64,000 bases of DNA, taken from the NCBI GenBank assembly GCA_035550555.1, contig DASZPA010000135.1:1621-65620 (forward strand). The letters run 5' to 3'. Under the pieces are notes generated by a model. The model ran no database searches, had not been told where the DNA came from, and was given only the letters and a program-made list of their open reading frames with translations. Origin of the DNA: Fimbriimonas sp. (GTDB lineage Bacteria; Armatimonadota; Fimbriimonadia; Fimbriimonadales; Fimbriimonadaceae). The position numbers and the translations under genes are program-made. Positions 1 through 64,000 of this stretch are shown here, one piece after another (positions within the stretch are counted from its first letter, which is position 1; every line of letters begins with the position of its first letter).

Positions 1-108
1 ATGTCTGTCTAGGACCGCGGGACCGCCAAAGTGGAATCTCAGTCGAGAGATCGTCTCACTTCCCGCAAGATTCAGGCAATGGTTCCAGCATTCGTGAGGC
101 GGGTAGCG

Positions 109-648
109 CTAGTAGTTCCAGCGATTGCGGTGAGCCTCCCACTCGATGCAAGCATGCTTCATGGAAGGGAGCGGAGACACCGGCAGCCGGCGCGCTTTGC
201 ATCCATCCGCCAAGATTCGTCCGGCATCACGACCTCGGTCGCCAACATTTTTGCGAGCATCGTCGCGGTGATCCTCTTCGATCGACTCTCCCAATAGGTG
301 CAGGGCCCAATTCTCCATTTCCCACCGTGGTCGAACAATTAGAACTGGCTCATCTTCGAAGGTGTCCTCAAGATCGGATTCCCTCAGCTTGCGTCGCAGC
401 CGATCGTTGATTTGAGCGTCCGTGAGCTCGTCTCCATCGACGACGACTATCAGTCGAGTCTGCACATGGGCTTTCCGCAGTGCGCGGACCTCCCGAGGGA
501 AAGCCTCGAACACAGCCGACTTGCTCTGCATCCGCTCTAGCCTCGCCCTCCCCACAGACGGCATTCCCACGCGATGAAGGAACGCGTTGATAAACCTCTG
601 GTGCATCTCGTCCTCACAGAGGATTACCAGCGACACTCTCTTAGGCAT
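109..648 (-). CDS. TOPRIM-like / DUF4276-like small protein, partner of the upstream ABC-type ATPase
   Basis: 179-aa ORF. 'VSLVILCEDE' (conserved Glu) is followed about 60 aa later by 'LIVVVDGDE' (DxD), a TOPRIM-like arrangement as in DUF4276/OLD-type partners. ATG 648-646 overlaps the ATPase TAA (643-641) by 8 nt (ATGCCTAA). Family call is from motifs only. Confidence 0.6.
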   Translation of the reverse strand: MPKRVSLVILCEDEMHQRFINAFLHRVGMPSVGRARLERMQSKSAVFEAFPREVRALRKAHVQTRLIVVVDGDELTDAQINDRLRRKLRESDLEDTFEDEPVLIVRPRWEMENWALHLLGESIEEDHRDDARKNVGDRGRDAGRILADGCKARRLPVSPLPSMKHACIEWEAHRNRWNY

Positions 649-1741
649 CTATCCATCCACGGGCAAGTCGCTCTGAAAGCGACAGCCCGGTTTCGTCAGG
701 GGTCACACTCGAAACGACGGCGGGAGAAAGATGGTCCGGACGCGAGAAATACGCGACGCTACTCTCGGCCATCGACTGAATGATCTCCTGATTGTGCGAG
801 ACGATCAAGAACTGCCCGTCGGCAGGACGATGATCGAGCATTTTGAGAAGCCACGGCTGAATCTCCATAAGCGCGACAAAATTGTCTGGCTCATCGATGA
901 CGATCGTGGTTGGAGGAGTCGCGCTCTGGTAAGCGAGGAGAGTGTAAAGGACCACGAGCATTCGCTCACCCTCCGAAAGCTCGTGAAACTCGATCACCGA
1001 TTCTCTGGCGGCTTCTTTGGGACGCTTGAAGACTGCGCTCAGTGCCATTCCGCGCCCAATCTGGTCGAGCTTCAGGTAGTCGAAGTCGTCCCATACGTCC
1101 GAAAGCAGACCAAGCATGGACTCGGTGAACTTGCCACTCGAAGTCTGACTCCAGTACCAGGCAACGAAATTCTCAAAGCGATACCAGGGACGTGGCTCCG
1201 GGCGTCTCGCCTCGTTGTCCATTAATGGAGGCATGGGCCGGACAATGATCATCCTTGTTAGAGCTGCCAAGAACTCCGCGACCAACTCCGAACCTTCTGT
1301 TGCTGAGAGAGCGTTCACAGCGCTCTGATTGGGCGGAACGATGACTTGGAGGATCGGCTCCGTTTCGCCGTTGTGGGATGTCACCGCTTCTTTATTTCGC
1401 GCGAAAACCGTTCGATCTCCGATTCGGAGCGATTCTGTCCGCACACTGGTCCCCTTAGCCTGGACGACGAATTCGACACGATATCGGAAGAGCGAGTTTC
1501 CGGTCTCGAGGTCAAGTTCGAACTTCGCGACCTCGGAGTTTTGCCACCGAGTCAACGTCTCTTGATCAACAAGCTCCTCAAGCCTCTCCCAGCCGCATGA
1601 CCACGCCCTTATGAGGTCCAAAGCATCAAGAGCACTGGTCTTGCCGCTCCCGTTATATCCCAGGATCAGGGTTTCCGCGCCGGGCTCCCACGTAAAGTCA
1701 ACCAGACAACGATAGTTGTCGGCGTAGAGACGGCGGATCAT
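641..1741 (-). CDS. ABC/SMC-type ATPase (AAA_21 / COG4637-like)
   Basis: Walker A 'GYNGSGKTS', signature-like 'LSEGERM', Walker B 'TIVIDEPDN', H-loop 'IVSHN'. N-terminus 'MIRRLYADNYRCLVDF' is typical of this ATPase class. The ORF runs to 1813, with in-frame ATGs at 1813, 1774 and 1741, so the start is unresolved. Confidence 0.75.
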   Translation of the reverse strand: MIRRLYADNYRCLVDFTWEPGAETLILGYNGSGKTSALDALDLIRAWSCGWERLEELVDQETLTRWQNSEVAKFELDLETGNSLFRYRVEFVVQAKGTSVRTESLRIGDRTVFARNKEAVTSHNGETEPILQVIVPPNQSAVNALSATEGSELVAEFLAALTRMIIVRPMPPLMDNEARRPEPRPWYRFENFVAWYWSQTSSGKFTESMLGLLSDVWDDFDYLKLDQIGRGMALSAVFKRPKEAARESVIEFHELSEGERMLVVLYTLLAYQSATPPTTIVIDEPDNFVALMEIQPWLLKMLDHRPADGQFLIVSHNQEIIQSMAESSVAYFSRPDHLSPAVVSSVTPDETGLSLSERLARGWIDA

Positions 1742-1906
1742 GGGATCAGTGTACTGGCGTGAAGCCGAATGCATGGCTGTCCGCACGGATACGTGGCCAC
1801 CGCCTCCGGCCATGCAGTGTCGTCCGCTTTTCTTGGAGGCACGTTGGCTGGAGCTTCGCGTTTCGCCGGCGATTGTTCCTTGGCGTCCCGATGGAGCAGG
1901 GCGGCC

Positions 1907-3355
1907 TCAGGCGAAGGTCTTACTGGCGGCCGCTTGCTCAGCGGCAGGAGTCTTCACGGGAAGGGCGAACCGGAAAGTGGCGCCCTTGCCGGGTTTGCTT
2001 TCCGCCCAAATGCGTCCGCCGTGGCGATCCACGATCCGCTTTGCATTGGCGAGGCCCATGCCCGTTCCCGCGAACTCCGTATCGCGGTGAAGCCTCTGGA
2101 AGGGGGTGAAGAGCTTGTCGACGAGGGCATCGTCAAACCCCACGCCATTGTCACTTACGGTAACGATGACCTCCGAACGATCTCGACGTGCATGGATCTC
2201 TATCTTGCCGTCGCCTCTTTGGCTGCAGAACTTGAAAGCGTTCTCGATCAGGTTTTGCACGAGGAGCGAAAGAAGCAGCGGGTCACCATAGACAGTGATA
2301 TTGGGTTCGACGCTCACGGCGACCGCTCCAGACCACTCCCTGCTCTGGATTTCCAAGATCGATTGGCCGCAAAGCTCGCTCAGGTTGACTTCGCACTCGT
2401 TCAGCTCCGCCTTGCCGAGTCGAGCCATTTCGAGCAGGCTGTCGATTAGGCGGGAAAGCCGGGTCGCGGCGTTGGTCACCCGCCTCAGCTCGTCGAGGCC
2501 CTCGTCCGGCACCGAGCTCCCGTAATCCTCCATGAAGATCCGGGTCGAAGCGATGATCCAGCGCAGCGGCGCTCGCAGGTCATGAGCGGCGGAGTAGCAA
2601 AACACCTCCAGCTCCTGATTGACCATGTTCAAGGCGTTCGTTCTCTCCGCGACGCGCTTGTCGAGTTCCAAATTGGATCTTTCCAAGGCGATCGTCTTTT
2701 CGGTCACTTCGGAAAGCGCCTGCTCGTAACGGCCGCTGAGTGTCTTGATGGTCTTCCAAGACTGGTACGACAGTGTCATCGCGGCTAAAAATGCGCCTCC
2801 GCCCAGCGCCACAAACAGAAAGAGGGCCGAGCGCCGTTGACGCTCCACTTGAGTGGCGAGATCGTCGCGCTCTTCAAGAATGAAAGTGCCGACGTCGCCA
2901 CGCACTTGATTCAGTTTCAGGTTCACCAGAAGCCGCGACGAGCTGGGTCCGGCGTCCAAGCTTGGAGGAACCAGGGATTGGGCGCTCATCCAGCTTCGCA
3001 GATCGCTTTCAACCCGTTCTTCCCTGGCGGCCGTCGCAGGGCTCGTTCCGGAAAGCGCGCGAAGATTCTCCAGCTCTCCAGGAATTTTGGACCTGCTGTC
3101 GTTATACGATTGCAGAAATAGCTTGTCGCCAGTCGTCTTGTAGTTGGCCCAGCTGTCGCCAAAATCGATCATGAGAGTCAGCACTCGTTCCGCTTGGGCG
3201 ATGGCGGCCAAGCTCCTGTTGATCGACGTGGCCTGGGTGCTCGTCACCTGCAAGAGCCAGGAAAGAACTCCGACGATCAGCAGCATCAAGAGAACGGGCA
3301 GCAGAATGCTCCGTCTGGAAAGGCTTAGAAAGGCTGGATCCTTGTTGGAATACAT
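1907..3355 (-). CDS. sensor histidine kinase with CHASE3-like extracytoplasmic domain
   Basis: 482 aa. TM helix, CHASE3-like region, second TM 'ALFLFVALGGGAFLAAM', coiled coil, H-box 'FCYSAAHDLRAPLR', and ATPase boxes 'NLIENAFKF', 'DNGVGF', 'GTGMGL'. No response regulator is adjacent. Confidence 0.85.
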   Translation of the reverse strand: MYSNKDPAFLSLSRRSILLPVLLMLLIVGVLSWLLQVTSTQATSINRSLAAIAQAERVLTLMIDFGDSWANYKTTGDKLFLQSYNDSRSKIPGELENLRALSGTSPATAAREERVESDLRSWMSAQSLVPPSLDAGPSSSRLLVNLKLNQVRGDVGTFILEERDDLATQVERQRRSALFLFVALGGGAFLAAMTLSYQSWKTIKTLSGRYEQALSEVTEKTIALERSNLELDKRVAERTNALNMVNQELEVFCYSAAHDLRAPLRWIIASTRIFMEDYGSSVPDEGLDELRRVTNAATRLSRLIDSLLEMARLGKAELNECEVNLSELCGQSILEIQSREWSGAVAVSVEPNITVYGDPLLLSLLVQNLIENAFKFCSQRGDGKIEIHARRDRSEVIVTVSDNGVGFDDALVDKLFTPFQRLHRDTEFAGTGMGLANAKRIVDRHGGRIWAESKPGKGATFRFALPVKTPAAEQAAASKTFA

Positions 3356-3780
3356 GGGTTGGCGTGTTCAATCCCACTCCATCGTGGAAACTCACTCGCT
3401 TGCGACGGTCAAAGCAGACTATAGCAGTGAAATCCGGGGACCATCATCACCATAGGGACTGCCTCTGTAGATAGAATCGGCTTCTTGAAAGGCAGTCCGC
3501 TGGTCTGAGGATGGAAAAATCTGAGGCCGGGCCTCCCATCGATGTCGCTCAGCGGCGTCACAGCTCCAGCAATCGCTCCAAGCAAGGTCTACGCTGACCG
3601 TCGAACCGCTTAATGAGAACGGCTTCAGGTCGGGCCACAGGAATCGATTTCCAGCCCTTTCCAACTCTCCTGCACTGAGGACGCGGCGCTGTCCGGTATC
3701 AAAGCGGCTTTGGGCGGAGTATGCCAACGGTGACAATCGCACGCCCCGAGGTCCCAACAGCTCAGGGGCCCGTCCAGCAA

Positions 3781-3818
3781 TTATTACAGTGTCAATGCTG
3801 CAGAAAGGTGTAATAATG
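3781..3818. promoter_or_regulatory. AT-rich perfect 9-bp inverted repeat (ATTATTACA-N20-TGTAATAAT) upstream of pilin-like gene
   Basis: The arms at 3781-3789 and 3810-3818 are exact reverse complements. The site lies 37 nt upstream of ATG 3855 in an otherwise GC-rich genome. Function not shown. Confidence 0.25.
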
Positions 3819-3854
3819 TGGTTTGAGGCGCAATTTTCGCCTGATTGTTAGGGC

Positions 3855-4733
3855 ATGACTTACAGGCTCGGTAGGGACTCAACTGGATTCACGCTGATTG
3901 AAGTGTTGGTGGTCATGGCCATCATCAGCGTGGTCGCGGCCATTTTATTCCCGGTTTTCGCATTGGCCCGGAACGCCGCGAACAAGGCTACGTGCCTCAA
4001 CAACTTGGGGCAGCTTACGCTGGCCTACCAGCTCTACAGCAACGATTACGAGGACACTCTCTGCGCGCCGGTGTACCTGTCCAACCTCGTCGCCTATCCC
4101 TGGCACGCGTGGTTCGGAGAATTGGACTCGTCGACTGCGACGCTCGATCCCAGCCGCGCCCTGCTCTCTCCCTACCTGCGAAACACGGCAGTCTTCAACT
4201 GTCCGAACATCGATACCATCCCGAATCCTCTCAGCGCAGATTTGAGCTATGGAATCAATGACCAGCTGTGCATCACAACGGTCAATCTCCAGAATCTCAA
4301 CGTTTCGTTTCAGCCCGTGACGGGTTCCCAAGTTCAAGCTCCGTCGGAAACCGTCCTTTTTGGAGACGCGGCGCAAAATGAGCCCGGCTCCCGAATTGAC
4401 AAACGAGCCATTCTACAGTTCAACGCTCACTTTGCCGGCACCTCGAGAGGATTCCTGCACGCCCGCCATGGCGGAGCGGTGGCGAATGTCTCTTGGCTGG
4501 ATGGCCATGTGAAATCGATGCACCTGTCTTACAACACTCGCAACGATGGCGCCCAATACTCCGCTGCATGGGAGGAACGGGAGGGCATTGGGGACCTGCT
4601 CAAGTTTCCGCGCCAATACGCCAAACCCACCGGCGCCGCCCCCTCCCTTCAGGACATGTACTACTATCTGACCGACAAGTCCGTCGATCCAACGGGAAGC
4701 CTCAACACGCTAACTCAATGGCTGCTGCTGTAG
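3855..4733 (+). CDS. prepilin-type N-terminal cleavage/methylation domain protein (DUF1559 / H-X9-DG-like)
   Basis: 292 aa. Class-III signal '[29 protein letters not shown]'. C-terminal 'HGGAVANVSWLDGHVKSM'. Confidence 0.85.
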   Translation: MTYRLGRDSTGFTLIEVLVVMAIISVVAAILFPVFALARNAANKATCLNNLGQLTLAYQLYSNDYEDTLCAPVYLSNLVAYPWHAWFGELDSSTATLDPSRALLSPYLRNTAVFNCPNIDTIPNPLSADLSYGINDQLCITTVNLQNLNVSFQPVTGSQVQAPSETVLFGDAAQNEPGSRIDKRAILQFNAHFAGTSRGFLHARHGGAVANVSWLDGHVKSMHLSYNTRNDGAQYSAAWEEREGIGDLLKFPRQYAKPTGAAPSLQDMYYYLTDKSVDPTGSLNTLTQWLLL

Positions 4734-4803
4734 AGGCTGGCAAGTTCGCCCCTTCGCAGCCTCAGATAGATCCTGTAGATACACCGGAACGTTAGGTCTG
4801 TAC

Positions 4804-5637
4804 TCAGTCGTTCCAACGTGTTCCGGCATGGAGCGATTGAAAGTGGAGTGGAGTCATTCCCTCGGACCGCTTGAAGATGCGGCGGAAGTAGTTGCTGTCC
4901 AGAAACCCGCACTCATGCGCGACCTCATCGATGGAAAGCTCCCGCATCGTCAGCAGGTGCCTCGCCCGTTGGATTCGTCGCCGATGAATCGCTTCCACGA
5001 TGCTGATCCCATAGGTACTTCGGTAGATCCGTCCAAGGTAGTCGGGACTACAGCCGATACGGGTCGCAATGCCGGAGGTGCTGAGCTCCTTCTGGAAGCA
5101 GCTTCGAATGATCGCGTCGGCCTGGCTGGCCATCAGCGCCGTGGCCTCCGTCTCGACTCCAGCCGGAGGCTCATAAGCGACTTCGCAAAGGGCTAAGAGC
5201 AATGCGAGGTCGGCAGCCTTCCCCTCGGAAGCCTTCGATTCGTTGTAATCGAGTAAGCGGTGGAGCAACTCGACCATGTGATCCGGCCGAGCGACGGTTT
5301 TGTGCTGCGGTACATGCGCCAATAGGCCGTCTTCTTGGATACCTGGCTGATCGTCGATCGAGAAGTAGACCCAATAGTATGACAGGTCGTGGCTGTTCGG
5401 TTGCCATCCCTTGTGGTGCCGGTTTGGAAACAGCAGCAGCGACTGATAGGGACCGACCGAGAACCGGCGATTCTCCTCTGAGATGAAAAGCGAGCCTTTT
5501 CGCACGTAGATAAGCTCGCAAACATCAAGGCATCGGCCCGGGTATTTGCCGTCTTTGTGAGGCGTAAACTCGCCGGCCCTAATGCAATGAATGGGCAACT
5601 TTGCCGAAAGGCTCAAGCAGACGTCAGATTCGGCCAT
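4804..5637 (-). CDS. AraC/XylS family transcriptional regulator
   Basis: 277 aa. N-terminal cupin-like sensing half. C-terminal double HTH 'IATRIGCSPDYLGRIYRSTYG ... VAHECGFLDSNYFRRIFKRSEGMTPLHF'. Confidence 0.85.
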   Translation of the reverse strand: MAESDVCLSLSAKLPIHCIRAGEFTPHKDGKYPGRCLDVCELIYVRKGSLFISEENRRFSVGPYQSLLLFPNRHHKGWQPNSHDLSYYWVYFSIDDQPGIQEDGLLAHVPQHKTVARPDHMVELLHRLLDYNESKASEGKAADLALLLALCEVAYEPPAGVETEATALMASQADAIIRSCFQKELSTSGIATRIGCSPDYLGRIYRSTYGISIVEAIHRRRIQRARHLLTMRELSIDEVAHECGFLDSNYFRRIFKRSEGMTPLHFQSLHAGTRWND

Positions 5638-5797
5638 ATAGTCGGATTTGTGCTGATAATGTCGGTAATCGTCCTTTGATTTTCTCGACTGAGCGCACTA
5701 CTATGTACGTGATACCTGTATCTTTGCTTTTTGCCACTGACTGAGTTGAAATGACAAGCCTACCTACTAGTAGCGGATTACATAAGGATAACTATTC

Positions 5798-6598
5798 ATG
5801 GCACATAGCAATTCTATTCGTGTTAATGCCTTAAAAGCATTTACCCTAATTGAGCTCTTAGTTGTCATCGCGATTATCGCGATCTTGGCGGCAATTCTAT
5901 TTCCAGTATTCGCCCAGGCAAAGGCGGCGGCCAAAACAACGGCAACGCTGTCCAACATGAAACAGCTTGGACTCGCTCTACAGATGTATACGAACGATTC
6001 GGACGATGTGGTGCCCTTATATGAGCCCACGCAGGCCGGAGGCGACAACGTCTTTCTGATCCAGCGACTCTATCCGTACGTCAAGAACCTGGACATCTTC
6101 TGGGATGCTGCGACGGGCGAGCCGGACCTGAACCCCAGAACGATGCAGCCGACGTCGGCTACCGACCAAGGCTGGGGCGATTGGACGCTCTACGAGAACC
6201 TGAGCTTCAACGGCGATGGACTCGGCGGCTATTGGAATTTTGGCGGCACGACCGTCTACGACTACGGGCGTGTGCTGACCAGCCAACAGAACCTGGCACA
6301 GCGGGCAGCGTTCATGACCACCACCTGGCCCGGCACGGGCGATCCGTGGGGCTATTACCAGTTCCTGAACTGGGTTGCGGTACAGCCCGACTACGCGGAC
6401 CTCACCGACTTCTGGGCCGACCAGTGCTGGAACGCGCGAGGGCGGCACCGCGATCGCTGGGTTGTCTCTTACGCGGATGGCCACGCGGGCACGGTGGCTG
6501 CGACCTCCAAGGTCGTGCCGCCAGGAGGAGACTACTGGACGGTCTACGCCGGCAACACGCTCGCCTTCTGGGGCTCCTACTGGGATCCGACCCTTTAA
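5798..6598 (+). CDS. prepilin-type N-terminal cleavage/methylation domain protein (H-X9-DG)
   Basis: 266 aa. '[29 protein letters not shown]'. '[13 protein letters not shown]' fits H-X9-DG exactly. Confidence 0.85.
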
Positions 6599-6601
6599 GA
6601 A

Positions 6602-6796
6602 ATGGGTAAGGAGCTTTCGCCAAAGCTCGTGGGGGCCGTCATCGCCTTGGTGGTGGTCCTCGTTCTTGCCATCGGATGGGTGCTCACAAGCGGGGGATCC
6701 GGCTCGCATGGAAACCCAAACGTCAAACCCGCTTCTCCGCCGCCCCCTCGGCACGGCCCCCCGCCGCCCCCAGCCGGCGGATTTCCAAGAGGCTAA
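6602..6796 (+). CDS. small single-pass membrane protein with proline-rich tail (hypothetical)
   Basis: 64 aa. The ATG lies 3 nt after the stop of 5798..6598. TM 'LVGAVIALVVVLVLAIGWVL' is followed by 'PPPPRHGPPPPPAGG'. Coding status unproven. Confidence 0.45.
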   Translation: MGKELSPKLVGAVIALVVVLVLAIGWVLTSGGSGSHGNPNVKPASPPPPRHGPPPPPAGGFPRG

Positions 6797-6825
6797 ATCA
6801 AGGCCGCTCCTTTAGCGGCCTTGAT
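6797..6825. terminator. 12-bp stem hairpin (ATCAAGGCCGCT-CCTTT-AGCGGCCTTGAT), probable intrinsic terminator
   Basis: Perfect 12-bp stem immediately after stop 6796. On the minus strand it is followed by TTTAG, so it could also terminate the tRNA transcript. There is no long T-tract on the plus strand. Confidence 0.45.
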
Positions 6826-6902
6826 CCTATACGGAGACCGCGTCGCAGTAGGAGATAGTCGCTGGCTCAACGTTGGCGTGGCAACGGAACCGTTCGAAAG
6901 AT

Positions 6903-6979
6903 TGGTCGGGGCGACAAGATTCGAACCTGCGACCTCTTCCACCCCATGGAAGCGCGCTACCAAACTGCGCCACGCCCCG
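6903..6979 (-). tRNA. tRNA-Pro (anticodon GGG), CCA encoded
   Basis: The reverse complement reads CGGGGCG-TG-GCGC-AGTTTGGTA-GCGC-G-CTTCC-ATGGGGT-GGAAG-AGGTC-GCAGG-TTCGAAT-CTTGT-CGCCCCG-A-CCA. It forms a cloverleaf with a 7-bp acceptor stem and anticodon loop AT-GGG-GT. The T-stem has two G-U pairs. Confidence 0.88.
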
Positions 6980-7063
6980 ACGCGTGAGCCAGAGAATACC
7001 CGCTGAGAGGCTGGGCCTAGACGCCAAACTCCCGTCTAGGCCCAGGGAAATCAACAAAGCACG

Positions 7064-7939
7064 CTATGCCCGAAGCATCAGTACCGGATAGGGTTCGAAG
7101 CCGACCTGATGAAGGCCCACGCTTCCGATTCGGCGGCCGGAGCCTTCGGTGGAGCTTCCGACCGAGCCGATGATCAGCAGGTCCGCGGCACGCATGTGCG
7201 CTTCAATCGCGGCGTTCGGCTCGCCCTCGACCACAGCGGACGTCACGTTGAATCCCGCCTCTTTCAATCGGGCGGAGACGATGGCGGTGCGCTTCTCGAA
7301 CTCATCTTCGAGCCACCTGGAAGCGTCGCCGCCGAGCATGGGCAGATTGAGCCGGGTCGCCTTGGCAATATCGTCGTCGATCTCATAGGCGGAAAGGAGG
7401 TGCAGAGAGTCGATGCCCTGTGGTTTCAGCTCGATGAGCTTATCGACCACTCGATCGGTATGGGCCGAATGGTCGACCGCGAAGACTGCCGTGAAGGTTT
7501 TCTTCCGCTTTCCGCCATGATCGCCCTTTGCGACCAAGAGAGACGAGGTCGCACCGAGGGCCAGTGCACTCGTTGCGCTGTCCAGATAGGTCTTCGAGGA
7601 TTTGCCGCAGTGCGTCGCACCGATCGCGATGAGATCGGGCTGTTCGGCTTTCTCTTCTTGGATCATGCAATCCGCTGCTCGGCCAAAGACCATCTTCGTC
7701 CTTGCTCGAAGGCCCTTGCCGCAGGCTTCATCGGCGGCGCGGTCGAGGGCGCTCAGGCCGAGATTCTGGACGACTTTGGAGAACTCGGCCTCCGTATGGG
7801 GGTCTGTGGGCCCGAGAGGGTAGTTCAGATCGACCGCGTGGAGAAGGGTGACGACCGGCTTGTTGAATTTGAGGGCGGCAAGTAGGTCGAGGGCCGGAAG
7901 GTAGGCGCCATGGGTATCGATTCCGACGAGTGCTTTCAT
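7064..7939 (-). CDS. universal stress protein, tandem UspA domains
   Basis: 291 aa with two Usp halves. '[10 protein letters not shown]' and '[10 protein letters not shown]...GSVGLHQV' form ATP-binding-type glycine motifs. AGGAGAAG lies upstream of the ATG. Confidence 0.85.
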
Positions 7940-8203
7940 TTCTCTTCTCCTGGTCGAGCTTTTTCGGCACGACAGCGCTCGCAGTTACCGTTACAGGCAC
8001 CGCGACCGGGTCGAGCCCCAGTTTCATCTTGGACCTCAGCTTCGGAGCGGTTCGAGGCGTTCAGCTTTAGGCTGCTAAGCCCCTTCCGTCGTGTTTTGGC
8101 CGTGTTTGGGTTGCTGTTCGTGCTGTTTTGTGCCATAGCTCGACATAAAGTCTCCGCTCAGTTCCCTCGCCTCGCAAGTCGCGATTGCATTGTCAACGGA
8201 TCG

Positions 8204-8228
8204 CTGTCATGGATTCGAATGACGCGAA
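8204..8228. promoter_or_regulatory. copy 1 of a conserved 25-nt palindromic element (CTGTCATGGATTCGAATGACGCGAA)
   Basis: 21 of 25 positions are identical to 9317-9341. The core is TGTCAT-N8-ATGAC(g). It lies in the divergent usp / 2-hydroxyacid dehydrogenase intergenic region, about 40 nt upstream of ATG 8268. Confidence 0.4.
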
Positions 8229-8267
8229 TTGCCGTCTAGCCTGGAAGGCTGTCGAATACCCATCCTA

Positions 8268-9305
8268 ATGAAAATGGGTAGCGAAAGACCCCTGATCCTG
8301 TTTGCGGAGGCAAGCGCGGCCGACCTCGAACACTACGAGCAGCTCAAAGCCTCCGCGACTCTTGTCCAGTCGGAGCAACCCATCTCGGACGGGGCGGTTT
8401 CATTTTCAGAGGAAGAGCTTGCGAAAGCTGAGGTTCTCAGCGTGATGGTGCACTCGAAGGTCGACCGTCCCCTCATGGACAGGATGCCGAACCTCCGGCT
8501 GATCGCCACAAGGTCAACTGGATTCGACCACATCGACCGGCTGGAAGCCAAGGACCGGGGAATTGCCATCGCATACGTTCCCGAATACGGAACCGACACG
8601 GTTGCCGAGTACACCTTTGCCCTGCTTCTGAACCTGACCCGCCAGTCGCACAAGGCCTATGTCAGATCGCTCACCGGGGAGTTCAACTTCGCGGGCCTCA
8701 TGGGTACCGATCTCTGTGGAAAGACGTTGGGCGTCATCGGACTTGGGCGGATCGGACAAAAGGTAGCAAGGATCGCACACGGCTTCGACATGAACGTCGT
8801 GGCGTTCGATCCCGTGGTGCTTAGAAAGTCCACGGACGGCTTGGCGGCCAAACTCGCTTCTCTCGATGAGGTCCTCGCAGGCTCAGACGCGCTGGCGATT
8901 TGCTGTCCGCTCAACGAATCCACACACCATCTTCTCAGCGACCGCGAGTTCGGCCTCATGCGGCAGGGCGTTTACCTCGTGAACACTGCGAGGGGAGCTG
9001 TTCTCAACACAGCCGCTCTTTTGTCCGCCATCCAGACCGGAACCGTAGCGGCCGCTGCCCTCGACGTGCTGGAGGAGGAAGGCTCGGTGAGCGAGGAAGC
9101 GGCTCTCTCAGAATTGGTGGGCCATCAGCTTGGCTCCCTTCACACGTTGGCGTGCAACCTGGCTTTGTTAAGGCATCCCAACGTGTTGGTAACCCCTCAT
9201 ATGGCCTACTTCTCCAAAGAGGCGGTCGAAAGAATCCACCGGACGACGGCTGCCAACATCCACGGGTTCATCGGTGGCGTGCCGACGAACATTGTGCAGG
9301 CTTGA
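8268..9305 (+). CDS. D-isomer-specific 2-hydroxyacid dehydrogenase (D-lactate dehydrogenase-like)
   Basis: NAD fold 'GVIGLGRIGQKVA', plus 'VNTARG' and 'VTPHMAY' catalytic Arg/His regions. The ORF opens at TTG 8229. ATG 8268 or 8274 is more plausible. Confidence 0.85.
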   Translation: MKMGSERPLILFAEASAADLEHYEQLKASATLVQSEQPISDGAVSFSEEELAKAEVLSVMVHSKVDRPLMDRMPNLRLIATRSTGFDHIDRLEAKDRGIAIAYVPEYGTDTVAEYTFALLLNLTRQSHKAYVRSLTGEFNFAGLMGTDLCGKTLGVIGLGRIGQKVARIAHGFDMNVVAFDPVVLRKSTDGLAAKLASLDEVLAGSDALAICCPLNESTHHLLSDREFGLMRQGVYLVNTARGAVLNTAALLSAIQTGTVAAAALDVLEEEGSVSEEAALSELVGHQLGSLHTLACNLALLRHPNVLVTPHMAYFSKEAVERIHRTTAANIHGFIGGVPTNIVQA

Positions 9306-9316
9306 AGGCCAATTCT

Positions 9317-9341
9317 CTGTCATGGATCTGCATGACACGAA
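9317..9341. promoter_or_regulatory. copy 2 of the conserved 25-nt element (CTGTCATGGATCTGCATGACACGAA), perfect dyad TGTCATG-N6-CATGACA
   Basis: Perfect 7-bp arms at 9318-9324 and 9331-9337, with an extra TCATGAC half-site at 9345-9351. It lies about 95 nt upstream of the usp-xfp-ackA operon start (9435). Confidence 0.45.
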
Positions 9342-9434
9342 GCTCATGACGATTAAATGGCGACTTGCCGAACCGGCCACTTCGGTCCAAGATTCCTTCA
9401 CTCACTTCAAGAAAAGAGGTGTCAGGAGACCGAA

Positions 9435-10319
9435 ATGCGAATACTGATTCCCGTCGACAACACCGACCGCCACCGAGCCGTTTTTGATTGCTTGTTGAGC
9501 ATGAAGTTCTCGGATCCCGAGATCAAGCTTCTCAACGTCGTTGCCCCTCTGCCGGCGGTCGACTCAGCGTATCAGGCCATCGCGTCGATCGATACGCAAG
9601 CCATGATCGACGCCTTGCGGGAAGGCGGGCAAGCCGCCTTGGACGTCGCATCGGACGACGCGCAAGGGAAGGGCCTCGCCACGACCACGCTTTTGGCTTA
9701 CGGCTATCCCTCTTCAACCATCGCGGAGACCGCAAACTCGTCGGTTACGGACCTGATCGCGTTTGGCGCCGCGCCAAAAGGAAAGATGGGCAGGTTCTTC
9801 GCCGGAAGCGTCACGCATAACCTGGCAAGCGCCGCCGACCAGAGCCTCTTGGTCGTCCGGACCTCCTACCATGCAAAGGACAAGGTTTCAGCCGTGTTCG
9901 CCACCGACCATTCGGATTACGCGAACCGGTGCCTGGAGAAGCTCTTGGCCTGGAAGCCCGCGGGGCTGGCGCACGTCCAAGTCTTAACCGCCTACGAGTC
10001 GTACGGCTATGAGCTTATTCAGGCCGGAAACACGGAGGTTGTGACGGCGGACGAAGTGGATCGCCTTGTAAAGAACCGCCTCTGCGAGAAGAGCGAGGCC
10101 GTGGCAAATCGATTCCGAGAAGCAGGGATCTTGGCAGATGTGTCCCTAGTCAATACCGATATACGTTCGGCGATCGCGGCGACCATGGCTATGACGGGGG
10201 CCGATCTTCTGATTTTGGGCGCCAAGGGCCACAGCATGTGGGAGCGCATGATGATCGGAAGCACGGCAGTCCACGAACTTTCGGCAGAGCCCTATTCGAT
10301 TCTGGTCATTCGAGCATAG
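9435..10319 (+). CDS. universal stress protein, tandem UspA domains
   Basis: '[11 protein letters not shown]' is a typical Usp start. AGGAGA lies at 9425-9430. The second half ends '[10 protein letters not shown]...GSTAVHEL'. The ORF extension back to 9357 was rejected. Confidence 0.85.
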
Positions 10320-10321
10320 AA

Positions 10322-12724
10322 ATGAAATCTTCCCTCCTCGCGGAGCCTTTGCAAGAAATGCGGACGCCACTCTCCAAGAAAGACATCGAGAAGCTGGATT
10401 CGTACTGGCGGGCCGCCAATTATCTTTCAGTCGGGCAGATCTACCTACTCGACAATCCTCTGCTTCAAGAGCCTCTCAAGATTGAGCACGTCAAGCCCAG
10501 GCTCTTGGGGCACTGGGGAACAACCCCCGGGCTGAACTTCATCTACGCCCACCTCAATCGGGTCATCAAGGGGCGAAAGCTCGACGCTATCTTCATATGC
10601 GGACCCGGGCACGGCGGACCCGCGGTCGTCGCGAACGCCTATCTGGAAGGAACGTACAGCGAGATTTACCCGCGAGTCTCCCAAGACGCGTATGGGATGA
10701 AGGAGCTTTTCCGCCAGTTCTCGTTTCCTGGAGGGATTCCAAGCCACGCCGCGCCCGAGACTCCCGGATCGATCCACGAAGGAGGAGAGCTGGGGTACTC
10801 GCTCTCGCACGCGTTCGGTGCGGCCTTCGACAATCCGGACCTCTTCGTTTTTTGCGTTATCGGCGATGGAGAAGCCGAGACTGGACCGCTGGCGACTGGG
10901 TGGCACTCAGACAAGTTCCTGAACCCCGCCACCGATGGTGCGGTCGTTCCGATCTTGCACCTCAACGGGTTCAAGATCGCCAGCCCGGCCGTTCTTGCCC
11001 GCCTCCCGGAACAAGAGCTCGAGAGCCTCTTGAAGGGATACGGCTACGAACCTCTGTTCGTGGAGGGATCCGATCCGAGGCTGGTTCACCGGCAGATGGC
11101 GGTGACGCTCGATATCGTGGTCGACCGCGTTCGGCAGATCCAGCGTCAAGCTCGCGAAGGTGGAAGTCGGGAGCGGCCCCGATGGCCGATGATCGTCTTC
11201 CGAACGCCGAAGGGCTGGACCGGTCCGAAGGCCGTGGATGGCAAAAAGACCGAGGGCAATTGGAGGTCCCACCAGGTCCCGCTCACCGACCTGAAGAAGC
11301 CGGAGCATCTGAAGCAGCTCGAAGAATGGATGCGAAGCTATCGGCCCGAGGAGCTGTTCGACGAACAAGGAAGATTGGTGGAGTCGCTCCGCTGTGTGGC
11401 GCCGGAAGGCGACCTCAGGATGAGCGCCAATCCTCATGCGAACGGTGGAATCCTCCTCAAGGATCTACTGCTCCCAGGTTTCCGGAACTACGCTCTCACT
11501 CTGGAACGGCCCGGTTCGACGGTCAAGGAGAGCACGCGGGTTTTGGGCGAGTTCCTGCGCGACACGATGAGGCTCAACGCGCCGTCGAAGAACTTCCGGC
11601 TTTTCGGCCCAGACGAGACGGACTCGAATCGACTCTCCAACGTCTTTGAAGTCACGGGACGAGCTTGGATGGCGACCAAGGAGCCCGGCGACGATGCGTT
11701 TCTTTGCGCGGATGGACGCGTCATGGAGATGCTCAGCGAGCACAACTGTCAGGGCTGGCTCGAGGGGTATTTGCTGACGGGCAGGCACGGCCTTTTCTCG
11801 TGCTATGAGGCGTTCATCCACATCGTGGACTCCATGTTCAACCAGCACGCGAAGTGGTTAAAGGTCACGCGGCACATTCCGTGGAGGCGTCCGATTGCCT
11901 CTCTAAACTATCTGCTGACGTCCCATGTCTGGAGGCAGGATCACAACGGCTTCTCGCACCAGGACCCCGGATTCATCGACCATGTGGTCAACAAGAAGGC
12001 CGAGATCGTACGCGTCTACTTGCCACCCGATGCGAACACGTTGCTGGCCGTCGCCGACCATTGCCTCAGAAGTAAGGACTACGTGAACGTGATCGTCGCG
12101 GGCAAGCAGCCCGCCTTACAGTATCTGAATATCGACGACGCCGTTCGGCACTGCACGGCAGGCGCCGGAATTTGGAACTGGGCCAGCAACGACCAGGACG
12201 GCGACCCTGACGTGGTTCTCGCCTGTGCGGGAGATGTTCCCACCCTGGAGGCCCTCGCTGCCGTCTCGATACTGCGGGAGAACATCCCGGACCTGAAGGT
12301 GCGATTCGTCAATGTGGTCGATCTGATGGTGCTGCAGCCGACCAGCGAGCATCCGCACGGTCTTGCCGACAGCGTGTTCGACGAGATGTTCACCACAGAC
12401 AAACCCGTGATCTTCAACTACCACGGATATCCCTGGCTGATTCATCGCCTGACCTATCGTCGCAAGAACCATCCCAACCTTCATGTCCGAGGCTATGTCG
12501 AGGAGGGCACCACGACCACGCCGTTCGATATGTGCGTGCGGAACCGGATCGACCGCTTCCACCTGGTGCAGGACGTGATCGACCGCGTTCCGTCGCTCGG
12601 ATACCACGCAGCCCACCTTCAGCAGAAGATGCGGGACAAGCTCTTGGAGCACGAAGCGTACGTCCATGAGCATGGCGAGGACATGCCGGAGATCGCGTAC
12701 TGGGCTTGGCCAGATAACCTGTGA
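10322..12724 (+). CDS. xfp: xylulose-5-phosphate/fructose-6-phosphate phosphoketolase
   Basis: 800 aa. Phosphoketolase hallmarks '[18 protein letters not shown]', 'GHWGTTPG', 'EGGELGY' and 'GDGEAETGP' are present. ATG 10322 lies 2 nt after the usp stop. Confidence 0.95.
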
Positions 12725-13860
12725 AAGTTCTGTCGCTGAATGCCGGCAGCTCGTCGCTCAAGTTCGCGGCTTTCAGCGCGCAAAAGGAGGGTCAGGAGGA
12801 GATCCTTCGAGGCTCGATTGAGAACCTGGGGACTGACCATGCCCGTTTGAATATTTCAAGTTCCGGGGCTGCCGGCGGCGTGCCGGTCCGCACGCTGGGC
12901 GAGGCGGTCGGCCATGTGTTGAGCCTCGCTCCTCGGGTCGATGCGGTCGGGTGCAGAGTGGTGCATGGAGGAACTCGCTTTACTGAGTCGGCCCTTGTCG
13001 ACGACGGGGTCATCGAGGCCATCAAGGAGCTTGCCCCCCTCGCTCCGCTTCACAACGCCCACGACGTCGAGGTGCTAAATGCGGTCAGGAAAGCTCGTGC
13101 CGGAACGCCGGTCGTGGCGGTCTTCGACACGGCGTTTCACCGGACCCTTCCGGACTTGGCGAGACGCTATGCGCTGCCAGAGGGCTTGGACGAGGTTCGC
13201 AGGTTCGGCTTCCACGGCATTTCCTACCAGTACATTTCAAATCGGATGAAGGAGGTGTTGGCGGCGGGCCAGGACCGCTTGATCGTCTGTCACCTGGGCA
13301 ACGGGTCGAGCGTTTGCGCCATCAAGGACGGTCAAAGCATGGAAACCAGCATGGGAATGACCCCCTTGGAAGGCTTGGTGATGGGAACCCGCTCTGGAGA
13401 CCTGGACCCTGGGGCTCTTCTCTACCTGCTGCGCGAGAAGGGCATGTCCGAAAAGGAAGTGGACGATCTGCTCAACCGGCAGTCGGGTTTGTTGGGGGTT
13501 TCCGGCCTCTCATCCGACGTTCGCGAACTTGAAACGGCCGCAACGAACGGCAATCGGCAGGCAGCTTTCGCGCTGGATCTGTTCGCCTATCGGGTGGCAA
13601 AGTACGTGGGCGCCTATTCCGTGGTGCTGGACGGCTTCGACGCGCTCGTTTTCAGCGGCGGAATCGGCCAGCACTCCCATCGCGTGCGAAGCAGCGTCTG
13701 TTCCCGCCTCGCATCGCTGGGGGTGGGTCTTCCGGCCGAAGCCAATGACAGCAAAACCCTTTGCAGACTGTCGGTGGGACGGCCCTCTGTCTGGGTTGCG
13801 CGAACCGACGAAGAGTGGCAGATTGCCGCTGAGACGCGAGAACCAGCTTCGTTCCTTTGA
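12721..13860 (+). CDS. ackA: acetate kinase
   Basis: '[15 protein letters not shown]', 'GFHGISYQY', 'CHLGNGSSV', 'SGGIGQHS'. GTG 12721 overlaps the xfp TGA (GTGA). Confidence 0.93.
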
Positions 13861-13917
13861 GCTAAACTAGGAGCCGGGAGTTGCGAAGACAATCGGATGC
13901 TAGTCGACGACTAGCAG

Positions 13918-14568
13918 GTGAAAAGGATGGACCAGGCCCGCCCCAAGTTTAAGCTCTCCGATCGCGAGAGACAGCTCATCAACCTCGCAATCGCCGGGTC
14001 GACCGATACCGCCATTGCTCAAAGGCTCGGAATCAGTGAGGCGACGGTGGGCACCTACTGGGGCCGGATCCGAATTAAGCTGGGGCCGTACAGTCGAACG
14101 GAGCTTGTGGCGATCGTCCTTCGTTCCGAGCAGGAAGAAGCGCTCCAGTCGCTACGAGACGAGAACGCCCACTTGGTGCAGCAGCTGGAGGAGTCGGCCA
14201 AAACGAACGGCATCGAGTCGTCGTTTTACGAGCAGCTGATCGAGAACGCTCCGGACGCGATGATCGTCGTGTCGTCCGAAGGGAGTCTCATCGCCTCAAA
14301 CGAGGCCGCTCACGAGATGTTTGGGTATGAATCCGGAGCCATGAAAGGCATCAGCCTTCTCGATCTCATTCCGACCGAGCACCGCGAGGCCCATATCGTT
14401 CATCGAAAAGAGTACGTCGAAGATCCGAGGCGTCGCATGATGGGTGAGCACCTCCAAACACCGGCGCTTCATAAGTCGGGCCAAAGCTTTCCCGTCCGCG
14501 CAGCCCTTTCCGCCATTAACGCTGCCGACGGATTGGTCATCCTTTGTGCAGTACGAAAGGCTGATTGA
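13918..14568 (+). CDS. LuxR-type HTH (N-terminal) + PAS (C-terminal, FixL-like) regulator
   Basis: 'LSDRERQLINLAIAGSTDTAIAQRLGISEATVGTYWGRIRIKLG' is a GerE/LuxR HTH. It is followed by a coiled coil and then the PAS region 'APDAMIVVS...LIPTEHREAHIVHRKEY...HKSGQSFPV'. The start may be ATG 13927, preceded by AGGTG. Confidence 0.75.
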   Translation: MKRMDQARPKFKLSDRERQLINLAIAGSTDTAIAQRLGISEATVGTYWGRIRIKLGPYSRTELVAIVLRSEQEEALQSLRDENAHLVQQLEESAKTNGIESSFYEQLIENAPDAMIVVSSEGSLIASNEAAHEMFGYESGAMKGISLLDLIPTEHREAHIVHRKEYVEDPRRRMMGEHLQTPALHKSGQSFPVRAALSAINAADGLVILCAVRKAD

Positions 14569-14669
14569 TTCGGTAACGGTCTGCGAAGGGCAAGAATCTT
14601 GCGGCGTTTTGTTAAATTATCCGAAGCATTACAGACAAATCGACGGGCAGGTCCGATAAGGTCAGCATA

Positions 14670-15281
14670 GTGAAGTCGTTATCCAAGAGCGACCAAGCGG
14701 TGCTCCGTTTGCTGAGCGAAGGCAAACGCGATCACGAGATCTGTATCGAGCTTCGGCTGAGTCAGAAGGCGCTCGATGGCGCTGTGGCGAGAATTCAGGG
14801 GCGTGCGACGCACGAGTCTGAGGATGCCGCCTGGTTCTACGAGCGGGCCCTCCGGCGGCGCGCGGAAAACTCCCTCGCATCGTTGCACGCCCGGTTCGAT
14901 GCGCTCATGGAAGTACTGATGCACGCGGTGCTCGTGGTGGATGGGCGCACCGGCAAGATCAAAGAGGTGAACGAGGTCGCGTGCAGCCTGTTTGGCTATT
15001 CGCGCAGGGAATTCATCGGTTTGTCGGTGGAGGAGCTCGTTCCTGATTCACACCGGCCGCGCCACGTCGCCTATCGGCTGGGTTTTCTTTCGAGCGTTCG
15101 CAGACGCGAGATGGGATACCACCCGCCGATCCAAGGACTTCGCGCGGATGGGACCCTCGTGGAAATGGCCATTGCGCTGACAGCTACCCCGATCGACGAC
15201 GACGTCATGGTCGTATGCACGGAGTATCAGCGCTGGAAAGGCGGAAAAGAGACCGTCGAGAGAGCCTCTACCGGCCTCTAG
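14670..15281 (+). CDS. LuxR-type HTH (N-terminal) + PAS (C-terminal) regulator, paralog of 13918..14568
   Basis: GTG start. 'SDQAVLRLLSEGKRDHEICIELRLSQKALDGAVARI', then PAS 'LVVDGRTGKIKEVN...LVPDSHRPRHVAYRLGF...RADGTLVEM'. Same architecture as the upstream gene. Confidence 0.7.
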   Translation: MKSLSKSDQAVLRLLSEGKRDHEICIELRLSQKALDGAVARIQGRATHESEDAAWFYERALRRRAENSLASLHARFDALMEVLMHAVLVVDGRTGKIKEVNEVACSLFGYSRREFIGLSVEELVPDSHRPRHVAYRLGFLSSVRRREMGYHPPIQGLRADGTLVEMAIALTATPIDDDVMVVCTEYQRWKGGKETVERASTGL

Positions 15282-15384
15282 TCCGGCTTCGCTCCAGCCG
15301 TTCACCGACCCTCGAGTCTCCGGTTAAGACCCTGCAATGGGGGCATAGCTTATCTCGGCCCTAGAAAGCCTTCACACTGATGGA

Positions 15385-16644
15385 ATGAGCGCGGAGCCAT
15401 CTCGCCAAGTTCGGGAATCCGTCGAGGAGCTGTACCGTCAGGAAGGCGCGCGGGTCCTCTCGTCGCTGATCCGGCTTATCGGCGACTTTGATTTGGCTGA
15501 AGACGCGATGCAGGAGGCGTTTTCGGCTGCGCTTCAGCAATGGCCCAGCGTCGGCATCCCTGCCAACCCTCGGGCTTGGCTTATTTCTGCAGGACGGTTC
15601 AAGGCGATCGACGTCATACGGCGGCGAGCGCGTTTGAACGAAAGGTTGGAAGTGCTGGCGGCGCGATTGGAATCCGAAGCCGCTGAAATGACCGACGCCG
15701 GCATCGAGGACGATCGGCTGCGGCTGATCTTTACCTGCTGTCACCCCGCTCTGCCGGAGGAAGCGCAGGTCGCGTTGACCCTTCGCGAGGTCTGCGGTCT
15801 CACGACCGAAGAGATAGCGCGAGCCTTTCTTTCATCCGCGCCCGCGATCGCACAAAGGATCGTGCGAGCCAAAGCCAAGATTCGCGACGACAAGATTCCC
15901 TATGAGCTGCCCGATCCTTCCGAGCTGTCGGAGCGGCTTCAAAGCGTTCTGCGAGTCAGCTACCTCGTCTTTAACGAGGGCTATTACGCGTCATCTGGAT
16001 ACTCCTTGACTCGTCAGCCACTATCCTTGGAAGCGATTCGATTGGGCCGGCTCCTCGTCGAGCTTCTTCCCGAATCGGAAGTATTCGGCCTTCTAGCGCT
16101 GATGCTGCTGCAAGAGTCCCGCCGTGCCGCGCGAACTTCTCCCTCGGGTGATTTGATCTTGCTGGACGAGCAGGATCGCTCGCGCTGGAACGAGAACCTG
16201 ATTGCGGAGGGCCTCGATCTTGTTCAGAAAGCTTTCGCCTCAAACCGGCCCGGACCATACGGCTTCCAAGCTGCCATCGTCGCTGTTCATGCCGTGAGCC
16301 CAACCTCCGAAAAGACCGATTGGGCCCGGATCGTCTCGCTATACGATCGGCTCCTTGAGATCCATCCCTCTTCGGTTGTGGAGCTGAACCGTGCCGTGGC
16401 AGTAGCCATGCGCGACGGTGCGGCGCAAGGGCTCGTCCTCGTCGACGAGCTGCTGGCAAATCGAGGCTTAAGCGGATATGGATTGGCACACTCGGCTCGT
16501 GCAGATCTCTGCCGCCGGCTAGGACAAAACGAGGAAGCCGAGAGGTCTTACCGGCGCGCCCTCGAACTTGCCACTCAAGAACCTGAGAAACGATTCCTTC
16601 AGCGGCGTTTGGACGAGCTCTCGGTGGCGAAAACAAGAATTTAG
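15385..16644 (+). CDS. ECF-type sigma-70 family factor with long C-terminal extension (COG4941-like)
   Basis: Region 2 'DAMQEAFSAALQQWP...RAWLISAGRFKAIDVIRRR'. Region 4 'LTLREVCGLTTEEIARAFLSSAPAIAQRIVRAKAKI'. An approximately 230-aa helical tail follows. Confidence 0.8.
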   Translation: MSAEPSRQVRESVEELYRQEGARVLSSLIRLIGDFDLAEDAMQEAFSAALQQWPSVGIPANPRAWLISAGRFKAIDVIRRRARLNERLEVLAARLESEAAEMTDAGIEDDRLRLIFTCCHPALPEEAQVALTLREVCGLTTEEIARAFLSSAPAIAQRIVRAKAKIRDDKIPYELPDPSELSERLQSVLRVSYLVFNEGYYASSGYSLTRQPLSLEAIRLGRLLVELLPESEVFGLLALMLLQESRRAARTSPSGDLILLDEQDRSRWNENLIAEGLDLVQKAFASNRPGPYGFQAAIVAVHAVSPTSEKTDWARIVSLYDRLLEIHPSSVVELNRAVAVAMRDGAAQGLVLVDELLANRGLSGYGLAHSARADLCRRLGQNEEAERSYRRALELATQEPEKRFLQRRLDELSVAKTRI

Positions 16645-16744
16645 AAAACTTCAAGCCCTGGTGTCGATTTGCCGTGCATCCTGGCGACTACTAGCCAAGC
16701 CAGGGTCTTCCGTGCCCATTCGATCGAGGAAGAAACCAAAAACC

Positions 16745-17104
16745 ATGAAGTATCTGTGCCTTGGATATCTCGATATAAAGACCTTCGACAGCATTCCGGA
16801 AGCGGAACGGAGCGAGATCATGAGGGAGTGCTATGCCCAATGCGTCTCATTTCGAGCGACAGGCAAGGTGATCGAGGAGGAAGGGCTTCAGAGCGTGGAA
16901 CTGGCCAAGTCGATCCGGCCGCGAGACGGCAAGCCCCATGTGACCGATGGGCCGTTCATCGAGACGAAGGAACAGCTCGGGAGCTTCTTCATCGTGGAGG
17001 CTGAAAGCATTGAAGAGGCCGTCGAAGTCGCCTCTCTCCACCCGGCCGCAAGGATGGGTGAACAGTTTGGCTTCGGAATCGAGGTGAGGCCAATCCAGCA
17101 GTAA
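16745..17104 (+). CDS. YCII-related (DGPF) domain protein
   Basis: 119 aa from ATG 16745. 'VTDGPFIETKEQLGSFFIVEAESIEEA' is the YCII signature. The ORF extension to 16568 overlaps the sigma gene and was rejected. Confidence 0.8.
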   Translation: MKYLCLGYLDIKTFDSIPEAERSEIMRECYAQCVSFRATGKVIEEEGLQSVELAKSIRPRDGKPHVTDGPFIETKEQLGSFFIVEAESIEEAVEVASLHPAARMGEQFGFGIEVRPIQQ

Positions 17105-17212
17105 GAGGTAAATGTCCCGTGGTGGCGAGACCCGTGCAACAAGCTCGCCACCTCCAAGGAACCCTACTCGGTTCTTCCCTGTCCCCCAAATTGGACGACG
17201 CTGGGGCAAACC

Positions 17213-18958
17213 ATGGGAAAGAACTCTTCCGACATTCTCGTCGAGACGATGCTGCAATGGGGAATCGACACGATTTTCGGCATTCCGGGAGACGGAATCA
17301 ACGGCGTTTTCGAAGCGCTCCGTCAACGTCAAGACAGAATCCGGTTCATTCAAACGCGACACGAGGAGGCTGCGGCCTTCATGGCTTGCGGCTATGCCAA
17401 GTACACCAAGCGGCTCGGCTGCTGCATCGCGACCAGCGGGCCCGGTGGGATCCACCTGCTAAACGGCCTTTACGACGCCAAGATGGATCAGGCGCCCGTG
17501 CTCGCGATCACCGGCCAGACCTATTCGGACCTCCAGGGAACTCGTTTTCAGCAGGACCTGAACCTCTGCACCGTCTTCGAGGACGTCGCCTGTTACAACC
17601 AGCAGCTGATGAATCCGTCGCAGATGGAAACGCTCGCCAACGAGGCGTGCCGCTATGCGCTGAGTCATCGGGGCGTCGCCCACCTGAATCTGCCCGTCGA
17701 CTATCAGATGAAGGAGCCGGAGGGCGTTTCGAAGCATCGCCATGGACACGACACCGGAAGCGTCTGGGCGCCCCAAAGAGCGATTCCAGAACCAGAGCAG
17801 CTCGCCCGTGCGGCGGAGATCCTGAATTCCGCAAAACGGCCCGCGATTCTCATTGGCCAGGGCGCCCTCGGCGCCGCTCACGAGGTCGTAGCCCTCGCTT
17901 CCAAGATCGGCGCGCCCGTATCAAAGGCGTTGCTCGGTAAAGCGGCCATTCCAGATACGCACCCGCTCTCGATGGGCGGTCTCGGCTTGCTCGGCACCAG
18001 CCAATCCCAAACCGCGATGGAGCACTGCGACGTCTTGCTCATGATCGGAACCTCCTTTCCTTACATGGACTTTCTTCCGAAGCCCGGACAGGCTAAAGGC
18101 ATCCAGATCGACGATAAAGCCGATCGGATGGGTCTCCGTTTTCCCATCGACCTACCGCTGATCGGAGACGCGAAACTCTGTCTGCAGCAGCTCCTCCCTC
18201 TGATCGATCAGAACGAGGACCGAGAGTGGCTGGAGGGACTGCAAAGGGTTGCCGCGAGTTGGAAGAAGAGCTTGGAAGAACAGGCGCGCCACGAGTTCCC
18301 GATTCGTCCCCAGCAGATCGGGTTTGAACTGAACACCCTTCTCGACGACGACGCCATCGTGTCGACCGACTCGGGCACGAACACGACCTGGGCAGCCCGC
18401 TATCTCGATATGCGCGGGGACATGATGTTCTCCTGCTCCGGCACCCTGGCAACCATGGCTTGCGGGCTGCCCTACGCGATTGCCGCCAGAATCGCCTTTC
18501 CCGAACGGCAAAGCGTCGCCTTCGTGGGCGATGGCGGTTTCACGATGCTCATGGGCGAGTTCGCAACCGCGTGCAAATACAACTTGCCAATCGTCGCGAT
18601 CATTGTGAAGAACAACACATTGGGCCAGATCAAGTGGGAGCAGATCGTCTTCCTCGGCAATCCGGAATACGGGGTGGATCTTCACCCGATCAACTTCGCC
18701 AAGTTCGCCGAGGCGTGCGGCGGCCTCGGCATCTCCGTTGAGAAGCCCGAAGATTTGAGACCGGCGATAGAGAGAGCCCTCGCTTCGGGGAGGCCTGCTG
18801 TGGTGGAAGTAGCCGTAAACCCCTTCGAGCCCCCAATGCCCGCCAAAGTGACCCTCCAACAAGCTGAGCACTTCGCGGAAGCTCTGCTCAAAGGAGAGCC
18901 CAACGGCCCGCAAATCGGTCTCACGATCTTCAGAGACAAGATCGCCGAGCTGCTTTGA
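17213..18958 (+). CDS. thiamine-diphosphate enzyme, pyruvate oxidase / pyruvate:quinone oxidoreductase (PoxB)-like
   Basis: 581 aa. 'GIPGDGINGVFEAL...RHEEAAAFMACGYAK...SGPGGIHLLNGLYDA'. TPP-binding 'GDGGFTMLMGEF...NN'. Confidence 0.85.
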   Translation: MGKNSSDILVETMLQWGIDTIFGIPGDGINGVFEALRQRQDRIRFIQTRHEEAAAFMACGYAKYTKRLGCCIATSGPGGIHLLNGLYDAKMDQAPVLAITGQTYSDLQGTRFQQDLNLCTVFEDVACYNQQLMNPSQMETLANEACRYALSHRGVAHLNLPVDYQMKEPEGVSKHRHGHDTGSVWAPQRAIPEPEQLARAAEILNSAKRPAILIGQGALGAAHEVVALASKIGAPVSKALLGKAAIPDTHPLSMGGLGLLGTSQSQTAMEHCDVLLMIGTSFPYMDFLPKPGQAKGIQIDDKADRMGLRFPIDLPLIGDAKLCLQQLLPLIDQNEDREWLEGLQRVAASWKKSLEEQARHEFPIRPQQIGFELNTLLDDDAIVSTDSGTNTTWAARYLDMRGDMMFSCSGTLATMACGLPYAIAARIAFPERQSVAFVGDGGFTMLMGEFATACKYNLPIVAIIVKNNTLGQIKWEQIVFLGNPEYGVDLHPINFAKFAEACGGLGISVEKPEDLRPAIERALASGRPAVVEVAVNPFEPPMPAKVTLQQAEHFAEALLKGEPNGPQIGLTIFRDKIAELL

Positions 18959-19326
18959 TTGCCATCGCTTGAGGCCCTATCAGTTCGTCCTTGCACATCT
19001 GCAACACGCTCTCTCTCAGCACCGAAGGTGCGCATCATATGCAGCCTGGGGTGGGAGCGGCGAAGCCAGCGTAATCCCAGGCTAGATGCCGATCCAGCGA
19101 TGGCGCCGCAACATTGAGGCGGACTTTCAGTTCTTTGAACCTGCCGCCGCCTTTCCTGGGGTTATGCAGCTTCGCTGCGCCACCCCGGGCCGCATATGAC
19201 TCGCACCTTCGGCGCGGGCACGGCCTCGCAAGGCCAGACGTGGGGGGCAAGGTGGTTACGGTTGGCCGTAACGTAGGCGATTCGGTTCCTTGCCTCAACC
19301 CAGGCGATCGCCATCCACGATTTCTT

Positions 19327-20253
19327 CTAGATAAGACCTAACCGCTCCGCGCAGGACCTCAATATGTCCGCCTCCCATGCGGGCCGCGTGGGCGATCGCG
19401 GGTGCGTCCGGTCCGAGGGAATCTTGCCTAACAGGTTTAGGAAGACGGCTGCCGAATGCTTATACGCTGGAATCGGCGCACGGAAAGCCACGTTGCCCAA
19501 GAACTGTAGGGCGTCTGCGACAGGCTGGTAGCCTGGTTCGTTTTGCGCGCATAGCCGGTCCCTTTCGGCAAACTTGGACGGGCTGAATGCCGCAAGGCCG
19601 AGTAGATAATCGCTGCCGTACTCGACCATGTCGATTCCGAGATCGTTGCCGGTGAAGATCTTGAAGCCAGGGCGGACGCGGTCCCTGATCTTCAGCCGTT
19701 GAAGCTCCAGTTGACGGTCAAGACTGGAATGCTTGACGCCGGCGATCTCGGGGATCTGTAGGATCCTTTCAAAGGTCTCCAGATTCCAGATCTCGCCGTT
19801 TGGAGCAAACATCCGCCCCAGCTCGAAGGCATACACCTTCCCGAACCCGCGTACGGACTGCGCATAGACTGCAGCCTTTTCGGGGCTGTTCAGCGTGTGA
19901 GTGCGCGAGGTCTGAAACAGGATCGGAGTGCCACCGTGCTTCACGATCCGCTCCATCTCACAACGATAGAGGCGAACGACGTCGCCTTCCGTTCCTTCGA
20001 TATACGCTCCGGCAACAAAGGGCCTCCCGGCTGCGACCTCCTTTGCCAACCTCAAGATCGTGGCCTTCTCCCCGTCATCGAGGAGATTGACATAGCCCGT
20101 ATCCATGTTCACCGCAGGCGTCAGGCCCGCCTCATAGGTCTCTTGAAGACACGCCTGATAGGCCCCAGCCGAGAATCTTCCATCCTCCTCAAACGGGAGG
20201 AGCACCGCCGCCATCCCGGTGATGGTGCGACCAAGCTTCCGCATAGCGGACAT
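19327..20253 (-). CDS. DapA/N-acetylneuraminate-lyase superfamily (class I aldolase-like) protein
   Basis: 'IPEIAGVKHSSLD' contains a Schiff-base-type Lys in a TIM-barrel context. ATG at 20253 or 20244. The upstream extension to 20328 overlaps the preceding gene. Confidence 0.72.
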   Translation of the reverse strand: MSAMRKLGRTITGMAAVLLPFEEDGRFSAGAYQACLQETYEAGLTPAVNMDTGYVNLLDDGEKATILRLAKEVAAGRPFVAGAYIEGTEGDVVRLYRCEMERIVKHGGTPILFQTSRTHTLNSPEKAAVYAQSVRGFGKVYAFELGRMFAPNGEIWNLETFERILQIPEIAGVKHSSLDRQLELQRLKIRDRVRPGFKIFTGNDLGIDMVEYGSDYLLGLAAFSPSKFAERDRLCAQNEPGYQPVADALQFLGNVAFRAPIPAYKHSAAVFLNLLGKIPSDRTHPRSPTRPAWEADILRSCAERLGLI

Positions 20254-20264
20254 CTCGTTTAGAT

Positions 20265-21431
20265 TCAACTGGCCGGACCTCGATAGATGGGTAGGTCCGG
20301 AACGTCGACCCAAGCGCGCGTTCGCCAAGACTCGAGCCCCAATTCCGCCAGTTGGACCCCTTTTGCGCCCTCACGCAGGTTCCATGGGAACGGCTCGCCC
20401 AGCGCGACATGCCGCAGGAACAGTTCCCACTGCGCCTTGAAGGCATTCTCCTGACCAGGCAACGCCGGAGCATCGGACCAGCCTTCCCAAAAATCGATGG
20501 GACTGGGAACGTCCGGGTTCCAGACTGGCCGTGGCGTGGACGAGCGGGGTTGGACACGGCACTCTCGAAGGCCGGCAACTGCGGAGCCTTCCGTGCCGTC
20601 GACCTGGAGCGTCAGCAGATCATCCCGCCGAACTCGCACGCACCAAGAAGAGTTGAACTGCGCGACAACACCGCCCTGTAGCTGCAAGCATGCATACGCC
20701 GCGTCGTCGGCTGTGCACTCATAGGACTCCCCCTGCTCATTCAAACGGCGGGGAATGTGGGTTGCTCCCAAGCAAGAAACGGAACTGACGGGGCCGAACA
20801 GGTTATCCAGCACATACCGCCAGTGGCAGAGCATGTCCAAGATGATGCCGCCGCCTTCCTCCTTACGATAGTTCCAGCTTGGCCTCTGCGGTGAGATGCC
20901 GTCTTCGCCCGTAAACACCCAATATCCGAACTCGCCGCGGACCGACAGGATGCGACCGAAGAACCCCGACTGGATCAAGTTCCGGAGCTTGAGAAGCCCG
21001 GGAAGCCAAAGCTTGTCTTGGACCACTCCGTGCTTGATCCCCGCCTCTTCGGCCAACCGATAGAGCTCCAGGGCGTCCGCTAAATTGGAGGCTACTGGCT
21101 TTTCGCAGTAGACTTGCTTGCCTGCCTGGATGGCTTTTCGCACTGCCGATTCCCGAAGGTCGGTTAGCTGGGCATCGAAGTAGATCTCGTTCGCAGGGTC
21201 CTCGAGCTCAGGTTCCAACTCGGTTGTCCACCGGCAGCCACCTGCCTTATCTGAGAGCGCTCGAAGCTTCTCGGCGTTTCGACCGACCAGGACCGGCTCG
21301 GGCATCAAGGTCCCACCTTCGGAAAGCGGCACGCCGCCTTGGCCTCGTATGGCCACGATCGAGCGAAGCAGGTGCTGATTCGTCCCCATGCGGCCAGTCA
21401 CGCCGTTCATCACGATCCCGATGGACTTCAC
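20265..21431 (-). CDS. Gfo/Idh/MocA family oxidoreductase
   Basis: Rossmann 'IGIVMNGVTGRMG' and 'VYCEKPVA'. GTG 21431 is preceded by GAGGG (6-nt spacer) and overlaps the cupin TGA (GTGA). The 97-aa extension to 21725 was rejected. Confidence 0.85.
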   Translation of the reverse strand: MKSIGIVMNGVTGRMGTNQHLLRSIVAIRGQGGVPLSEGGTLMPEPVLVGRNAEKLRALSDKAGGCRWTTELEPELEDPANEIYFDAQLTDLRESAVRKAIQAGKQVYCEKPVASNLADALELYRLAEEAGIKHGVVQDKLWLPGLLKLRNLIQSGFFGRILSVRGEFGYWVFTGEDGISPQRPSWNYRKEEGGGIILDMLCHWRYVLDNLFGPVSSVSCLGATHIPRRLNEQGESYECTADDAAYACLQLQGGVVAQFNSSWCVRVRRDDLLTLQVDGTEGSAVAGLRECRVQPRSSTPRPVWNPDVPSPIDFWEGWSDAPALPGQENAFKAQWELFLRHVALGEPFPWNLREGAKGVQLAELGLESWRTRAWVDVPDLPIYRGPAS

Positions 21432-21874
21432 TCTTGGCCCTCGATGAACTGCGGCCGGGCTCCCTCGGGCAGGGGCGGTCCATCGATTCCTGCCCTGGGC
21501 AGCGTGCCCTCCAGTTCCTGCCGCCAATGTGCCACGTCGCCGGCCGGCCCGTAGCAGTAGATCATCTTGAGGGGCGTGGAGCCCGTGTTTGTCAATTGGT
21601 GGAACACGTTGGAAGGGATGAAGACGGCCTGTCCGCCGGTGAGGGTCGCAAGCTCGTTGCCAAGGCACATCTCGCCCGAGCCTTCCAGAACCAGATAGAC
21701 CTCCTCCTGCTCGTGGTTGTGCCACGGCACCTGTCCTCCCTCGGGCTCCAAGGTAACGAATCCCAGGCAGAAGTTCTGCGCCTGAATCGGCGAAGCACCT
21801 CCCACAAGGTTTTGCGTGCGGCGCCGCGCCGGGTAGCGCCTCCCTTCGATCTGGGTGAGATCGGCGATAGTCAT
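21428..21874 (-). CDS. cupin domain protein
   Basis: 'GGQVPWHNHEQEEVYLVLEG...VFIPSNVFHQLTN' are cupin motifs 1 and 2 with metal-binding His/Glu. ATG 21874. Confidence 0.75.
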   Translation of the reverse strand: MTIADLTQIEGRRYPARRRTQNLVGGASPIQAQNFCLGFVTLEPEGGQVPWHNHEQEEVYLVLEGSGEMCLGNELATLTGGQAVFIPSNVFHQLTNTGSTPLKMIYCYGPAGDVAHWRQELEGTLPRAGIDGPPLPEGARPQFIEGQE

Positions 21875-21878
21875 GCTC

Positions 21879-22616
21879 TTACGCCAGCCATTCACGCAGA
21901 GTAGAAGATTCGGCGGGCAGCCTGCCAGGATCGTCGCCGGGAACGAACTCGATCAGCGCGAACCGGTCACCGTGCGCGGTCTCCAGATACTCTCTCCAAA
22001 CGGTCGCGGCCTCATCCAATGGACGGCGAATGGTTTGGTCGCCTTCACGAATCCAGTTGAAGACGTGCAGGTTGGTCAGATGAGGCGCAAGGTCCTGCAG
22101 CGACCGAAGGTTTTGGACGTGCGAAACGCGCGGATCGGGCTGCCAGTTGACCCCTGCGATCCCGCGTCCGAGAAGTCTCAGTGTCGATTCGGCTGTATCC
22201 GCGAGCGTGTTCGGATGAAACTCCAGACTCACCCGAATGCCGTGTCTTGCGGCGCGCTCCGCGATTTCTCCTAGCGCCGACTCGACCGCAGCGTAATCGG
22301 CGGCACTGGCTCCCTGGGAAGCTTTCGAGCCGGCCCAAATCCGGACCAGAGGCGCACCCAATTCCGAAGCCGTTTTAACCGTGGCATCAGCATCCTCGGA
22401 CGTCCCGGCCCGAAAGTACGAACCGTAGCATGCGACTTGAAGGCCGGCTTCCTCTGTAAGCGAACGAACCTCGTTTGCACGATGCAGCGCGCCGGGCGGA
22501 ACGTGCACGTCTCCACCCCACTCGATCGCCTCCAGGCCGTTCTCGACCGCCAGCCGCACAATCTCTTCCGGGCACAACTGGCGGAAGGTGACCGAAACCA
22601 ACCCCGGCCGCATCAT
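21879..22616 (-). CDS. sugar phosphate isomerase/epimerase (xylose-isomerase-like TIM barrel)
   Basis: 'GLEAIEWGGDVH', 'GIRVSLEFHPNT'. ATG at 22616 or 22613. The ORF opens at TTG 22652. Confidence 0.8.
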   Translation of the reverse strand: MMRPGLVSVTFRQLCPEEIVRLAVENGLEAIEWGGDVHVPPGALHRANEVRSLTEEAGLQVACYGSYFRAGTSEDADATVKTASELGAPLVRIWAGSKASQGASAADYAAVESALGEIAERAARHGIRVSLEFHPNTLADTAESTLRLLGRGIAGVNWQPDPRVSHVQNLRSLQDLAPHLTNLHVFNWIREGDQTIRRPLDEAATVWREYLETAHGDRFALIEFVPGDDPGRLPAESSTLREWLA

Positions 22617-22648
22617 GCCCCTTTTCGCCGCCTCATTGGGTGTAGATC

Positions 22649-24595
22649 TCAAAAGGCTGTCGAAGTTGCTGCTCCCATGTAGTCCGCCTTGATGTAAAGC
22701 CGGGCAGGCGGGGCGTCCGCCTGGTTTAGCTTCGCCTTTAGGACGTAGTACGCCTCGGTCGCGGCAACGAAGCTGGCAGACAGAACGGTTGAGCCACTCG
22801 TCTGCAGAACCACGTTCGTTCCGTCGGACACCTGAAGGTCGACGGTTTGCGGCCCGTCCGCCGATATCTCGAGATTCACCTGCGAGCCTGGAGCGGGCCA
22901 GATGGCTCCGGCCGAGCGATAGGTTTCTGAAACCGCTCTGCCGCCGTAGCCCAAGCTTCCCGCGCTCGCGTCGCCAAGGTCATCGTCCATCTCAAACTGC
23001 TGAAGGGTCCTTCGTGCAGAAGGTTCGAATCCGCCGGTCACGCCCGCGGGCCCCCAAACGGAATAGGAAAGCGGGGGAACGGCAATCTGTACCCAACCGT
23101 CCTGGTTCGTCCAGATGTCGTCCGGGCGCGATCCGCTGTAGTCGTGAAGTTGCGTGTGGGGAAAGAATGCGGTCGAGATCCAGGCATCGTGCCACGAGTC
23201 GCCGTCGTTGTTGATCGCCACAATCGCCCGTGCTCCGCGCTCGATGATGAGAAGCTGCTCGGAGTCTTGGTACCGCACGAAGTAATCACCGGATTTGAAG
23301 GCAAGCTTCTGGTGGCACCACAGCAGGTTTACCGCCCACGGTCGAGTGGGAATCTCCTCAGCTGCCGTTCCGATGCTCCAGGGCTGGACGTTGTGAAACA
23401 GATCTGCATAGAAAAACATCGGACTTCCATCGACGGCAACGGCAAGAGCGTATGCCAGCGGAGTCCGAGGATTGTCCGGATCGAGATACGGCCGCACTTG
23501 ACCGTCGTAGCTGTCGTGGTCGTTTACGAACGGCGTCGTCTTGAACCGATTGTGCTGCTGGGTCGAGGGAAGATGGCCGACGTCGAAATAGCCTTCGCTT
23601 GACACCAGCTCCACCAAAGCCTCACGAAACGAGAAATCGAACGTTCCCGCCCGGTTGAGAGTCGCGTCGGCCCATTTGTCCAGGTCGGCCAAGCCGTTGT
23701 CCGGAACCAGCTCACCAGCGCAGTAGTAATCTCGCCGGTCACCCATGGCGTTGTAAAGAACGTCCTCGACGACCTCCGGCGGAAACCCTTTCACATCGTC
23801 GAACCGGACACCGTCCACTCCGGTCTGGCGAACCAGCCATGTCAGCCAGGCCCTGGCGTTCCGCCGTGCCGCACAGTTTGGGTCCCCGGCGCCGGAATCG
23901 GTGCAGCGCCCCTGATAGCAGAAATCCTTGCCAAAGTCGTCGGCCGGCCACTCTCCAACGGTGTTCCAATGCTGGGGATTGGGGTGAAAGTCGAGCCAGT
24001 TTCGCTGCCACCGGCCCGTGCCCTCGCCGGCGAAGCCGATCGGCTGAATGAGCGAGAACCGGTGCTGGTCGTCCTGGTAGGGCGACTCGGGATCGGGCGA
24101 GCCGCTGCCGCAGTGGTCCAGGACGATGTCTGGGTACACCTCCAAGCCGTTCGCATGGGCGACGGCGATCATACGCAGGAAAGAATCTTGAGTCCCGAAC
24201 CGGGTGCCCGTCGCTCCGCACTGGTTCTTTTGGCCGATGTCGTAGTAATCGAAGGGCGTATAGCCCATGTTGTTGATCGCGTCGGTGTCCTTGGAAGGCG
24301 GCGGAGTCCAAATTCCATCGAATCCAAGGGTGGCCAGCCGGGGCGTCAGCTTGGCGATATACGTGTACCAATCAGCCGGATACTGGGCGTTCCAGCAGTT
24401 CCAGAAGAAGACCTGCAGGACAGCCTTGCCGTTCCATGGATTGCTCACGACTGGAAGATACTCTTTACCTTCGCTCCAAGCGCTCCCAAAATCTCGGAAG
24501 GAGATCGAATCACTGGCCTGCGCTTTTGGGAGGTCAATGGTGTCAAGCGCCGCTTGCTCGTGAACGAACCCGATCGATGCAAAGGGTCCCGGCAT
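22649..24595 (-). CDS. GH13 alpha-amylase family glycoside hydrolase with C-terminal beta-sandwich region
   Basis: Conserved regions 'DIVLDHCG', 'GVDGVRFDDVKGF', 'YCAGELV', 'FVNDHDS'. No obvious signal peptide. Confidence 0.85.
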   Translation of the reverse strand: MPGPFASIGFVHEQAALDTIDLPKAQASDSISFRDFGSAWSEGKEYLPVVSNPWNGKAVLQVFFWNCWNAQYPADWYTYIAKLTPRLATLGFDGIWTPPPSKDTDAINNMGYTPFDYYDIGQKNQCGATGTRFGTQDSFLRMIAVAHANGLEVYPDIVLDHCGSGSPDPESPYQDDQHRFSLIQPIGFAGEGTGRWQRNWLDFHPNPQHWNTVGEWPADDFGKDFCYQGRCTDSGAGDPNCAARRNARAWLTWLVRQTGVDGVRFDDVKGFPPEVVEDVLYNAMGDRRDYYCAGELVPDNGLADLDKWADATLNRAGTFDFSFREALVELVSSEGYFDVGHLPSTQQHNRFKTTPFVNDHDSYDGQVRPYLDPDNPRTPLAYALAVAVDGSPMFFYADLFHNVQPWSIGTAAEEIPTRPWAVNLLWCHQKLAFKSGDYFVRYQDSEQLLIIERGARAIVAINNDGDSWHDAWISTAFFPHTQLHDYSGSRPDDIWTNQDGWVQIAVPPLSYSVWGPAGVTGGFEPSARRTLQQFEMDDDLGDASAGSLGYGGRAVSETYRSAGAIWPAPGSQVNLEISADGPQTVDLQVSDGTNVVLQTSGSTVLSASFVAATEAYYVLKAKLNQADAPPARLYIKADYMGAATSTAF

Positions 24596-24627
24596 ACGCT
24601 CGGGACCCTTGAGGGTTCGGGGGGGCC

Positions 24628-24906
24628 CTAGTGCCCGCGGATCCGGTGGATCTTGCGCATATCCTTGTGGATGAAGTGCCGATCCGCCTCGATCAGACGA
24701 TCGAGCTGGTGGACCCTGGACCAGTTATGGTGCCGGACAGCATGAGTCCTCTCCCTCTCGAGCCTCGCCAGATCGGCGCGAGCCGCGTGAGAGTCCATGA
24801 TCGTGTGCCGGAGCGACTGAGCTCCTGCGATGGCGGGGGCGCCGATTACTGCCAGCGCCGAGAGACCGAGAAATATGTTCCTGATGTTAGCGACTTTCAT
24901 AGTCAT
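24628..24906 (-). CDS. small secreted histidine-rich protein (hypothetical)
   Basis: 92 aa. Signal peptide 'IFLGLSALAVIGAPAIAGAQS'. The mature part is helical and rich in His and Arg ('HAVRHHNWSRVHQ...HFIHKDMRKIHRIRGH'). It lies 32 nt upstream of the GH13 gene on the same strand. Confidence 0.5.
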   Translation of the reverse strand: MTMKVANIRNIFLGLSALAVIGAPAIAGAQSLRHTIMDSHAARADLARLERERTHAVRHHNWSRVHQLDRLIEADRHFIHKDMRKIHRIRGH

Positions 24907-25027
24907 CCTCCTGATGTTGAGATGCGTCGATTCCCTTCCAGTTCCGTCGGACGGGACATCTTATCTTACTCTTGCAGCATTTTAATTCCAACCAAGGTTG
25001 CTTTAAGCAGGTGTAATACCTCTTGCG

Positions 25028-26476
25028 ATGGGCCAATTCATCCTCGCTCTGGACCAAGGAACGACCTCTTCCCGCTCGATCCTCTTTGACCGAGAGGCCA
25101 AGATCGTGTCTGCCGCGCAGGAGGAAATACCCCAGTCCTATCCGGCGCCCGGATGGGTCGAGCATGACCCGGTGTCCATCTGGAAATCCCAGGTCGAGAC
25201 GGCCCGGAGGGTGCTTCGGGAAACCGGCGTGGAACCGTCCGAGGTCCACGCCATCGGAATAGCCAACCAGCGGGAGACCACGCTGATTTGGGACCGCAAG
25301 ACCGGAGAGGCCCTTCACCCGGCAATCGTGTGGCAAGACCGCCGCACGGCGGAACATTGCGAGCGTCTCGTCGAACGGGGCCTTGGGGACGCGATCACGG
25401 CGCAATCCGGATTGGTGGTCGACAGCTACTTCTCCGCGACCAAGCTCTCGTGGCTCCTCCAAAACGTTCCTCAAGCAGCACAGGCGGCGTTTGGCACGGT
25501 CGATAGCTTCCTCCTTTGGAAGCTGACCCGTGGGCAGGTCCATGCCACCGATGAAACCAACGCCAGTCGCACCATGCTTTTCGATATCCATCGCAAGGCC
25601 TGGTCCTCAGATTTGCTTGATCTCTTTGCTGTGCCGGCTTCGATGCTTCCGCAGGTCGTTCCTTCGAGCGGCGTGGTCGGGCACACGCATCCATCGATCT
25701 TTGGCGAGCCGATCCCGATCGCCGGAATCGCAGGCGATCAGCAGGCCGCAACTTTCGGTCAGGCGTGCTTTCAGCCGGGCATGGCGAAGTGCACCTATGG
25801 CACCGGAGCGTTTCTCCTACTCAACACGGGTGAAGAGGCTGTTCGTTCTGGCCATCGTCTTCTGACGACGCCGCTTGCCGGCGGCTCGTACGCCCTCGAG
25901 GGGAGCGTGTTTGTTGCCGGCGCGGCTGTGCAGTGGCTGCGTGACGAGCTTGGACTGATCCAGAGTTCCTCCGAGGTGGACGAAATCGCTGCCGGCGTTT
26001 CGGATTCGGGCGGCGTATACGTGGTACCCGCTTTCGTCGGTTTGGGGGCGCCCTATTGGGACTCGCATGCGCGGGGCGCGGTCGTCGGATTGACGCGCGG
26101 CTCGAATCGCGCGCACCTCGTCCGTGCCACGCTGGAAAGCATCGCATTTCAGTGTCGTGACGTGGCCGGCGCCATGGCCGCGGACTTTGGCGGCCCGCTG
26201 GTGGAGCTGAGAGTCGACGGCGGCGCGGCTGTCGGCGACCTGCTGATGCAGCTTCAGGCCGATATTCTCGGGGTGCGGATCGTGCGGCCAAAGGTTACCG
26301 AAACAACTGCCCTCGGAGCAGCCTTCCTTGCCGGCTTGGCGACGGGATTTTGGGAATCAAAGGAGGAGATCGAAGCCCTGTGGGCCGCCGATCGTATCTT
26401 TGAGCCCTCCATTCCGGTCTTCAAGCGCGAAGCGGCTTACGAGGGGTGGAAGCGGGCCGTGCAGCGTGTCCGATAG
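25028..26476 (+). CDS. glpK: glycerol kinase
   Basis: '[15 protein letters not shown]', 'GWVEHDP', '[10 protein letters not shown]', '[10 protein letters not shown]'. 482 aa. Confidence 0.95.
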
Positions 26477-26550
26477 GGAGCGGCGCTGTTGCTCCCTGTC
26501 TCACGCCCCAGGTGCAAACTCCGCAACCTCTCGTGCGTCGAGACCTAGTC

Positions 26551-27462
26551 TTAATTGCCCGAGACAGAATCCACCTCCCCAAAGGCTTCGAGCAGCTTCT
26601 CCAGAATCTCGTCGGACAAGGGTGGGCCCTCCAGCGCCTTCGCGTTCTGGCGCAGGTGCGCAATGTTTCCCGTGCCGGAGAGGATCACGTCCATGCCTGG
26701 CTCCCAGAGGCAGAAGCGGTAGGCGGCTCCTTCGATCGAGCCGGCTACGCCTTGTCCTTTAAGGAAGTCCAGGTCTTTGACAGGCGAGCCCAACTCCTCA
26801 AGCAACGAGAGCAGGGCCTCTTGATTGCTCAGCGCACGTCTGACTGCGAACATGCAGAGTGTGCCAATGCCCCGGTCTTTGGTATGCGGCAACACGGTTT
26901 TGCGGGCCGAAGGGTTGAGGAGGTTGAAGCCGACCATGACGACCTCCCACGGTCCCTCTTGGACGGCGGGTCCCAGCATCCGGTGGTTGGTGTCTCTTCC
27001 GAACGCCTCCGTGATCCCAATGTGACGGATCTTGCCCTCGTCTCTCATCGCGGCAAGCTCTGGGTAGAGCACTTCAAGCGCGTGCGGATACCCCTCGAGG
27101 AGCACTCCGTGAAGATGGAGGATGTCGATGTAATCGGTGCCGAGCCGGCGCAAGCAGCCATCAACCCTCTCACGCGTTTCCTTTGCTGTTGCAGGTCGAT
27201 CCTGAAGATCCGTGCCGACCTTCGTCGAAAGGACGACCGAATCGCGAGGCACGTCGGCGATTCCGAGGGCAACGGCCTCTTCCGTTCTGTACCCTTCGGC
27301 TGTGTCGATGAAGTTGACTCCGAGATCGATGGCTTCTCGCACAACGCGGGCAGCCTCCTCTTTCGAGGAGCCTCGGCTCATGCCGAGCCGGCTGTGCCCG
27401 CCGCATCCAAGTCCCATCCGCGAGACTTTCAGGCCCGTCTTTCCAAGCGTCGTCGTCAGCAC
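26551..27462 (-). CDS. aldo/keto reductase
   Basis: 303 aa. 'GLGCGGHSRLG', 'NFIDTAEGY', 'ILHLHGV', 'IRHIGITE'. Confidence 0.9.
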   Translation of the reverse strand: MLTTTLGKTGLKVSRMGLGCGGHSRLGMSRGSSKEEAARVVREAIDLGVNFIDTAEGYRTEEAVALGIADVPRDSVVLSTKVGTDLQDRPATAKETRERVDGCLRRLGTDYIDILHLHGVLLEGYPHALEVLYPELAAMRDEGKIRHIGITEAFGRDTNHRMLGPAVQEGPWEVVMVGFNLLNPSARKTVLPHTKDRGIGTLCMFAVRRALSNQEALLSLLEELGSPVKDLDFLKGQGVAGSIEGAAYRFCLWEPGMDVILSGTGNIAHLRQNAKALEGPPLSDEILEKLLEAFGEVDSVSGN

Positions 27463-27484
27463 GAAGTCGTTTTACCGAGAAGAC

Positions 27485-28453
27485 TCACCCTTTCACGCCG
27501 CCAATCTTGATTCCTTCGATAAACGTCCGCTGGGCTAGGAAGAAAAGGACGATGAGCGGGAGGGTCATGACGACGGACATCGCCATCATCCGCCCCCAGT
27601 CGGACGAGTACTGGCCCTGCAGCCGCGCCAGGCCGATCGCCAGCGTGTACTTGTCGTCGTCCATCAGATAGAGCAGCGGGCCGAGAAAGTCGTTCCAGGC
27701 GCCGATAAAGCTGAATACGGCGACGACGGCCAGTGCGGCCTTCGAGAGCGGCAGGACCACGGTTGCCCAGATGCGAAGATCGCTTGCCCCGTCGATGCGC
27801 GCGGCCTCCATGAGCGAAGACGGGATCGTTCGATAGAACTGCCGCAGCATGAAGATGAAGAAAGCGTTGCCGCAAAAGGCCGGTACTACGAGCGGCAGGA
27901 TCGTGTTGATCCAGCCAAGGCTCTTGAAGGTCTGGAAGAGCGGAATCATCGTGACCTGGCCTGGGAGCATCATGGTCGCGAGCATCGTCCAGAACAGAAC
28001 CTCTCGCCCTTTCCACTGCACACATGCCAGACCGTAGGCAGCCAGCGAACAGCTCAGAGCCGTGCCAAACACAGTCAGCACGCAGATGACCAAGGTGTTG
28101 CGAAGCATCAAGAAGAAAGGAAACGCCTTGAATCCTTCGGAGTAGTTGCTCCACTCCAGGTGCGGCTTCAGCTTGAGCCCACTTGGCGAGACCGACACTT
28201 TGGCTCCCTTCTGCGGCCCAGACAAGATTTCGACAACTTGTTCATTTCCCTTCCTCTCGATAGGTTTGACTTCCACCGTCGAGCCGTTCAGAGTGAGCAT
28301 CTGAGCGCGCGGAATCAGGTCCATCTCGGACTTTCCGACTTGGTCTTCGGTCTTCAGCGAGGTGCTGACCTGCCACACGAACGGTAAAGAAAAGAGGGCC
28401 GCCAGAACGACGAGCGCGAGAAATCCGGGAATTCGAAGGGGCCTCTTTCTCAT
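27485..28453 (-). CDS. carbohydrate ABC transporter permease (UgpE/MalG type)
   Basis: EAA loop 'MEAARIDGASDLRIWATVVLP'. ATG 28453 overlaps the upstream TGA (ATGA). The ORF extension to 28615 was rejected. Confidence 0.9.
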   Translation of the reverse strand: MRKRPLRIPGFLALVVLAALFSLPFVWQVSTSLKTEDQVGKSEMDLIPRAQMLTLNGSTVEVKPIERKGNEQVVEILSGPQKGAKVSVSPSGLKLKPHLEWSNYSEGFKAFPFFLMLRNTLVICVLTVFGTALSCSLAAYGLACVQWKGREVLFWTMLATMMLPGQVTMIPLFQTFKSLGWINTILPLVVPAFCGNAFFIFMLRQFYRTIPSSLMEAARIDGASDLRIWATVVLPLSKAALAVVAVFSFIGAWNDFLGPLLYLMDDDKYTLAIGLARLQGQYSSDWGRMMAMSVVMTLPLIVLFFLAQRTFIEGIKIGGVKG

Positions 28454-29325
28454 TGCTCGTACTGCACATGCTTCTGGGAGGCCCGCATCACGATGATCGT
28501 CGAGAGGAGAATCACCGCAAAGAGCACCCAAGCCATTGCGGATGCGTAGCCTAGACGGAACTCGGTGAAGGCGCTGTTGAACAGGTGGAGGCAGTAGAAG
28601 AGCGTTGCGTCCCAAGGTCCGCCGCTGGTCATCACGAATGCGCGGCCGAACTCCTGAAACCCACCGATCAGCCCCATGACGCCCGTGAACAGGAGAACGG
28701 GCGATATCAGAGGAATGGTGACGTTCTTGAACCGCTGGACCGGTCCGGCGCCGTCAAGCTCGGCCGCTTCGAACAGCTCCGAAGGGACGTCTTGCAGCGC
28801 TGCCAGATAGAGGATCGCGCCTCCGCCGGCGCCCCATAGCGACATCAGAATCAGGCCCGGCATCGCCCAATGCTCGTCCGAAAGCCAGCCAGGCATCCAG
28901 CCTTCGGGCAGGTGGAGAAAGCGCAGAAACGAGTTGATCAGGCCGGACTCCGGGTCGAGCATCCGAATCCAAAGCACGGAATTGGCAACCAGCGGGACGA
29001 CTGTGGGAAGAAAGAAGAGCGTACGAAACACTTTGATCCCGGGCACTCTCTGATTCATGAGCAGCGCCAGCCCAAGGCCCACAATCATGCCAAGCGGAAC
29101 CGAGGCAAGGACGAAAACGAATGTGTTCTGGACCGAGTGCCAGAACCGGTCGTCGTGCGCCATTTCCACGTAATTCGCGGCTCCGACATACCGAGGGGAG
29201 TCGAGAATCGGGTAGTTGCAGAGGCTGAACCAGAAGGATGCGATCACCGGCAGGACCGTAAAGGCCAGGAGGCCGAGTATCAGCGGGGAGCAGAACGCCA
29301 ATCCCGTCCAGGTTCGCCGCTTCAC
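28450..29325 (-). CDS. carbohydrate ABC transporter permease (UgpA/MalF type)
   Basis: 291 aa with 6 TM helices. EAA loop 'FEAAELDGAGPVQRFKNVTIP'. Confidence 0.9.
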   Translation of the reverse strand: MKRRTWTGLAFCSPLILGLLAFTVLPVIASFWFSLCNYPILDSPRYVGAANYVEMAHDDRFWHSVQNTFVFVLASVPLGMIVGLGLALLMNQRVPGIKVFRTLFFLPTVVPLVANSVLWIRMLDPESGLINSFLRFLHLPEGWMPGWLSDEHWAMPGLILMSLWGAGGGAILYLAALQDVPSELFEAAELDGAGPVQRFKNVTIPLISPVLLFTGVMGLIGGFQEFGRAFVMTSGGPWDATLFYCLHLFNSAFTEFRLGYASAMAWVLFAVILLSTIIVMRASQKHVQYEQ

Positions 29326-30665
29326 CGGTTCGCCTCCACTGCGTGGTGTGAAAGCTCGTCGGCTACCGATTGCAAGCGCGAAGACACGGCCACACGAACC
29401 TTTGCCAAAGCCTCTTTGGCAGAAGCGCCTCCATACAGGACCTCGTCCATGGCCCTTCCAAGCTGATCCATGTAGTAACCCTGCACGGGCATCAGGGTTC
29501 GAACATGCTTCGAGTTTTCAAGGATCTTAAGGAAAACGCCGCGGACCGGGTCTTGCCGGATGCGGTCGAACACCTGGCTCTTTCGGTAGGCAGGGAACTG
29601 CTCCATGTCGGTTGCCTCGATCTCCGTCGCTTCCCGAGAGCTGCACACCCACTTGATGAACTCGAACGCTTCGGGCCTTACTTCCCGGTTCCTTGGCACG
29701 GCCAATGACCAACCCCCGATCCACCCCGTCGGATACTCGCCGTCAGGCGGGGCGGGAATCAATCCGATGCCGATGTCCATGGTCGGCGCGTACTTCTTCA
29801 GGTCTTTGATCTGGGAGACGTGCAGGAGCCGGATTGCCGACTTGCCGGCATAGAACGGGTTGTTGCCGAGACCGACGACTTGGCTCGAGAACGCGTTGAC
29901 CTTGCGCACGTCGTATTTGCGCCCGAACTTGGCCATCCACTCCAGAGCCGCGACCACCTTGGGATTGTCGGCGGTCACGGTTCCAAGAGGATGTGTGGTG
30001 TCCGGCTCGGCGTAGAAGTTGCCGCCAAATGCGTACCCCCAGGTGAACAGCGAGTTCGCGCCCGTCCATTCCCACGGGTTCATACCGAGCTGTTTGACGA
30101 ATCCCTGCGAGTCCACCACTGTGAGCTTGTCGATGTCGCGGTCGAGCTCGTCGATCGTCCTCGGTGGCTTGTCAGGATTCAGACCCGCTTTTCGAAACAT
30201 GTCCTTGTTCCAAATAAAGGCAAAGTTCGGATCGGCTCCCCAGGGGATCGCGTAGACGCGGCCTCGAAACGTGCTCTCCTTCCAACGCGGAGTCCAGAAG
30301 TCTTCCGGCTTCAGGCCGCTCTTGTCAAAAGAGCCGGTCAGGTCCGCCAATGCTCCTCGGGCCGCCCACTCGGAAAGCTGCTGGCCGTCGACAAACGTCA
30401 CGTCCGGCCCAACGCCTCCCGCAATTGCCAGGAACAGCTTTTGGCTGCTCGTCAGGTCGTTCGAAGCGAACGACATTTTGACGTGGATTCCCGGATGAGT
30501 TCGCTCGAACTCCGCGACCAAGTGATCGAGCGCCGGCTGGAAACTGGCGTCGAAGGGTTGCCAAACGGTGATGACGTGCGGATCGGGCGTGGGTTTGGGA
30601 AGGCATCCACTCAGGGCCAGAACCGCGAGCAAGGCGGCAAACGCCCATCGAGCCTTCCTCCGCAT
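29322..30665 (-). CDS. ABC transporter extracellular solute-binding lipoprotein (family 1, sugars)
   Basis: Lipobox 'LAVLALSGC' after ATG 30665. The rest is a typical SBP_bac_1-like sequence. Confidence 0.9.
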   Translation of the reverse strand: MRRKARWAFAALLAVLALSGCLPKPTPDPHVITVWQPFDASFQPALDHLVAEFERTHPGIHVKMSFASNDLTSSQKLFLAIAGGVGPDVTFVDGQQLSEWAARGALADLTGSFDKSGLKPEDFWTPRWKESTFRGRVYAIPWGADPNFAFIWNKDMFRKAGLNPDKPPRTIDELDRDIDKLTVVDSQGFVKQLGMNPWEWTGANSLFTWGYAFGGNFYAEPDTTHPLGTVTADNPKVVAALEWMAKFGRKYDVRKVNAFSSQVVGLGNNPFYAGKSAIRLLHVSQIKDLKKYAPTMDIGIGLIPAPPDGEYPTGWIGGWSLAVPRNREVRPEAFEFIKWVCSSREATEIEATDMEQFPAYRKSQVFDRIRQDPVRGVFLKILENSKHVRTLMPVQGYYMDQLGRAMDEVLYGGASAKEALAKVRVAVSSRLQSVADELSHHAVEANR

Positions 30666-30709
30666 CGCCTTAACATAGCCCAATTGGCGCGGAATCGCAA
30701 AGGCGAGTC

Positions 30710-33700
30710 TTAATAGCGGCAAACAACGTTCACCGTGCCCTTCAAGCCGGCGAGGCTAACCACTTCCTTGTAGGTGTCGAACTTGCTCCACGGACGGCCG
30801 TTCACGGTGACGGACCTCATCGGCATGCCTCTTGGATGACGAAGCCGCAGAAGGATCACCTTGGCTTGGCTCCGGTCAGGAATGGAAACCTCGGCGGCGA
30901 TTTGCCCGTGGTCGACATCCGATGTGATCTTGTACGACATGGTTCCGAAGCAAGTCGGCGCGTTTCGCACGGAAATCTCTTTGCCTTGTTCGAGCCAAGC
31001 ACGCGGCGTGCCTTTCGCGAGCCAAAGCTCGGAGCCCTCCTCCATCACCAGCAGATTTCGAAACCGCTCGAGGAAAGCAGCCTCTTCGAAGATCTTGTCT
31101 GGAGGGCCATGCACGGCGTGCTCGTTGAACGTATAGCCCTGGTCAGGCAAAATGTCGACGGCGTAGCCGTTTAGCATCGAGCGCAGGAACTCCGGAATGC
31201 CGTCCGCAGCCAAGTGCATGTTGGCCGTCCGCTCCAGGCCTGTCTGATACTGCCATCCCGCCATGAACCAGTCGCGGTCGCCGACGTTCTTGTTCTCCAA
31301 TAGCAGCCGGTCTTCGAGAACGTCCAGATACCCCTGAACGCGCACGTCGTCGGCTGGAAGCAGACCCGCAGGGCTGACGAGCGCAGCAGCGGTTTGGACT
31401 GTGTCCCAGTAGAGCGGCCCGACGTGCGTGCCCGAGCCGTCGCGATTCCATCCCCAGGCGCCCGTTGCCAGGCCTCGGACGTAGCATGCAAACGGAATGA
31501 CCGAGTGGTAGGTCCCATCGCGAACCGGAACCACCGGCGATAAGGCGATCGAACGCTCGACCGCAGTTCGGAGATCCTTCCGGTAGGCGTCGGCCTCCTT
31601 CTTCAGCCTTGCGCCGCCTGCTGGATCGATATCGGCTAGGACGTCAGCCAGACGATCGACCGCCGACCAGTAGTAGGCCTCGCACTCGTAAAACTGCATC
31701 CAGAGCCCGCCGCTGTCCGGCGTGACCTGCAGCGCCGGCTGAAGGCCTTTGCACCAAAGGCGTTCGCCTCCCGGCACCGAGTCGGTGATTACTTTGCGCT
31801 GCCGCAGCATCCATTCAGCGTTCGCGGCCATCCGAGAAGCGTTCTTGATGAGCCAACTCTTGTCGCCAGTCAGTCTGTAGTGCTGTGTCAGCGCCCAACC
31901 GATAGACCCGGCGCCGAAAGCGTGGATCCCGTCCATGTTGCCGCCGTAGCCATCGGGGCCAACAGCGTAGGTTAGAGCGCCTTTGCCCTCTGAAAAGAGG
32001 CCGACCGGATGGTCGCGCTCGAGAGGCAGAGAAAGCCACTGGTCATAACCGTCGGCCGCTGCGTCGCCAGCGCCCATGAGGTCGAGAACGTGCAGAACGA
32101 GGTACGTCTCAGCGGCCAAGATGCCGTATGGGTAGTCGTTGAACCAAAGCCGGCCCGTCTGTGGATTGACGCCGCAATGGCGCACCAAGTGCCAAACCCC
32201 GAGGTTCCACTGTGCCGTCAACCTCTGCGAAGGTACCTTCACCTGCATCGGCGGCAACGATGTCTCGGGCGCAGCGGGGTGAGGTGGCAAGTTCGTTCCG
32301 CGAGTTGCTGTGACCGCACCCTTCCACGTCTGCTCGGCGTGGAGCCGAGTCTTCTCGCGGATCGTCTGCAGTCCTCGCGAGGCCAGCTCCGCCAGATACT
32401 CTTTCGCGGATTTGGCGTTCGAGTCCAGCTTGATGGGCGGCTCGGAAGCCAAGCTACCCGGATCGAGCATCGGGTCTTGATAGCAGAAGCGCCAGACTCC
32501 TGCGTTTCCGAAGCCGTCTGGATGCGGGTTGGCTCCTTGCAGTGATCCGGCCACATCTTTGGCCAGGTTCCAAGACCGGCCCAGTCCACCCACCTCGGTA
32601 AGTGTCCAGTCGATCAGCGTGGTGTCACAGGTGTAATCGCCTTTTGGGCCGATGATCAGCGAAACGGAGTCCCCGGGTTCGACTTCGATGGACCGATCAA
32701 GCCGAATCGAGTGCGAGCCCTGGCCGTCCGTGACGCCGTGCGTCAAAACGGTTCGACGGTGCTGCTTCTCTTCGACAATCCACCACTCGATTCCGTTGCT
32801 TCCCTTTTGGGCATGGGTGAGTGTGGCGCTGAGGGAGACCTGGCCCTTAAGGGGGCTTCGCCACTGCGTGAGCACATCCACCGAGCGGCCGGGATGCATC
32901 GCGACGGCGCCCGTGGGGAAAGTAATTCCCTTTGCTGAAACCGTCTCGGTGGTCGAGTTCGCCGCAACGATCGGCGTGTCATCGGAGCCCCACCCTTTGA
33001 GACGCGAGTCGCCAACGACGCTCGCCATCCGCGTGACGAACGGCACTGGCACGACTCGACGGGCTGCAGGCGGTCCAGACGGAGCCAAAGGGCTTGTTCG
33101 GCGAACGAAGAATCCGTACTCCGGAGCTAGGATCGGGCCGTTCTCCAAGTCGGCGGCCAGGAAGGAGAACGAGCCTGATCTCGTCCAAATGGTCACGATC
33201 GTTCGGGCTACGTCGTCAGCTTGGGACGTGAACTCCTGCCTGCGGCGCCATTTGGAAGTGCCCATATAGAGGAGGCTGAACCTGATGCCGCGGCGGTTTG
33301 CACTCCCGCCTGTAGAGGTCCAAGTGTTTGTGCCAGCGACGGCTGTGTTTGCAGCCAACCGTTGAAGGCCGCCGACGCGTCCGTCATAGGTCTCCAAGTG
33401 GCCGCTATAGTCGAGCCCGGCCCGGGCGGCTTCATAGCCCCACTCGACCTCCAGATCCATCTCCTTCCAGGTGTCCGGAACCAGAACCTGCGCATCGGGC
33501 ATGTCGTAGGACGAGGCAGCCAAGTCTCCCCTGAGGCTGACAACCAAGCCGCAACTTTCTCGACCCAGGGGAAAGACGTACGTCTTTCCATTCTCAGTAA
33601 CGGCTGGCTTCTGATCAAGCGGAACGGCGTCGAGGTTGTTCCACCAGGAGCTGGACGAACCGTGATTGACCAACAGATGGACCTGAAGCGACTCCGGCGG

Positions 33701-34012
33701 AGGAATCCGCGTGCCAGCCGCCCAAGTGAGCTTCAGCTCTTGCAACGGCCGGATCTCCTCCCACAGGAAGCCGCAGAGAGCGCGCCTAATGGCTGGGTTG
33801 GCTAGATCGACGGGTTCGTTGAGCGGCAGTCCGGCGACGTGCTTCAGCGCAAGCCAGCTTTCGGGATCGTTCGCATCGGGTTTGCGGTCAGATCGAAAGC
33901 GATACGCGCTTGGAGCGATATCGACCGGCTTGCCCACAAGGTCGTCCGGTTTTTGAGCCGAGGCCTGAAAAGCGAGCATGAACAGGAGCAAGAGGCAAAC
34001 AAATGACCTCAT
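30710..34012 (-). CDS. large secreted protein, C-terminal six-hairpin (alpha/alpha)6 glycosidase-like region; N-terminal ~600 aa unassigned
   Basis: 1100 aa from ATG 34012, which overlaps the upstream TGA (ATGA). Signal peptide 'MRSFVCLLLLFMLAFQASAQ'. The C-terminal half ('GAGSIGWALTQHYRLTGDKSWL...FYECEAYYW...') resembles six-hairpin glycoside hydrolases. The functional call is tentative. Confidence 0.6.
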   Translation of the reverse strand: MRSFVCLLLLFMLAFQASAQKPDDLVGKPVDIAPSAYRFRSDRKPDANDPESWLALKHVAGLPLNEPVDLANPAIRRALCGFLWEEIRPLQELKLTWAAGTRIPPPESLQVHLLVNHGSSSSWWNNLDAVPLDQKPAVTENGKTYVFPLGRESCGLVVSLRGDLAASSYDMPDAQVLVPDTWKEMDLEVEWGYEAARAGLDYSGHLETYDGRVGGLQRLAANTAVAGTNTWTSTGGSANRRGIRFSLLYMGTSKWRRRQEFTSQADDVARTIVTIWTRSGSFSFLAADLENGPILAPEYGFFVRRTSPLAPSGPPAARRVVPVPFVTRMASVVGDSRLKGWGSDDTPIVAANSTTETVSAKGITFPTGAVAMHPGRSVDVLTQWRSPLKGQVSLSATLTHAQKGSNGIEWWIVEEKQHRRTVLTHGVTDGQGSHSIRLDRSIEVEPGDSVSLIIGPKGDYTCDTTLIDWTLTEVGGLGRSWNLAKDVAGSLQGANPHPDGFGNAGVWRFCYQDPMLDPGSLASEPPIKLDSNAKSAKEYLAELASRGLQTIREKTRLHAEQTWKGAVTATRGTNLPPHPAAPETSLPPMQVKVPSQRLTAQWNLGVWHLVRHCGVNPQTGRLWFNDYPYGILAAETYLVLHVLDLMGAGDAAADGYDQWLSLPLERDHPVGLFSEGKGALTYAVGPDGYGGNMDGIHAFGAGSIGWALTQHYRLTGDKSWLIKNASRMAANAEWMLRQRKVITDSVPGGERLWCKGLQPALQVTPDSGGLWMQFYECEAYYWSAVDRLADVLADIDPAGGARLKKEADAYRKDLRTAVERSIALSPVVPVRDGTYHSVIPFACYVRGLATGAWGWNRDGSGTHVGPLYWDTVQTAAALVSPAGLLPADDVRVQGYLDVLEDRLLLENKNVGDRDWFMAGWQYQTGLERTANMHLAADGIPEFLRSMLNGYAVDILPDQGYTFNEHAVHGPPDKIFEEAAFLERFRNLLVMEEGSELWLAKGTPRAWLEQGKEISVRNAPTCFGTMSYKITSDVDHGQIAAEVSIPDRSQAKVILLRLRHPRGMPMRSVTVNGRPWSKFDTYKEVVSLAGLKGTVNVVCRY

Positions 34013-34935
34013 GAGACCGAGACATGCCGGTCGATGATCGACGCCGAGCGTCCTAAAACCCCATCCGTTGCCGACGGCGGTTTCTTCAGGAACTCCGACT
34101 CGACACCCTCGACCTTCAAGAAGCCGTCGGAGGTCAACTCCATGAAGGCGAACAGCGGCTTCGAATACGGATACATGCCGCCGCCCCAGAAATAGCTGGC
34201 CGAGTTGACGCAGTAGTAGGGGATTCCGTCCACATGCTCCAACCGGTCGACGTGAAGATGGCCGAACATCGAAAGAGCGACGGTGCCGCGAGGATTGAGC
34301 GCCTTGGCCTCCGAGACGATGTCGAGGATCTGTAGCTGCTCCGGCGGGATTTGCTGTCCTGGCTCCGCGAATCCGAGCGGCTGGTGGCTGATGAGGATGA
34401 CCGGCTTCGCGGAGTTCAGCAGCTCGTTTTCCAGCCAGCGAAGCTGCTCCGGATCGGCCCAGTTGCAAGTGATTCCGTCTTGAAAATAGTTGCCGTGCGA
34501 GTAGGGCAGGATTTGGCCGTCCTTTTTGAAGTGGTTCAGGTCAAGCACGACGAACTTGTAGTCCCCAAAAATAGTGCTGCCGTACCGCTTCTTCATGCCC
34601 CAAAGCCGCACCGGCGTGTCTTTGTCGCACTTGTCCATATCGTGATTGCCCAGCACGTGGATCTTCGGATAGGGCAGGTCGAGAAACATCTTCGTGCACT
34701 CGGCCGAGTCGGGCATCGAGTAGTTGAAGTCGCCCATCTGCATCACGAATCGCAGATCGGACCTTCTCCGAACCTCCTCGCAAAACGCCTGAAGCCGCGA
34801 GAGAGCATCGGGAGCGAGGCCGTGGTGAAGGTCGGTGATCACCGCGAACTTGAGAGGCCGCCGCTTCGCAGGCTCCAAGGAGAGTGGCAAAAGCATGGTC
34901 GCCGCGCCGCCAACGAGAAAGTCGCGCCGTGTCAT
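34009..34935 (-). CDS. Tat-exported calcineurin-like metallophosphoesterase
   Basis: 'MTRRDFLVGGAATMLL' is a twin-arginine leader. The motifs 'ITDLHHG', 'MGDFN', 'GNHD', 'ISHQP' and 'GHLH' are present. Confidence 0.85.
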   Translation of the reverse strand: MTRRDFLVGGAATMLLPLSLEPAKRRPLKFAVITDLHHGLAPDALSRLQAFCEEVRRRSDLRFVMQMGDFNYSMPDSAECTKMFLDLPYPKIHVLGNHDMDKCDKDTPVRLWGMKKRYGSTIFGDYKFVVLDLNHFKKDGQILPYSHGNYFQDGITCNWADPEQLRWLENELLNSAKPVILISHQPLGFAEPGQQIPPEQLQILDIVSEAKALNPRGTVALSMFGHLHVDRLEHVDGIPYYCVNSASYFWGGGMYPYSKPLFAFMELTSDGFLKVEGVESEFLKKPPSATDGVLGRSASIIDRHVSVS

Positions 34936-35015
34936 GACAGCATTATAGGGATCGGAAGATTTGAGGTGCGCGATTTCTTCCAGGGCTGGTACGTCGCGGC
35001 GATATCCTTATTTCG

Positions 35016-35663
35016 ATGGGTGCACCAGGCAAGAAACATCGAGGCCGCAAAGCTCGGCCGGATAGCCCGAACCCTCCATCGACCGATTTCGAGGAGTTCG
35101 ACCAATACCTGTTTCTGGTCAGCCGGAACGTTGACGAAGAGCTCGACGAGTTCCTTTGCCAGAAGGGTGACGTGCAAGTGGCTAGGTGGCTTGTCGAGAT
35201 CCTATCGAACTGGAAGCATTGGGCGGCGCCCCTTTCCCACAAGGATCAGAACACGGTGCTCTGGCGCATTGGGTGTAACCCCCTGTTCTTGGGCTGGAAT
35301 CTCGAACCTCGATCGAAACTCGACTACGAAGACCAGATTGCGATTGTCCAAGCCGCTAAGGAGGTAACGCTATCCATTCCGCTGCTATTCGCTCCCGACG
35401 AGCCCATGGAAAACGCCTATTACATGTGGTGGGACCTCTTGGCGTCCGATGTCGTCGACCGTGCGATTGGATCCGCGATCCTTGAGACGCTCTCCGACCT
35501 GAGCCTGCATCCCGACGTGCGGGTGCAAATCAGCGCGATACACGGCTTGGGACACCTGCAACATCCTGGCCGACCAAGCGCCGTCGATCGTTACCTTCAG
35601 TTCCATCCCGAACTCGCTCGGGATACATGGATCCTGCAATGTCGAAGCGGCACCGTCATGTAG
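35016..35663 (+). CDS. hypothetical protein
   Basis: 215-aa ORF with a basic, probably disordered N-terminus followed by a helical body ('ISAIHGLGHLQHPG'). No family recognised. Start uncertain. Confidence 0.45.
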   Translation: MGAPGKKHRGRKARPDSPNPPSTDFEEFDQYLFLVSRNVDEELDEFLCQKGDVQVARWLVEILSNWKHWAAPLSHKDQNTVLWRIGCNPLFLGWNLEPRSKLDYEDQIAIVQAAKEVTLSIPLLFAPDEPMENAYYMWWDLLASDVVDRAIGSAILETLSDLSLHPDVRVQISAIHGLGHLQHPGRPSAVDRYLQFHPELARDTWILQCRSGTVM

Positions 35664-35748
35664 CCGGTCGCCCAACCTTCTGACCGTCAGGGGACAAGCC
35701 TCATGACACCGGGCAAGGGCCAATATAGGGGGTTGGCGATGCGGGTGT

Positions 35749-37098
35749 TTGCGCATCGATCCCACACAAGTAGCATCTCGCCACGATATTTGTGCGTTTC
35801 TTAATAGAGTGAAGCGTTTCCGGCCGACGGCATTTCTGGGTTTCGCCATTTCGCCGTTGGTCTTCGGCGGACTCGTTCAAGACCAAGATAGCGCGATTCA
35901 GAACGAGTATCTTTCCGCGAAACCCACTGACGCCGTTTCGAAGCTGGTAGAGCAGGTCCGAGGCGGCGCCGTCAAGCTGTCGTACGAGCCGAAGCAAGGC
36001 TATCTGAGGTCGGTTCTGAAGGAGCTCGGCATCTCGCCTACCTCCCAAATTCTCGTCTTTTCCAAGACCAGCCTCCAGACCGCGTTCATCTCGCCTCTCA
36101 CCCCGCGAGCCATCTACTTCAACGACCATGCCTATGTCGGCTGGATACCCGGCGCGCCGAACATCGAGATCGCCTCGGTCGACCCGCAAGTGGGGCCGAT
36201 CTTTTACACGCTCCACAACGTGGCCTCTACGAAGCCGGCGCTCCAGCACCAAACCCTGGAGTGTCTCCAATGCCACGACTCCCCCATGACCAAGCAGATC
36301 CCCGGTGTGATGGCGAGGTCGGTGTACGCGGGAGCGGATGGTCAGCTTCGCTTAGCCGGCGGCTCTTACCTGACGACCGCCAAGAGCCCGATGAGCGAGC
36401 GGTGGGGCGGCTGGTATGTGACCGGCGCCCATGGCGAACAGCGACACATGGGGAACGAGGTGGCAAGAGGCAGCGACGAGAACCCGACGATCGACGAGGA
36501 ACGTGGGGCCAACGTGACCGACCTCAAGAGCTACTTCGACGTCGATTCCTACCTATCTCCCCATTCGGATATCGTGGCGCTGATGGTCGCTGAGCAGCAG
36601 ATGGAGATCCAAAACCTGATCACCAAGGCCGGCTTTGTCACGCGAAGTGCGACCAAAGATAGCGTCAACCTGCTCAAGTACGGCTTCACCGCGGATCATG
36701 TGAAAGAAGAAACCGACGAGCGCATTCGCCATGCCTGTGAGCCGCTGGTCGAGGCGCTGCTTTGCTCTGGCGAGCCACCCTTGACAGACCCGGTGAAAGG
36801 CACCAGCGGCTTCACCGCCTATTTCTCCAAGAGCTCTCGCCCTGATGAGAACGGTCGACGCCTGAGCGAGCTCGATCTTAAAACGAGGCTGCTCCGATAT
36901 CCGTGCAGTCCGATGATCTACTCCGAAGCGTTCGACGGCCTGCCGCCCGAAGCGAAGGAAGCGGTCTTTAAGCGACTCGACGACGTCTTGAGCGGCAAAG
37001 ACCAGTCACAGCCGTTCGCAAGCCTAACTGTTGATGACCGAAAAGCAATTCTGGAAATCCTGCGCGACACCTTGCCGGAGTTCCCCAAAACCGAGTAA
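35749..37098 (+). CDS. putative secreted c-type heme-binding protein (single CXXCH), family unknown
   Basis: 449-aa ORF opening at TTG 35749. GTG 35809 would give 'VKRFRPTAFLGFAISPLVFGG', which looks like a signal sequence. One 'CLQCH' motif. The remainder is unassigned. Confidence 0.6.
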   Translation: MRIDPTQVASRHDICAFLNRVKRFRPTAFLGFAISPLVFGGLVQDQDSAIQNEYLSAKPTDAVSKLVEQVRGGAVKLSYEPKQGYLRSVLKELGISPTSQILVFSKTSLQTAFISPLTPRAIYFNDHAYVGWIPGAPNIEIASVDPQVGPIFYTLHNVASTKPALQHQTLECLQCHDSPMTKQIPGVMARSVYAGADGQLRLAGGSYLTTAKSPMSERWGGWYVTGAHGEQRHMGNEVARGSDENPTIDEERGANVTDLKSYFDVDSYLSPHSDIVALMVAEQQMEIQNLITKAGFVTRSATKDSVNLLKYGFTADHVKEETDERIRHACEPLVEALLCSGEPPLTDPVKGTSGFTAYFSKSSRPDENGRRLSELDLKTRLLRYPCSPMIYSEAFDGLPPEAKEAVFKRLDDVLSGKDQSQPFASLTVDDRKAILEILRDTLPEFPKTE

Positions 37099-37519
37099 AA
37101 GGCAGTTCCATTGCGCGGCTCAGTCGTGTACGCAATTAAACGTCTCTCATCGGCAATCTCGCTTAGGAGGCCCGCGAACTCAGCGCCAAGAGCGCGACGG
37201 ATTCCAGCCCCCACCGCAGGCGTGGGATCGCGCCATCGACACATTCCCAGGGCCGAAGGCCCGATCAATAGTCTCTTGAAGCAAGTGATGGTGTGAACAC
37301 GACGTCCCACTTCATTGTCTCGACACTTCGATCTGGCAAGATGCCCGCATCACTCGCTTGAAAGCTGCGTCAACGCCAAAACCGTGAGATCCCCGTGCAG
37401 CCGAAAGCCTCCAACTAAACCTAGTAGTAATTCGGGGAAACCTTTGCACCATTCTGGCAGTCTCACTAGCCTAATCTGGCAAATACGCCAGCTGCCTCAC
37501 GTTAGCGAAAGAAGAGACC

Positions 37520-37714
37520 ATGAGCATTTCGACCCTCCTAATCATCTTTCTCCTGATCGCAGCCGCTGGCGTGAGCGTTCACGGCGCGATGGGCACGGTG
37601 ATCGTCGTTCTTGCGGCTGCATGGTTCATCGGCGGTCTCGGATATCACGGTTCCAAGTTGGGCTATTACGGCGTTGGGGGCAGGCCCTGGTTTCGCGCTT
37701 GGTGGATTAAATAG
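37520..37714 (+). CDS. small two-TM membrane protein (hypothetical)
   Basis: 64 aa. 'LLIIFLLIAAAGVSV' and 'VIVVLAAAWFIGGLGY'. A purine-rich stretch GAAAGAAGAGA lies upstream of the ATG. Confidence 0.4.
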   Translation: MSISTLLIIFLLIAAAGVSVHGAMGTVIVVLAAAWFIGGLGYHGSKLGYYGVGGRPWFRAWWIK

Positions 37715-37736
37715 GGCGACGTGCAACGGCCAATCG

Positions 37737-38075
37737 CTACATGTGCTGCCGGTGAGGTCCGTCGGCATGCAGCCACAGATTCACGAACGGGTCGTCCTCG
37801 CTGCTGATGAGGTGGTGGTCTTCTCCGGGTTCGACGACAAAGACATCCCCGGCGCGTGCCGGCTCCCTGATTCCGTCGACTTCGATCCATCCTGATCCTT
37901 GGAGCAAGCAGAAGATCTCCTGGTCTACTTCGAGATGCGGGCGCTCATCGTCGTGCGAGATGTGGCTCGGCCGATGAAACGACACGCCTGCCTTATAGAG
38001 GCGCGAACCGTCGACGATCTTGGCGAAGATGTGGGGACCGTCGAACTCCAAATCGGAAAGCCGGTAGCGCCTCAA
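37737..38075 (-). CDS. cupin domain protein
   Basis: 'GVSFHRPSHISHDDERPHLEVDQEIFCLLQGSG...GDVFVVEPGEDHHL'. TTG 38075 is preceded by GGAGG (7-nt spacer) and overlaps the upstream TGA (TTGA). The ATG 38150 alternative would overlap the upstream gene by 79 nt. Confidence 0.7.
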   Translation of the reverse strand: MRRYRLSDLEFDGPHIFAKIVDGSRLYKAGVSFHRPSHISHDDERPHLEVDQEIFCLLQGSGWIEVDGIREPARAGDVFVVEPGEDHHLISSEDDPFVNLWLHADGPHRQHM

Positions 38076-39199
38076 CGGAGAGCCTCCGCGACTTGAGAAA
38101 GCTTCGATAGACCGGGCATTCCCACCGGTAACGGCGTTTGAGAGGGCCATGCGCCCTCTTCATAGAAATCGCGCACCTGATCGAGCAGCCCTTCTCCTCT
38201 AATATCGTGGATAGCTCCAGACGAGACGAGAGCCAGATCGCAGAGAGCGACGAATGGCTTGCTGTCGTTTAGGCTTGTGGTCGGGTGGTCAGTTTCACCC
38301 TTCAGGTATCCCAAGTAGTGAGATAGGTTGTGCCGCAGCATGGCAGCGTTGTCGGGAACGTCTGACCTGAAGCCCACTCCGTCGATCACGGCTTCGTTCC
38401 ATCTCTTGAACACGATGCGAGTTCGGTCGAAGACCAGCACCTCCTCGTCGACGTAAGCCGCGCTTTGAAGATGGGTCGCCGAAATCCGAAGCTTCACGCC
38501 CCCCTCCATAGCAGCTTCCACAAAAGCCGTGTCGAAGCTTTCGATCGGCCTCGTCCGACCGAGCCATGCCGAAACCTGCCCCATCGACCCAACCGAATCA
38601 AGATCTCTCCCGCACCAGAACAGAAGGTTCTGAACGTAGTGGGCCATGGCGTTGCCGATGCAAGAGTCGACGACCCATTGATCTCCAACGCGCAACTTGC
38701 CCGCCCAGTTGTTGCGTGTGTAGTAGGCCTCGTCCCGGGGCCAGATCCCACAAAAACGAACCTCCCGCAAAGCTCCAAATTCGCCATTCAAGATCCGCTG
38801 TTTCAAGCCTCGGCGAAAAGGATCGCCAACGAAGTTGAATCCGACCTGGGTCTGCTTGCCTGCCTGCGAGTCGACCTCGATCATCGACTGAAGCTCCGGC
38901 CACCAAAGGGTGGGCGGCTTCTCTAAGTAGCAAGCCACGCCGGCTTGCACCGCTATGCGATGAAAGGAAGCGTGGAGCGGAACGGGAATCGGGAGTGTCA
39001 GCAGATCGAGTTGGCCAACATGAGCATCCAAAAGGCTATTTAGATCGAAAAACCTTTCGACGCCAGATCTTGTAGTCAGCGATGGGTTCGGGTCGCAGGT
39101 CGCCACGACTTGGCAGAGACCCTCCTCTTCCAGGCGTGCCAACGCCGCATGATGGTCGGCCGCGAATCCTCCCAATCCAGCTACGGCAACACGCAGCAT
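38072..39199 (-). CDS. Gfo/Idh/MocA family oxidoreductase
   Basis: 'MLRVAVAGLGGFAADHH', 'CYLEKPP'. ATG 39199 directly abuts the TAG of the DUF4132 gene. Confidence 0.85.
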   Translation of the reverse strand: MLRVAVAGLGGFAADHHAALARLEEEGLCQVVATCDPNPSLTTRSGVERFFDLNSLLDAHVGQLDLLTLPIPVPLHASFHRIAVQAGVACYLEKPPTLWWPELQSMIEVDSQAGKQTQVGFNFVGDPFRRGLKQRILNGEFGALREVRFCGIWPRDEAYYTRNNWAGKLRVGDQWVVDSCIGNAMAHYVQNLLFWCGRDLDSVGSMGQVSAWLGRTRPIESFDTAFVEAAMEGGVKLRISATHLQSAAYVDEEVLVFDRTRIVFKRWNEAVIDGVGFRSDVPDNAAMLRHNLSHYLGYLKGETDHPTTSLNDSKPFVALCDLALVSSGAIHDIRGEGLLDQVRDFYEEGAWPSQTPLPVGMPGLSKLSQVAEALR

Positions 39200-41647
39200 C
39201 TACAGTTGCCTCAGGATCACCCGGTCGGTGATCTTGTCGTCGTTTGCCAACATCAAAGCTTTGCTAAGGATGATCGCAAGGACCCCATCGCCTTCGAACG
39301 GCAGGTACACGCGGTTGTTGGACCGGTCCTTGTTGCCGCCGGGCACGATGCAGAGGTACTGGTCGTTCGGCTCCATCAGAATGTTTCCGCTTCCTAAATG
39401 GATCTTGTAGGTGCGCCGATGGCCCTTTACGATGAGGAACTTGCCTTCGATCCGAGAAACGCTTCCAAACGCCAGACGGGGAAGCAGACGCTCCAGAACC
39501 GCTTTGCGCGTCTCGGCCGTCGCCGACAGGTCCCCAAAGGACGCTTTCCCCCAGTAGCCGCCCCATCGATCCCGGTTTCCGTGGTCTCCCCATGCAGGAT
39601 CGTTACCCACGCTTGAGACTCCAACGAACAGGTCGACGTCGCGAAGGACCTCCGAGAACAAGATCGCGGGCAGGGATTCCAACTCGACCGGGTGACCTGT
39701 CATGCGATCGTTAAAACGAACCTGATCGGTCGCCACGTAAATGGCGATACCCGCATCAGAGGTTCCCTCGTCGGTTGCCGACGCCACATCGGCAACTTCG
39801 ACGAAATACTCTGCTTCCAGACCCCAACTCGGGAGGTCGAGAGTTGGGTGGTTCGTATTGTCAAAGGAGGGCCCTTGCAGCGCATAACGCCAGCCGCGAG
39901 CCCTGGCCAGCGCCGCGAACTGATGCTGCTTGAGGATGTGCGCTGCAAAACGGTTGGTATAGGTGTTGGTGCGCAGCTCTGCATCGGTCAGGATGTAGAT
40001 CTCTCGGTAAGCCTGCTTGAAAGGTTGGCGTATCTCACGGGCGACCAGGAAATCGCGCCAAGCTTCGATCACGGAGACGACTGCACGGATGGGATGCCAC
40101 AACTGAACGTTCGTCTCGTCTGCCAACCCTGGCACTGGTTCGCCTCGAAAGTCGATCGGCTCACCATCCGGCGCGATGCCGAGGTGCTCACCGCCCGGAC
40201 TCGAAAACTCCCAGATGAGCCGGCGCGACATGTCGGCTAACAGCGGATGGTCCAGATACCGCTCACGCCAGGCAGAGTACGGAAGACGACGAGCCGAGAG
40301 CATCAGGCCTTCGATCCGGGCACGCTGGGCAGCCAGCATGGTCTCCATCTCTTTGGCCGTTGCCTTGAGCTGCTTTAACTCAGCGGCATGCTCCTGCTTC
40401 ACTTCGGCAGGTGGCGCTTTGAGCTCCTTGCCTTCCCGAAACCACCGCAACTCTGCGTCCGTCGTATTGGAGATTTCAATACGAACATCGACGGACCCAA
40501 GGGTCTCGGTAAGGACACCCGGAAGCTCGAGGCCGAAGGTCGGCACGACCAGTTCCTCCAGGTCCTCTATAGGCAAAGACATTTTCTCGGCCGCACGAGT
40601 CAGCGACGCCGTGACCAGTGCTGATAGGCTTGGACTCTTGACACGGTTTCGGGTAGCGGATATCTGCGCGACGGCATCGAAAGTTCGCATCGCTTCGAGT
40701 GCCCCTATGGCTCCGCCGAACCCCTTTTGCGATCTTGCCCCGAAGCCGGAGATCTTATGACCACTGGCAATCGCCAGCCTTCCCAACAGGGCTGCGGCTC
40801 TGGACGTTCCTATCGTCCCGGCAAACCAGGCGAAGCCACGAAGCATATCGGCGTGGAGGGCATCGACCGTTACTGCCATTTGGGAGACCTTCGCGACAGA
40901 CTCTTCGAAGGTATCCAGATACTTCTCCGTTCCAAACTCAGCCAAGAGCGCCTTAGCGGTCTTCGCCCATCTGTCCGACATTTGGTTGGAGGTCGCCGTA
41001 ACCGCATGCTTCACCAACGGCAGATACACATCTCCGCGGAACGGCTCCTGCCATGGCTCCGGCATCTCGATCTTGGAGGCGTTTGCTGGGTCGAGCAGCG
41101 CCTTAAAACGCATGATCACCTTTCGGTCTGCCGCGCTGAGTCCCCACGGGTTTCTATTCTCGATATCCTTGATGAGCCCACGGAGAATCTGCTCCGTGTC
41201 GGCAGTCATCCCCTGGTCGAGTGCCAGACTTTCGGCCATTCCGGCAAAGCGGCCGAAGTCTGTTCCGAAGTGCTTCCACGCCTCAATGACGATTGGGAGC
41301 TGCTCATGCGAGAGCGCTCCCTGCGTGGTGAGCAGCCGGCCCGCCACTCTTTTGAGCTCGTCGATCGCCATGTAGCCTTCGCCAAAGAGCATGCTGCCGG
41401 TCTTCCCGCGCGCGCGCCTCAAAAGAGCCAAGCCCATGAGACCGCGGTCACGCCCAGTGAAATCGGTGACCGCCTTGCAGAGAGCCGGATTGAGGCGTTC
41501 GGTCTCCTTTGAGACGGAACTTCGGCGCCAAGCGTCCCCCTTCAGAACTTCCAAGACCGCGTTGGCAAACTCATCCGCCACTCTGTCGAATTCGCTGGTA
41601 GAAGCCTCCTGGGCGTCCTGCTTCCTCTTGAAAAACGGCAGCTTCAC
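39200..41647 (-). CDS. DUF4132 domain-containing protein (MolR/YehI-like), helical N-terminal half
   Basis: 815 aa with a GTG start. The C-terminal half ('LWHPIR...FKQAYREIYILTDAE...NRFAAHILKQHQFAALARARGWRY...KIHLGSGNILMEPNDQYLCIVP') matches my recollection of the DUF4132 core. Only 2 Cys in the whole protein. Confidence 0.75.
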   Translation of the reverse strand: MKLPFFKRKQDAQEASTSEFDRVADEFANAVLEVLKGDAWRRSSVSKETERLNPALCKAVTDFTGRDRGLMGLALLRRARGKTGSMLFGEGYMAIDELKRVAGRLLTTQGALSHEQLPIVIEAWKHFGTDFGRFAGMAESLALDQGMTADTEQILRGLIKDIENRNPWGLSAADRKVIMRFKALLDPANASKIEMPEPWQEPFRGDVYLPLVKHAVTATSNQMSDRWAKTAKALLAEFGTEKYLDTFEESVAKVSQMAVTVDALHADMLRGFAWFAGTIGTSRAAALLGRLAIASGHKISGFGARSQKGFGGAIGALEAMRTFDAVAQISATRNRVKSPSLSALVTASLTRAAEKMSLPIEDLEELVVPTFGLELPGVLTETLGSVDVRIEISNTTDAELRWFREGKELKAPPAEVKQEHAAELKQLKATAKEMETMLAAQRARIEGLMLSARRLPYSAWRERYLDHPLLADMSRRLIWEFSSPGGEHLGIAPDGEPIDFRGEPVPGLADETNVQLWHPIRAVVSVIEAWRDFLVAREIRQPFKQAYREIYILTDAELRTNTYTNRFAAHILKQHQFAALARARGWRYALQGPSFDNTNHPTLDLPSWGLEAEYFVEVADVASATDEGTSDAGIAIYVATDQVRFNDRMTGHPVELESLPAILFSEVLRDVDLFVGVSSVGNDPAWGDHGNRDRWGGYWGKASFGDLSATAETRKAVLERLLPRLAFGSVSRIEGKFLIVKGHRRTYKIHLGSGNILMEPNDQYLCIVPGGNKDRSNNRVYLPFEGDGVLAIILSKALMLANDDKITDRVILRQL

Positions 41648-41650
41648 GAC

Positions 41651-42043
41651 CTATCCACCGACGAGCGGCACCAGCCTTAAGAAGCTAACCTCGTCGCCAT
41701 CGTTGAGTTGGATCCTTTCCTCCAACTCCATGGCCTGCCTGTCTGGAAGCAATACGACGAACCGCTGCTTCTTGAACGCTTCGAGAGCTACTTCCACTTG
41801 ACGGTCGGCATCGATCGGACGGAACCGCCTGACGGCAGGGCCATTGATCAAGCTCTCCATATCGGAAGGTTGAACAAGTCCATAGAATCTCGGCTGTCGT
41901 TCGTTGTTGTAGCGCCGAACCTCGGCGCGTACTCGCAACGAGATCAAATCGCGCAACGTGAGGCTTTCCGACTCGAGATCGAGAGGAGGAGCTTCGAACT
42001 TGCTTCCGCCGGTAGTTTCATCGATCAGTCGGATAGTGGTCAT
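41651..42043 (-). CDS. beta-grasp ubiquitin-like (ThiS/MoaD-like) protein ending in Gly-Gly
   Basis: 130 aa. The C-terminus 'RFVVLLPDRQAMELEERIQLNDGDEVSFLRLVPLVGG' is followed directly by TAG. The downstream GTG is 3 nt away. Confidence 0.6.
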   Translation of the reverse strand: MTTIRLIDETTGGSKFEAPPLDLESESLTLRDLISLRVRAEVRRYNNERQPRFYGLVQPSDMESLINGPAVRRFRPIDADRQVEVALEAFKKQRFVVLLPDRQAMELEERIQLNDGDEVSFLRLVPLVGG

Positions 42044-42124
42044 GCGGCCTCAAGGAAGTTTACAGTCGGTTTCTAGTTCAATGGATAGTCTTTTGGGCAT
42101 GTGAGTCTTTCAAAAGACGCGTTC

Positions 42125-42168
42125 ATGGATGACAATAAGTTCGTGATCTTGCCGCTCATCCTATTTTG
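42125..42168 (+). pseudogene. 5' fragment of a small membrane-protein gene split by the IS insertion
   Basis: ATG 42125 encodes MDDNKFVILPLILF... up to the target-site duplication. It continues in frame at 44720. Confidence 0.6.
42161..42168. repeat. target-site duplication CTATTTTG (left copy)
   Basis: Identical to 44720-44727. It directly abuts the left inverted repeat. Confidence 0.8.
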
Positions 42169-42190
42169 GGCAATAACATACTTCGTGCAC
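42169..42190. repeat. left terminal inverted repeat GGCAATAACATACTTCGTGCAC
   Basis: The reverse complement of 44698-44719 is GGCAATAATATACTTCGTGCAC, identical at 21 of 22 positions. Confidence 0.85.
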
Positions 42191-42200
42191 ACTCCCGAAT

Positions 42201-42716
42201 TCAGATTGGGAGAGGTTGCTGTGCTATGACCTGCATCGGCGTGACGATTTCAACACCGAATTCTCGCAGGATTACAGACGAAAGACCGATCATGCTGAAC
42301 TCAGCCCCAGATATTCCATCGGTCGTTACAAGGCAGTCGCATTTATAGATGCTTGCCGTGGCTATATGGATGCAATCCGGCAGGTCCAAGAATTGGAATA
42401 CGTTCGGCTTGTCTGGATGCCTACGTCGTGTTTTCTTGCGAATCGTTCGTGCGAGGCTCATTATCGGCCCCGATCCGTCTATTAGTTCTCCCTTGATGCC
42501 ATCCAGAACCTTGTCGATCAGATCGAAAGAATTATCTAACAATTCGGCCATCAAAACGGTGCCACTAACAGCGTACATGCGCTCGGCCTCGATTTCCGAG
42601 AACAGATTGTCTATGCTTTCCAGAACGGTATCTGAGACATCACGTTTTTGGCGTGCTATGAACAAGCACGCATCAAGATAAACCTTTTTCTGTGTTGGAG
42701 CCTTTTTGCGGCTCAA
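42201..42716 (-). CDS. PIN-domain nuclease (IS passenger)
   Basis: 171 aa. Acidic PIN residues lie in 'VYLDACLFI', 'LMAELLD' and 'CDCLVTTD'. TTG 42716 is preceded by GAGG (7-nt spacer) and overlaps the upstream TGA (TTGA). Confidence 0.78.
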   Translation of the reverse strand: MSRKKAPTQKKVYLDACLFIARQKRDVSDTVLESIDNLFSEIEAERMYAVSGTVLMAELLDNSFDLIDKVLDGIKGELIDGSGPIMSLARTIRKKTRRRHPDKPNVFQFLDLPDCIHIATASIYKCDCLVTTDGISGAEFSMIGLSSVILREFGVEIVTPMQVIAQQPLPI

Positions 42717-43585
42717 CCGACCGCCTCACTTATCAGGAGTCGTTCGTCCTCTTCTGATGAATCCCAAAGCTGAGATAGGTTATCGACTAGTTTTAGCCAC
42801 GCGCCTTCAGGTGCTGCCTCGCGTATCTCCACCGATTCTGCGTTCATACGAATCGGCCAAGGAGCATCGCCCACGAACTCCTTTAGACCTGTAACGGTCA
42901 CGACATGCCGTATACCCTTCTGGACACTCGGAAAGACTGACTCATCAAATAGGCAACGAACCTTAACTGGCCCTATCTTTGGATAGACCGTAAAGTTCCA
43001 CGGCTTCGAATGAACGTTGATTCCTTCAAGAATCCCTGTTATGGAACCTCTTGATCGATGTACGGGGCCAAGTTTCTTGTTGATTTCGTCGGCTATGCGA
43101 GAATCAATCACCATCTCAGCCTTGGAGGTTGTAATGTGAGCAACATCGTTTTTGAGTTGCTTTGCAAAGTCTCCAAGTGACAGCCATGTATTCGGGTCGA
43201 AGGATTTAGGAGTTTTTGGCTGGCTAACCGCACTAAACACCTTTTCGAGGTTTCGTATTGGCTGAGAAGAACCGCGAATAATGGCCTTTCGAGGTTTTAC
43301 ACCAGGAATCTTTACAGGGGCCTCGTTGACGCTTACAACGCGTAAAACGGCCTCAAGGGGGCTGTTCTTCTCAAGCGATAAGACCTGTACCCTTGCAATT
43401 CTCGGATCAGCCGAAAACTCGACTAGGAGCCGCATCATAGCGTTCAGTTGTCGCAACACATCGGGAGCCAGGTCAATGCCTAGAGTCGAACCCGATTCAA
43501 TTCGAATGCTAACTTCTTCCGTGTGTGGCACTTCGGATAGTCCTAATGGCGCTGGCGTTTCTGATCGGCCTGAGACTCTTTCCAA
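42713..43585 (-). CDS. hypothetical protein, IS passenger (no recognisable domain)
   Basis: 290-aa ORF. An alternative GTG at 43531, preceded by AGGA (9-nt spacer), gives 272 aa. It is co-oriented and coupled with the PIN gene. Confidence 0.6.
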   Translation of the reverse strand: MERVSGRSETPAPLGLSEVPHTEEVSIRIESGSTLGIDLAPDVLRQLNAMMRLLVEFSADPRIARVQVLSLEKNSPLEAVLRVVSVNEAPVKIPGVKPRKAIIRGSSQPIRNLEKVFSAVSQPKTPKSFDPNTWLSLGDFAKQLKNDVAHITTSKAEMVIDSRIADEINKKLGPVHRSRGSITGILEGINVHSKPWNFTVYPKIGPVKVRCLFDESVFPSVQKGIRHVVTVTGLKEFVGDAPWPIRMNAESVEIREAAPEGAWLKLVDNLSQLWDSSEEDERLLISEAVG

Positions 43586-43728
43586 ACGCTTTCGCGCCTG
43601 TCGAGTTCCGACTTCGGAACCCCTAGAGCTTTCCTCAATCCAGCATCCAGATTCACCATGTCGGGGCGCGCCTCGAATGCCGCGTCTCTGGCGCTTGATC
43701 CAGGATCGCTCTTCTTTCGTTTCCTCAT
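43543..43728 (-). CDS. small basic ORF, possibly DNA-binding (ribbon-helix-helix-like start 'MVNLDAGLRKALG'), IS passenger
   Basis: 61 aa. ATG 43728 overlaps the transposase TGA (ATGA). It overlaps the long form of the next ORF by 43 nt. Coding status uncertain. Confidence 0.35.
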   Translation of the reverse strand: MRKRKKSDPGSSARDAAFEARPDMVNLDAGLRKALGVPKSELDRRESVWKESQADQKRQRH

Positions 43729-44675
43729 GCTGGCTGTTGTTGAGAGACGTTGCCAGTGAGCGCCGCGTAGGTCACTCGCTTACCCTTCGCACCCGCTACC
43801 GCGAGTTCAAAACGGTCGGCATCGGTCCCCTTGCGCTCATTGTAACGGAAAGCCTGTTCGTCCAGGTAGCGGAACAGGTGAAACGGTTCAATAGAAACAT
43901 AGGTTCCGTTGATCGTCCTCTTTAGGAGACTCCAGAAGTTCTCCAATCCGTTCGTGTGAATCTGTCCTTCCACGTAACTCGTGGCGTGGTCGATGACTCC
44001 GTGCTGGAATGTCTGATCCAGCCCATCGTAGGATCGAAGCGCATCGGAGTAAAGATTGCACCCGTGAAGAACGTTTTCCTTGATGATCTTGTGAAGCTGC
44101 TTTTTGGTCGGTCGCTCAATGTGCTGTAGCTTGACGTTGCCGCCACGCTCTAGCATTCCGAACACGACCGCCTTGTCCTTTCCGCCCGTGCCCGTGATCT
44201 TTCGCTCCTTGACCTCTTTGTGCATGTTGCGGGCTTTGCCGCCGATGTACGTCTCATCGACTTCGACAGCATCAGCCAGCTTCTCAAACGATCCGTTCTG
44301 AAGGGCTAGCCGAATTCGGTGGAGCATGAACCACGCGGTTTTCTGTGTGACGCCTAGACCGCGATGTAATTCATAGCTGCTGATCCCGTTTTTGGCGTTG
44401 GTAATCAGCCACATGGCCGGGAGCCACTTACTGAACGGGATATGGGAAGCCTCGAAAACGGTCCCGGTCTTGGCACTGAACTGCTCACCGCAGTCGTTGC
44501 AACGGAACCGCAAGCGGCTCTCGATTAGATGAATCTTGCCCGACTCGCTGCAGTGCGGGCAAACAACGCCTTTGGGCCATCGTCGGCTGACGAAGTAGCT
44601 CCAAGCTACGCGCTCATCTTCGAAGTAGCGAATGACTTCGAGAAGCGTTTCCGGTGTTGGCAGTGCGGCGTTCAC
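43725..44675 (-). CDS. IS1595 family (ISXO2-like) transposase
   Basis: 316 aa. N-terminal zinc ribbon 'CPHCSESGKIHLIESRLRFRCNDCGEQF', HTH 'ISSYELHRGLGVTQKTAWFMLHRIR', and DDE region 'VEVDETYIGG...LYSDALRSY...HTNGLENFWSLLKR'. GTG start. Confidence 0.92.
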   Translation of the reverse strand: MNAALPTPETLLEVIRYFEDERVAWSYFVSRRWPKGVVCPHCSESGKIHLIESRLRFRCNDCGEQFSAKTGTVFEASHIPFSKWLPAMWLITNAKNGISSYELHRGLGVTQKTAWFMLHRIRLALQNGSFEKLADAVEVDETYIGGKARNMHKEVKERKITGTGGKDKAVVFGMLERGGNVKLQHIERPTKKQLHKIIKENVLHGCNLYSDALRSYDGLDQTFQHGVIDHATSYVEGQIHTNGLENFWSLLKRTINGTYVSIEPFHLFRYLDEQAFRYNERKGTDADRFELAVAGAKGKRVTYAALTGNVSQQQPA

Positions 44676-44681
44676 ATATCT

Positions 44682-44690
44682 ATTATAGCA
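44682..44690 (-). promoter_or_regulatory. extended -10 box TGCTATAAT for the transposase, just inside the right IR
   Basis: On the minus strand, TGCTATAAT ends 6 nt before GTG 44675, which implies a leaderless or near-leaderless transcript. No good -35 seen. Confidence 0.35.
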
Positions 44691-44697
44691 TAGAATT

Positions 44698-44719
44698 GTG
44701 CACGAAGTATATTATTGCC
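44698..44719. repeat. right terminal inverted repeat GTGCACGAAGTATATTATTGCC
   Basis: See the left IR. Confidence 0.85.
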
Positions 44720-44727
44720 CTATTTTG
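44720..44727. repeat. target-site duplication CTATTTTG (right copy)
   Basis: Identical to 42161-42168. Confidence 0.8.
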
Positions 44728-44950
44728 GGTGCTGCTGATCGTGGGTTACACCGAAGTTGCGATCCAGAACGACACGATCGCCTACCTGGCGATCGGCTGG
44801 CTATTGGTCGCTTTTGCAGTCTGGTACTTAGAAGACAGTTCTCTCTACTTGGTTGTCCCCACCGCCTTCGTCGATGCTTTCTTGATCTTGAAGATCTTTG
44901 GCCGAGATATCGAGGTTCCAAGGAGGGCCGGCGGATTCCGATGGTTCTAG
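44720..44950 (+). pseudogene. 3' fragment of the IS-split small membrane-protein gene
   Basis: It continues the 42125 frame: ...LFWVLLIVGYTEVAIQNDTIAYLAIGWLLVAFAVWYLE... The track ORF 44654..44950 is a chimera that starts inside the IS. Confidence 0.6.
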
Positions 44951-44993
44951 GGCCGCGCTAATCGCCATCTTTTGGACAAACTAGCGCTCGGAG

Positions 44994-46064
44994 ATGATTC
45001 GCTTTTCAATCGTCGGCGCTGGGTGGCGTTCGGAGTTCTTCCTGAGGATCGCGCGAGAGCTTCCCGAGCTGTTCGAGATCCAATGCATCCTGGCTCGCAG
45101 GCCCGATCGCGCGGAGGAGCTTCGCCGCGAGTTCGCCGTGCGGACGACGGACAATCTGGAGGATCTTCTCGCGGGCAAGCCGGACTTTGTCGTCACATCC
45201 GTTTCGTGGGACAGCAACCCGGCCGTCATGCGGGAGCTTGCCGAGCGGGGTGTGCCCGTGCTTTCCGAAACGCCGCCGGCACGCTCTCACGACGATCTGC
45301 TAGCACTGATGGATCTGATGAAGGCCGGCGCCCGAATTCAGGTGGCCGAGCAGTACTTCCTCCAACCGGAGCATGCGGCGCGTCTCAACGTGGCCGCTTC
45401 GGGGCGGCTCGGAGACGTGTTCCAAGCGCAGATCTCGGTTGCTCACGGCTATCACGGAATCAGCCTCATGCGGAAGTACCTGGGAATCACGTATGAAGCG
45501 GCGACGGTCACTGCGAGAAATCTCCCCGAGACGGTGGTCGGAGGTCCCGACCGCAACGGGCGTCCTCCGCGAGAGGAGCGGATCGACCAACACACGCAGC
45601 AGGTCGCCTTCTTCGACTTCGGTGACAAGCAGGGAGTGTTCGACTTCGTCGGCTCGATTTACCACTCCTATATTCGAACGCATCGAGTCTTGGTGCGGGG
45701 CCCGCGCGGCGAGATCAATGGCGACCAGGTCCGGTATCTAGCCGACTACAAGACGCCAATCGAGTTTCAGATGCGTCGCGTGGACGCAGGGCACACTGGC
45801 GACCTGGACGGCCATTTCAACCACGGTGTGCTTGCCGGTGAGACTTGGGCCTACCGAAACCCGTTCCCCTTCGCGCGTCTCATGGACGACGAGATCGCGA
45901 TCGCCGACTGCCTGAAACGAATGGGCGAGTACGCCCATGGCGGCGCCGACTTCTATCCGCTCGCCGAGGCGTGCCAGGATCACTACCTTTCGATCCTCAT
46001 GGAGAGATCGGCCGCGAGCGGCAAAGAGGTCCAAGGCAGCGTCCAACCTTGGGCAGGTCTTTGA
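44994..46064 (+). CDS. Gfo/Idh/MocA family oxidoreductase
   Basis: 'MIRFSIVGAGWRSEFF', 'VLSETPPA'. 356 aa. Confidence 0.82.
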   Translation: MIRFSIVGAGWRSEFFLRIARELPELFEIQCILARRPDRAEELRREFAVRTTDNLEDLLAGKPDFVVTSVSWDSNPAVMRELAERGVPVLSETPPARSHDDLLALMDLMKAGARIQVAEQYFLQPEHAARLNVAASGRLGDVFQAQISVAHGYHGISLMRKYLGITYEAATVTARNLPETVVGGPDRNGRPPREERIDQHTQQVAFFDFGDKQGVFDFVGSIYHSYIRTHRVLVRGPRGEINGDQVRYLADYKTPIEFQMRRVDAGHTGDLDGHFNHGVLAGETWAYRNPFPFARLMDDEIAIADCLKRMGEYAHGGADFYPLAEACQDHYLSILMERSAASGKEVQGSVQPWAGL

Positions 46065-46087
46065 ACCGGCAGCGGCAAGAAGAGAGG

Positions 46088-47635
46088 TTAGGAAGCTTCC
46101 CGAGTCAGCGAGCCGTTCACCGTGCGCCAGATGCCTCTGGAGTTCTCGTTTCGCAGTTCTTCAGGAAGCAAGTTTTGGGGCCAGTCCTGGTAGGCGACGG
46201 GACGGGCAAACCGGTAGATCGCCGCCGTACCCACGCTCGTGAAACGGCTGTCCGTGGTTGCCGGATAGGGCCCGCCGTGCTGCATGGCGGGGCAGACCGC
46301 GACTCCCGTCGGAAAGCCGTTGTAGATGACTCGTCCGGCCACTTTCGCCAACACCGGAGCAAGAGCCGAGAGATTATCGGTTTCGGAGGCGTGGACGGTG
46401 GCAGTGAGCTGACCGTGAAGGCTTTGGGCAACCTCGATCAACTGGTCCACGCTCCCGCAGTGAACCGCCACGGCCGAAGGCCCAAACAGCTCCTCCGCAA
46501 GACTAGGATTGCGCACGAACTCATCCGCGGACACCTTGAACAGCGCCGGCAAAACCTCGCCTTTGTGTGCGACCACCGTCTCCACGGATTCGGACCGCCG
46601 AGCGGCCTCCCGCAGGTACTTGTCCTTGATCTGGCTCGTCAGCATCGTTCCTGCCGAGACACCCGAAAGCTCCGCTGAAACTTGGGTCACGAACGCGGAG
46701 AAGGCCTCGCCAATACCTATCACGAGTCCAGGATTGGTACAAAACTGACCGACCCCAAGGGTCAGCGAGGCCGCGTAGCCTTGAGCAAGGCTGCCGTGAT
46801 CCGCAGACAGCGCGCCCGGCAAGATAAATACGGGGTTCACGCTGCCCATCTCAGCAAAGACTGGAATAGGTCTCGGCCTCCGTGCGGCCAAGTCGAAGAG
46901 GGATCGGCCGGCCGCCTGCGATCCCGTGAAAGCGACGGACTCCAGACGCTCTTGCTGAACCAGCAGAGAGCCTTCTTTCGCCCCGCCATGAATCATCGAG
47001 AACACGCCCTTCGGCATTCCCGTCGAGCACGCGGCAGCCACTATGGCTCGCGCCGCCAGCTCGGATGTGCCCGGATGGGCTGGGTGGGCCTTTACGATGA
47101 CGCAGCAGCCCGCCGCCAGGGCGCTGGCGGTATCTCCGCCTGCCACCGAAAACGCGAAGGGAAAGTTAGAGGCGCCGAAAATGGCCGTGGGACCGATCGG
47201 CACCAGCATTCGCCTCAAATCGGGCGTTCCCTGCCCGGCGAGATCGATCCTGGCATCCACCCATGAGCCCTCGGCGACCAGATTGGCGAACATCCGAAGC
47301 TGACTCGTGGTGCGAGTCATTTCACCCTTCAATCGGGCAGCGCTGAGAGCCGTTTCCGCCTGCGCTCGCTCGACCATCTCGTCGGCGCTCGACGCGAGCC
47401 GGTCGGCCACAGCCTCCAGGAACCTCGCGCGGTCAGGACCAGACACCTCGAGGTAAGACCCTTGCGCCCGATACGCCGTCTCGACCGCCTCGGCAATCTC
47501 CGTCTCCGTGGCTACGACGAATTCGCCGCTCAGCTTCACTCCCGAGGCAGCATCCAGGCCGAAGATCCGTTCGGTGCCGTTGGCAGATTCTCGACCGCCA
47601 ATCAAATTTGAGCCGGTAAGTTGCTGTTCAGTCAT
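46088..47635 (-). CDS. NAD(P)-dependent aldehyde dehydrogenase, alpha-ketoglutarate-semialdehyde dehydrogenase-like
   Basis: 'VAFTGSQAAG', 'FAEMGSVNP', catalytic Cys in 'GVGQFCTNPG'. ATG 47635 overlaps the upstream gene end by 8 nt. Confidence 0.85.
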   Translation of the reverse strand: MTEQQLTGSNLIGGRESANGTERIFGLDAASGVKLSGEFVVATETEIAEAVETAYRAQGSYLEVSGPDRARFLEAVADRLASSADEMVERAQAETALSAARLKGEMTRTTSQLRMFANLVAEGSWVDARIDLAGQGTPDLRRMLVPIGPTAIFGASNFPFAFSVAGGDTASALAAGCCVIVKAHPAHPGTSELAARAIVAAACSTGMPKGVFSMIHGGAKEGSLLVQQERLESVAFTGSQAAGRSLFDLAARRPRPIPVFAEMGSVNPVFILPGALSADHGSLAQGYAASLTLGVGQFCTNPGLVIGIGEAFSAFVTQVSAELSGVSAGTMLTSQIKDKYLREAARRSESVETVVAHKGEVLPALFKVSADEFVRNPSLAEELFGPSAVAVHCGSVDQLIEVAQSLHGQLTATVHASETDNLSALAPVLAKVAGRVIYNGFPTGVAVCPAMQHGGPYPATTDSRFTSVGTAAIYRFARPVAYQDWPQNLLPEELRNENSRGIWRTVNGSLTREAS

Positions 47636-48869
47636 AGCGGTCGGGTGAAAGTCTATCAATTGGCAGCTCCGTCGGTTCGCAGTCCACAAGAGTACCAACC
47701 AATCTACCGGTTATCGGCCCCAAGCTCATTCCCATCATAGCGTGCCCTGTGGCTACAACAACATTATCGATTCTTCTTGTCCGCCCGATATAGGGCATGC
47801 CGTCCGGGGTGCAGGGCCGATGGCCGAACCAGACGGGGCTCGCCGCGACGCGCTCACGGGTGAAAGCGGGGAAGTATTGCTCAATTCCCTTGTACATACC
47901 TTCGACCCTCGATTGCGTGATCCCATCTTTGGGATGGCCCAGCTCCAGCGTCCCTACAAACCGTATTCCGTCGAGCATCGGAGTGATTGCGATGCGGGCT
48001 TCGGTGAAGATGCATGGCGTGTTCAGTGGCTGAGGAGGGTTCTTCACCGTGAGTCCATAGCCCTTGCCTGAAAGCATCGGCAAGTTGAGGCCGATCGCCT
48101 TGCCCAGCTCGCCAGACCACGCGCCGGCAGCGAGGACGAACTGATCGGCCCCAAGCGAACCGGCCTGAAGCTCGACCGCCCCAAGTCGTCTCTGCGATCG
48201 ATAGAGGCCTTTCACTTCGGAGCAGACGAAACTGACGCCCCGCTGTTCAAGAGATTCTCTCAGCGCGTTCATGAATGCCGGCGGCGTCAGGTGCGCGTCG
48301 TCCAGAAAGTGAACTCCTCCCTGGACGTTCAGGTCGAGCTCCGGCTCTAACTTCGCGACCTCTTCGTTTGAGAGCGGCACGGTTCTGAGTCCGAGCTTGC
48401 CGGCCGTCTCGCCGAGCGCGATCTCCTCCTCGAGAGCTTTTTCCGTGTTGCAGAGCATCAAGAGGCCTCTTTGAGCGTAGCCGACGGAGATCCGAAGGCG
48501 GCTGAGAAGAGCTTCGTAGGCTGTCCTGCTCCGCAGGTTCAGCTCCTTCAAGATCGGGCTGTTTGCCTCAACCTGACTCTTGTTGGCATTTTTGAGAAAT
48601 CGTCCCATCCAGGCGAGCGTGGCAAGATCCGGCAGGCCCGCCAAACCGAAAGGGGTGTCCCGGCGAAGCATCATCTTGAGTCCGATCCGAACCATGCCGG
48701 GTGAGGCCAAGGGGACGAAGTGGCTGGGAACAACGATCCCACCGTTTCCGTAGCTGCAGCCCTCGGTTGCGCCCGTGCGGTCGACCACCGTCACACGATG
48801 GCCCCGCTGCAAAAGCTCGTCGGCCGCACACAGCCCGACGACGCCGCCCCCAATGACGACGACGTTCAT
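47628..48869 (-). CDS. FAD-dependent oxidoreductase (D-amino-acid / D-hydroxyproline dehydrogenase-like)
   Basis: 'MNVVVIGGGVVGLCAADEL' is a dinucleotide fold with DadA-like length (413 aa). The ATG overlaps the epimerase TGA (ATGA). Confidence 0.85.
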   Translation of the reverse strand: MNVVVIGGGVVGLCAADELLQRGHRVTVVDRTGATEGCSYGNGGIVVPSHFVPLASPGMVRIGLKMMLRRDTPFGLAGLPDLATLAWMGRFLKNANKSQVEANSPILKELNLRSRTAYEALLSRLRISVGYAQRGLLMLCNTEKALEEEIALGETAGKLGLRTVPLSNEEVAKLEPELDLNVQGGVHFLDDAHLTPPAFMNALRESLEQRGVSFVCSEVKGLYRSQRRLGAVELQAGSLGADQFVLAAGAWSGELGKAIGLNLPMLSGKGYGLTVKNPPQPLNTPCIFTEARIAITPMLDGIRFVGTLELGHPKDGITQSRVEGMYKGIEQYFPAFTRERVAASPVWFGHRPCTPDGMPYIGRTRRIDNVVVATGHAMMGMSLGPITGRLVGTLVDCEPTELPIDRLSPDRYD

Positions 48870-49801
48870 CCGAGACCCCAGCGAAGCGGATCGTCTTCAG
48901 AGAAAAGCAGGGTGGATTCCGCTGTCACATAGGCTCGGCCCACGATCGTCGGAATCAGAAGGCCGTCGTCGACGTCGATCTTTCCGCGAAACGCCGTGCC
49001 TGTCGTGCTCTCCTGGACGTACCAATGACCCTCCTCCAACAGTCCGTCATCAAAAAGGCACGCGAGCTTGGCGCTCGTTCCCGTGCCACAGGGCGAGCGA
49101 TCGTAGGCTCCGCCGGGACAGAGGACGAAGTTGCGCGAGTCGGCTCCCTCCAGGGACGCCGGCCCCTCCAGCTCGACGTGGTCGATCTCCGCGCCATCTG
49201 CTCCGGTGGTGCCGTGAGCAGCCAGATGGTCTCGAATCGCAAGCGTCACCTGCGTCAGCTCCATGGCTTTGGACAGGTCGATGTCGAAATGGGGCTCGCG
49301 CACAATGAAGAACCAGTTGCCGCCCCAGGAGATATCCCCAACGAGCCGGCCGACGCAGGGCACATCCAATTCGATACCTCGAGCTAAGCGTCGCGCAGGT
49401 ACGTTTTGCAGCGCAACGTCGCCGTCCTCAGTCAAGTGGGCTGACACGGTTCCGACTGGCGTGTCGATCCGGATGTCGCCGGCCTGCGCCAAGCCCAGAT
49501 GGCGAAGCGTCTCCACGACTCCGATCGTGCCGTGCCCGCACATTCCCAAATAGCCGGCATTGTTGCAGAAGACCACGCCGGCAGCCGAGCCCTCATGAAC
49601 AGGTGGCGTGAGAACCGCCCCGACCCAGACGTCAGACCCGCGGGGCTCCGTTAGGATCGCCGTTCGCAGGTGGTCCAGCCGGTCGCGAAAATCGTTTCGC
49701 CGCTCGGCCATCGTTGCTCCATGAAGCTCGATGGCTCCAACCGGAATGACCCTCGTCGGCTCGGCGGCCGTATGCGAGTCGATTACGGGGATACGCAGCA
49801 T
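48866..49801 (-). CDS. proline racemase family protein, 4-hydroxyproline 2-epimerase-like
   Basis: 311 aa from ATG 49801. Both catalytic cysteines are present ('GYLGMCGHGTIG' and 'DRSPCGTGTSA'). The 81-aa extension to 50044 was rejected. Confidence 0.85.
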   Translation of the reverse strand: MLRIPVIDSHTAAEPTRVIPVGAIELHGATMAERRNDFRDRLDHLRTAILTEPRGSDVWVGAVLTPPVHEGSAAGVVFCNNAGYLGMCGHGTIGVVETLRHLGLAQAGDIRIDTPVGTVSAHLTEDGDVALQNVPARRLARGIELDVPCVGRLVGDISWGGNWFFIVREPHFDIDLSKAMELTQVTLAIRDHLAAHGTTGADGAEIDHVELEGPASLEGADSRNFVLCPGGAYDRSPCGTGTSAKLACLFDDGLLEEGHWYVQESTTGTAFRGKIDVDDGLLIPTIVGRAYVTAESTLLFSEDDPLRWGLG

Positions 49802-49803
49802 GC

Positions 49804-50703
49804 TCAATCCAAGGCGGGACGGTGCTCGATTCCTTTGCGAATGATATCGAGTACCCGCTCCCGGTCGGAGCCCGAAAGCGCAAGCCGCGGCAAGCGAACG
49901 TATTCGCGGCCGAGACCGGTTTCCTGGATCGCCAGCTTGATGTTCTGCACGAACTTGCCGCCGACGTCCAAATGCAGCAGAGGCGTGTACCACCGGTAGA
50001 TCTCTCGCGCCCTCTCCCACTTGCCGGCCATGGCCAAATCCCACAGGTACTGGTTCTCACGGGGAAAGGCGAGGCCGATTCCCGCGATCCAGCCGTCGGC
50101 GCCAAGGAAGGCCGCCTCAAGTGCGAGATCGTCGACTCCTGCGAACAGCACGTACCGGTTACCCACCTCGTTGATAATGTCCGTGATGCGTCGCACGTCC
50201 CCGGAGGACTCCTTGATCGCGACCAGATTGGCCTCACTCGCCAGCTCGGCGAACATAGGCGGGGTCACGTCGGCGTGATAGCTGATCGGGTTGTTGTAGA
50301 CGATGAGCGGAAGGGAAGTGCTGCGTGCGACGGTCCGGTAGTGGGCGAGCGTCTCGTCGTGGTCGGGCCGAAATGCCATGCAGGGCATGACCATGGCTCC
50401 TTGGGCGCCAAGTCCTTCCAGGTCCTTCACCCACTCGCAAGCGGCTCCGGTACTCAGCTCGGCCACCCCGCTCAGAACCGGAACGCGTCCGGCGGAGGTG
50501 GAGATCGCGCAACGGACGACCTCTTTCTTCTCTTCCCGCGAGAGCGCCGAGTTCTCTCCTAGCGACCCGAGCATCACCAACCCCGCTACTCTGGATTGGA
50601 TGAGCGCCTCAAGATGAGCCGCGGTGGCGTCGAGGTCGAGCGACAGGTCCGACTTGAATTGTGTCGTAACGGCCGGAAAGACGTCTCTCCAATCTACTTT
50701 CAT
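49804..50703 (-). CDS. DapA family protein, 1-pyrroline-4-hydroxy-2-carboxylate deaminase-like
   Basis: 299 aa. 'GSLGENSALSREEK'. Schiff-base Lys in 'NLVAIKESSGD'. The call rests partly on its context in the hydroxyproline operon. Confidence 0.78.
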   Translation of the reverse strand: MKVDWRDVFPAVTTQFKSDLSLDLDATAAHLEALIQSRVAGLVMLGSLGENSALSREEKKEVVRCAISTSAGRVPVLSGVAELSTGAACEWVKDLEGLGAQGAMVMPCMAFRPDHDETLAHYRTVARSTSLPLIVYNNPISYHADVTPPMFAELASEANLVAIKESSGDVRRITDIINEVGNRYVLFAGVDDLALEAAFLGADGWIAGIGLAFPRENQYLWDLAMAGKWERAREIYRWYTPLLHLDVGGKFVQNIKLAIQETGLGREYVRLPRLALSGSDRERVLDIIRKGIEHRPALD

Positions 50704-50741
50704 CGATTTCTGGTCCGGGGCGCCGAAGCCGCCGAGCGATC

Positions 50742-50769
50742 ATTTTAGCCCAATCCGTTTAACGTTGAA
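50742..50769 (-). promoter_or_regulatory. candidate sigma-70 promoter TTCAAC-16 nt-TAAAAT for the hydroxyproline operon
   Basis: Minus-strand hexamers lie at 50769-50764 and 50747-50742, about 40 nt upstream of ATG 50703. They overlap the tandem AACGTT-G-AACGTT (50761-50773). Confidence 0.3.
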
Positions 50770-50814
50770 CGTTTTTGCGCGAAACCTTGTACCATGCGGT
50801 TCCAAAAGACGCGC

Positions 50815-52521
50815 CTAGGCGTTGTAGAAGCGCCAGTTTGCATCGAATTCCCCTTCAAACTCGTCGCCGAGCAACAGGCTCCGGAGGACCGCCAAGGGCA
50901 TCTGATTCTCATGCATGACGGCATCATGGAACTGCTTGTCCGTCATCTTGCCTGAACCGATGACGTCCCGGCGCATGGCCATCATCTGCAGCCCGCCCAG
51001 CATGTAAGCGGCCTGATAGAGCGGCGGGTAGTCGCCCCGGAACGACCTTCGGACTTCGCCCTCGGCGTTGGCTCGTTCGTGGCCTACTCGGTCGACGAGC
51101 ATATCCACGCACGCTTCGGCCGACATCAGTCCCAGGTGATAGCTGAGCGAGAACTCGATGCGGGCGCACCGGTGCATGCGCCAGAAGAGCATTCCAATCC
51201 TGTCCTCGGGTCCTCGCGGGAACCCGAGGTCCCATAAGAGAAGCTCCCAGTACAGCGTCCAGCCCTCGATCCAGAAGCACGTCCCAAAGATTGACCGGTA
51301 CGGCTTGTGGCGTCGCAGCATGTAGAACTGCATGTGGTGGCCGGGTATCAGCTCGTGCTGTACGGTCGCGCGCGAGAAGTGGGGGTTGTTTCCCCGCATG
51401 CTCATGAGCTTGTCGGAGTGGCTCATCTCGCCGGTCGGATACGAGACGATGATCTGCTCGCCGCCCAAGAAGAAAGGATTGATCTTCTGCTTCTCCGCGG
51501 ACATCATGCCCATGCGCCACGTCTCGGCGGCCAAAGGGGGCACGGTGAGCAGGTCGTTTGAGCGGAGATACTCGATCGCCTCGATCGCCAGCCCCTTGAC
51601 CATCTGCGGCTGATCGCCGGGAGCGACATGGAGGTCCTTGACGTGTTCCATCGCGGCTTTCCAATCGTCGCCGAAGCCCAGCTCGGCGGCCGCCTTCCGC
51701 ATTTCGTTTTCGCACCAGGCGAACTCTTTTCGGCCGATTTCCAGCAGCTCTTCGGGCGAGTAGGCGACCATTTCTTGCCGTATCTGCTCGACAAGGCGCT
51801 CGCGCCCACAAGGCGGACCGACAGAGAGGTCGGCCGCGTCGTCAAGCTTCTCCTTGAACCGCTTCTCCACCTTTTCGACGGCGGCTTTGAGCTCCGCGAA
51901 AGGCTTCTGAGTCCACCAGGAAAACAGTGGGTCGTAACCGCCATAAAACTGTTCCCAAGCCCGGAGCGCCGAGGAAACCTCCGCCAGAGCTTGTGAGGAT
52001 CGAAACGCGTCTCCCGCATCTTCGGGAATCGGCTCTCCATCTTCCAGGGACTTTGTCACTTGAGTCAAAGCCGCGGCCGCCGCCTTCGGGTCGACGGGCT
52101 CCAGCCGGCGATGTGCCTCCAGCAGCCGAATAGCCGGAATGAGTCGGTCCAGGAACGGCTGAATCCTCGTGAGGCGAGCCAGCTCCCACCGGTGCCCGGA
52201 GACCGACTTCTCGAGGAGATTTCCAAACAGCACCGCGTCGGCGCGGGCGTGCCGGCTCAAGGTTTTCCGGTCGATGGCCGCGAGCTCCTTCTGATGATCT
52301 TGGAAGAACCGCAAAAACCTGTCGTTGCGCTCTTGGGAAACGGACAGCGGGTAGGAACGGCCCAGCGCCTCGACGCTTGCCTTGTAATCGACGAGCAGCG
52401 GTTCAAGCTCGGAGGAGTCCACGATTCCTACAATGCTAGCCGAAGCGGCGCTTTTGCAATCGGCTCGACCTGCCCTATAATCCACTTTGGATGAATCACT
52501 CCTGTTTTGGAGTCGCCGCAA
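50815..52521 (-). CDS. DUF885 family protein (metallopeptidase-like)
   Basis: 'HELIPGHHMQFY' and 'IEGWTLYWE' motifs. The ORF opens at TTG 52521. GTG 52422 is an alternative start. Confidence 0.8.
   Translation of the reverse strand: MRRLQNRSDSSKVDYRAGRADCKSAASASIVGIVDSSELEPLLVDYKASVEALGRSYPLSVSQERNDRFLRFFQDHQKELAAIDRKTLSRHARADAVLFGNLLEKSVSGHRWELARLTRIQPFLDRLIPAIRLLEAHRRLEPVDPKAAAAALTQVTKSLEDGEPIPEDAGDAFRSSQALAEVSSALRAWEQFYGGYDPLFSWWTQKPFAELKAAVEKVEKRFKEKLDDAADLSVGPPCGRERLVEQIRQEMVAYSPEELLEIGRKEFAWCENEMRKAAAELGFGDDWKAAMEHVKDLHVAPGDQPQMVKGLAIEAIEYLRSNDLLTVPPLAAETWRMGMMSAEKQKINPFFLGGEQIIVSYPTGEMSHSDKLMSMRGNNPHFSRATVQHELIPGHHMQFYMLRRHKPYRSIFGTCFWIEGWTLYWELLLWDLGFPRGPEDRIGMLFWRMHRCARIEFSLSYHLGLMSAEACVDMLVDRVGHERANAEGEVRRSFRGDYPPLYQAAYMLGGLQMMAMRRDVIGSGKMTDKQFHDAVMHENQMPLAVLRSLLLGDEFEGEFDANWRFYNA
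52454..52481 (+). promoter_or_regulatory. candidate sigma-70 promoter TTGCAA-16 nt-TATAAT
   Basis: -35 at 52454-52459 and perfect -10 at 52476-52481. ATG 52491 is only 9 nt downstream and has no SD, which suggests a leaderless mRNA. Confidence 0.35.
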
Positions 52522-54110
52522 CGATTGCGGTCTCCCTTGGTTTGCCTCAAATCGGCGCCGCGCAAGGATGGATGAGCTACGGCGGCAATTCCCAACACAC
52601 CGCGATGCACGCGGCCGCGAGCTCGGTCATGCAGAAGATCCTGTGGTCGGCTCCGCTTGACGATCAGCGATCCTACTACGGAAGCGAAGTGCTCATCCAC
52701 TATGCCAGTCCGGTCATCACGCCTTCGAACACCGTCGTTCACTCGTACCGGTTCACCACGCCGGGCCCGAAATACGACAACTGGCGAGTCATCGGCCGAA
52801 GCGGTGTCAGCGGACGGCAAATCTGGGCTTTGGCCACCGACTATTCGGCGCCTCTGGTCGACCCTGGCGGCGGAAATTCCAACGATTGGACGAGCGTGTA
52901 TCCGCTGTGCCTGACCGGATCCAACACTGTTGCGGCGGGCGCGGGCGGCGGAACGGTCCTGTTCCGTACAAGTGGCGATGCCGTCTCGTCGCCGGTGAAG
53001 CGCGTTAGCTTCTACTCCGCCTACGACGACTACACGCAGAATCCGTCCTCCTTCGCGAACATCAAGATCTGCACGCCGCTTACGGGGGACAGCAAGGGAA
53101 ACGTCTACTTTGGCTACATGGTGAATGGCTCGGTGCCGGGCTCGGTGTCCGCGGCACTGGGGAGCGGTGGCGTCGCCCGCGTGGGTTCCAATGGCAAAGT
53201 CCTGTTCAAGAATATGTCAGAGCTGGCTGTCGACGCTAGCCGGCCCGCGCTCAATTCCGCGCCCGCGCTCAGCAACGATGGGAAGAGCCTTTACGTGGGA
53301 GTGGTCGGCGGAAGCTTGCACTATCTGGTGAAGCTCGACACCACAACCTTTCTGAAGCAGGCGTCTGCTCCGGTGATGGACCCGCAGGCGAATCAGGGCG
53401 CCGGTCTCATCGACCAGTCCAGCGCGGCTCCGATGGTCGGCCCCGATGGCCACGTATTCTGCGGGGTCTTCGGCTACAACTACCGTGAGAGCCACGGATG
53501 GCTGCTCCAGTTCGACGCGAATCTGAATCCGAAGAACTCGAAAGGCCAAACATGGCCGGCGGGAGCGTTTGGGTGGGACGACACGCCCTCCATCGTCCCA
53601 GCCAACATCGTGGCTTCGTATCGAGGCAAGGCCACCTATCTGCTGCTCTGCAAATATAACAACTACTCTCTGGGAAGCGGCGATGGAAAGAACCGGGTCG
53701 CCGTGCTGGATCCCACCAGCAACTCCGTGACGCGCGACCGCCAGTCGGGCATTCCGGTCATGAATGAGGTCATCACGGTTCTCGGCCCCACGCCGAACGT
53801 CGAAGAGGGAGGCGTGTGCGAGTGGTGCATCAACTCGGCAGCCATCGACGTCGCCAAGAAATCGGCGCTGATCAACTCGGAGGACGGCCACTGCTATCGG
53901 TGGAACTTCACAACCAACAAGCTCCAAGAAGCGGTCAGCCTTGCGCCCGCAACGGGTGAGGCCTATACGTCCACGGCAATCGGCCCGAATGGATCGGGCT
54001 ACTTTATCAACAACTCCATCTTGTTCGCGATTGGAGCCGGCGGTGGATCGAGCGGTCCCTCAGGACCGTTGGCCTTCAGAACTTTTCGGCCGCGTTCGAA
54101 ATCAGATTGA
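52491..54110 (+). CDS. secreted PQQ-like beta-propeller repeat protein (hypothetical)
   Basis: Signal peptide 'VAATIAVSLGLPQIGAAQG'. It has repeated 'G-x-hydrophobic-Y/F-x-G' blades ('GNVYFGY', 'KSLYVGV', 'GHVFCGV', 'GHCYRWN', 'GSGYFIN'). Confidence 0.55.
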   Translation: MNHSCFGVAATIAVSLGLPQIGAAQGWMSYGGNSQHTAMHAAASSVMQKILWSAPLDDQRSYYGSEVLIHYASPVITPSNTVVHSYRFTTPGPKYDNWRVIGRSGVSGRQIWALATDYSAPLVDPGGGNSNDWTSVYPLCLTGSNTVAAGAGGGTVLFRTSGDAVSSPVKRVSFYSAYDDYTQNPSSFANIKICTPLTGDSKGNVYFGYMVNGSVPGSVSAALGSGGVARVGSNGKVLFKNMSELAVDASRPALNSAPALSNDGKSLYVGVVGGSLHYLVKLDTTTFLKQASAPVMDPQANQGAGLIDQSSAAPMVGPDGHVFCGVFGYNYRESHGWLLQFDANLNPKNSKGQTWPAGAFGWDDTPSIVPANIVASYRGKATYLLLCKYNNYSLGSGDGKNRVAVLDPTSNSVTRDRQSGIPVMNEVITVLGPTPNVEEGGVCEWCINSAAIDVAKKSALINSEDGHCYRWNFTTNKLQEAVSLAPATGEAYTSTAIGPNGSGYFINNSILFAIGAGGGSSGPSGPLAFRTFRPRSKSD

Positions 54111-55581
54111 GCAGCTCGTTTCGCAGCCTCTCGGTTTGAGGCTTCGAGTCGGGGTCGGCCATCTCGACGAAGTCGCAGAGGTCGCGGACGTTGACGCTCG
54201 AGTTGAGGCGCACCCACACCTGATGGGTCTTCAAAAGGTCGGCCTCGAGCAGCAGCAGGTTCAAGCGGAAGCAGTTGGCCGCGAACGTCATGTACAGCTT
54301 TCGGTGCTCAGGCTCGGTAGGGGCTTGATTGATGAATCGGCGTCCGATTCTCAGCGCCCCGTAATCCCAAAACAGCCTCTTTCTGCTGGCGTCTCCCTGC
54401 CAGGCAGCGGGATCGAAGGAGATCACGAGCTGTCTGCGCGTCGAGGAGTAGACATTGTGGATCGCATAAGGGCCGTCCAGCCAAAGGGACTGTGCGAGCC
54501 AGTCTCCATACCGAGCGGATCCACGGACGGTCTTGTAGAGTCCTTGATCCATTAACCAGCCCAGCCAGAACCATGAGGAGCGAAGCTCGGCCATCTGGGT
54601 GTGAAGGTCGGGGCCGATGAGCTTCTTCTTTTGCATCTCGGCATCCATTCCCAGCGGCGCCGGCTGCTGAAAATAGAGGTCGCGGGCCAGCTCGCCGACT
54701 TCCCAAATCGGGTTTGGATCGCCAGGAGGCCCAATCTCCGGAGCCACCGAGCCGGTTTGGGCGAGGCCGGTTCTCAAGCGATGCTGAAGAAGAAGGAGGC
54801 CCCTGAACTTCGCTGAAGAGATCGCGGTCAACCCGTTGCCGGAGGACGCGTTGCACAGCCGCTGGTGAAGGTCCAAAAGGTGGCGCAGGCCCTCGTTGGT
54901 GGGCTTGGCCAGGTAGTCGTCTTCCTTTGCATACCATGCGGCGCGGTCTTTTGCCGGGATCGTCGGTGCGATCTCTGGCAGCCATTGAGCGATGGTTGCG
55001 TGCTCTTTTCCGTGGTAGAAGTCTTCGGACAGACGGTCCAGGGGGATGCCGATGGGCAGCGTCAATGGGTCGAGCTTCAGGAACGCCGCCGAAGCCGCCT
55101 TTGCTTGATCGATCGTTTCGATTCGGCCTTTGAAGAACATCGGGAGCCTCTGCTCCAGCTCCTCGCCAAACGTCTTGTCTCTCTCATCGGCCGTCGCGCC
55201 TGGCAGAACTTTGCCGCCCGGCTGAAACGGGCGGTCGATCATCGGGTCCAGCAGCTTTTGGAAGCCGTACTTCTCGCGGACGGAATGAATGAAGTCCACG
55301 ACCTTTTGGCAGTCTTCCGGGTTCAGGTGCTGTGAGGCGCGGCGAAAGATGTCGTCGTCATCGAAGTTGTATCTGGCGATCTCGATGCCGTCCGGACTGT
55401 GGCAGGTAGCGCACGCGGCGTGGTCCGCAGTCGCCCCAGGCTTCCGCCAAGTTTCGAGGCCCTCCCAGTAAGCGTCTCGTTTGGCCGCCCCGGTCGTCGC
55501 CAGCGCCGCGCAAAGGAAGACGGCGGCGGAGCTGGAAGCGAGAACCTTTCGGCGACCGGAAAGCATGGAAGGGACTCTCAT
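54076..55581 (-). CDS. putative secreted c-type heme-binding protein (single CXXCH), family unknown
   Basis: Signal-like 'VLASSSAAVFLCAALATTGAA'. 'DHAACATCHSPDG' motif. ATG at 55581 or 55566. The 3' end overlaps 52491..54110 convergently by 35 nt. Confidence 0.58.
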   Translation of the reverse strand: MRVPSMLSGRRKVLASSSAAVFLCAALATTGAAKRDAYWEGLETWRKPGATADHAACATCHSPDGIEIARYNFDDDDIFRRASQHLNPEDCQKVVDFIHSVREKYGFQKLLDPMIDRPFQPGGKVLPGATADERDKTFGEELEQRLPMFFKGRIETIDQAKAASAAFLKLDPLTLPIGIPLDRLSEDFYHGKEHATIAQWLPEIAPTIPAKDRAAWYAKEDDYLAKPTNEGLRHLLDLHQRLCNASSGNGLTAISSAKFRGLLLLQHRLRTGLAQTGSVAPEIGPPGDPNPIWEVGELARDLYFQQPAPLGMDAEMQKKKLIGPDLHTQMAELRSSWFWLGWLMDQGLYKTVRGSARYGDWLAQSLWLDGPYAIHNVYSSTRRQLVISFDPAAWQGDASRKRLFWDYGALRIGRRFINQAPTEPEHRKLYMTFAANCFRLNLLLLEADLLKTHQVWVRLNSSVNVRDLCDFVEMADPDSKPQTERLRNELLNLISNAAEKF

Positions 55582-55687
55582 TATAGGATGCCCAATACTG
55601 GGAGTACGCCGATCCGCAAGGGATTGTCGTGCAAAGTCAAAAGCCCCCCCGGCAACCGTCAGGTTACGGGCCAACTCGAAGAACTCC

Positions 55688-56035
55688 TTACTCGTCGACT
55701 CGGCTGAAGTAGATGACGGTAACCGTGTGCGCGGGAGTGATGAGATCGCCGTAGATCCGGCTGAGCATACCGATCACGTCGTCTTGGCTCCGAAACTCGG
55801 GGTTCTCCCTTTCGATGTCGCGTGGGCTCAGCTCTTCAATCGTCTTTACTTCCACGCGGTCGAGGATGGCGGAGTACAGCTTCTGACGGCGGCCGAAACG
55901 AGGACCGATGGTGATCCACACGATCATGCCCGTCCGATACTTGTCAGTCTTGTCTCCCAACCGAATCGTGACGGTCTTCCGGTTGTTCTTGAGGACGTCG
56001 CCGTACAGGTCCGTATAGAAATTAAGTGCGTACAT
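55688..56035 (-). CDS. ASCH domain protein
   Basis: 115 aa. 'LYGDVLKNNRKTVTIRLGDKTDKYRTGMIVWITIG' resembles the ASCH beta-barrel start. No clear SD. Confidence 0.55.
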   Translation of the reverse strand: MYALNFYTDLYGDVLKNNRKTVTIRLGDKTDKYRTGMIVWITIGPRFGRRQKLYSAILDRVEVKTIEELSPRDIERENPEFRSQDDVIGMLSRIYGDLITPAHTVTVIYFSRVDE

Positions 56036-56152
56036 GAATATGAGGAGGAGAAAAGCGCCTTCTATTGTTAAGCAAGCGGGCCACAAAACGCAAACCCGCT
56101 CAGGTTCAAGCCAAATCAGAATTCCCTAAAAGATCTGCCTGGAGAGCCAAAC

Positions 56153-56184
56153 CAAAAAGCGCCCGAGGCCTTGCCCCGGGCGCT
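56153..56184 (-). terminator. rho-independent terminator
   Basis: The minus strand reads AGCGCCCG-GGGCAAGGCCT-CGGGCGCT followed by TTTTT. It lies 23 nt downstream of stop 56207. Confidence 0.6.
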
Positions 56185-56206
56185 TGCGCCTTCAACGGCG
56201 AGTGAG

Positions 56207-56899
56207 TTACTGGCCGTTGCCGCCGCCGGCGTTCCGGTTGCGCCGCCCGCCGCCGGGGCCGCGAGGGGTCGCCAAGTCTGCAGCCGCTGCGAACGGCTTG
56301 CCGCCCAGGTCCTTCACCTTGGCATACTTGTCGGCAGGGACCGCCTTTTTGAGATTGTCCTTCAGCGTGTCGCCGTTCTTTCGAATCTCATCGAAGGCCG
56401 CCTGGCGATCCAGGGAGCCGTCTCTCATCTTCTGAAAGATGCTCGCGTTCGCTGCGTTGTAGTCGCTGTTGACCTTCTTGACTTGCGTCTTCTCGTCGTC
56501 CGTCAGGCCGATGCCATCTTGGACAAACGGAATCAGGACAGCCAAATCGCCGGCTACCTGCACCTGGATTTCGTGAAGCCGCTTGACTTGGTCAGCCGTG
56601 AGGACTCCCTCGATCTGCTTCTGCTGGTCGAGCATGCGCTGCTCTCGCTCTTCCGGAGTGGGCTGCCCGCCCCCTCCGGCGCCGCGGAACGATTGGCGCA
56701 GGTCTGTAATCTTGGTCTTCTCGTCGTCCGTGAGCGCGAGCTCCGTCTGGACTTCGGGGTTGTTGATGAGGCGGGTTGCCATGTAAGGCGCCCCAAAGCC
56801 TCCTCGTCGGCCCTGCCGGCCGCCGCCGCCCTGTGCCAGACAAAGGGAGGTCGCCAGCACGCAGATTGCAATAGCGATGATCCGATTCTTGAGGTTCAT
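56207..56899 (-). CDS. secreted repeat protein with Gly/Arg-rich termini (hypothetical, Spy/CpxP-like flavour)
   Basis: Signal 'IIAIAICVLATSLCLAQG'. Repeated 'LTDDEKT(K/Q)' helices. 'GGGGRQGRRGG' and 'GPGGGRRNRNAGGGNGQ' tails. Confidence 0.6.
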   Translation of the reverse strand: MNLKNRIIAIAICVLATSLCLAQGGGGRQGRRGGFGAPYMATRLINNPEVQTELALTDDEKTKITDLRQSFRGAGGGGQPTPEEREQRMLDQQKQIEGVLTADQVKRLHEIQVQVAGDLAVLIPFVQDGIGLTDDEKTQVKKVNSDYNAANASIFQKMRDGSLDRQAAFDEIRKNGDTLKDNLKKAVPADKYAKVKDLGGKPFAAAADLATPRGPGGGRRNRNAGGGNGQ

Positions 56900-57197
56900 T
56901 GTAGGTGTCCTATCTTGCCCTTGGACGGTTCCATTTACCCGGACTGTCAACAAGAGCGGTAACGGTGAAGACGCTTTATTCAAGCAACCGTTCACCCCAT
57001 TTTCCGTGGTTTACGGAAAAACTTTTGGTTGGACTCTGGCCTTTTTCTGGGCACTTAGGCCCAGTAAAGTTTTCGTTGTCCCATAGCGCTTGCGCCCGGT
57101 AAGTTCCGTGTTACCATGTCACCGTCAACGCTCGTACTAGCGCCATGTCTTCTGCATGGAGCTGCGAGCAAGCTTGCATTCACGAGGAGAATCAGAC

Positions 57198-58202
57198 ATG
57201 AGGAAGTATCGCGGGCGTGCATTCACGCTCATCGAACTTTTGGTCGTGATCGCCATTATTGCGATTCTGGCCGCGATCCTTTTTCCCGTCTTTGCTCAGG
57301 CAAAGCGTGCTGCCAAGGGGGCCGTCGCGATTAGCGACGCCAAGCAGATGGCCATCGGCCAGCTGATGTACACAACCGACTACGACGACAACTTTTCTCC
57401 AGTCGTCGAGTTCGACAGCAACTGGGACGTCTTCCCGTTCAGCTATCTTCAACAGCCCTACATGAAATCCTGGGGCGTGCTGCTCGATCCGACGGGGCCG
57501 GTCAGCATCGACCAGCTTGCCGAGGACGAGACGGACGGCACCGATTTTCAGATCTATGGCCTTTGGGGCATGCCTCCCGAGCGTTCCTCCACGATTTCCA
57601 CGCAGGCCGGCGACTTCACTTTCGGCCAGCAGCCAGGCGGGCAGGCCATGACGAACGGCCAGCTCTGGTACTACGACGGCATCGGGGGCGTTGCCAACGT
57701 CCCGAACGGAAACACCGGCGACGGCGGCGGTCCCGATAACTTTGCCGCCTGGGGATACAAGGCGGGACTGAACCCCTCGTTGACACCGTCCGCCGTTGCC
57801 AATCCGGCCGACCAAGTGATGCTTGCCCAGTCAGGCTCTTGGGATTTCATGTGGGAGAAAGTGGGATACGCCTCATTCGGCAACGGAAACGATACGCCGG
57901 ATAACTTCGACATGTACTGGAGCTCTTGCGACAACACTTATCAGTGCCAAGCCGTCATCTGCGCTCCGGTGGCACGGCAAAGAGACGACGGCGCGGCCGC
58001 TGGCCTTCTCCCCTACTTCACGTCGGGCGGAGACTACAATTCGAGCGGGGTGGCATCTCAGCCCTTGCCAACCGGTCTCACCTGTTGGGCGGGAACCGAC
58101 GGCCATGTCAAGGCGACGCCTTGGCGACAGCTTATGGGCACGACCATACCCATTGCAGGGGGCCAGAGGGCGATCAAGGCCTTTTGGCCGCAGGGCTCGT
58201 GA
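57198..58202 (+). CDS. prepilin-type N-terminal cleavage/methylation domain protein
   Basis: GAGGAGA lies 7 nt upstream of ATG 57198. '[29 protein letters not shown]'. C-terminal 'TDGHVKAT'. Confidence 0.85.
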   Translation: MRKYRGRAFTLIELLVVIAIIAILAAILFPVFAQAKRAAKGAVAISDAKQMAIGQLMYTTDYDDNFSPVVEFDSNWDVFPFSYLQQPYMKSWGVLLDPTGPVSIDQLAEDETDGTDFQIYGLWGMPPERSSTISTQAGDFTFGQQPGGQAMTNGQLWYYDGIGGVANVPNGNTGDGGGPDNFAAWGYKAGLNPSLTPSAVANPADQVMLAQSGSWDFMWEKVGYASFGNGNDTPDNFDMYWSSCDNTYQCQAVICAPVARQRDDGAAAGLLPYFTSGGDYNSSGVASQPLPTGLTCWAGTDGHVKATPWRQLMGTTIPIAGGQRAIKAFWPQGS

Positions 58203-58411
58203 GGGTCGTCCTTCTTCTAGGCTTGGCGGCGGTCTTGGTCGGATGCGGAGCGTCCGCCCAAACCTCCGCGTCAGACGAGAAGCTGCTTCACGACCGGCTC
58301 AGCCATCCGCCCAACGCCAGAAACCGGGGCGCGGCAAGAATGCGGCGAGGCAGAAGGATTCCTCCGGAAGCCGGAGGGCAGGCGCCGGCGACTACCGGGA
58401 CGACTCAGTAG
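58199..58411 (+). CDS. small lipoprotein (hypothetical)
   Basis: GTG 58199 overlaps the pilin-like TGA (GTGA). It encodes 'VRVVLLLGLAAVLVGCGAS', a lipobox, followed by a basic tail. Coding status unproven. Confidence 0.4.
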   Translation: MRVVLLLGLAAVLVGCGASAQTSASDEKLLHDRLSHPPNARNRGAARMRRGRRIPPEAGGQAPATTGTTQ

Positions 58412-59147
58412 ACGCCACTCGAATGGCTTCGCCGGTCTTTGAATCGACGGAGCCATTTTCGTGTGGGCTGCCCCGGATCGGCTTCTGCGAATCCACATAC
58501 GGGTCGCGGTGAGAGATGTTCACGTCCCAAAGAGCCTTGAGGTCGGCCAAGTACTCCCTAAGCGTGTAGTTGAACTGCAAGGCCGGGAACTGCGTGAGGT
58601 TCGGAACGGCGTATGCAACGGCATCGATGCCGAAAGACCGAGCCAGGAACACGGCGCGCGACGCGTGGTACTGCTGGGTCACCACGACGGCGCTCTTACA
58701 TCCGAAGACGGCCTTTGCCCTGTAGCAGGTGTCGTAAGTGTCCCGTCCCGCGAAGTCCAAGAGGATGTCTTTGCTCGGCACACCCTGCTCCAAGGCGTAC
58801 TGGCGCATGGCCGCAGGCTCGTTGTAGTACTTGGTCCGGTTGTCGCCGCTCATCAGCAGCTTGCGGACGATCTTGAACCTGTAGAGGTCGATCGCTCCGT
58901 CCAATCGTGCCTGCAGAATAAGCGAGGGCTTGCCTCCGGGCCGAAGTCCCGCGCCGGGCACGATGGCAAACGGCTTCTCGGGAAGATCGTTCAGCTTGGT
59001 GTAAACATGGTCGAACGTCGAGCCCTGGATGTAGCCGATGGAGAGGATCAGGGCGAGAAGCGGCAAACCCACCACTATCAGCAGCAGCCGACGGAACTTG
59101 CTTCGCTTCTTCTGCTTGGCCATAAGGACCCCGAAAGCTTCCTCCAT
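58392..59147 (-). CDS. SanA/YdcF (DUF218) family membrane protein
   Basis: AAGGAAGG SD upstream of ATG 59147. N-terminal TM helix, then 'FAIVPGAGL...LLMSGDN...NEPAAMRQYA...RDTYDT'. Confidence 0.8.
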   Translation of the reverse strand: MEEAFGVLMAKQKKRSKFRRLLLIVVGLPLLALILSIGYIQGSTFDHVYTKLNDLPEKPFAIVPGAGLRPGGKPSLILQARLDGAIDLYRFKIVRKLLMSGDNRTKYYNEPAAMRQYALEQGVPSKDILLDFAGRDTYDTCYRAKAVFGCKSAVVVTQQYHASRAVFLARSFGIDAVAYAVPNLTQFPALQFNYTLREYLADLKALWDVNISHRDPYVDSQKPIRGSPHENGSVDSKTGEAIRVASTESSR

Positions 59148-59261
59148 GAAGCCTTCCTTATTGTGCGACGAAACGAGCCCTCCCTGTGACCTTTGACAGG
59201 ATTCTTCCAGCCTTTGGCCGTGGCAGCCTGTTCATGGCGGAGACAATCGGGCCGCTCCGCT

Positions 59262-60122
59262 CTACTTCGTCGCTCTCGGCGCCAACAGCTTGAACTGGAT
59301 CAGCGTGAGCGTGAACACGCAGAGGAACAGGAGGTAGGCCACGGCCGATGCGTACCCGAGCTGGTACTGGCCGAAGCCCTGTTGATACATGTACAGGATC
59401 ACAGTCAGCGTCGAATACGCCGGGTTGCCTTGCGTGAGGATATAAGACTGTCCGAACACTTGCGAGGCGCCAATGAGCGAGATCACAAAACAGAACAGAG
59501 TGATCGGGCGGATCCAGGGCCAGGTGGTGTACCAAAACCGCTGCCACGGTCGAGCGCCGTCGAGCTCCGCGGCCTCGTGGATTTCCTTCGGCACCGATTT
59601 CAAGCCTGCCAGGTAGATCAGCATGTTCCCACCCGCTCCCCACCAGATGCTCATGAGCGCCAGCGCGGGCATCGCCGACTTGGGGTCTTCCAGCCATCGG
59701 ACATCGGTGTGGAAGTAGTGGTTGATCAGTCCGTAGTCGTGGCTGTACATCCACCGCCAAACCAGAGCGACCACCGTGACGGAGAGCAGCACCGGCGTGT
59801 AAAAGCAGATCTTGTACAGCGTGGTTGCGCGGTACTTCTGATTCAGGCCGATGGCCAGCAGCAGCGAGAGGATGTTGCCCGCCGGCACCACCATCAGCAT
59901 GAAGTAGCCAGTTCGCACCAGCGAGATGCGAAATAGGTCGTCGTTGATCGCGCTCGAGTAGTTGCGTAGACCGACAAAGATCGCGTTTTTCGAGAGGATA
60001 TGCCAGTTGTGGAGGCTGATCCAGAAGCCGTAGAAGACCGGCGACAAGACGAAGAGCACAAACAGGGTGAGAAACGGCGCCAGAAAGAGCCAGGCGCCGA
60101 TCGTCTCCTTGCGGCCTCTCAT
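59262..60122 (-). CDS. carbohydrate ABC transporter permease (UgpA/MalF type)
   Basis: 286 aa. EAA loop 'HEAAELDGARPWQRFWYTTWP'. The ATG overlaps the SBP stop. Confidence 0.9.
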   Translation of the reverse strand: MRGRKETIGAWLFLAPFLTLFVLFVLSPVFYGFWISLHNWHILSKNAIFVGLRNYSSAINDDLFRISLVRTGYFMLMVVPAGNILSLLLAIGLNQKYRATTLYKICFYTPVLLSVTVVALVWRWMYSHDYGLINHYFHTDVRWLEDPKSAMPALALMSIWWGAGGNMLIYLAGLKSVPKEIHEAAELDGARPWQRFWYTTWPWIRPITLFCFVISLIGASQVFGQSYILTQGNPAYSTLTVILYMYQQGFGQYQLGYASAVAYLLFLCVFTLTLIQFKLLAPRATK

Positions 60123-61336
60123 TGCCGCCTCAGCACATTGTCGATTCGCCGGCTCGCGTCCCTCAGCTCCGCCTCTGGCTCGTCGATGTGGTTGAGCGAG
60201 GCGTCGATAGCGGTATCGGCGAAGGGAGCGACCTGATTCGCCGTAACCGCGAACGGCTCGTAGTGGATGTAGGGCAGCTCCTTGGCGAACTCCCGCATGA
60301 TGCGCAGCTTGTCGAACTCAGGCGAGTCGAGAATCGAGAGCCGCACGGGCACCTGTCCGCCCTTGGCCCAGTCGAGACTGTGGTCGCTTAGGTACGTGAT
60401 GAACTGCCACGCCGCCATTCGGCGCTCCGCCGAAAGCGTCGCCGGCATGCAGAGCGTATGGCTTCCGGCCCAAACGGTCTTGACCGGACCGAAGGTGGGT
60501 ACCGGCGCCGCCGCGTAGTTGAGACCCTTCTGATGGTCGAGCGAGTCGATCATCCAGGTGCCCTGAAACACCATTCCGATCTTGCCCATCTGGAACCCCA
60601 TCCACGCGTCGTTGCCTTGGGGAGGGGGGCTGATCTTGTACGTGTCGCTAAAGCTCAGCAGGGTATCCACGGCTTCGGTCGCTTGCGGACTGTCCAGCGT
60701 CGACCTCCTGAAGTCGGGACTCAGCAGGTTTGCGCCGAACTGGTAAAGAAACGTGCTGCCGACCAGATGGATGTCGGTCATGGCAAAGCCCCACTGGCCC
60801 GGCTTGGTCAGCTTCTTGGCGTCGTCGACGAACTCGGCGAGGTTCGTGGGAGGATGGCCGATGCCTGCTTGACGAAACAGGTCGACGTTGTAGTACATGC
60901 CGAGAGGGTGGCAATCCAAGGGAATACCGTAGCGCCGCCCTTTCCAAAGCCCAACCTGCAGCACGCTCGGCGCGAAGTCCTTTGGATCGAGACCATCCAT
61001 CGAATCGATTGGCGAGAGAGCGCCGTGGTCCGCGTATTCCGCCACTCGAGCCTCGTGAAGAATGAACACGTCCGGAGCGCCGCCAAAAGCCAGGCCAAGC
61101 GTTAGCTTGTCGTAATAGGTCCCCCAAGGGATGATCTGCATCTTCACGTGGATGCCCGGATGCTCGCGGTTGAAGCTCTTGACGATCCCCTCCATCGCCT
61201 TGCCGTCCGGACCGCTGAACCCGTTCCAGAACGTAAGCTCCAAAGCCTTGTCTGTGGAAGCCGCCGCCCTGGAGCACCCCTGCAGCGCGCAGAACGAAAG
61301 CAACGCGGCGAGGAGAAAATGGGAAAGGGGCTTCAT
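60119..61336 (-). CDS. ABC transporter extracellular solute-binding lipoprotein (sugars)
   Basis: ATG 61336. Lipobox 'SFCALQGC'. SBP_bac_1-like body. Confidence 0.9.
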   Translation of the reverse strand: MKPLSHFLLAALLSFCALQGCSRAAASTDKALELTFWNGFSGPDGKAMEGIVKSFNREHPGIHVKMQIIPWGTYYDKLTLGLAFGGAPDVFILHEARVAEYADHGALSPIDSMDGLDPKDFAPSVLQVGLWKGRRYGIPLDCHPLGMYYNVDLFRQAGIGHPPTNLAEFVDDAKKLTKPGQWGFAMTDIHLVGSTFLYQFGANLLSPDFRRSTLDSPQATEAVDTLLSFSDTYKISPPPQGNDAWMGFQMGKIGMVFQGTWMIDSLDHQKGLNYAAAPVPTFGPVKTVWAGSHTLCMPATLSAERRMAAWQFITYLSDHSLDWAKGGQVPVRLSILDSPEFDKLRIMREFAKELPYIHYEPFAVTANQVAPFADTAIDASLNHIDEPEAELRDASRRIDNVLRRQ

Positions 61337-61350
61337 TGCCGTTCTCAGTC

Positions 61351-62316
61351 TTAAGGGGGTTGCGGGGTCCAGGTTGGGCCGTTGCACTTCGGACCCTCTT
61401 CGGTCCAGAGGAGCTTGTCGATGCACATCCGGCGGGCCGTCATGGCCGCGTCCCAGGCGTGATAGACCAGGAAGTCCGTCACTCCGTCAGGACCGGTAAC
61501 GATCGAGTTGTGGCCCGGACCGATCACCTTGCCCGGAACCGAGCGAAGCAGTCTGGGCGACGGACCGTTCAATGACCGCCATGGACCCATGGGACTGTCT
61601 GCGACTGCGTAATCGAGCCCATACGTGTCGTTCTCCCATCGGCCGCCGCTGTAAAGGCAGTAGTACTTCCCGTCATGAAACTTGGCGCACGGGCCCTCCA
61701 ACGTGTGCCAGTCGTAAATGCCCCCGTAGATATGACGGCCTTGGGCAAACCGTTGCCAATCCTGCGTGGCGCGAAGCACCACTCTCTCCTCACCGGCCAG
61801 CGAGGACATGGTGGAGAGCCGATCGACAACCAGGGCAGTGCCGGGCCGTTCGTCGCCTTCGCATTGAAGGAAGTCCCGGGCATAGAAGAGGTACCACTGG
61901 CCGTCCACGTCTCGAAAGGGGCTGGCATCGATGGCGAACGGGGCCTCATCGGGATCGACTAAGTCTATGCCCAAATCAACATACGGTCCTTCCGGAACCT
62001 CCGAAGAGGCCACACGCAGCCGGTGGCCCACGTCGCGGTAGCCCACCGAGTAGTACATGTAGAATCTCGACCCGTCGAAAGCGACCTCGGGCGCCCAAAA
62101 ATCGGTGCCCAGGGGTTTGCCAGGTTCGACAAGGGACGGGCCCAGCGCTTCCCACTGAACCAGGTTCTTGGATCTCAGCATCGGAAAGATGCCGTTTTCG
62201 GTTCCAGCCGTGCCCACGGCGTAGTAGGTTCCGGCGACTACAAATACGAACGGGTCGGCAAAGTAGGCGTCGTAGACGGGGTTGCAGTATTGGAGCCCGA
62301 CTTCACTTGGCGCCAT
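61351..62316 (-). CDS. glycoside hydrolase family 43 protein
   Basis: 'NPVYDAYFADPFVF' (catalytic Asp region), 'FWAPEV', 'YMYYSV', 'LEGPCA'. No signal peptide. Confidence 0.85.
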   Translation of the reverse strand: MAPSEVGLQYCNPVYDAYFADPFVFVVAGTYYAVGTAGTENGIFPMLRSKNLVQWEALGPSLVEPGKPLGTDFWAPEVAFDGSRFYMYYSVGYRDVGHRLRVASSEVPEGPYVDLGIDLVDPDEAPFAIDASPFRDVDGQWYLFYARDFLQCEGDERPGTALVVDRLSTMSSLAGEERVVLRATQDWQRFAQGRHIYGGIYDWHTLEGPCAKFHDGKYYCLYSGGRWENDTYGLDYAVADSPMGPWRSLNGPSPRLLRSVPGKVIGPGHNSIVTGPDGVTDFLVYHAWDAAMTARRMCIDKLLWTEEGPKCNGPTWTPQPP

Positions 62317-62405
62317 CGCTATCTAGACATAGTATAGGAGTTTTTGGATTTTCTCTTCGCATAACCATGTCATTTACGCTATAGTATCTCTCAAAGCTGT
62401 TAGGG

Positions 62406-63389
62406 ATGCAAAGTAGCTCTCACATTTTGGAACTGCGCGGGGTAGATGGCAGTGAGGTCTTCAAGGCCCTCGCTTCCGAGTCACGTTTGCAGATTTTGAA
62501 CCTGCTGGCGCTCGGGGACAAGAATATTAACGAGCTGTGCGTCGCCTGCGGAATCGCCCAGCCGACCATGACCCGCCACATCCAGCAGCTCGAGACTGCC
62601 GGTCTCGTGACCAGTGAGTACATGCCCAGCCAGCAAGGTATCCAGAAGCGGTGCAGGCTCAATTACGACCGGCTGCTGATCTCTTTCGAGAACCTGGCGG
62701 GTTCGGAAACTAAAATGGAAGAGGTTTCCATGCCGATTGGGCTATACACTCTCGCGAATCCGTCGGGAACGTGCGGTCTGGCGAACCGCGAGCGAATCAT
62801 CGGGTTCGTGGACATCCCCCAATCGTTTTTCGATCCCGAGCGCGCCACAGCCCAGATCATTTGGATGGCGGGCGGGTTCGTGGAGTACATCTTCCCCTGC
62901 ACCCTCCCTTCCAGCGCCGAGCTTTTGCGATTGGAGCTGATGATGGAGGTCTGCTCCGAAGCGCCCAACTACGATCACGACTACCCGTCCGACATCACGG
63001 TCTGGATCAACGGAGTCGAGACCGGCACTTGGACCTCGCCAGGCGACTTCGGCGGAAATCGGGGCCGGTTGAACCCGGATTGGTGGATCGATCACATGAC
63101 CCAGTACGGAGCGCAGAAGATCTGGTCGATCGACTCGGAGGGTTCCTACGTGGATGGAACCAAGGTCTCGGACGTCGACTTCAAACACGCCATGATCGTC
63201 CCCGGCCAACCCATCACGGTGCGAATCGGCATCAAACCCGACGCGGAGCATCAGGGCGGGTTCAACCTGTTCGGCTCGGGATTCGGCAACTACGCCCAAG
63301 ACCTCGTGCTGCGAGTCCACTACTCCGGCAAGAAGATCGCGGTCAGGCATCCCGGTCCTGCCCTCACTTTGGAGGAAGGCGGCCGGTGA
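62406..63389 (+). CDS. ArsR-family HTH regulator with ~230-aa C-terminal domain of unknown function
   Basis: 'ALASESRLQILNLLALGDKNINELCVACGIAQPTMTRHIQQLETAGLV', followed by an unassigned, probably beta-rich domain. Confidence 0.8.
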   Translation: MQSSSHILELRGVDGSEVFKALASESRLQILNLLALGDKNINELCVACGIAQPTMTRHIQQLETAGLVTSEYMPSQQGIQKRCRLNYDRLLISFENLAGSETKMEEVSMPIGLYTLANPSGTCGLANRERIIGFVDIPQSFFDPERATAQIIWMAGGFVEYIFPCTLPSSAELLRLELMMEVCSEAPNYDHDYPSDITVWINGVETGTWTSPGDFGGNRGRLNPDWWIDHMTQYGAQKIWSIDSEGSYVDGTKVSDVDFKHAMIVPGQPITVRIGIKPDAEHQGGFNLFGSGFGNYAQDLVLRVHYSGKKIAVRHPGPALTLEEGGR

Positions 63390-63510
63390 GCCCAACCGCC
63401 TGCCGGTATTCGTCGTTATTCGGCTTGCGGGGCGCCTTGCCTCTCAGCCTTCATGCTTCGTCAACTCGAACTCATTTCGCCCAAACGGGCCGGTCCTATA
63501 GGAGATTCTT

Positions 63511-64000
63511 ATGAAACGCAGTGGTTTCACACTCATTGAACTTCTCGTCGTGATCGCGATCATTGCGATCCTTGCCGCCATTCTGTTCCCAGTCTTCGCT
63601 CAGGCGAAGAAAGCCGCCAAGAAGACGTCAGACCTGAGCAACACCAAGCAGCTCGGCCTGGCCGCGCTCATGTATTCGAACGACAACGACGACATGGCCT
63701 GCGCCAATGGCGAAGGACTCGCTCCGTCCTCGACGTGGGGCGCTTGGACGCCGCTCGAGCCCTGGACGGGCGACACCGGCGCGCCGTTCGATCCCTACGG
63801 CGACGGCTACGGAGCGCCGCTTGGCTTCATGGATCCCCAAGCAGTCCAGAACTGGGGCCAAGAGACGTATCCCTACGTGAAGAGCATGGACTTGTTCGTC
63901 AGCCCTTCCACGCAAAACGACAGGGATGTAAACATGGCTCCCGTGGTCAACCCTCCGGGATTGGCGGGCAAATCCAGCTACGTGTTCAACGGCTGCCAAA
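63511..64000 (+). CDS. prepilin-type N-terminal cleavage/methylation domain protein (partial, runs off window)
   Basis: AGGAGA at 63500-63505. ATG 63511 encodes '[37 protein letters not shown]'. No stop before 64000. The ORF is absent from the track because it is open-ended. Confidence 0.85.

Follow-up and report, generated by a model that had tools for sequence, protein, structure and literature searches.

A Gly-Gly-ended protein of predicted ubiquitin-like fold and its DUF4132-DUF7737 partner: a candidate bacterial cassette linked to DNA-damage regulons

The window, i.e. the whole stretch of 64,000 nucleotides of Fimbriimonas sp. DNA that was analysed, raises the question of what a small protein ending in two glycines does next to a large protein with a DUF4132 domain. 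The small gene (41651..42043, on the minus strand like the other features given with coordinates below) runs from an ATG start to a TAG stop and encodes 130 amino acids, an assignment based on the ORF translation, a conserved protein family and a beta-grasp model. As stated in the original prediction, which was made from the letters of the window, the translation ends in Gly-Gly immediately before the stop: the C-terminus is ...IQLNDGDEVSFLRLVPLVGG with the tail LVPLVGG, the codons GGT GGA (41654..41659) encode the two glycines and the TAG directly follows (41651-41653). In its public record (HWD38634.1, Fimbriimonas sp. MAG) the protein is labelled 'hypothetical protein'.

A word-indexed search retrieved 331 homologues, and an exhaustive HMM search (E<=1e-3) extended the family to no fewer than 2,472 clusters (50% identity) from at least 580 species and many phyla. 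All 120 homologues listed end in PL[V/I/M]GG without any extension; on account of these counts and this constant end, 41651..42043 is taken to be a real gene and not a chance ORF. The terminal GG is likewise present in 146 of the 148 cluster representatives, so that its retention in orthologues, which the prediction had presupposed, is borne out. Moreover, profile matches always run to the final residue of the protein, the consensus tail reads LxxGxxVSFLRLVPLVGG, and conservation is strong over the whole length, including an invariant GLxQP..E..NG insert. On the contrary, the 'DGDEV' turn that had been regarded as a hallmark is confined to the lineage of the window and absent from the family consensus. 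A paralogous type-2 branch, which includes the member of D. radiodurans, keeps the penultimate Gly but not the terminal GG: its invariant Gly is followed by G, A, R, L, Q, W or Y, or by three extra residues. This variable end means that type-2 proteins are either processed or do not need the terminal GG, and it was counted against the explanation preferred below.

The AlphaFold2 model of the small protein (pLDDT 81, pTM 0.76) displays a beta-grasp with a 30-residue insert. When this model was compared with the PDB by Foldseek, the 50 best matches were, with four exceptions, ubiquitin, SUMO, NEDD8, ISG15, Urm1, MoaD or other Ubl-domain chains, with probabilities up to 0.99 and E-values of just ~1e-2; mouse Urm1 is among them, and the best target-normalised TM-score (0.64) was obtained with human MOCS2A, a MoaD homologue. 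Judged by this model, the gene product is a Gly-Gly-ended ubiquitin-like beta-grasp protein (Ubl), which is the ThiS/MoaD/Ub fold that had been expected. By sequence, the window Ubl has no match in Pfam, NCBIfam or the PDB (E<=1 to 10) and is not a member of the ThiS/MoaD family models of Pfam and NCBIfam, while hhalign against E. coli MoaD yields 10.7% probability over the tail only, where the Ubl pattern ...V(S/T)F(L/V)(R/K)L.PLVGG is akin to the MoaD tail across 23 columns. The idea that the Ubl is an ordinary MoaD or ThiS and its partner a 'molybdate metabolism regulator' could invoke the MoaD-like fold and the name MolR, by which the E. coli DUF4132 protein has been called since a genetic study of 1990. 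It can hardly be entertained, though, in view of the failing ThiS/MoaD models and the tail-only likeness to MoaD, the absence of moa, moe and thi genes from every cassette neighbourhood read, and the lack of both DUF7737 and a GG partner in YehI/MolR. In addition, D. radiodurans possesses MoaD and MoaE separate from its Ubl homologue DR_A0165 (PMC9650054), and the response of the drA0165-drA0166 operon is not shared by the moe genes of this species (PMC8533742).

The partner gene (39200..41647, GTG start) encodes 815 amino acids (HWD38633.1) and is defined by Pfam, by homologues and by an AlphaFold2 model (pLDDT 85), which together yield an architecture of helical repeat, DUF4132, middle alpha/beta region and DUF7737. 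The HEAT/ARM-like helical repeat (aa 19-366, 40550..41593) is derived from the secondary structure of the model, for which Foldseek returned helical-repeat proteins only. The identification as a DUF4132 protein was correct: the domain (PF13569; aa 406-586, 39890..40432) matches at E=1e-50, with 172 bits vs a cut-off of 27, and comprises the invariant motifs WHP (517-519) and QPxKQAxRExY (541-551). The middle region (aa 587-710, 39518..39889), spanned by no Pfam model, was delimited by the model and by invariant columns (T640, D641, E666, R669, D670, D672, D683, P684 and W686). The C-terminal DUF7737 (aa 711-815, 39203..39517; Pfam E=1e-38), with the invariant residues H750 (39398-39400), G752, S753, C766 (39350-39352), D787 and K796, is a candidate catalytic or Ubl-binding module. 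An E2-like nature of this domain is unsupported, as hhalign against a UBC E2 yielded 0.5% probability. DUF7737 is found in the Ubl-linked DUF4132 subfamily and is missing from E. coli YehI; hence the proposed MolR/YehI type of the partner applies to the shared DUF4132 domain but not to the rest of the architecture, YehI being devoid of DUF7737 and of a GG neighbour. Since the C-terminal half of the partner has no relative detectable in PDB or Pfam, no chemistry can be assigned to the protein.

A tight connection of both genes is indicated by their spacing: a mere GTC (41648..41650) separates the TAG of the Ubl gene from the GTG of the partner, the 3-nt gap read before, which suggests translational coupling, and most related loci feature comparably tight spacing or overlap. 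The DUF4132-DUF7737 gene adjoins the Ubl gene in 86 of 88 sampled Ubl-first loci, as does the Ubl gene its partner in 4/4 DUF4132-first loci, so the adjacency is conserved in related genomes; the pairing spans at least eight phyla, and no other cassette neighbour is conserved across the sampled loci. Coupling and near-obligate adjacency would also suit a stoichiometric complex in which the Ubl acts as a non-covalent beta-grasp adaptor or chaperone of the partner, its GG tail plugging a partner pocket, and is never adenylated. Conservation of the entire Ubl including GLxQP..E..NG would then reflect extensive protein-protein contacts, and the freely varying last residue of type 2 as well as the ~90% of loci without a nearby E1 gene agree with such a role. 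Nevertheless, it is rather improbable, given that the Ubl is fused to its partner in none of the 2,472 clusters (apparent fusions are frameshifts), that the free-end GG is invariant in type 1, and that no role would be left for the ThiF-family genes linked in 7 loci of two phyla.

Beyond the pair, the TAG of the partner gene is immediately followed by the ATG of an ORF of 375 aa, a GFO_IDH_MocA protein according to Pfam, after which follows the ORF of a 137-aa Cupin_2 protein. Their tight downstream linkage had been noted and the gene order of the window is indeed as described, but neither is a conserved cassette neighbour, not even among close relatives within Fimbriimonadia; the oxidoreductase and the cupin are local neighbours outside the module. 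The window cassette also adjoins an IS1595 transposase and a PIN-like two-gene module, SMI1/KNR4, DUF4241 and DUF1963 genes flank the cassette on one Hymenobacter contig, an AbiEii toxin gene does so in Pedobacter, and paralogues and tandem duplications are common. All this would befit an anti-phage or other defence function akin to the Bil/Bub/CBASS Ubl systems, with a damage control that would reflect sensing of prophage induction or infection. Yet PADLOC models match no cassette gene, E2 and JAB are absent, a search of 50,697 phage records gave no match to either protein, matches to plasmid records number just 4 and all concern large non-mobilizable replicons, and conserved synteny over ~30 Streptomyces species suggests vertical inheritance, which renders such a conflict system very unlikely.

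Activation of a free Gly-Gly by adenylation would call for an E1 enzyme. In agreement with the statement that none is visible, neither tblastn nor an HMM constructed from the linked ThiF genes of relatives detected a ThiF-like gene in the 64-kb window. However, 7 of ~97 related loci, belonging to two phyla, carry a gene of the ThiF family (PF00899, E 1e-63 to 1e-68) in direct linkage with the cassette, which gives the system a putative E1 context. The original view that the Ubl lies outside a classical sulfur-carrier context stands with regard to moa, moe and thi genes. Three arrangements occur: the E1 gene is located divergently upstream of the cassette in three Fimbriimonadia loci (L008, L089, L096), overlaps the stop of the DUF gene in the Bacteroidota loci L021 and L086 or is situated directly downstream of it in L060, also from Bacteroidota, and is placed after the Ubl gene in L056; Pedobacter sp. 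Leaf176 harbours a three-gene operon. These linked E1s are single-domain enzymes of the MoeB/ThiF type with ThiF and MoeB as best NCBIfam matches, but they score below every ThiF/MoeB equivalog cut-off of NCBIfam and are therefore not housekeeping enzymes by that test. Within 8 kb, an E1 is absent from ~90% of loci, and an E2, a JAB/JAMM peptidase or a rhodanese is linked to the cassette in none; both observations were counted against the preferred explanation.

Alternatively, the Ubl might be a sulfur carrier that is thiocarboxylated by a MoeB/ThiF-type E1 together with a housekeeping sulfur donor, the partner being a MoaE/ThiG-like 'synthase' that incorporates sulfur into some compound required in the wake of DNA or oxidative damage, be it a small molecule, a nucleotide or a nucleic acid, with no protein conjugate arising. 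The single-domain E1s closest to ThiF and MoeB, the lack of linked E2 and deconjugating peptidase, the MoaD-like tail, the top TM-score to MOCS2A and the obligate 1:1 association with a big partner of enzyme-like character, which recalls MoaD-MoaE, are all in line with this process. It is opposed by the fact that neither rhodanese nor cysteine desulfurase nor biosynthetic gene is linked in ~97 loci, by the dissimilarity of the partner to every known sulfur-insertion enzyme and by the variable C-terminal residues of type 2; furthermore, we know of no product containing sulfur that is connected with DNA-damage regulons. A sulfur carrier is thus unlikely, albeit to be taken seriously.

The strongest functional clue, which the original prediction had not noticed, is the link of the cassette to DNA-damage regulons. 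In actinobacteria, an exact match to the PafBC motif TGTC[AG]G-N10-TAnnnT (taken from PMC8635444) is situated at the Ubl start in 37 of 41 loci, whereas only three matches occur elsewhere in 643 kb, one of them at a second DUF4132 paralogue. According to a paper on S. venezuelae, the PafBC motif of mycobacteria is apparently not conserved there, and PafBC control of the Streptomyces cassette is therefore deduced from motif conservation. In Meiothermus, one exact TTATG-N7-CATAA, the RDRM/DdrO site, lies 20 nt upstream of the Ubl (expected 0.04), and CTAA-N5-TTAG, the EMSA-verified LexA-like box of Bacteroidetes, is found <=50 nt from the Ubl start in four of the 27 loci from Bacteroidota, each of them belonging to Hymenobacter. 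Hence, the cassette appears to have come independently under three damage regulators, PafBC, DdrO and the Bacteroidetes LexA-like repressor, a convergence which suggests that it is useful after genotoxic stress. In the window, the upstream intergenic region (42044..42200), presumably the promoter, contains the inverted repeat GTCTTTTG/CAAAAGAC (42088-42095 / 42111-42118), but no recognised damage-response operator upstream of the Ubl, nor one common to the Fimbriimonadia relatives; this, too, was counted against the preferred explanation.

Experimental data come from D. radiodurans, whose DR_A0165 (SEP068184) matches the Ubl profile (HMM E=7e-15) as a type-2 paralogue with the tail ...LTALAGG and is encoded next to the 1,626-aa DUF4132 protein DR_A0166, the two genes abutting. 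The drA0165-drA0166 operon features an RDRM, a DdrO ChIP peak and IrrE-dependent induction by mitomycin C (PMC8533742), while the DR_A0165 protein, for which a MoaD-like nature had been predicted independently, becomes more abundant upon exposure to gamma rays and H2O2 (PMC9650054). Its knockout displays a mild phenotype, being more H2O2-resistant and little changed towards gamma rays and UV (PMC9650054), which was likewise counted against the preferred explanation. In the literature, DR_A0165 figures as a 'small-ORF peptide' restricted to Deinococcus and binding thioredoxin; family, GG logic and DUF4132 pairing are all unrecognised in that account.

Taken together, we favour, with slightly less than even confidence, that the two genes constitute a self-contained cassette of a new bacterial Ubl system acting in the DNA-damage or oxidative-stress response through E1-activated modification of the Urm1/SAMP/TtuB kind. 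The free Gly-Gly carboxylate of the 130-aa MoaD/Urm1/ubiquitin-fold protein would be the reactive group and would be adenylated by a single-domain MoeB/ThiF-type E1, which in some genomes occupies the third position of the operon and in others, presumably also in that of the window, is encoded elsewhere. The HEAT/DUF4132/DUF7737 protein, probably co-translated with the Ubl, may be the effector specific to this system, to which the activated Ubl is passed or which makes use of it, its invariant His750, Cys766 and acidic residues forming an active or docking site. The modelled fold, the constant GG, the pairing, the linked E1 genes and the damage-regulon sites were observed, whereas adenylation, the subsequent chemical step and its target are inferred; E2/E3-independent protein modification by or onto the DUF4132-DUF7737 protein is considered most likely. 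A bolder version, to which we would assign a minor share of probability, holds that the cassette is a damage-inducible Ubl pathway of many phyla in which the E1 passes the Ubl to DUF4132-DUF7737, with its invariant His and Cys on a HEAT-repeat scaffold. This new enzyme class would serve as E2 and E3 in one and tag damaged proteins or those of repair and replication, the type-2 Ubl being a capped precursor (Gly-X); if true, bacteria would possess a functional counterpart of damage-induced ubiquitin/SUMO signalling.

Ubiquitin-like protein modification is central to the eukaryotic DNA-damage response, while in bacteria, to our knowledge, Ubl-type modification is known only from pupylation and, recently, anti-phage systems. 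The cassette points to an undescribed bacterial ubiquitin-like pathway, in which a large Ubl family so far annotated just as 'hypothetical protein' is locked to a large partner. DUF4132/DUF7737 thereby gains a concrete biochemical context open to testing, the published 'small peptide' of D. radiodurans is reinterpreted as a ubiquitin-like protein, and D. radiodurans, Streptomyces and Pedobacter sp. Leaf176 offer tractable models for a putative Ubl chemistry in bacterial DNA repair.

Among known systems, Pup-PafA resembles the cassette as a bacterial modifier tied to the actinobacterial damage response, PafBC apparently driving the cassette in Actinobacteria; Pup, however, is disordered, ends in GGQ/GGE, lacks beta-grasp and E1, and is ligated via its Glu side chain by a glutamine-synthetase-like ligase. 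E. coli MolR/YehI (WGR + DUF4132) has the DUF4132 domain in common, molR has been reported to be under LexA control, and a LexA box close to the consensus is located 10 nt upstream of yehF. In YehI, on the contrary, DUF4132 occupies the extreme C-terminus (aa 954-1138 of 1,210) without middle region or DUF7737, no GG protein adjoins (the neighbour YehK ends in ...NQEIE), and linkage is to MoxR/VWA/SWIM genes, while the window partner lacks WGR. DR_A0165/DR_A0166 is likewise a homologous small protein abutting a DUF4132 protein, under experimentally established DdrO/IrrE control, though of the type-2 branch and with a partner of 1,626 aa. In Bil, Bub and CBASS Cap2/Cap3, an E1-like enzyme activates the C-terminal Gly of a bacterial Ubl, as proposed for the cassette, but these systems employ an E2 or fused E1-E2 plus JAB or other peptidase within defence islands, which the cassette does not. 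MoaD-MoeB and ThiS-ThiF have in common with it a small beta-grasp protein with free Gly-Gly, the MoaD-like hydrophobic strand before the tail and, in some cassette genomes, a linked single-domain MoeB/ThiF-type enzyme, and MoaD-MoaE the tight pairing of a small protein with a larger partner. The cassette Ubl differs in lying outside the Pfam/NCBIfam models without significant hhalign score and in its 130 aa with a conserved 30-residue insert, and the HEAT/DUF4132/DUF7737 partner is neither MoaE nor ThiG, cofactor genes are missing from the surroundings and damage-regulon sites are present. Urm1, the archaeal SAMPs (with UbaA) and Thermus TtuB-TtuC act both as sulfur carriers and as modifiers of proteins and require just an E1. 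The cassette deviates from them by the absence of a linked tRNA-thiolation partner (Ncs6/TtuA), by its obligate new partner and by its bacterial distribution over many phyla, and its conjugation is a proposal. It shares with them a GG-ended beta-grasp protein and, in some genomes, a linked MoeB-like E1, without E2, E3 or obligatory peptidase, as well as a link to stress: Urm1 and SAMP conjugation goes up under oxidative stress, and the cassette member of D. radiodurans is induced by H2O2 and gamma rays.

The 130-aa Ubl ORF (41651-42043, minus strand), whose C-terminus reads ...RIQLNDGDEVSFLRLVPLVGG directly before a TAG, is followed after three bases (GTC) by the GTG start of the 815-aa partner ORF (39200-41647, minus strand), in which Pfam assigns DUF4132 to aa 406-586 (172 bits) and DUF7737 to aa 711-815 (132 bits). 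In public records, the two products are HWD38634.1, a 'hypothetical protein', and HWD38633.1, both from a Fimbriimonas sp. MAG (Armatimonadota). The ATG of a 375-aa ORF with a GFO_IDH_MocA match abuts the TAG of the partner ORF, and a 137-aa ORF matching Cupin_2 lies downstream of it (Pfam; both minus strand), so that the gene end, the 3-nt gap and the TAG|ATG junction all agree with the original prediction. The proposed membership of oxidoreductase and cupin in a linked module had to be abandoned, since neither gene is found beside the cassette in any relative, including close Fimbriimonadia, and both are regarded as local neighbours rather than operon parts. On the other side of the Ubl gene, the minus strand carries a 171-aa ORF weakly matching PIN directly upstream (42201-42716), a 290-aa ORF without family assignment that shares 4 nt with it (42713-43585) and, upstream of this pair, an IS1595-family transposase (43725-44675).

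The small ORF represents a real, large and unannotated family. A word-indexed search yielded 331 homologues, nearly all of 125-135 aa, while an exhaustive profile search covering 1.84 billion cluster representatives returned 2,472 representatives at E<=1e-3 and 1,386 at E<=1e-10; comparison with Pfam, NCBIfam, PADLOC and PDB sequences gave no match. Scanning one genome per species placed the protein in at least 580 species, and its phyla comprise Actinomycetota, Bacteroidota, Armatimonadota, Deinococcota, Cyanobacteria, Verrucomicrobiota, Planctomycetota, Acidobacteriota, Gemmatimonadota and Pseudomonadota. An alignment of 30 sequences across phyla contains 22 invariant positions, among them P126, L127, G129 and G130 as well as a GLxQP..E..NG motif (aa 55-68). 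The terminal Gly-Gly is conserved in orthologues: a PL[V/I/M]GG C-terminus occurs in 120/120 homologues among the matches listed and a GG end in 146 of 148 further representatives, with the profile match extending to the last residue in every case, whereas the 'DGDEV' turn once taken as a second hallmark proved to be lineage-specific. Candidate fusions to other domains (a sole 969-aa case and two extended proteins) turned out to be frameshift read-throughs.

An AlphaFold2 model built with the 30-sequence alignment (pLDDT 81, pTM 0.76) predicts a beta-beta-alpha unit, a 30-residue insert that is poorly predicted yet highly conserved, an alpha-beta-beta-beta unit and a flexible tail. The beta-grasp fold expected from the original prediction is thus borne out at the level of the model: 46 of the top 50 Foldseek matches in the PDB are ubiquitin, SUMO, NEDD8, ISG15, Urm1, MoaD/MOCS2A and other Ubl-domain chains, with weak E-values (~1e-2), probabilities up to 0.99 and target-normalised TM-scores up to 0.64. 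Homology to MoaD was not supported, as hhalign against a sequence which we take to be that of E. coli MoaD covered the last 23 columns only (last strand and tail) at a non-significant probability of 10.7%. Because the predicted fold matches Ubls but the MoaD profile comparison is not significant, the protein is treated as a new beta-grasp Ubl family and not as a ThiS/MoaD member.

The pairing of Ubl and partner is nearly obligate. Among 80 genome loci, the DUF4132-DUF7737 gene lies immediately 3' of the Ubl gene in 74 (4 cut by a contig end, 2 truncated) and immediately upstream on the same strand in 2; the contig ends too soon for a judgement in 3, and no such gene is present in one (L069). 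The pair recurs in 10 of 11 further loci approached from the Ubl side, which stem from metagenomes and genomes (L001, L004, L005, L007, L089, L090, L095, L096) and from large plasmids or chromids (L097, L098, L099), the exception being the complete F. ginsengisoli genome (L090) with a Ubl gene lacking an adjoining DUF4132 gene. Sampled from the partner side, 4/4 diverse DUF4132-DUF7737 genes are preceded by a Ubl with a PL[V/A]GG end. Hence, the adjacency noted in the window is kept among relatives, and the Ubl stop and the partner start usually overlap or are 1-4 nt apart. Full-text literature searches returned no paper on a Ubl-DUF4132 pairing, in line with the earlier remark that none was known, and no mention of DUF7737. 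The two GG proteins without a DUF4132 gene within 8 kb, in F. ginsengisoli (CP007139.1, 8001-8393) and in a Microscillaceae MAG (L069), may have their partner elsewhere in the genome or may be orphan Ubls. Tandem DUF4132-DUF7737 duplicates accompany a single Ubl in L032 (1136-4405 and 4637-7264), L091 (1553-6436) and L056 (57-3703), and in L032 a 1,089-aa DUF6493/DUF7824/DUF7825 protein is encoded just upstream. All-against-all clustering detected no other shared neighbours beyond Streptomyces-level synteny; DNA-repair genes lie near the cassette on some contigs, namely RecX in L091 and LigA with AidB in L093. A conflict or defence system, to which the PADLOC comparison of the small protein and a search for phage carriage of the cassette (both without a match) are relevant, is considered highly improbable.

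The AlphaFold2 model of the partner (pLDDT 85) is made up of a HEAT/ARM-like repeat in the N-terminal half (aa 19-366) and a C-terminal half of mixed alpha/beta structure. A Foldseek search of the PDB and BFVD with the full-length model gave HEAT/ARM-type matches to the N-terminal half only, while sequence searches of the PDB with the partner and a PDB profile search with its C-terminal 445 aa found nothing. Across phyla, the C-terminal half has a mean column identity of 52% and features invariant motifs of enzyme-like appearance: WHP; QPxKQAxRExY..T..E..T..YSNR; TDQ.RF; SE..RD.DLF.(G/S)V.S.(G/A)(N/L)DP.W; Y(K/R)(I/V)H(L/I)GS; YLCIV; LPFEGD; and SK(A/V). Two invariant-rich loops (about aa 684-703 and 770-786) are modelled at low confidence, as would be expected of segments that order on binding. 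Neither recurrent weak or sensitive Pfam matches across 25 family members nor informative extra domains in long members were detected. A sulfur-transfer system with the partner as synthase is a reading that we consider possible but doubtful. The idea of DUF7737 as an E2-like domain, based on the order helix, beta-meander, helices and on a His750...Cys766 arrangement like the HPN...Cys motif, is left as speculation, given a probability of 0.5% in hhalign against UBE2D2.

Of the original designation as a 'MolR/YehI-type' protein, the shared DUF4132 stands but the architecture does not. E. coli YehI carries DUF4132 at its extreme C-terminus, without the middle region or the DUF7737 of the Ubl-linked partners, and YehK, its small neighbour examined as a hidden Ubl, has no GG end and no Pfam match; therefore, the Ubl-linked proteins constitute a distinct architecture. 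In E. coli K-12 (2,196,474-2,210,944), yehF (WGR), yehH (pseudogene), yehI (DUF4132), yehK, yehL (MoxR AAA+), yehM (DUF5682), yehP (VWA) and yehQ (SWIM) form a single same-strand cluster without a Ubl.

No ThiF-like gene was found in the 64-kb window, in agreement with the earlier remark on E1 (ThiF/MoeB) genes. In seven related loci, a ThiF-family gene (PF00899, E 1e-63 to 1e-68, GxGxxG motif) is directly linked to the cassette: divergent and just upstream of the Ubl gene in three Fimbriimonadia relatives (L008, L089, L096), overlapping the DUF4132 gene stop in Pedobacter sp. Leaf176 (L021) and a Bacteroidota MAG (L086), directly downstream of the DUF4132 gene in a Chryseobacterium MAG (L060), and after the Ubl gene in a Saprospiraceae MAG (L056). 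In an eighth locus (L094) it lies 3.8 kb away. Since seven of ~97 loci, in three arrangements and two phyla, far exceed the rough estimate of well under 1% of loci for a chance adjacency of a few-copy gene family to a given gene, we infer that the association is real; no gene beyond the cassette is common to the surroundings of the linked E1s. Their best NCBIfam models are ThiF, MoeB and UbaA, yet they score under every equivalog cut-off (for example 205 vs 275, or 202-220 vs 266). A role in classical cofactor synthesis, with which the MoaD comparison accords poorly, has next to no likelihood. A small protein acting as a purely non-covalent subunit would fit the loci without a nearby E1 gene but leaves the recurrent E1 linkage aside, and is judged unlikely. 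In the three Fimbriimonadia relatives, the divergent ThiF-like gene occupies the position equivalent to that of the PIN-like and IS1595 genes of the window, so that an E1 gene may have been displaced from the window locus by insertion or rearrangement.

In relatives, control of the cassette by DNA damage is indicated by sites for three different regulators and by experimental induction in one species. The PafBC consensus is tGTCgg(N10)tA(N3)T, with TAnnnT as the -10 element (PMC8635444). Within 643 kb from 41 actinobacterial loci, TGTC[AG]G-N10-TAnnnT has 40 exact occurrences on both strands, 37 of which sit right at the Ubl start, implying a putative leaderless transcript, and one at the start of a second DUF4132 paralogue; the flanking sequence varies between genera. 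A perfect motif of this type lies upstream of the Ubl gene in about 30 Streptomyces species (L013-L087), and in L050 a Ubl-less second DUF4132 paralogue (4683-6761, minus strand) has one at about 6739. PafBC control in Streptomyces is something we infer from the motif, because a study of S. venezuelae found the mycobacterial motif seemingly not conserved there. In two non-actinobacterial loci, L032 (~7905-7930) and L007 (~9885-9915), TTGTCACTG and CTGTCACTG, respectively, are followed by a -10-like, TA-rich stretch in front of the Ubl gene; their resemblance to the -26 element of PafBC could reflect a WYL-type activator outside Actinobacteria.

The D. radiodurans operon drA0165-drA0166 carries an RDRM together with a ChIP-seq peak for DdrO; it is derepressed when DdrO is depleted, and mitomycin C induces DRA0166 in an IrrE-dependent manner (PMC8533742). 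DRA0166 is a DUF4132 protein of 1,626 aa whose gene directly abuts the stop codon of the gene for the 134-aa DRA0165. The latter was described as gamma-ray- and H2O2-induced, predicted MoaD-like, Deinococcus-specific and RDRM-less (PMC9650054); with regard to the RDRM, this contradicts the report of TTATGTAAATAGCATAA with a DdrO peak (PMC8533742). The DR_A0165 peptide 'SEP068184', ending in ...LRLTALAGG, matches the Ubl profile (41 bits, E=7e-15), which places it by sequence in a multi-phylum family, contrary to the published Deinococcus-specific claim. Meiothermus has a single TTATG-N7-CATAA within 16 kb (0.04 expected), 20 nt upstream of the Ubl gene. The third site, CTAA-N5-TTAG, is an EMSA-verified LexA-like box of Bacteroidota (PMC8565304); four Hymenobacter loci have it no more than 50 nt from the Ubl start, so that 4 of 17 occurrences in 374 kb fall in the 1.4% that is Ubl-upstream. 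The canonical actinobacterial LexA box TCGAAC-N4-GTTCGA is absent upstream of the Ubl gene. For E. coli, molR is cited as LexA-regulated, and CTGGATAAAATTACAG, a LexA box with one mismatch, is found 10 nt ahead of yehF. No recognised damage-response operator was found in the window and no upstream motif common to five Fimbriimonadia loci including it, and a sigma-70 promoter and terminator scan of the window operon was uninformative. A possible operator is the inverted repeat GTCTTTTG-N15-CAAAAGAC (42088-42118), which contains a nested palindrome, GTCTTT-TG-AAAGAC, lies 45-75 nt before the Ubl start codon and is absent from the relatives examined.

DR_A0165 belongs to a paralogous type-2 branch. 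In L089, a Fimbriimonadia relative, and on Fulvitalea pFA1, a second small gene (L089 11936-12355; L099 5153-5626, minus strand) stands beside the type-1 pair and is followed by a giant DUF5724/HEAT/DUF4132/DUF7737 protein. Type-2 small proteins of about 134-157 aa, always followed by a giant partner (about 1,600 aa), show homology to DR_A0165 and, at E=2e-12, to type 1. All of 60 homologues keep the penultimate Gly, save two with extended C-termini, while G, A, R, L, Q, W, Y, M or I may come last, giving a tail of ...L(A/S)G plus 1-3 variable residues, one example having three extra (LAG-STY). Atg8, Ufm1 and polyubiquitin are made as capped precursors; by analogy, the type-2 tail may be that of a capped Ubl precursor, which would imply processing, or it may need only fit a pocket. 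This branch weakens GG as a family-wide rule; the window protein belongs to type 1, in which the GG does not vary.

Taken together, a Ubl-fold protein with an invariant, always-free GG end has a near-obligate, co-translated partner and a recurrent operonic linkage to a MoeB/ThiF-type E1. The E1 would adenylate the terminal Gly of the Ubl, and the partner would use or receive the activated protein. The D. radiodurans member has been studied before, but neither its place in a Ubl family nor its being one half of a conserved cassette was recognised. We tentatively favour an E1-only protein modification resembling Urm1, SAMP and TtuB, and the cassette would be new within prokaryotic E1/Ubl systems with respect to both its partner and its physiological context.

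What the first reader, a model, noticed from the sequence alone, without database searches (positions are those of the whole stretch)
42201..43728. IS cargo: PIN nuclease + 290-aa protein of unknown fold + small basic ORF, all translationally coupled to the transposase
The order on the minus strand is transposase, 61-aa basic ORF, 290-aa ORF, then a 171-aa PIN-domain protein.
- The transposase and the 61-aa ORF share an ATGA overlap.
- The 290-aa ORF either overlaps the 61-aa ORF by 43 nt, or starts at GTG 43531 after AGGA.
- The PIN gene starts at a TTG preceded by a GAGG SD and overlaps the upstream stop (TTGA).

A canonical VapBC pair would have a roughly 70-90-aa antitoxin directly upstream of the PIN gene. 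Here the directly upstream partner is a 290-aa protein with no motif I can recognise. The only antitoxin-like candidate ('MVNLDAGLRKALG', reminiscent of an RHH strand-helix) is two genes away.

This may be an atypical three-component toxin-antitoxin, abortive-infection or IS-addiction module riding on the IS.
Basis: partly seen in the sequence, partly recalled or inferred. Interest (0 to 1): 0.68.

Follow-up and report, generated by a model that had tools for sequence, protein, structure and literature searches.

The report
Jumping gene carrying a nuclease pair
A complete 2.5-kb IS1595-type insertion sequence carries, inside its own ends, a two-gene module (a VapC-like PIN nuclease and a 272-aa partner with a nucleic-acid-binding OB fold) that is widespread, has never been characterised, and turns up repeatedly on this IS lineage, so it looks like a new toxin–antitoxin or defence-type cargo.

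Summary

**The element.** Window 42169-44719 (minus strand) is an intact 2,551-bp IS1595-family "transporter IS". It has 23-bp terminal inverted repeats and an 8-bp target duplication (CTATTTTG). Removing it restores a 96-aa membrane ORF.

**Gene content, inside the ends:**
- transposase
- a 61-aa basic ORF (ATGA overlap with the transposase)
- a partner protein of 272 aa, not 290 aa; it starts at GTG 43531, 11 nt after the 61-aa ORF
- a 171-aa PIN protein (TTGA overlap with the partner)

**The PIN protein** is VapC-like, with D15/E58/D114/D133 conserved.

**The partner** has no Pfam, PDB or NCBIfam match. It belongs to a family of at least 950 clusters. It models confidently (pLDDT 93) as an N-terminal α/β region, an OB fold resembling the anticodon-binding domain of Lys/Asp-tRNA synthetases, and two C-terminal helices.

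**Distribution.** Partner→PIN, always overlapping by 4-14 nt, recurs in 13 of 13 independent loci. Seven of these carry IS1595 hallmarks, and transposase, partner and PIN co-diverge there. Other copies lie in a temperate Pseudomonas phage immunity region or beside restriction-modification genes.

**The 61-aa ORF** tracks the IS, not the PIN pair, so the module has two components, not three.

**Most likely function:** an atypical VapBC-like toxin–antitoxin or defence cassette riding as IS cargo. Function is untested.

The parts
42169..44719 (-). Complete IS1595-family transporter IS (tIS), 2,551 bp, with four genes between its ends
   Evidence: Inverted repeats, 8-bp target duplication, restoration of the empty site. 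GC content is 46-55% against about 58-65% in the flanks.
44697..44719 (-). Left terminal inverted repeat (transposase-proximal): GGCAATAATATACTTCGTGCACA
   Evidence: Related ends occur in L003, L013, L019, L026 and L023.
42169..42191 (+). Right terminal inverted repeat (PIN-proximal): GGCAATAACATACTTCGTGCACA. It begins 10 nt after the PIN stop codon.
42161..42168 (.). Target-site duplication CTATTTTG, copy 1
   Evidence: The direct repeat CCTATTTTGGG overlaps the IR ends. The 8-bp reading matches the 8-bp duplications in L003 (CAAGTTTG) and L013 (GAAAAATT).
44720..44727 (.). Target-site duplication CTATTTTG, copy 2
43725..44675 (-). IS1595-family DDE transposase, 316 aa, with an N-terminal zinc ribbon
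   Evidence: Pfam PF12762 at 1.6e-38 and PF12760 at 3.2e-11. NCBIfam NF033547 at 2.3e-55.
43543..43728 (-). 61-aa basic ORF, ATGA-coupled to the transposase. It is linked to the IS, not to the PIN pair. Function unknown.
   Evidence: 67% identical over 45 aa to the equivalent ORF in L003. Differences are enriched at third codon positions (14/15/26). Similar small basic ORFs follow PIN in L013, L019 and L025, and are absent from transposase-less loci.
42713..43531 (-). Partner protein, 272 aa (GTG start): N-terminal α/β region, OB fold (about residues 157-237) and two C-terminal helices
   Evidence: Start defined by alignment A1. No Pfam, NCBIfam, PHROG, PADLOC or PDB hit. 950 related clusters. 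AF2 model pLDDT 93.3. Foldseek OB-fold hits to LysRS, AspRS, ExoVII and CST.
42201..42716 (-). VapC-like PIN-domain protein, 171 aa. Its TTG start overlaps the partner stop (TTGA).
   Evidence: D15, E58, D114 and D133 are conserved.
42101..42168 (+). 5' part of the small membrane-protein ORF interrupted by the IS (the 3' part is 44728-44950)
   Evidence: Joining 42101-42168 to 44728-44950 gives one 96-aa ORF.

Best explanation
**The element.** It is an intact IS1595-family transporter IS whose passenger is a two-gene, VapBC-like toxin–antitoxin or defence cassette.

**The effector (inferred).** The downstream gene encodes a VapC-type, Mg2+-dependent PIN endoribonuclease.

**The partner (inferred).** The upstream, translationally coupled 272-aa protein is its cognate partner. 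It most likely binds and restrains PIN, or gates it. The conserved C-terminal helices are the best candidate for the contact. The OB fold and the N-terminal α/β region would supply nucleic-acid binding or trigger sensing.

**Expression.** All four genes are packed without terminators between the IS ends, so they are probably made from one transcript starting at the transposase-proximal end. The weak TTG start, buried in the partner's stop codon, would keep PIN below the level of the partner.

**Why the IS carries it (inferred).** The cassette would pay its way in one or both of two ways:
- by penalising loss of the element (addiction);
- by giving the host an abortive-infection-type benefit.

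Either would explain why the cassette persists after the transposase has decayed.

**Shown:** the IS boundaries, cargo status, conserved gene pair and overlap, PIN catalytic residues, the OB-fold model, and the recurrent IS, phage and R-M contexts.

**Inferred:** complex formation, toxicity, neutralisation, RNA target, and the addiction or defence role.
For: **The cargo moves with the IS**
- The window, L003 and L013 each have matching IRs enclosing the pair, plus perfect 8-bp target duplications.
- L026 has perfect 29-bp IRs enclosing the pair.

**The pair is a unit**
- Partner→PIN occurs in 13 of 13 independent loci, with the stop and start codons overlapping by 4-14 nt.
- This holds down to about 22% partner identity.

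**PIN is VapC-like**
- PF01850 is hit by 18 of 19 relatives.
- The family profile hits VapC, VapC15 and FitB structures.
- The acidic tetrad is conserved.

**The partner is a folded protein with an OB fold**
- pLDDT 93.3 and pTM 0.78.
- Foldseek probability 1.0 to the OB domains of LysRS, AspRS, ExoVII and Stn1.

**The pair also lives outside IS elements, in typical TA or defence locations**
- Directly after the S24 repressor of the temperate Pseudomonas phage vB_PaeS_AV001. The same partner protein recurs at 100% identity in 4 IMG/VR contigs, whose neighbouring genes were not examined.
- Next to an Eco57I-type methylase and a BsuBI/PstI endonuclease.
- Near Mrr and PRTase-CE genes.

**The cargo outlives the transposase**
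- The transposase is frameshifted in L013 and truncated in the Scalindua copies L014-16 (the same partner protein is listed in 121 blocks of the collection, 76 contigs; three places, L014-16, were inspected and all show the same arrangement). It is absent in L023, which still has an IS end 10 nt after PIN.

**Precedent and a weak database link**
- TA pairs, including PIN toxins, are known integral passengers of Tn3-family transposons (PMC7157771).
- 4 of 64 partner relatives weakly hit PADLOC's untested defence candidate PDC-M32A.
Against: - No experiment has been done. Toxicity and neutralisation are assumed from family membership.
- The partner has none of the DNA-binding folds of known VapB antitoxins (RHH, AbrB, Phd, HTH). 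It is three times their size and well folded, not a labile peptide.
- The window proteins match no PADLOC model.
- Defence-neighbourhood evidence comes from a handful of loci, not a statistical enrichment.
- Transposase, partner and PIN identities co-vary across six elements (Spearman 0.72-0.86). This could equally mean that the pair serves the IS itself.
- Close relatives are rare: 3 for the partner and 1-6 for PIN by word-indexed search. None was found among GTDB species representatives or plasmids.
Confidence: 0.55

Rival explanations
1. The pair is an accessory of the IS life cycle rather than a toxin–antitoxin. An OB-fold nucleic-acid-binding subunit plus a PIN (FEN-like, structure-specific) nuclease would process transposition intermediates. 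Alternatively, by analogy with TnpB on IS200/IS605, it would act at donor or empty sites to favour retention of the element.
For: - Seven of the 13 independent pair loci sampled carry IS1595 hallmarks.
- Transposase, partner and PIN identities co-decline across six elements in two clades. This implies long co-inheritance rather than repeated chance capture.
- The genes are tightly packed and co-oriented with the transposase, between the IRs.
- OB folds of this type bind single-stranded nucleic acids.
Against: - The pair is intact and conserved where there is no transposase at all: the phage immunity region in L022, the R-M neighbourhood in L007-12, and L001, L017 and L023.
- It also survives where the transposase is truncated or frameshifted (L014-16, L013).
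- By established knowledge, most IS1595 elements transpose without such genes.
- The PIN is closest to VapC RNases, not to FEN or Mut7-C-type DNA nucleases.
Confidence: 0.15
2. The pair is a constitutive two-subunit ribonuclease, with the OB-fold subunit providing substrate recognition and PIN providing catalysis. It would have a non-toxic RNA-processing or regulatory role, and simply be frequent mobile cargo.
For: - The partner is large, stably folded and resembles an anticodon-binding OB domain.
- It has no antitoxin-type DNA-binding domain.
- Strict co-occurrence and translational coupling fit an obligate heterocomplex.
Against: - The distribution is patchy and mobile: IS elements, a prophage, R-M neighbourhoods.
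- Close relatives are very sparse, which is unlike a housekeeping RNase.
- The order partner-first, then nuclease with a weak start codon, is the TA pattern.
- The cassette persists after transposase loss, which suggests selfish or defensive selection.
Confidence: 0.15
3. The cargo genes are decaying or spurious ORFs with no current function in this element.
For: - The window's PIN scores below the Pfam threshold.
- Non-ATG starts are used for the transposase, the partner and PIN.
Against: - All ORFs are intact.
- Catalytic residues and family-invariant positions are conserved.
- The IS has perfect-looking ends and a target duplication.
- Homologues at 45-65% identity keep the same architecture and the same non-ATG, overlapping starts.
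Confidence: 0.03

Closest known systems
Transporter IS (tIS) of the IS1595 family
   Same: - IS1595 DDE transposase with a zinc ribbon.
- Short terminal IRs and an 8-bp target duplication.
- Passenger genes lie downstream of the transposase, inside the IRs.
[quoted passage not shown]
- The ends GGCAATAAT resemble what I recall as the ISNwi1-subgroup consensus. This is from memory and was not tested.
   Different: - I found no description of this particular passenger pair (OB-fold partner plus VapC-like PIN), nor of its deep co-divergence with the transposase (literature searches).
- ISfinder itself could not be queried.
VapBC type II toxin–antitoxin systems
   Same: - A PF01850-type PIN protein with the acidic tetrad.
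- A partner gene immediately upstream.
- Overlapping stop and start codons.
- Residence on mobile elements.
   Different: - The upstream protein is 272 aa, not 70-90 aa.
- It has an OB fold plus an unmatched α/β region instead of an RHH, AbrB, Phd or HTH DNA-binding domain.
- It has no sequence relation to VapB.
- PIN is about 170 aa, with a C-terminal extension.
Toxin–antitoxin pairs integrated in Tn3-family transposons (Lima-Mendez et al. 2020, PMC7157771)
   Same: - TA-type cassettes, including PIN and PIN_3 toxins, are carried as apparently integral parts of a transposon.
- They are proposed to stabilise the element or its replicon.
   Different: - The transposon family and mechanism differ.
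- Those TAs are canonical pairs acquired in about 10 independent events.
- Here a single non-canonical pair has been inherited along an IS lineage.
PADLOC phage-defence candidate PDC-M32 (Payne et al., bioRxiv 10.1101/2024.01.29.577857), and ~270-380-aa phage proteins including a DUF6575 protein
   Same: - 4 of 64 partner relatives hit PDC-M32A, best E 1.2e-6, covering partner residues about 49-195.
- The full-length model matches three BFVD phage proteins at 2e-9 to 2e-7.
- DUF6575 occurs in an E. coli defence system found by functional selection (PMC9519451).
   Different: - The window's partner itself does not hit PDC-M32A.
- That profile is 375 positions long.
- No PIN relative hits PDC-M32B.
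- PDC-M32 is itself untested.
OB-fold anticodon-binding domains of class IIb aminoacyl-tRNA synthetases, and the ExoVII and CST OB folds
   Same: The five-stranded barrel with a helix between β3 and β4 (partner residues about 157-237) superposes with probability 1.0.
   Different: - The similarity is at fold level only (9-19% identity).
- There is no Pfam PF01336 hit.
- Nucleic-acid binding by the partner is inferred, not shown.

Membership tests
IS1595-family insertion sequence / tIS | DDE transposase of the IS1595 (ISXO2-like) type with an N-terminal zinc ribbon | tested here: met
   PF12762 at 1.6e-38, PF12760 at 3.2e-11, NF033547 at 2.3e-55.
IS1595-family insertion sequence / tIS | Terminal inverted repeats bounding the element | tested here: met
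   23-nt IRs with 1 mismatch; 2 matches against 0 expected. Homologous IRs occur in five related elements.
IS1595-family insertion sequence / tIS | 8-bp direct target duplication | tested here: met
   CTATTTTG on both sides. The empty site restores a 96-aa ORF. L003 and L013 also have 8-bp duplications.
IS1595-family insertion sequence / tIS | Passenger genes located between the IRs | tested here: met
   The partner, PIN and the 61-aa ORF all lie between 42192 and 44696. The PIN stop is 10 nt from the inner edge of the right IR.
VapBC type II toxin–antitoxin | Toxin is a PIN-domain protein (PF01850) with conserved acidic active-site residues | tested here: met
   D15, E58 and D114 are invariant and D133 is at least 90% conserved in 19 sequences. 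18 of 19 hit PF01850. VapC 7by2 is hit at 1.5e-6. The window protein alone is sub-threshold (E 0.011).
VapBC type II toxin–antitoxin | Small (about 70-90 aa) antitoxin with an RHH, AbrB, Phd or HTH DNA-binding domain directly upstream | tested here: not met
   The upstream protein is 272 aa with no such domain by Pfam, NCBIfam or PDB search. The model shows an α/β region, an OB fold and helices.
VapBC type II toxin–antitoxin | Antitoxin→toxin operon with coupled translation | tested here: met
   A 4-nt TTGA overlap in the window. Overlaps of 4-14 nt in 13 of 13 loci.
VapBC type II toxin–antitoxin | Toxin arrests growth and the cognate partner neutralises it by direct binding | not testable with these tools
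   This needs expression and rescue experiments plus pull-down. No complex prediction was available.
PADLOC candidate system PDC-M32 | Both components match the PDC-M32A and PDC-M32B profiles | tested here: not met
   The window partner and PIN give no hit. Only 4-5 of 64 distant partner relatives hit M32A weakly. No PIN relative hits M32B.
Anti-phage defence system (general) | Statistical enrichment next to known defence genes, or demonstrated protection | tested here: inconclusive
   The evidence is anecdotal: R-M neighbours, Mrr and PRTase-CE, a prophage immunity region. The window copy sits among metabolic genes. No enrichment statistic could be computed.

The most novel reading that the evidence does not exclude
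The OB-fold partner and PIN nuclease are not mere cargo but a functional organ of this IS1595 lineage. They would form a transposon-encoded nuclease complex that acts on nucleic acid made or exposed during transposition or excision. It might kill or arrest cells that lose the element, or process or re-target the donor site. This would be a protein-only counterpart of the TnpB/IscB retention function of IS200/IS605 elements, and the phage-borne and R-M-adjacent copies would be later exaptations for defence.
Probability: 0.12. Interest if true: 0.85.

Novelty: new variant of a known kind. Interest (0 to 1): 0.56.

Why it matters
**A large uncharacterised family.** The ~270-aa partner family has at least 950 clusters at 50% identity and 335 at E≤1e-10. 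It has no Pfam model and no solved relative, and it is consistently wired to a VapC-type nuclease. That defines a new, sizeable class of PIN-based two-gene modules whose regulator is an OB-fold protein rather than a DNA-binding peptide.

**IS elements as vehicles.** The long-term residence of this pair inside IS1595 transporter ISs makes the simplest class of transposable element a vehicle for toxin- or defence-type genes. Until now that has been documented mainly for Tn3-family transposons, plasmids and prophages.

**A tractable test system.** Several natural elements have intact ends and target duplications (the window, L003, L013). They offer a compact (about 2.5 kb) system for asking whether such cargo stabilises an IS, protects the host from phage, or takes part in transposition.

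Tried and rejected
**Direct family and structure searches, no result**
- Pfam, NCBIfam, PHROGs, PADLOC and PDB sequence searches on the partner and the 61-aa ORF found nothing.
- Pfam on 64 partner relatives gave only scattered chance hits.
- The 64-sequence partner profile found nothing significant in PDB.
- The first AF2 model, from a 4-sequence alignment, was poor in the C-terminal half (pLDDT 58). Its Foldseek hits were meaningless. It was superseded by the 64-sequence model.

**Searches for more copies, no result**
- Close relatives were sought in GTDB species genomes, IMG/VR and JGI metagenome contigs using alignment A1. Patterns matched but no relative was confirmed.
- tblastn against plasmids found nothing.

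**Other checks**
- Rfam and the promoter/terminator scans of the element found no RNA family, no internal terminator and no convincing σ70 site on the coding strand.
- An attempt to identify the host organism through the neighbouring aldehyde dehydrogenase gave best hits of only about 52-55% identity, spread across several phyla. The host is unresolved.

**Rejected ideas**
- The 61-aa ORF as the antitoxin: its distribution follows the IS, not PIN.
- The TTG 43585 start and the 43-nt overlap: homologues start at the GTG 43531 equivalent.
- Membership of PDC-M32: profiles not matched.
- L025 and L026 as two separate insertions: they are the same locus.
Full report
**1. What is in the sequence**

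On the minus strand of window 42201-44675 there are four co-oriented ORFs:
- a 316-aa transposase (43725-44675);
- a 61-aa basic ORF (43543-43728);
- a long ORF ending at 42713;
- a 171-aa ORF (42201-42716).

The transposase is an IS1595-family DDE enzyme with an N-terminal zinc ribbon (PF12762 at 1.6e-38, PF12760 at 3.2e-11; NCBIfam NF033547 at 2.3e-55). The transposase stop and the 61-aa start share ATGA. The long ORF's stop and the last ORF's TTG start share TTGA, preceded by GAGG.

**2. The element's boundaries**

- An inverted repeat brackets the four genes.
- Its core, GGCAATAA[C/T]ATACTTCGTGCACA, occurs exactly twice in 64 kb, at 42169-42191 (+) and 44697-44719 (-), with none expected by chance.
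- The direct repeat CCTATTTTGGG overlaps both ends. Read as an 8-bp target duplication (CTATTTTG), the usual length for IS1595 elements, the IS is 42169-44719, or 2,551 bp.
- Removing it together with one repeat copy fuses two + strand fragments into a single 96-aa ORF with three hydrophobic segments. The boundaries are therefore right and the insertion is intact.
- GC content drops to 46-55% inside the element, against about 58-65% outside.
- The PIN stop codon is 10 nt from the inner edge of the right IR, so the cargo fills the element completely.
- No terminator-like site and no Rfam family lies inside. This is compatible with one transcript, although that is weak evidence.

**3. Correction of the middle gene**

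Five homologues align from an N-terminus M-[PA]-x-x-E-x-V-x-[VI], which corresponds to GTG 43531 (alignment A1). The protein is therefore 272 aa (42713-43531), not 290 aa. It starts 11 nt after the 61-aa ORF's stop codon, with AGGA nine bases upstream. There is no 43-nt overlap.

**4. The PIN protein**

- On its own it misses the Pfam threshold (E 0.011).
- A profile search found 15 relatives.
- In a 19-sequence alignment D15, E58 and D114 are invariant and D133 is nearly so. This is the PIN acidic tetrad.
- 18 of the 19 hit PF01850.
- The family profile hits the solved VapC, VapC15 and FitB structures (best 1.5e-6).

It is a VapC-type PIN of about 170 aa with a C-terminal extension.

**5. The partner protein**

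- It has no hit in Pfam, NCBIfam, PHROGs, PADLOC or PDB sequences.
- The word-indexed search found only three relatives.
- An exhaustive profile search found 950 representative clusters at E≤1e-3 and 335 at ≤1e-10, nearly all 260-285 aa.
- Sixty-four of them have no Pfam family in common, and the profile finds nothing in PDB.
- With this 64-sequence alignment AlphaFold2 gives a confident model: pLDDT 93.3, pTM 0.78. It has three parts:
  - an N-terminal α/β region (about residues 1-155);
  - a five-stranded barrel with a helix between strands 3 and 4 (about residues 157-237);
  - two C-terminal helices (residues 244-271).
- Foldseek places the barrel among nucleic-acid-binding OB folds, with probability 1.0 and E from 2.8e-4. 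These include the anticodon-binding domains of Lys- and Asp-tRNA synthetases, the ExoVII large subunit, and CST/Stn1.
- The N-terminal region has no solved match.
- Against predicted viral structures the whole chain matches three uncharacterised phage proteins of 270-381 aa at 2e-9 to 2e-7. One is annotated DUF6575, a domain present in an E. coli defence system recovered by functional selection (PMC9519451).
- Four of the 64 relatives weakly hit PADLOC's untested candidate PDC-M32A (best 1.2e-6). The window protein does not, and no PIN relative hits PDC-M32B.

**6. The pair is a conserved unit**

Every locus I could recover for a partner or PIN relative has partner→PIN on one strand with overlapping stop and start codons. 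The overlap is 4 nt in the window's clade and 8-14 nt elsewhere, in 13 of 13 independent loci. The loci were L001-L026. The unannotated downstream protein in L023 is the same PIN family by hhalign (99.3%). The association persists down to about 22% partner identity.

**7. Recurrent residence on IS1595 elements**

Besides the window, the loci with IS1595 hallmarks are:

| Locus | What is seen |
|---|---|
| L003 | Same four-gene order; IRs GGCAATAATATACTTGGCGCACAAT; 8-bp duplication CAAGTTTG |
| L013 | 5.48-kb element; IRs CGGAATTATATACTT[T/C]ACAAAC; duplication GAAAAATT; frameshifted transposase; extra cargo pair (HTH/M78 peptidase plus a 256-aa protein) |
| L019 | Transposase, partner and PIN between degenerate IRs |
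| L025/L026 | Perfect 29-bp IRs |
| L014-16 (Ca. Scalindua) | Truncated transposase and an IR-like right end |
| L023/24 | No transposase, but an IS right end 10 nt after PIN |

Across six elements the pairwise identities of transposase, partner and PIN rise and fall together (Spearman 0.72-0.86). These pairs are not independent. The pattern amounts to two clades: {window, L003, L025} and {L013, L019, L014}. The pair has therefore been inherited along this IS lineage for a long time, and it stays intact when the transposase decays.

**8. Copies without an IS**

- The pair lies directly after the S24-type repressor of the temperate Pseudomonas phage vB_PaeS_AV001. The identical partner protein occurs in four IMG/VR contigs.
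- It lies next to an Eco57I-type methylase and a BsuBI/PstI endonuclease in Chloroflexi contigs.
- It lies near Mrr and PRTase-CE genes.
- It lies beside a Bro-N protein and very large ORFs.
- It lies among serine recombinases.

These are typical places for TA or defence cassettes. However, the sample is small and no enrichment statistic could be made.

**9. The 61-aa ORF**

- It is conserved in L003: 67% over 45 aa, with differences enriched at third codon positions.
- Similar small basic ORFs lie just after PIN in L013, L019 and L025. They share a motif of the form F-(D/E)-E-A…L-L…P-x-P-K-K, and the L025 copy has an AT-hook-like PKPRGRPRK.
- None is present in transposase-less loci.
- It therefore travels with the IS and not with PIN, and no RHH or other family match supports an antitoxin role.
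- Its function is unknown. A DNA-end-binding or regulatory role in transposition is a guess.

**10. Mechanism**

The best-supported reading (about 0.55) is a VapBC-like cassette carried as IS cargo. In this reading PIN is a Mg2+-dependent endoribonuclease effector, and the upstream, co-translated partner binds and restrains or gates it. The C-terminal helices are the obvious candidate for the contact. These helices are acidic in the window's clade (…WDSSEEDERLLISE). The OB fold and N-terminal region would provide nucleic-acid or trigger recognition. The weak, overlapped TTG/GTG start of PIN in the window's clade would keep the nuclease sub-stoichiometric.

For the IS, such a cassette could penalise loss of the element or supply abortive-infection-type protection. 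Precedent exists in Tn3-family transposons, where TA pairs, some with PIN toxins, appear integral to the transposition module (PMC7157771). tIS with passenger genes are a recognised class in the IS1595 family.

Rivals:
- an accessory nuclease of the IS life cycle (about 0.15), favoured by the co-divergence but disfavoured by intact copies lacking any transposase;
- a constitutive two-subunit RNase (about 0.15);
- non-functional ORFs (about 0.03).

**11. Comparison and novelty**

| Question | Answer |
|---|---|
| Membership of the IS1595 tIS class | Met on all four tested features |
| Membership of VapBC | Fails on the defining antitoxin feature, so it works like a VapBC but is not a canonical one |
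| Membership of PDC-M32 | Not met |

I found no paper describing this passenger pair or the partner family. ISfinder could not be consulted, and my recollection that the ends fit the ISNwi1 subgroup is untested.

I rate the finding a new variant of a known kind, with moderate to good interest (0.56). Two things drive that score: the size of the unannotated partner family, and the unusually stable marriage between a simple IS and a nuclease cassette.

The host organism remains unidentified.

Noticed in passing
window 43543-43728 (-); L003 2663-2839; L013 7477-7644; L019 ~2544-2669; L025 2397-2588: A small basic ORF of about 40-63 aa, with a shared F-(D/E)-E-A…LL…P-x-P-K-K-like motif, accompanies the IS-borne copies. 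In L025 it contains an AT-hook-like PKPRGRPRK. It lies before the partner in the window and L003, and after PIN in L013, L019 and L025. It is missing from transposase-less pair loci. It may be a transposition accessory.
   Followed up: partly
window 42101-42168 + 44728-44950 (+): The IS interrupts a 96-aa ORF with three hydrophobic segments. The ORF is restored exactly when the IS and one CTATTTTG copy are removed.
   Followed up: yes
L013 4777-10258: A related 5.48-kb tIS carries, besides partner+PIN, a second cargo pair on the opposite strand. It consists of a 406-aa HTH plus Peptidase_M78 (ImmA/IrrE-like) protein and an overlapping 256-aa protein with no family match. This suggests these elements accumulate TA- or defence-like modules.
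   Followed up: partly
L023 7355-7372 (and L024 2033-2050): An IS1595-type right end (GGCAATAATATACTTGAC) sits 10 nt after the PIN stop in a locus that has no transposase. It is a transposase-less remnant that kept the cargo. The neighbours are serine recombinases and a protein of more than 2,400 aa.
   Followed up: partly
L022 (Pseudomonas phage vB_PaeS_AV001, record 35161-36520): The phage's PIN gene is annotated 'repressor protein' in GenBank, but it matches PF01850 at 2e-8. The pair sits immediately downstream of the S24 (CI-like) repressor.
   Followed up: yes
window 39200-42043 (-): Immediately next to the IS lies an 815-aa DUF4132+DUF7737 protein. It is preceded, with a 3-nt gap, by a 130-aa ORF with no family match. 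This is an unrelated, uncharacterised two-gene unit.
   Followed up: no
L007-L012 (Chloroflexi contigs): Six independent assemblies all break within about 40-330 bp upstream of the partner gene. This is what a repeated sequence, such as an IS copy, would cause just upstream. No transposase sequence is visible in the retained DNA.
   Followed up: no
window 46088-47698 (-) and the whole window: The best genome-collection matches to a neighbouring aldehyde dehydrogenase are only about 52-55% identical and are spread over several phyla. The host lineage is therefore not represented among GTDB species representatives. The closest partner homologue with a name comes from an Armatimonadota-labelled soil bin (BH11ARM1).
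   Followed up: partly
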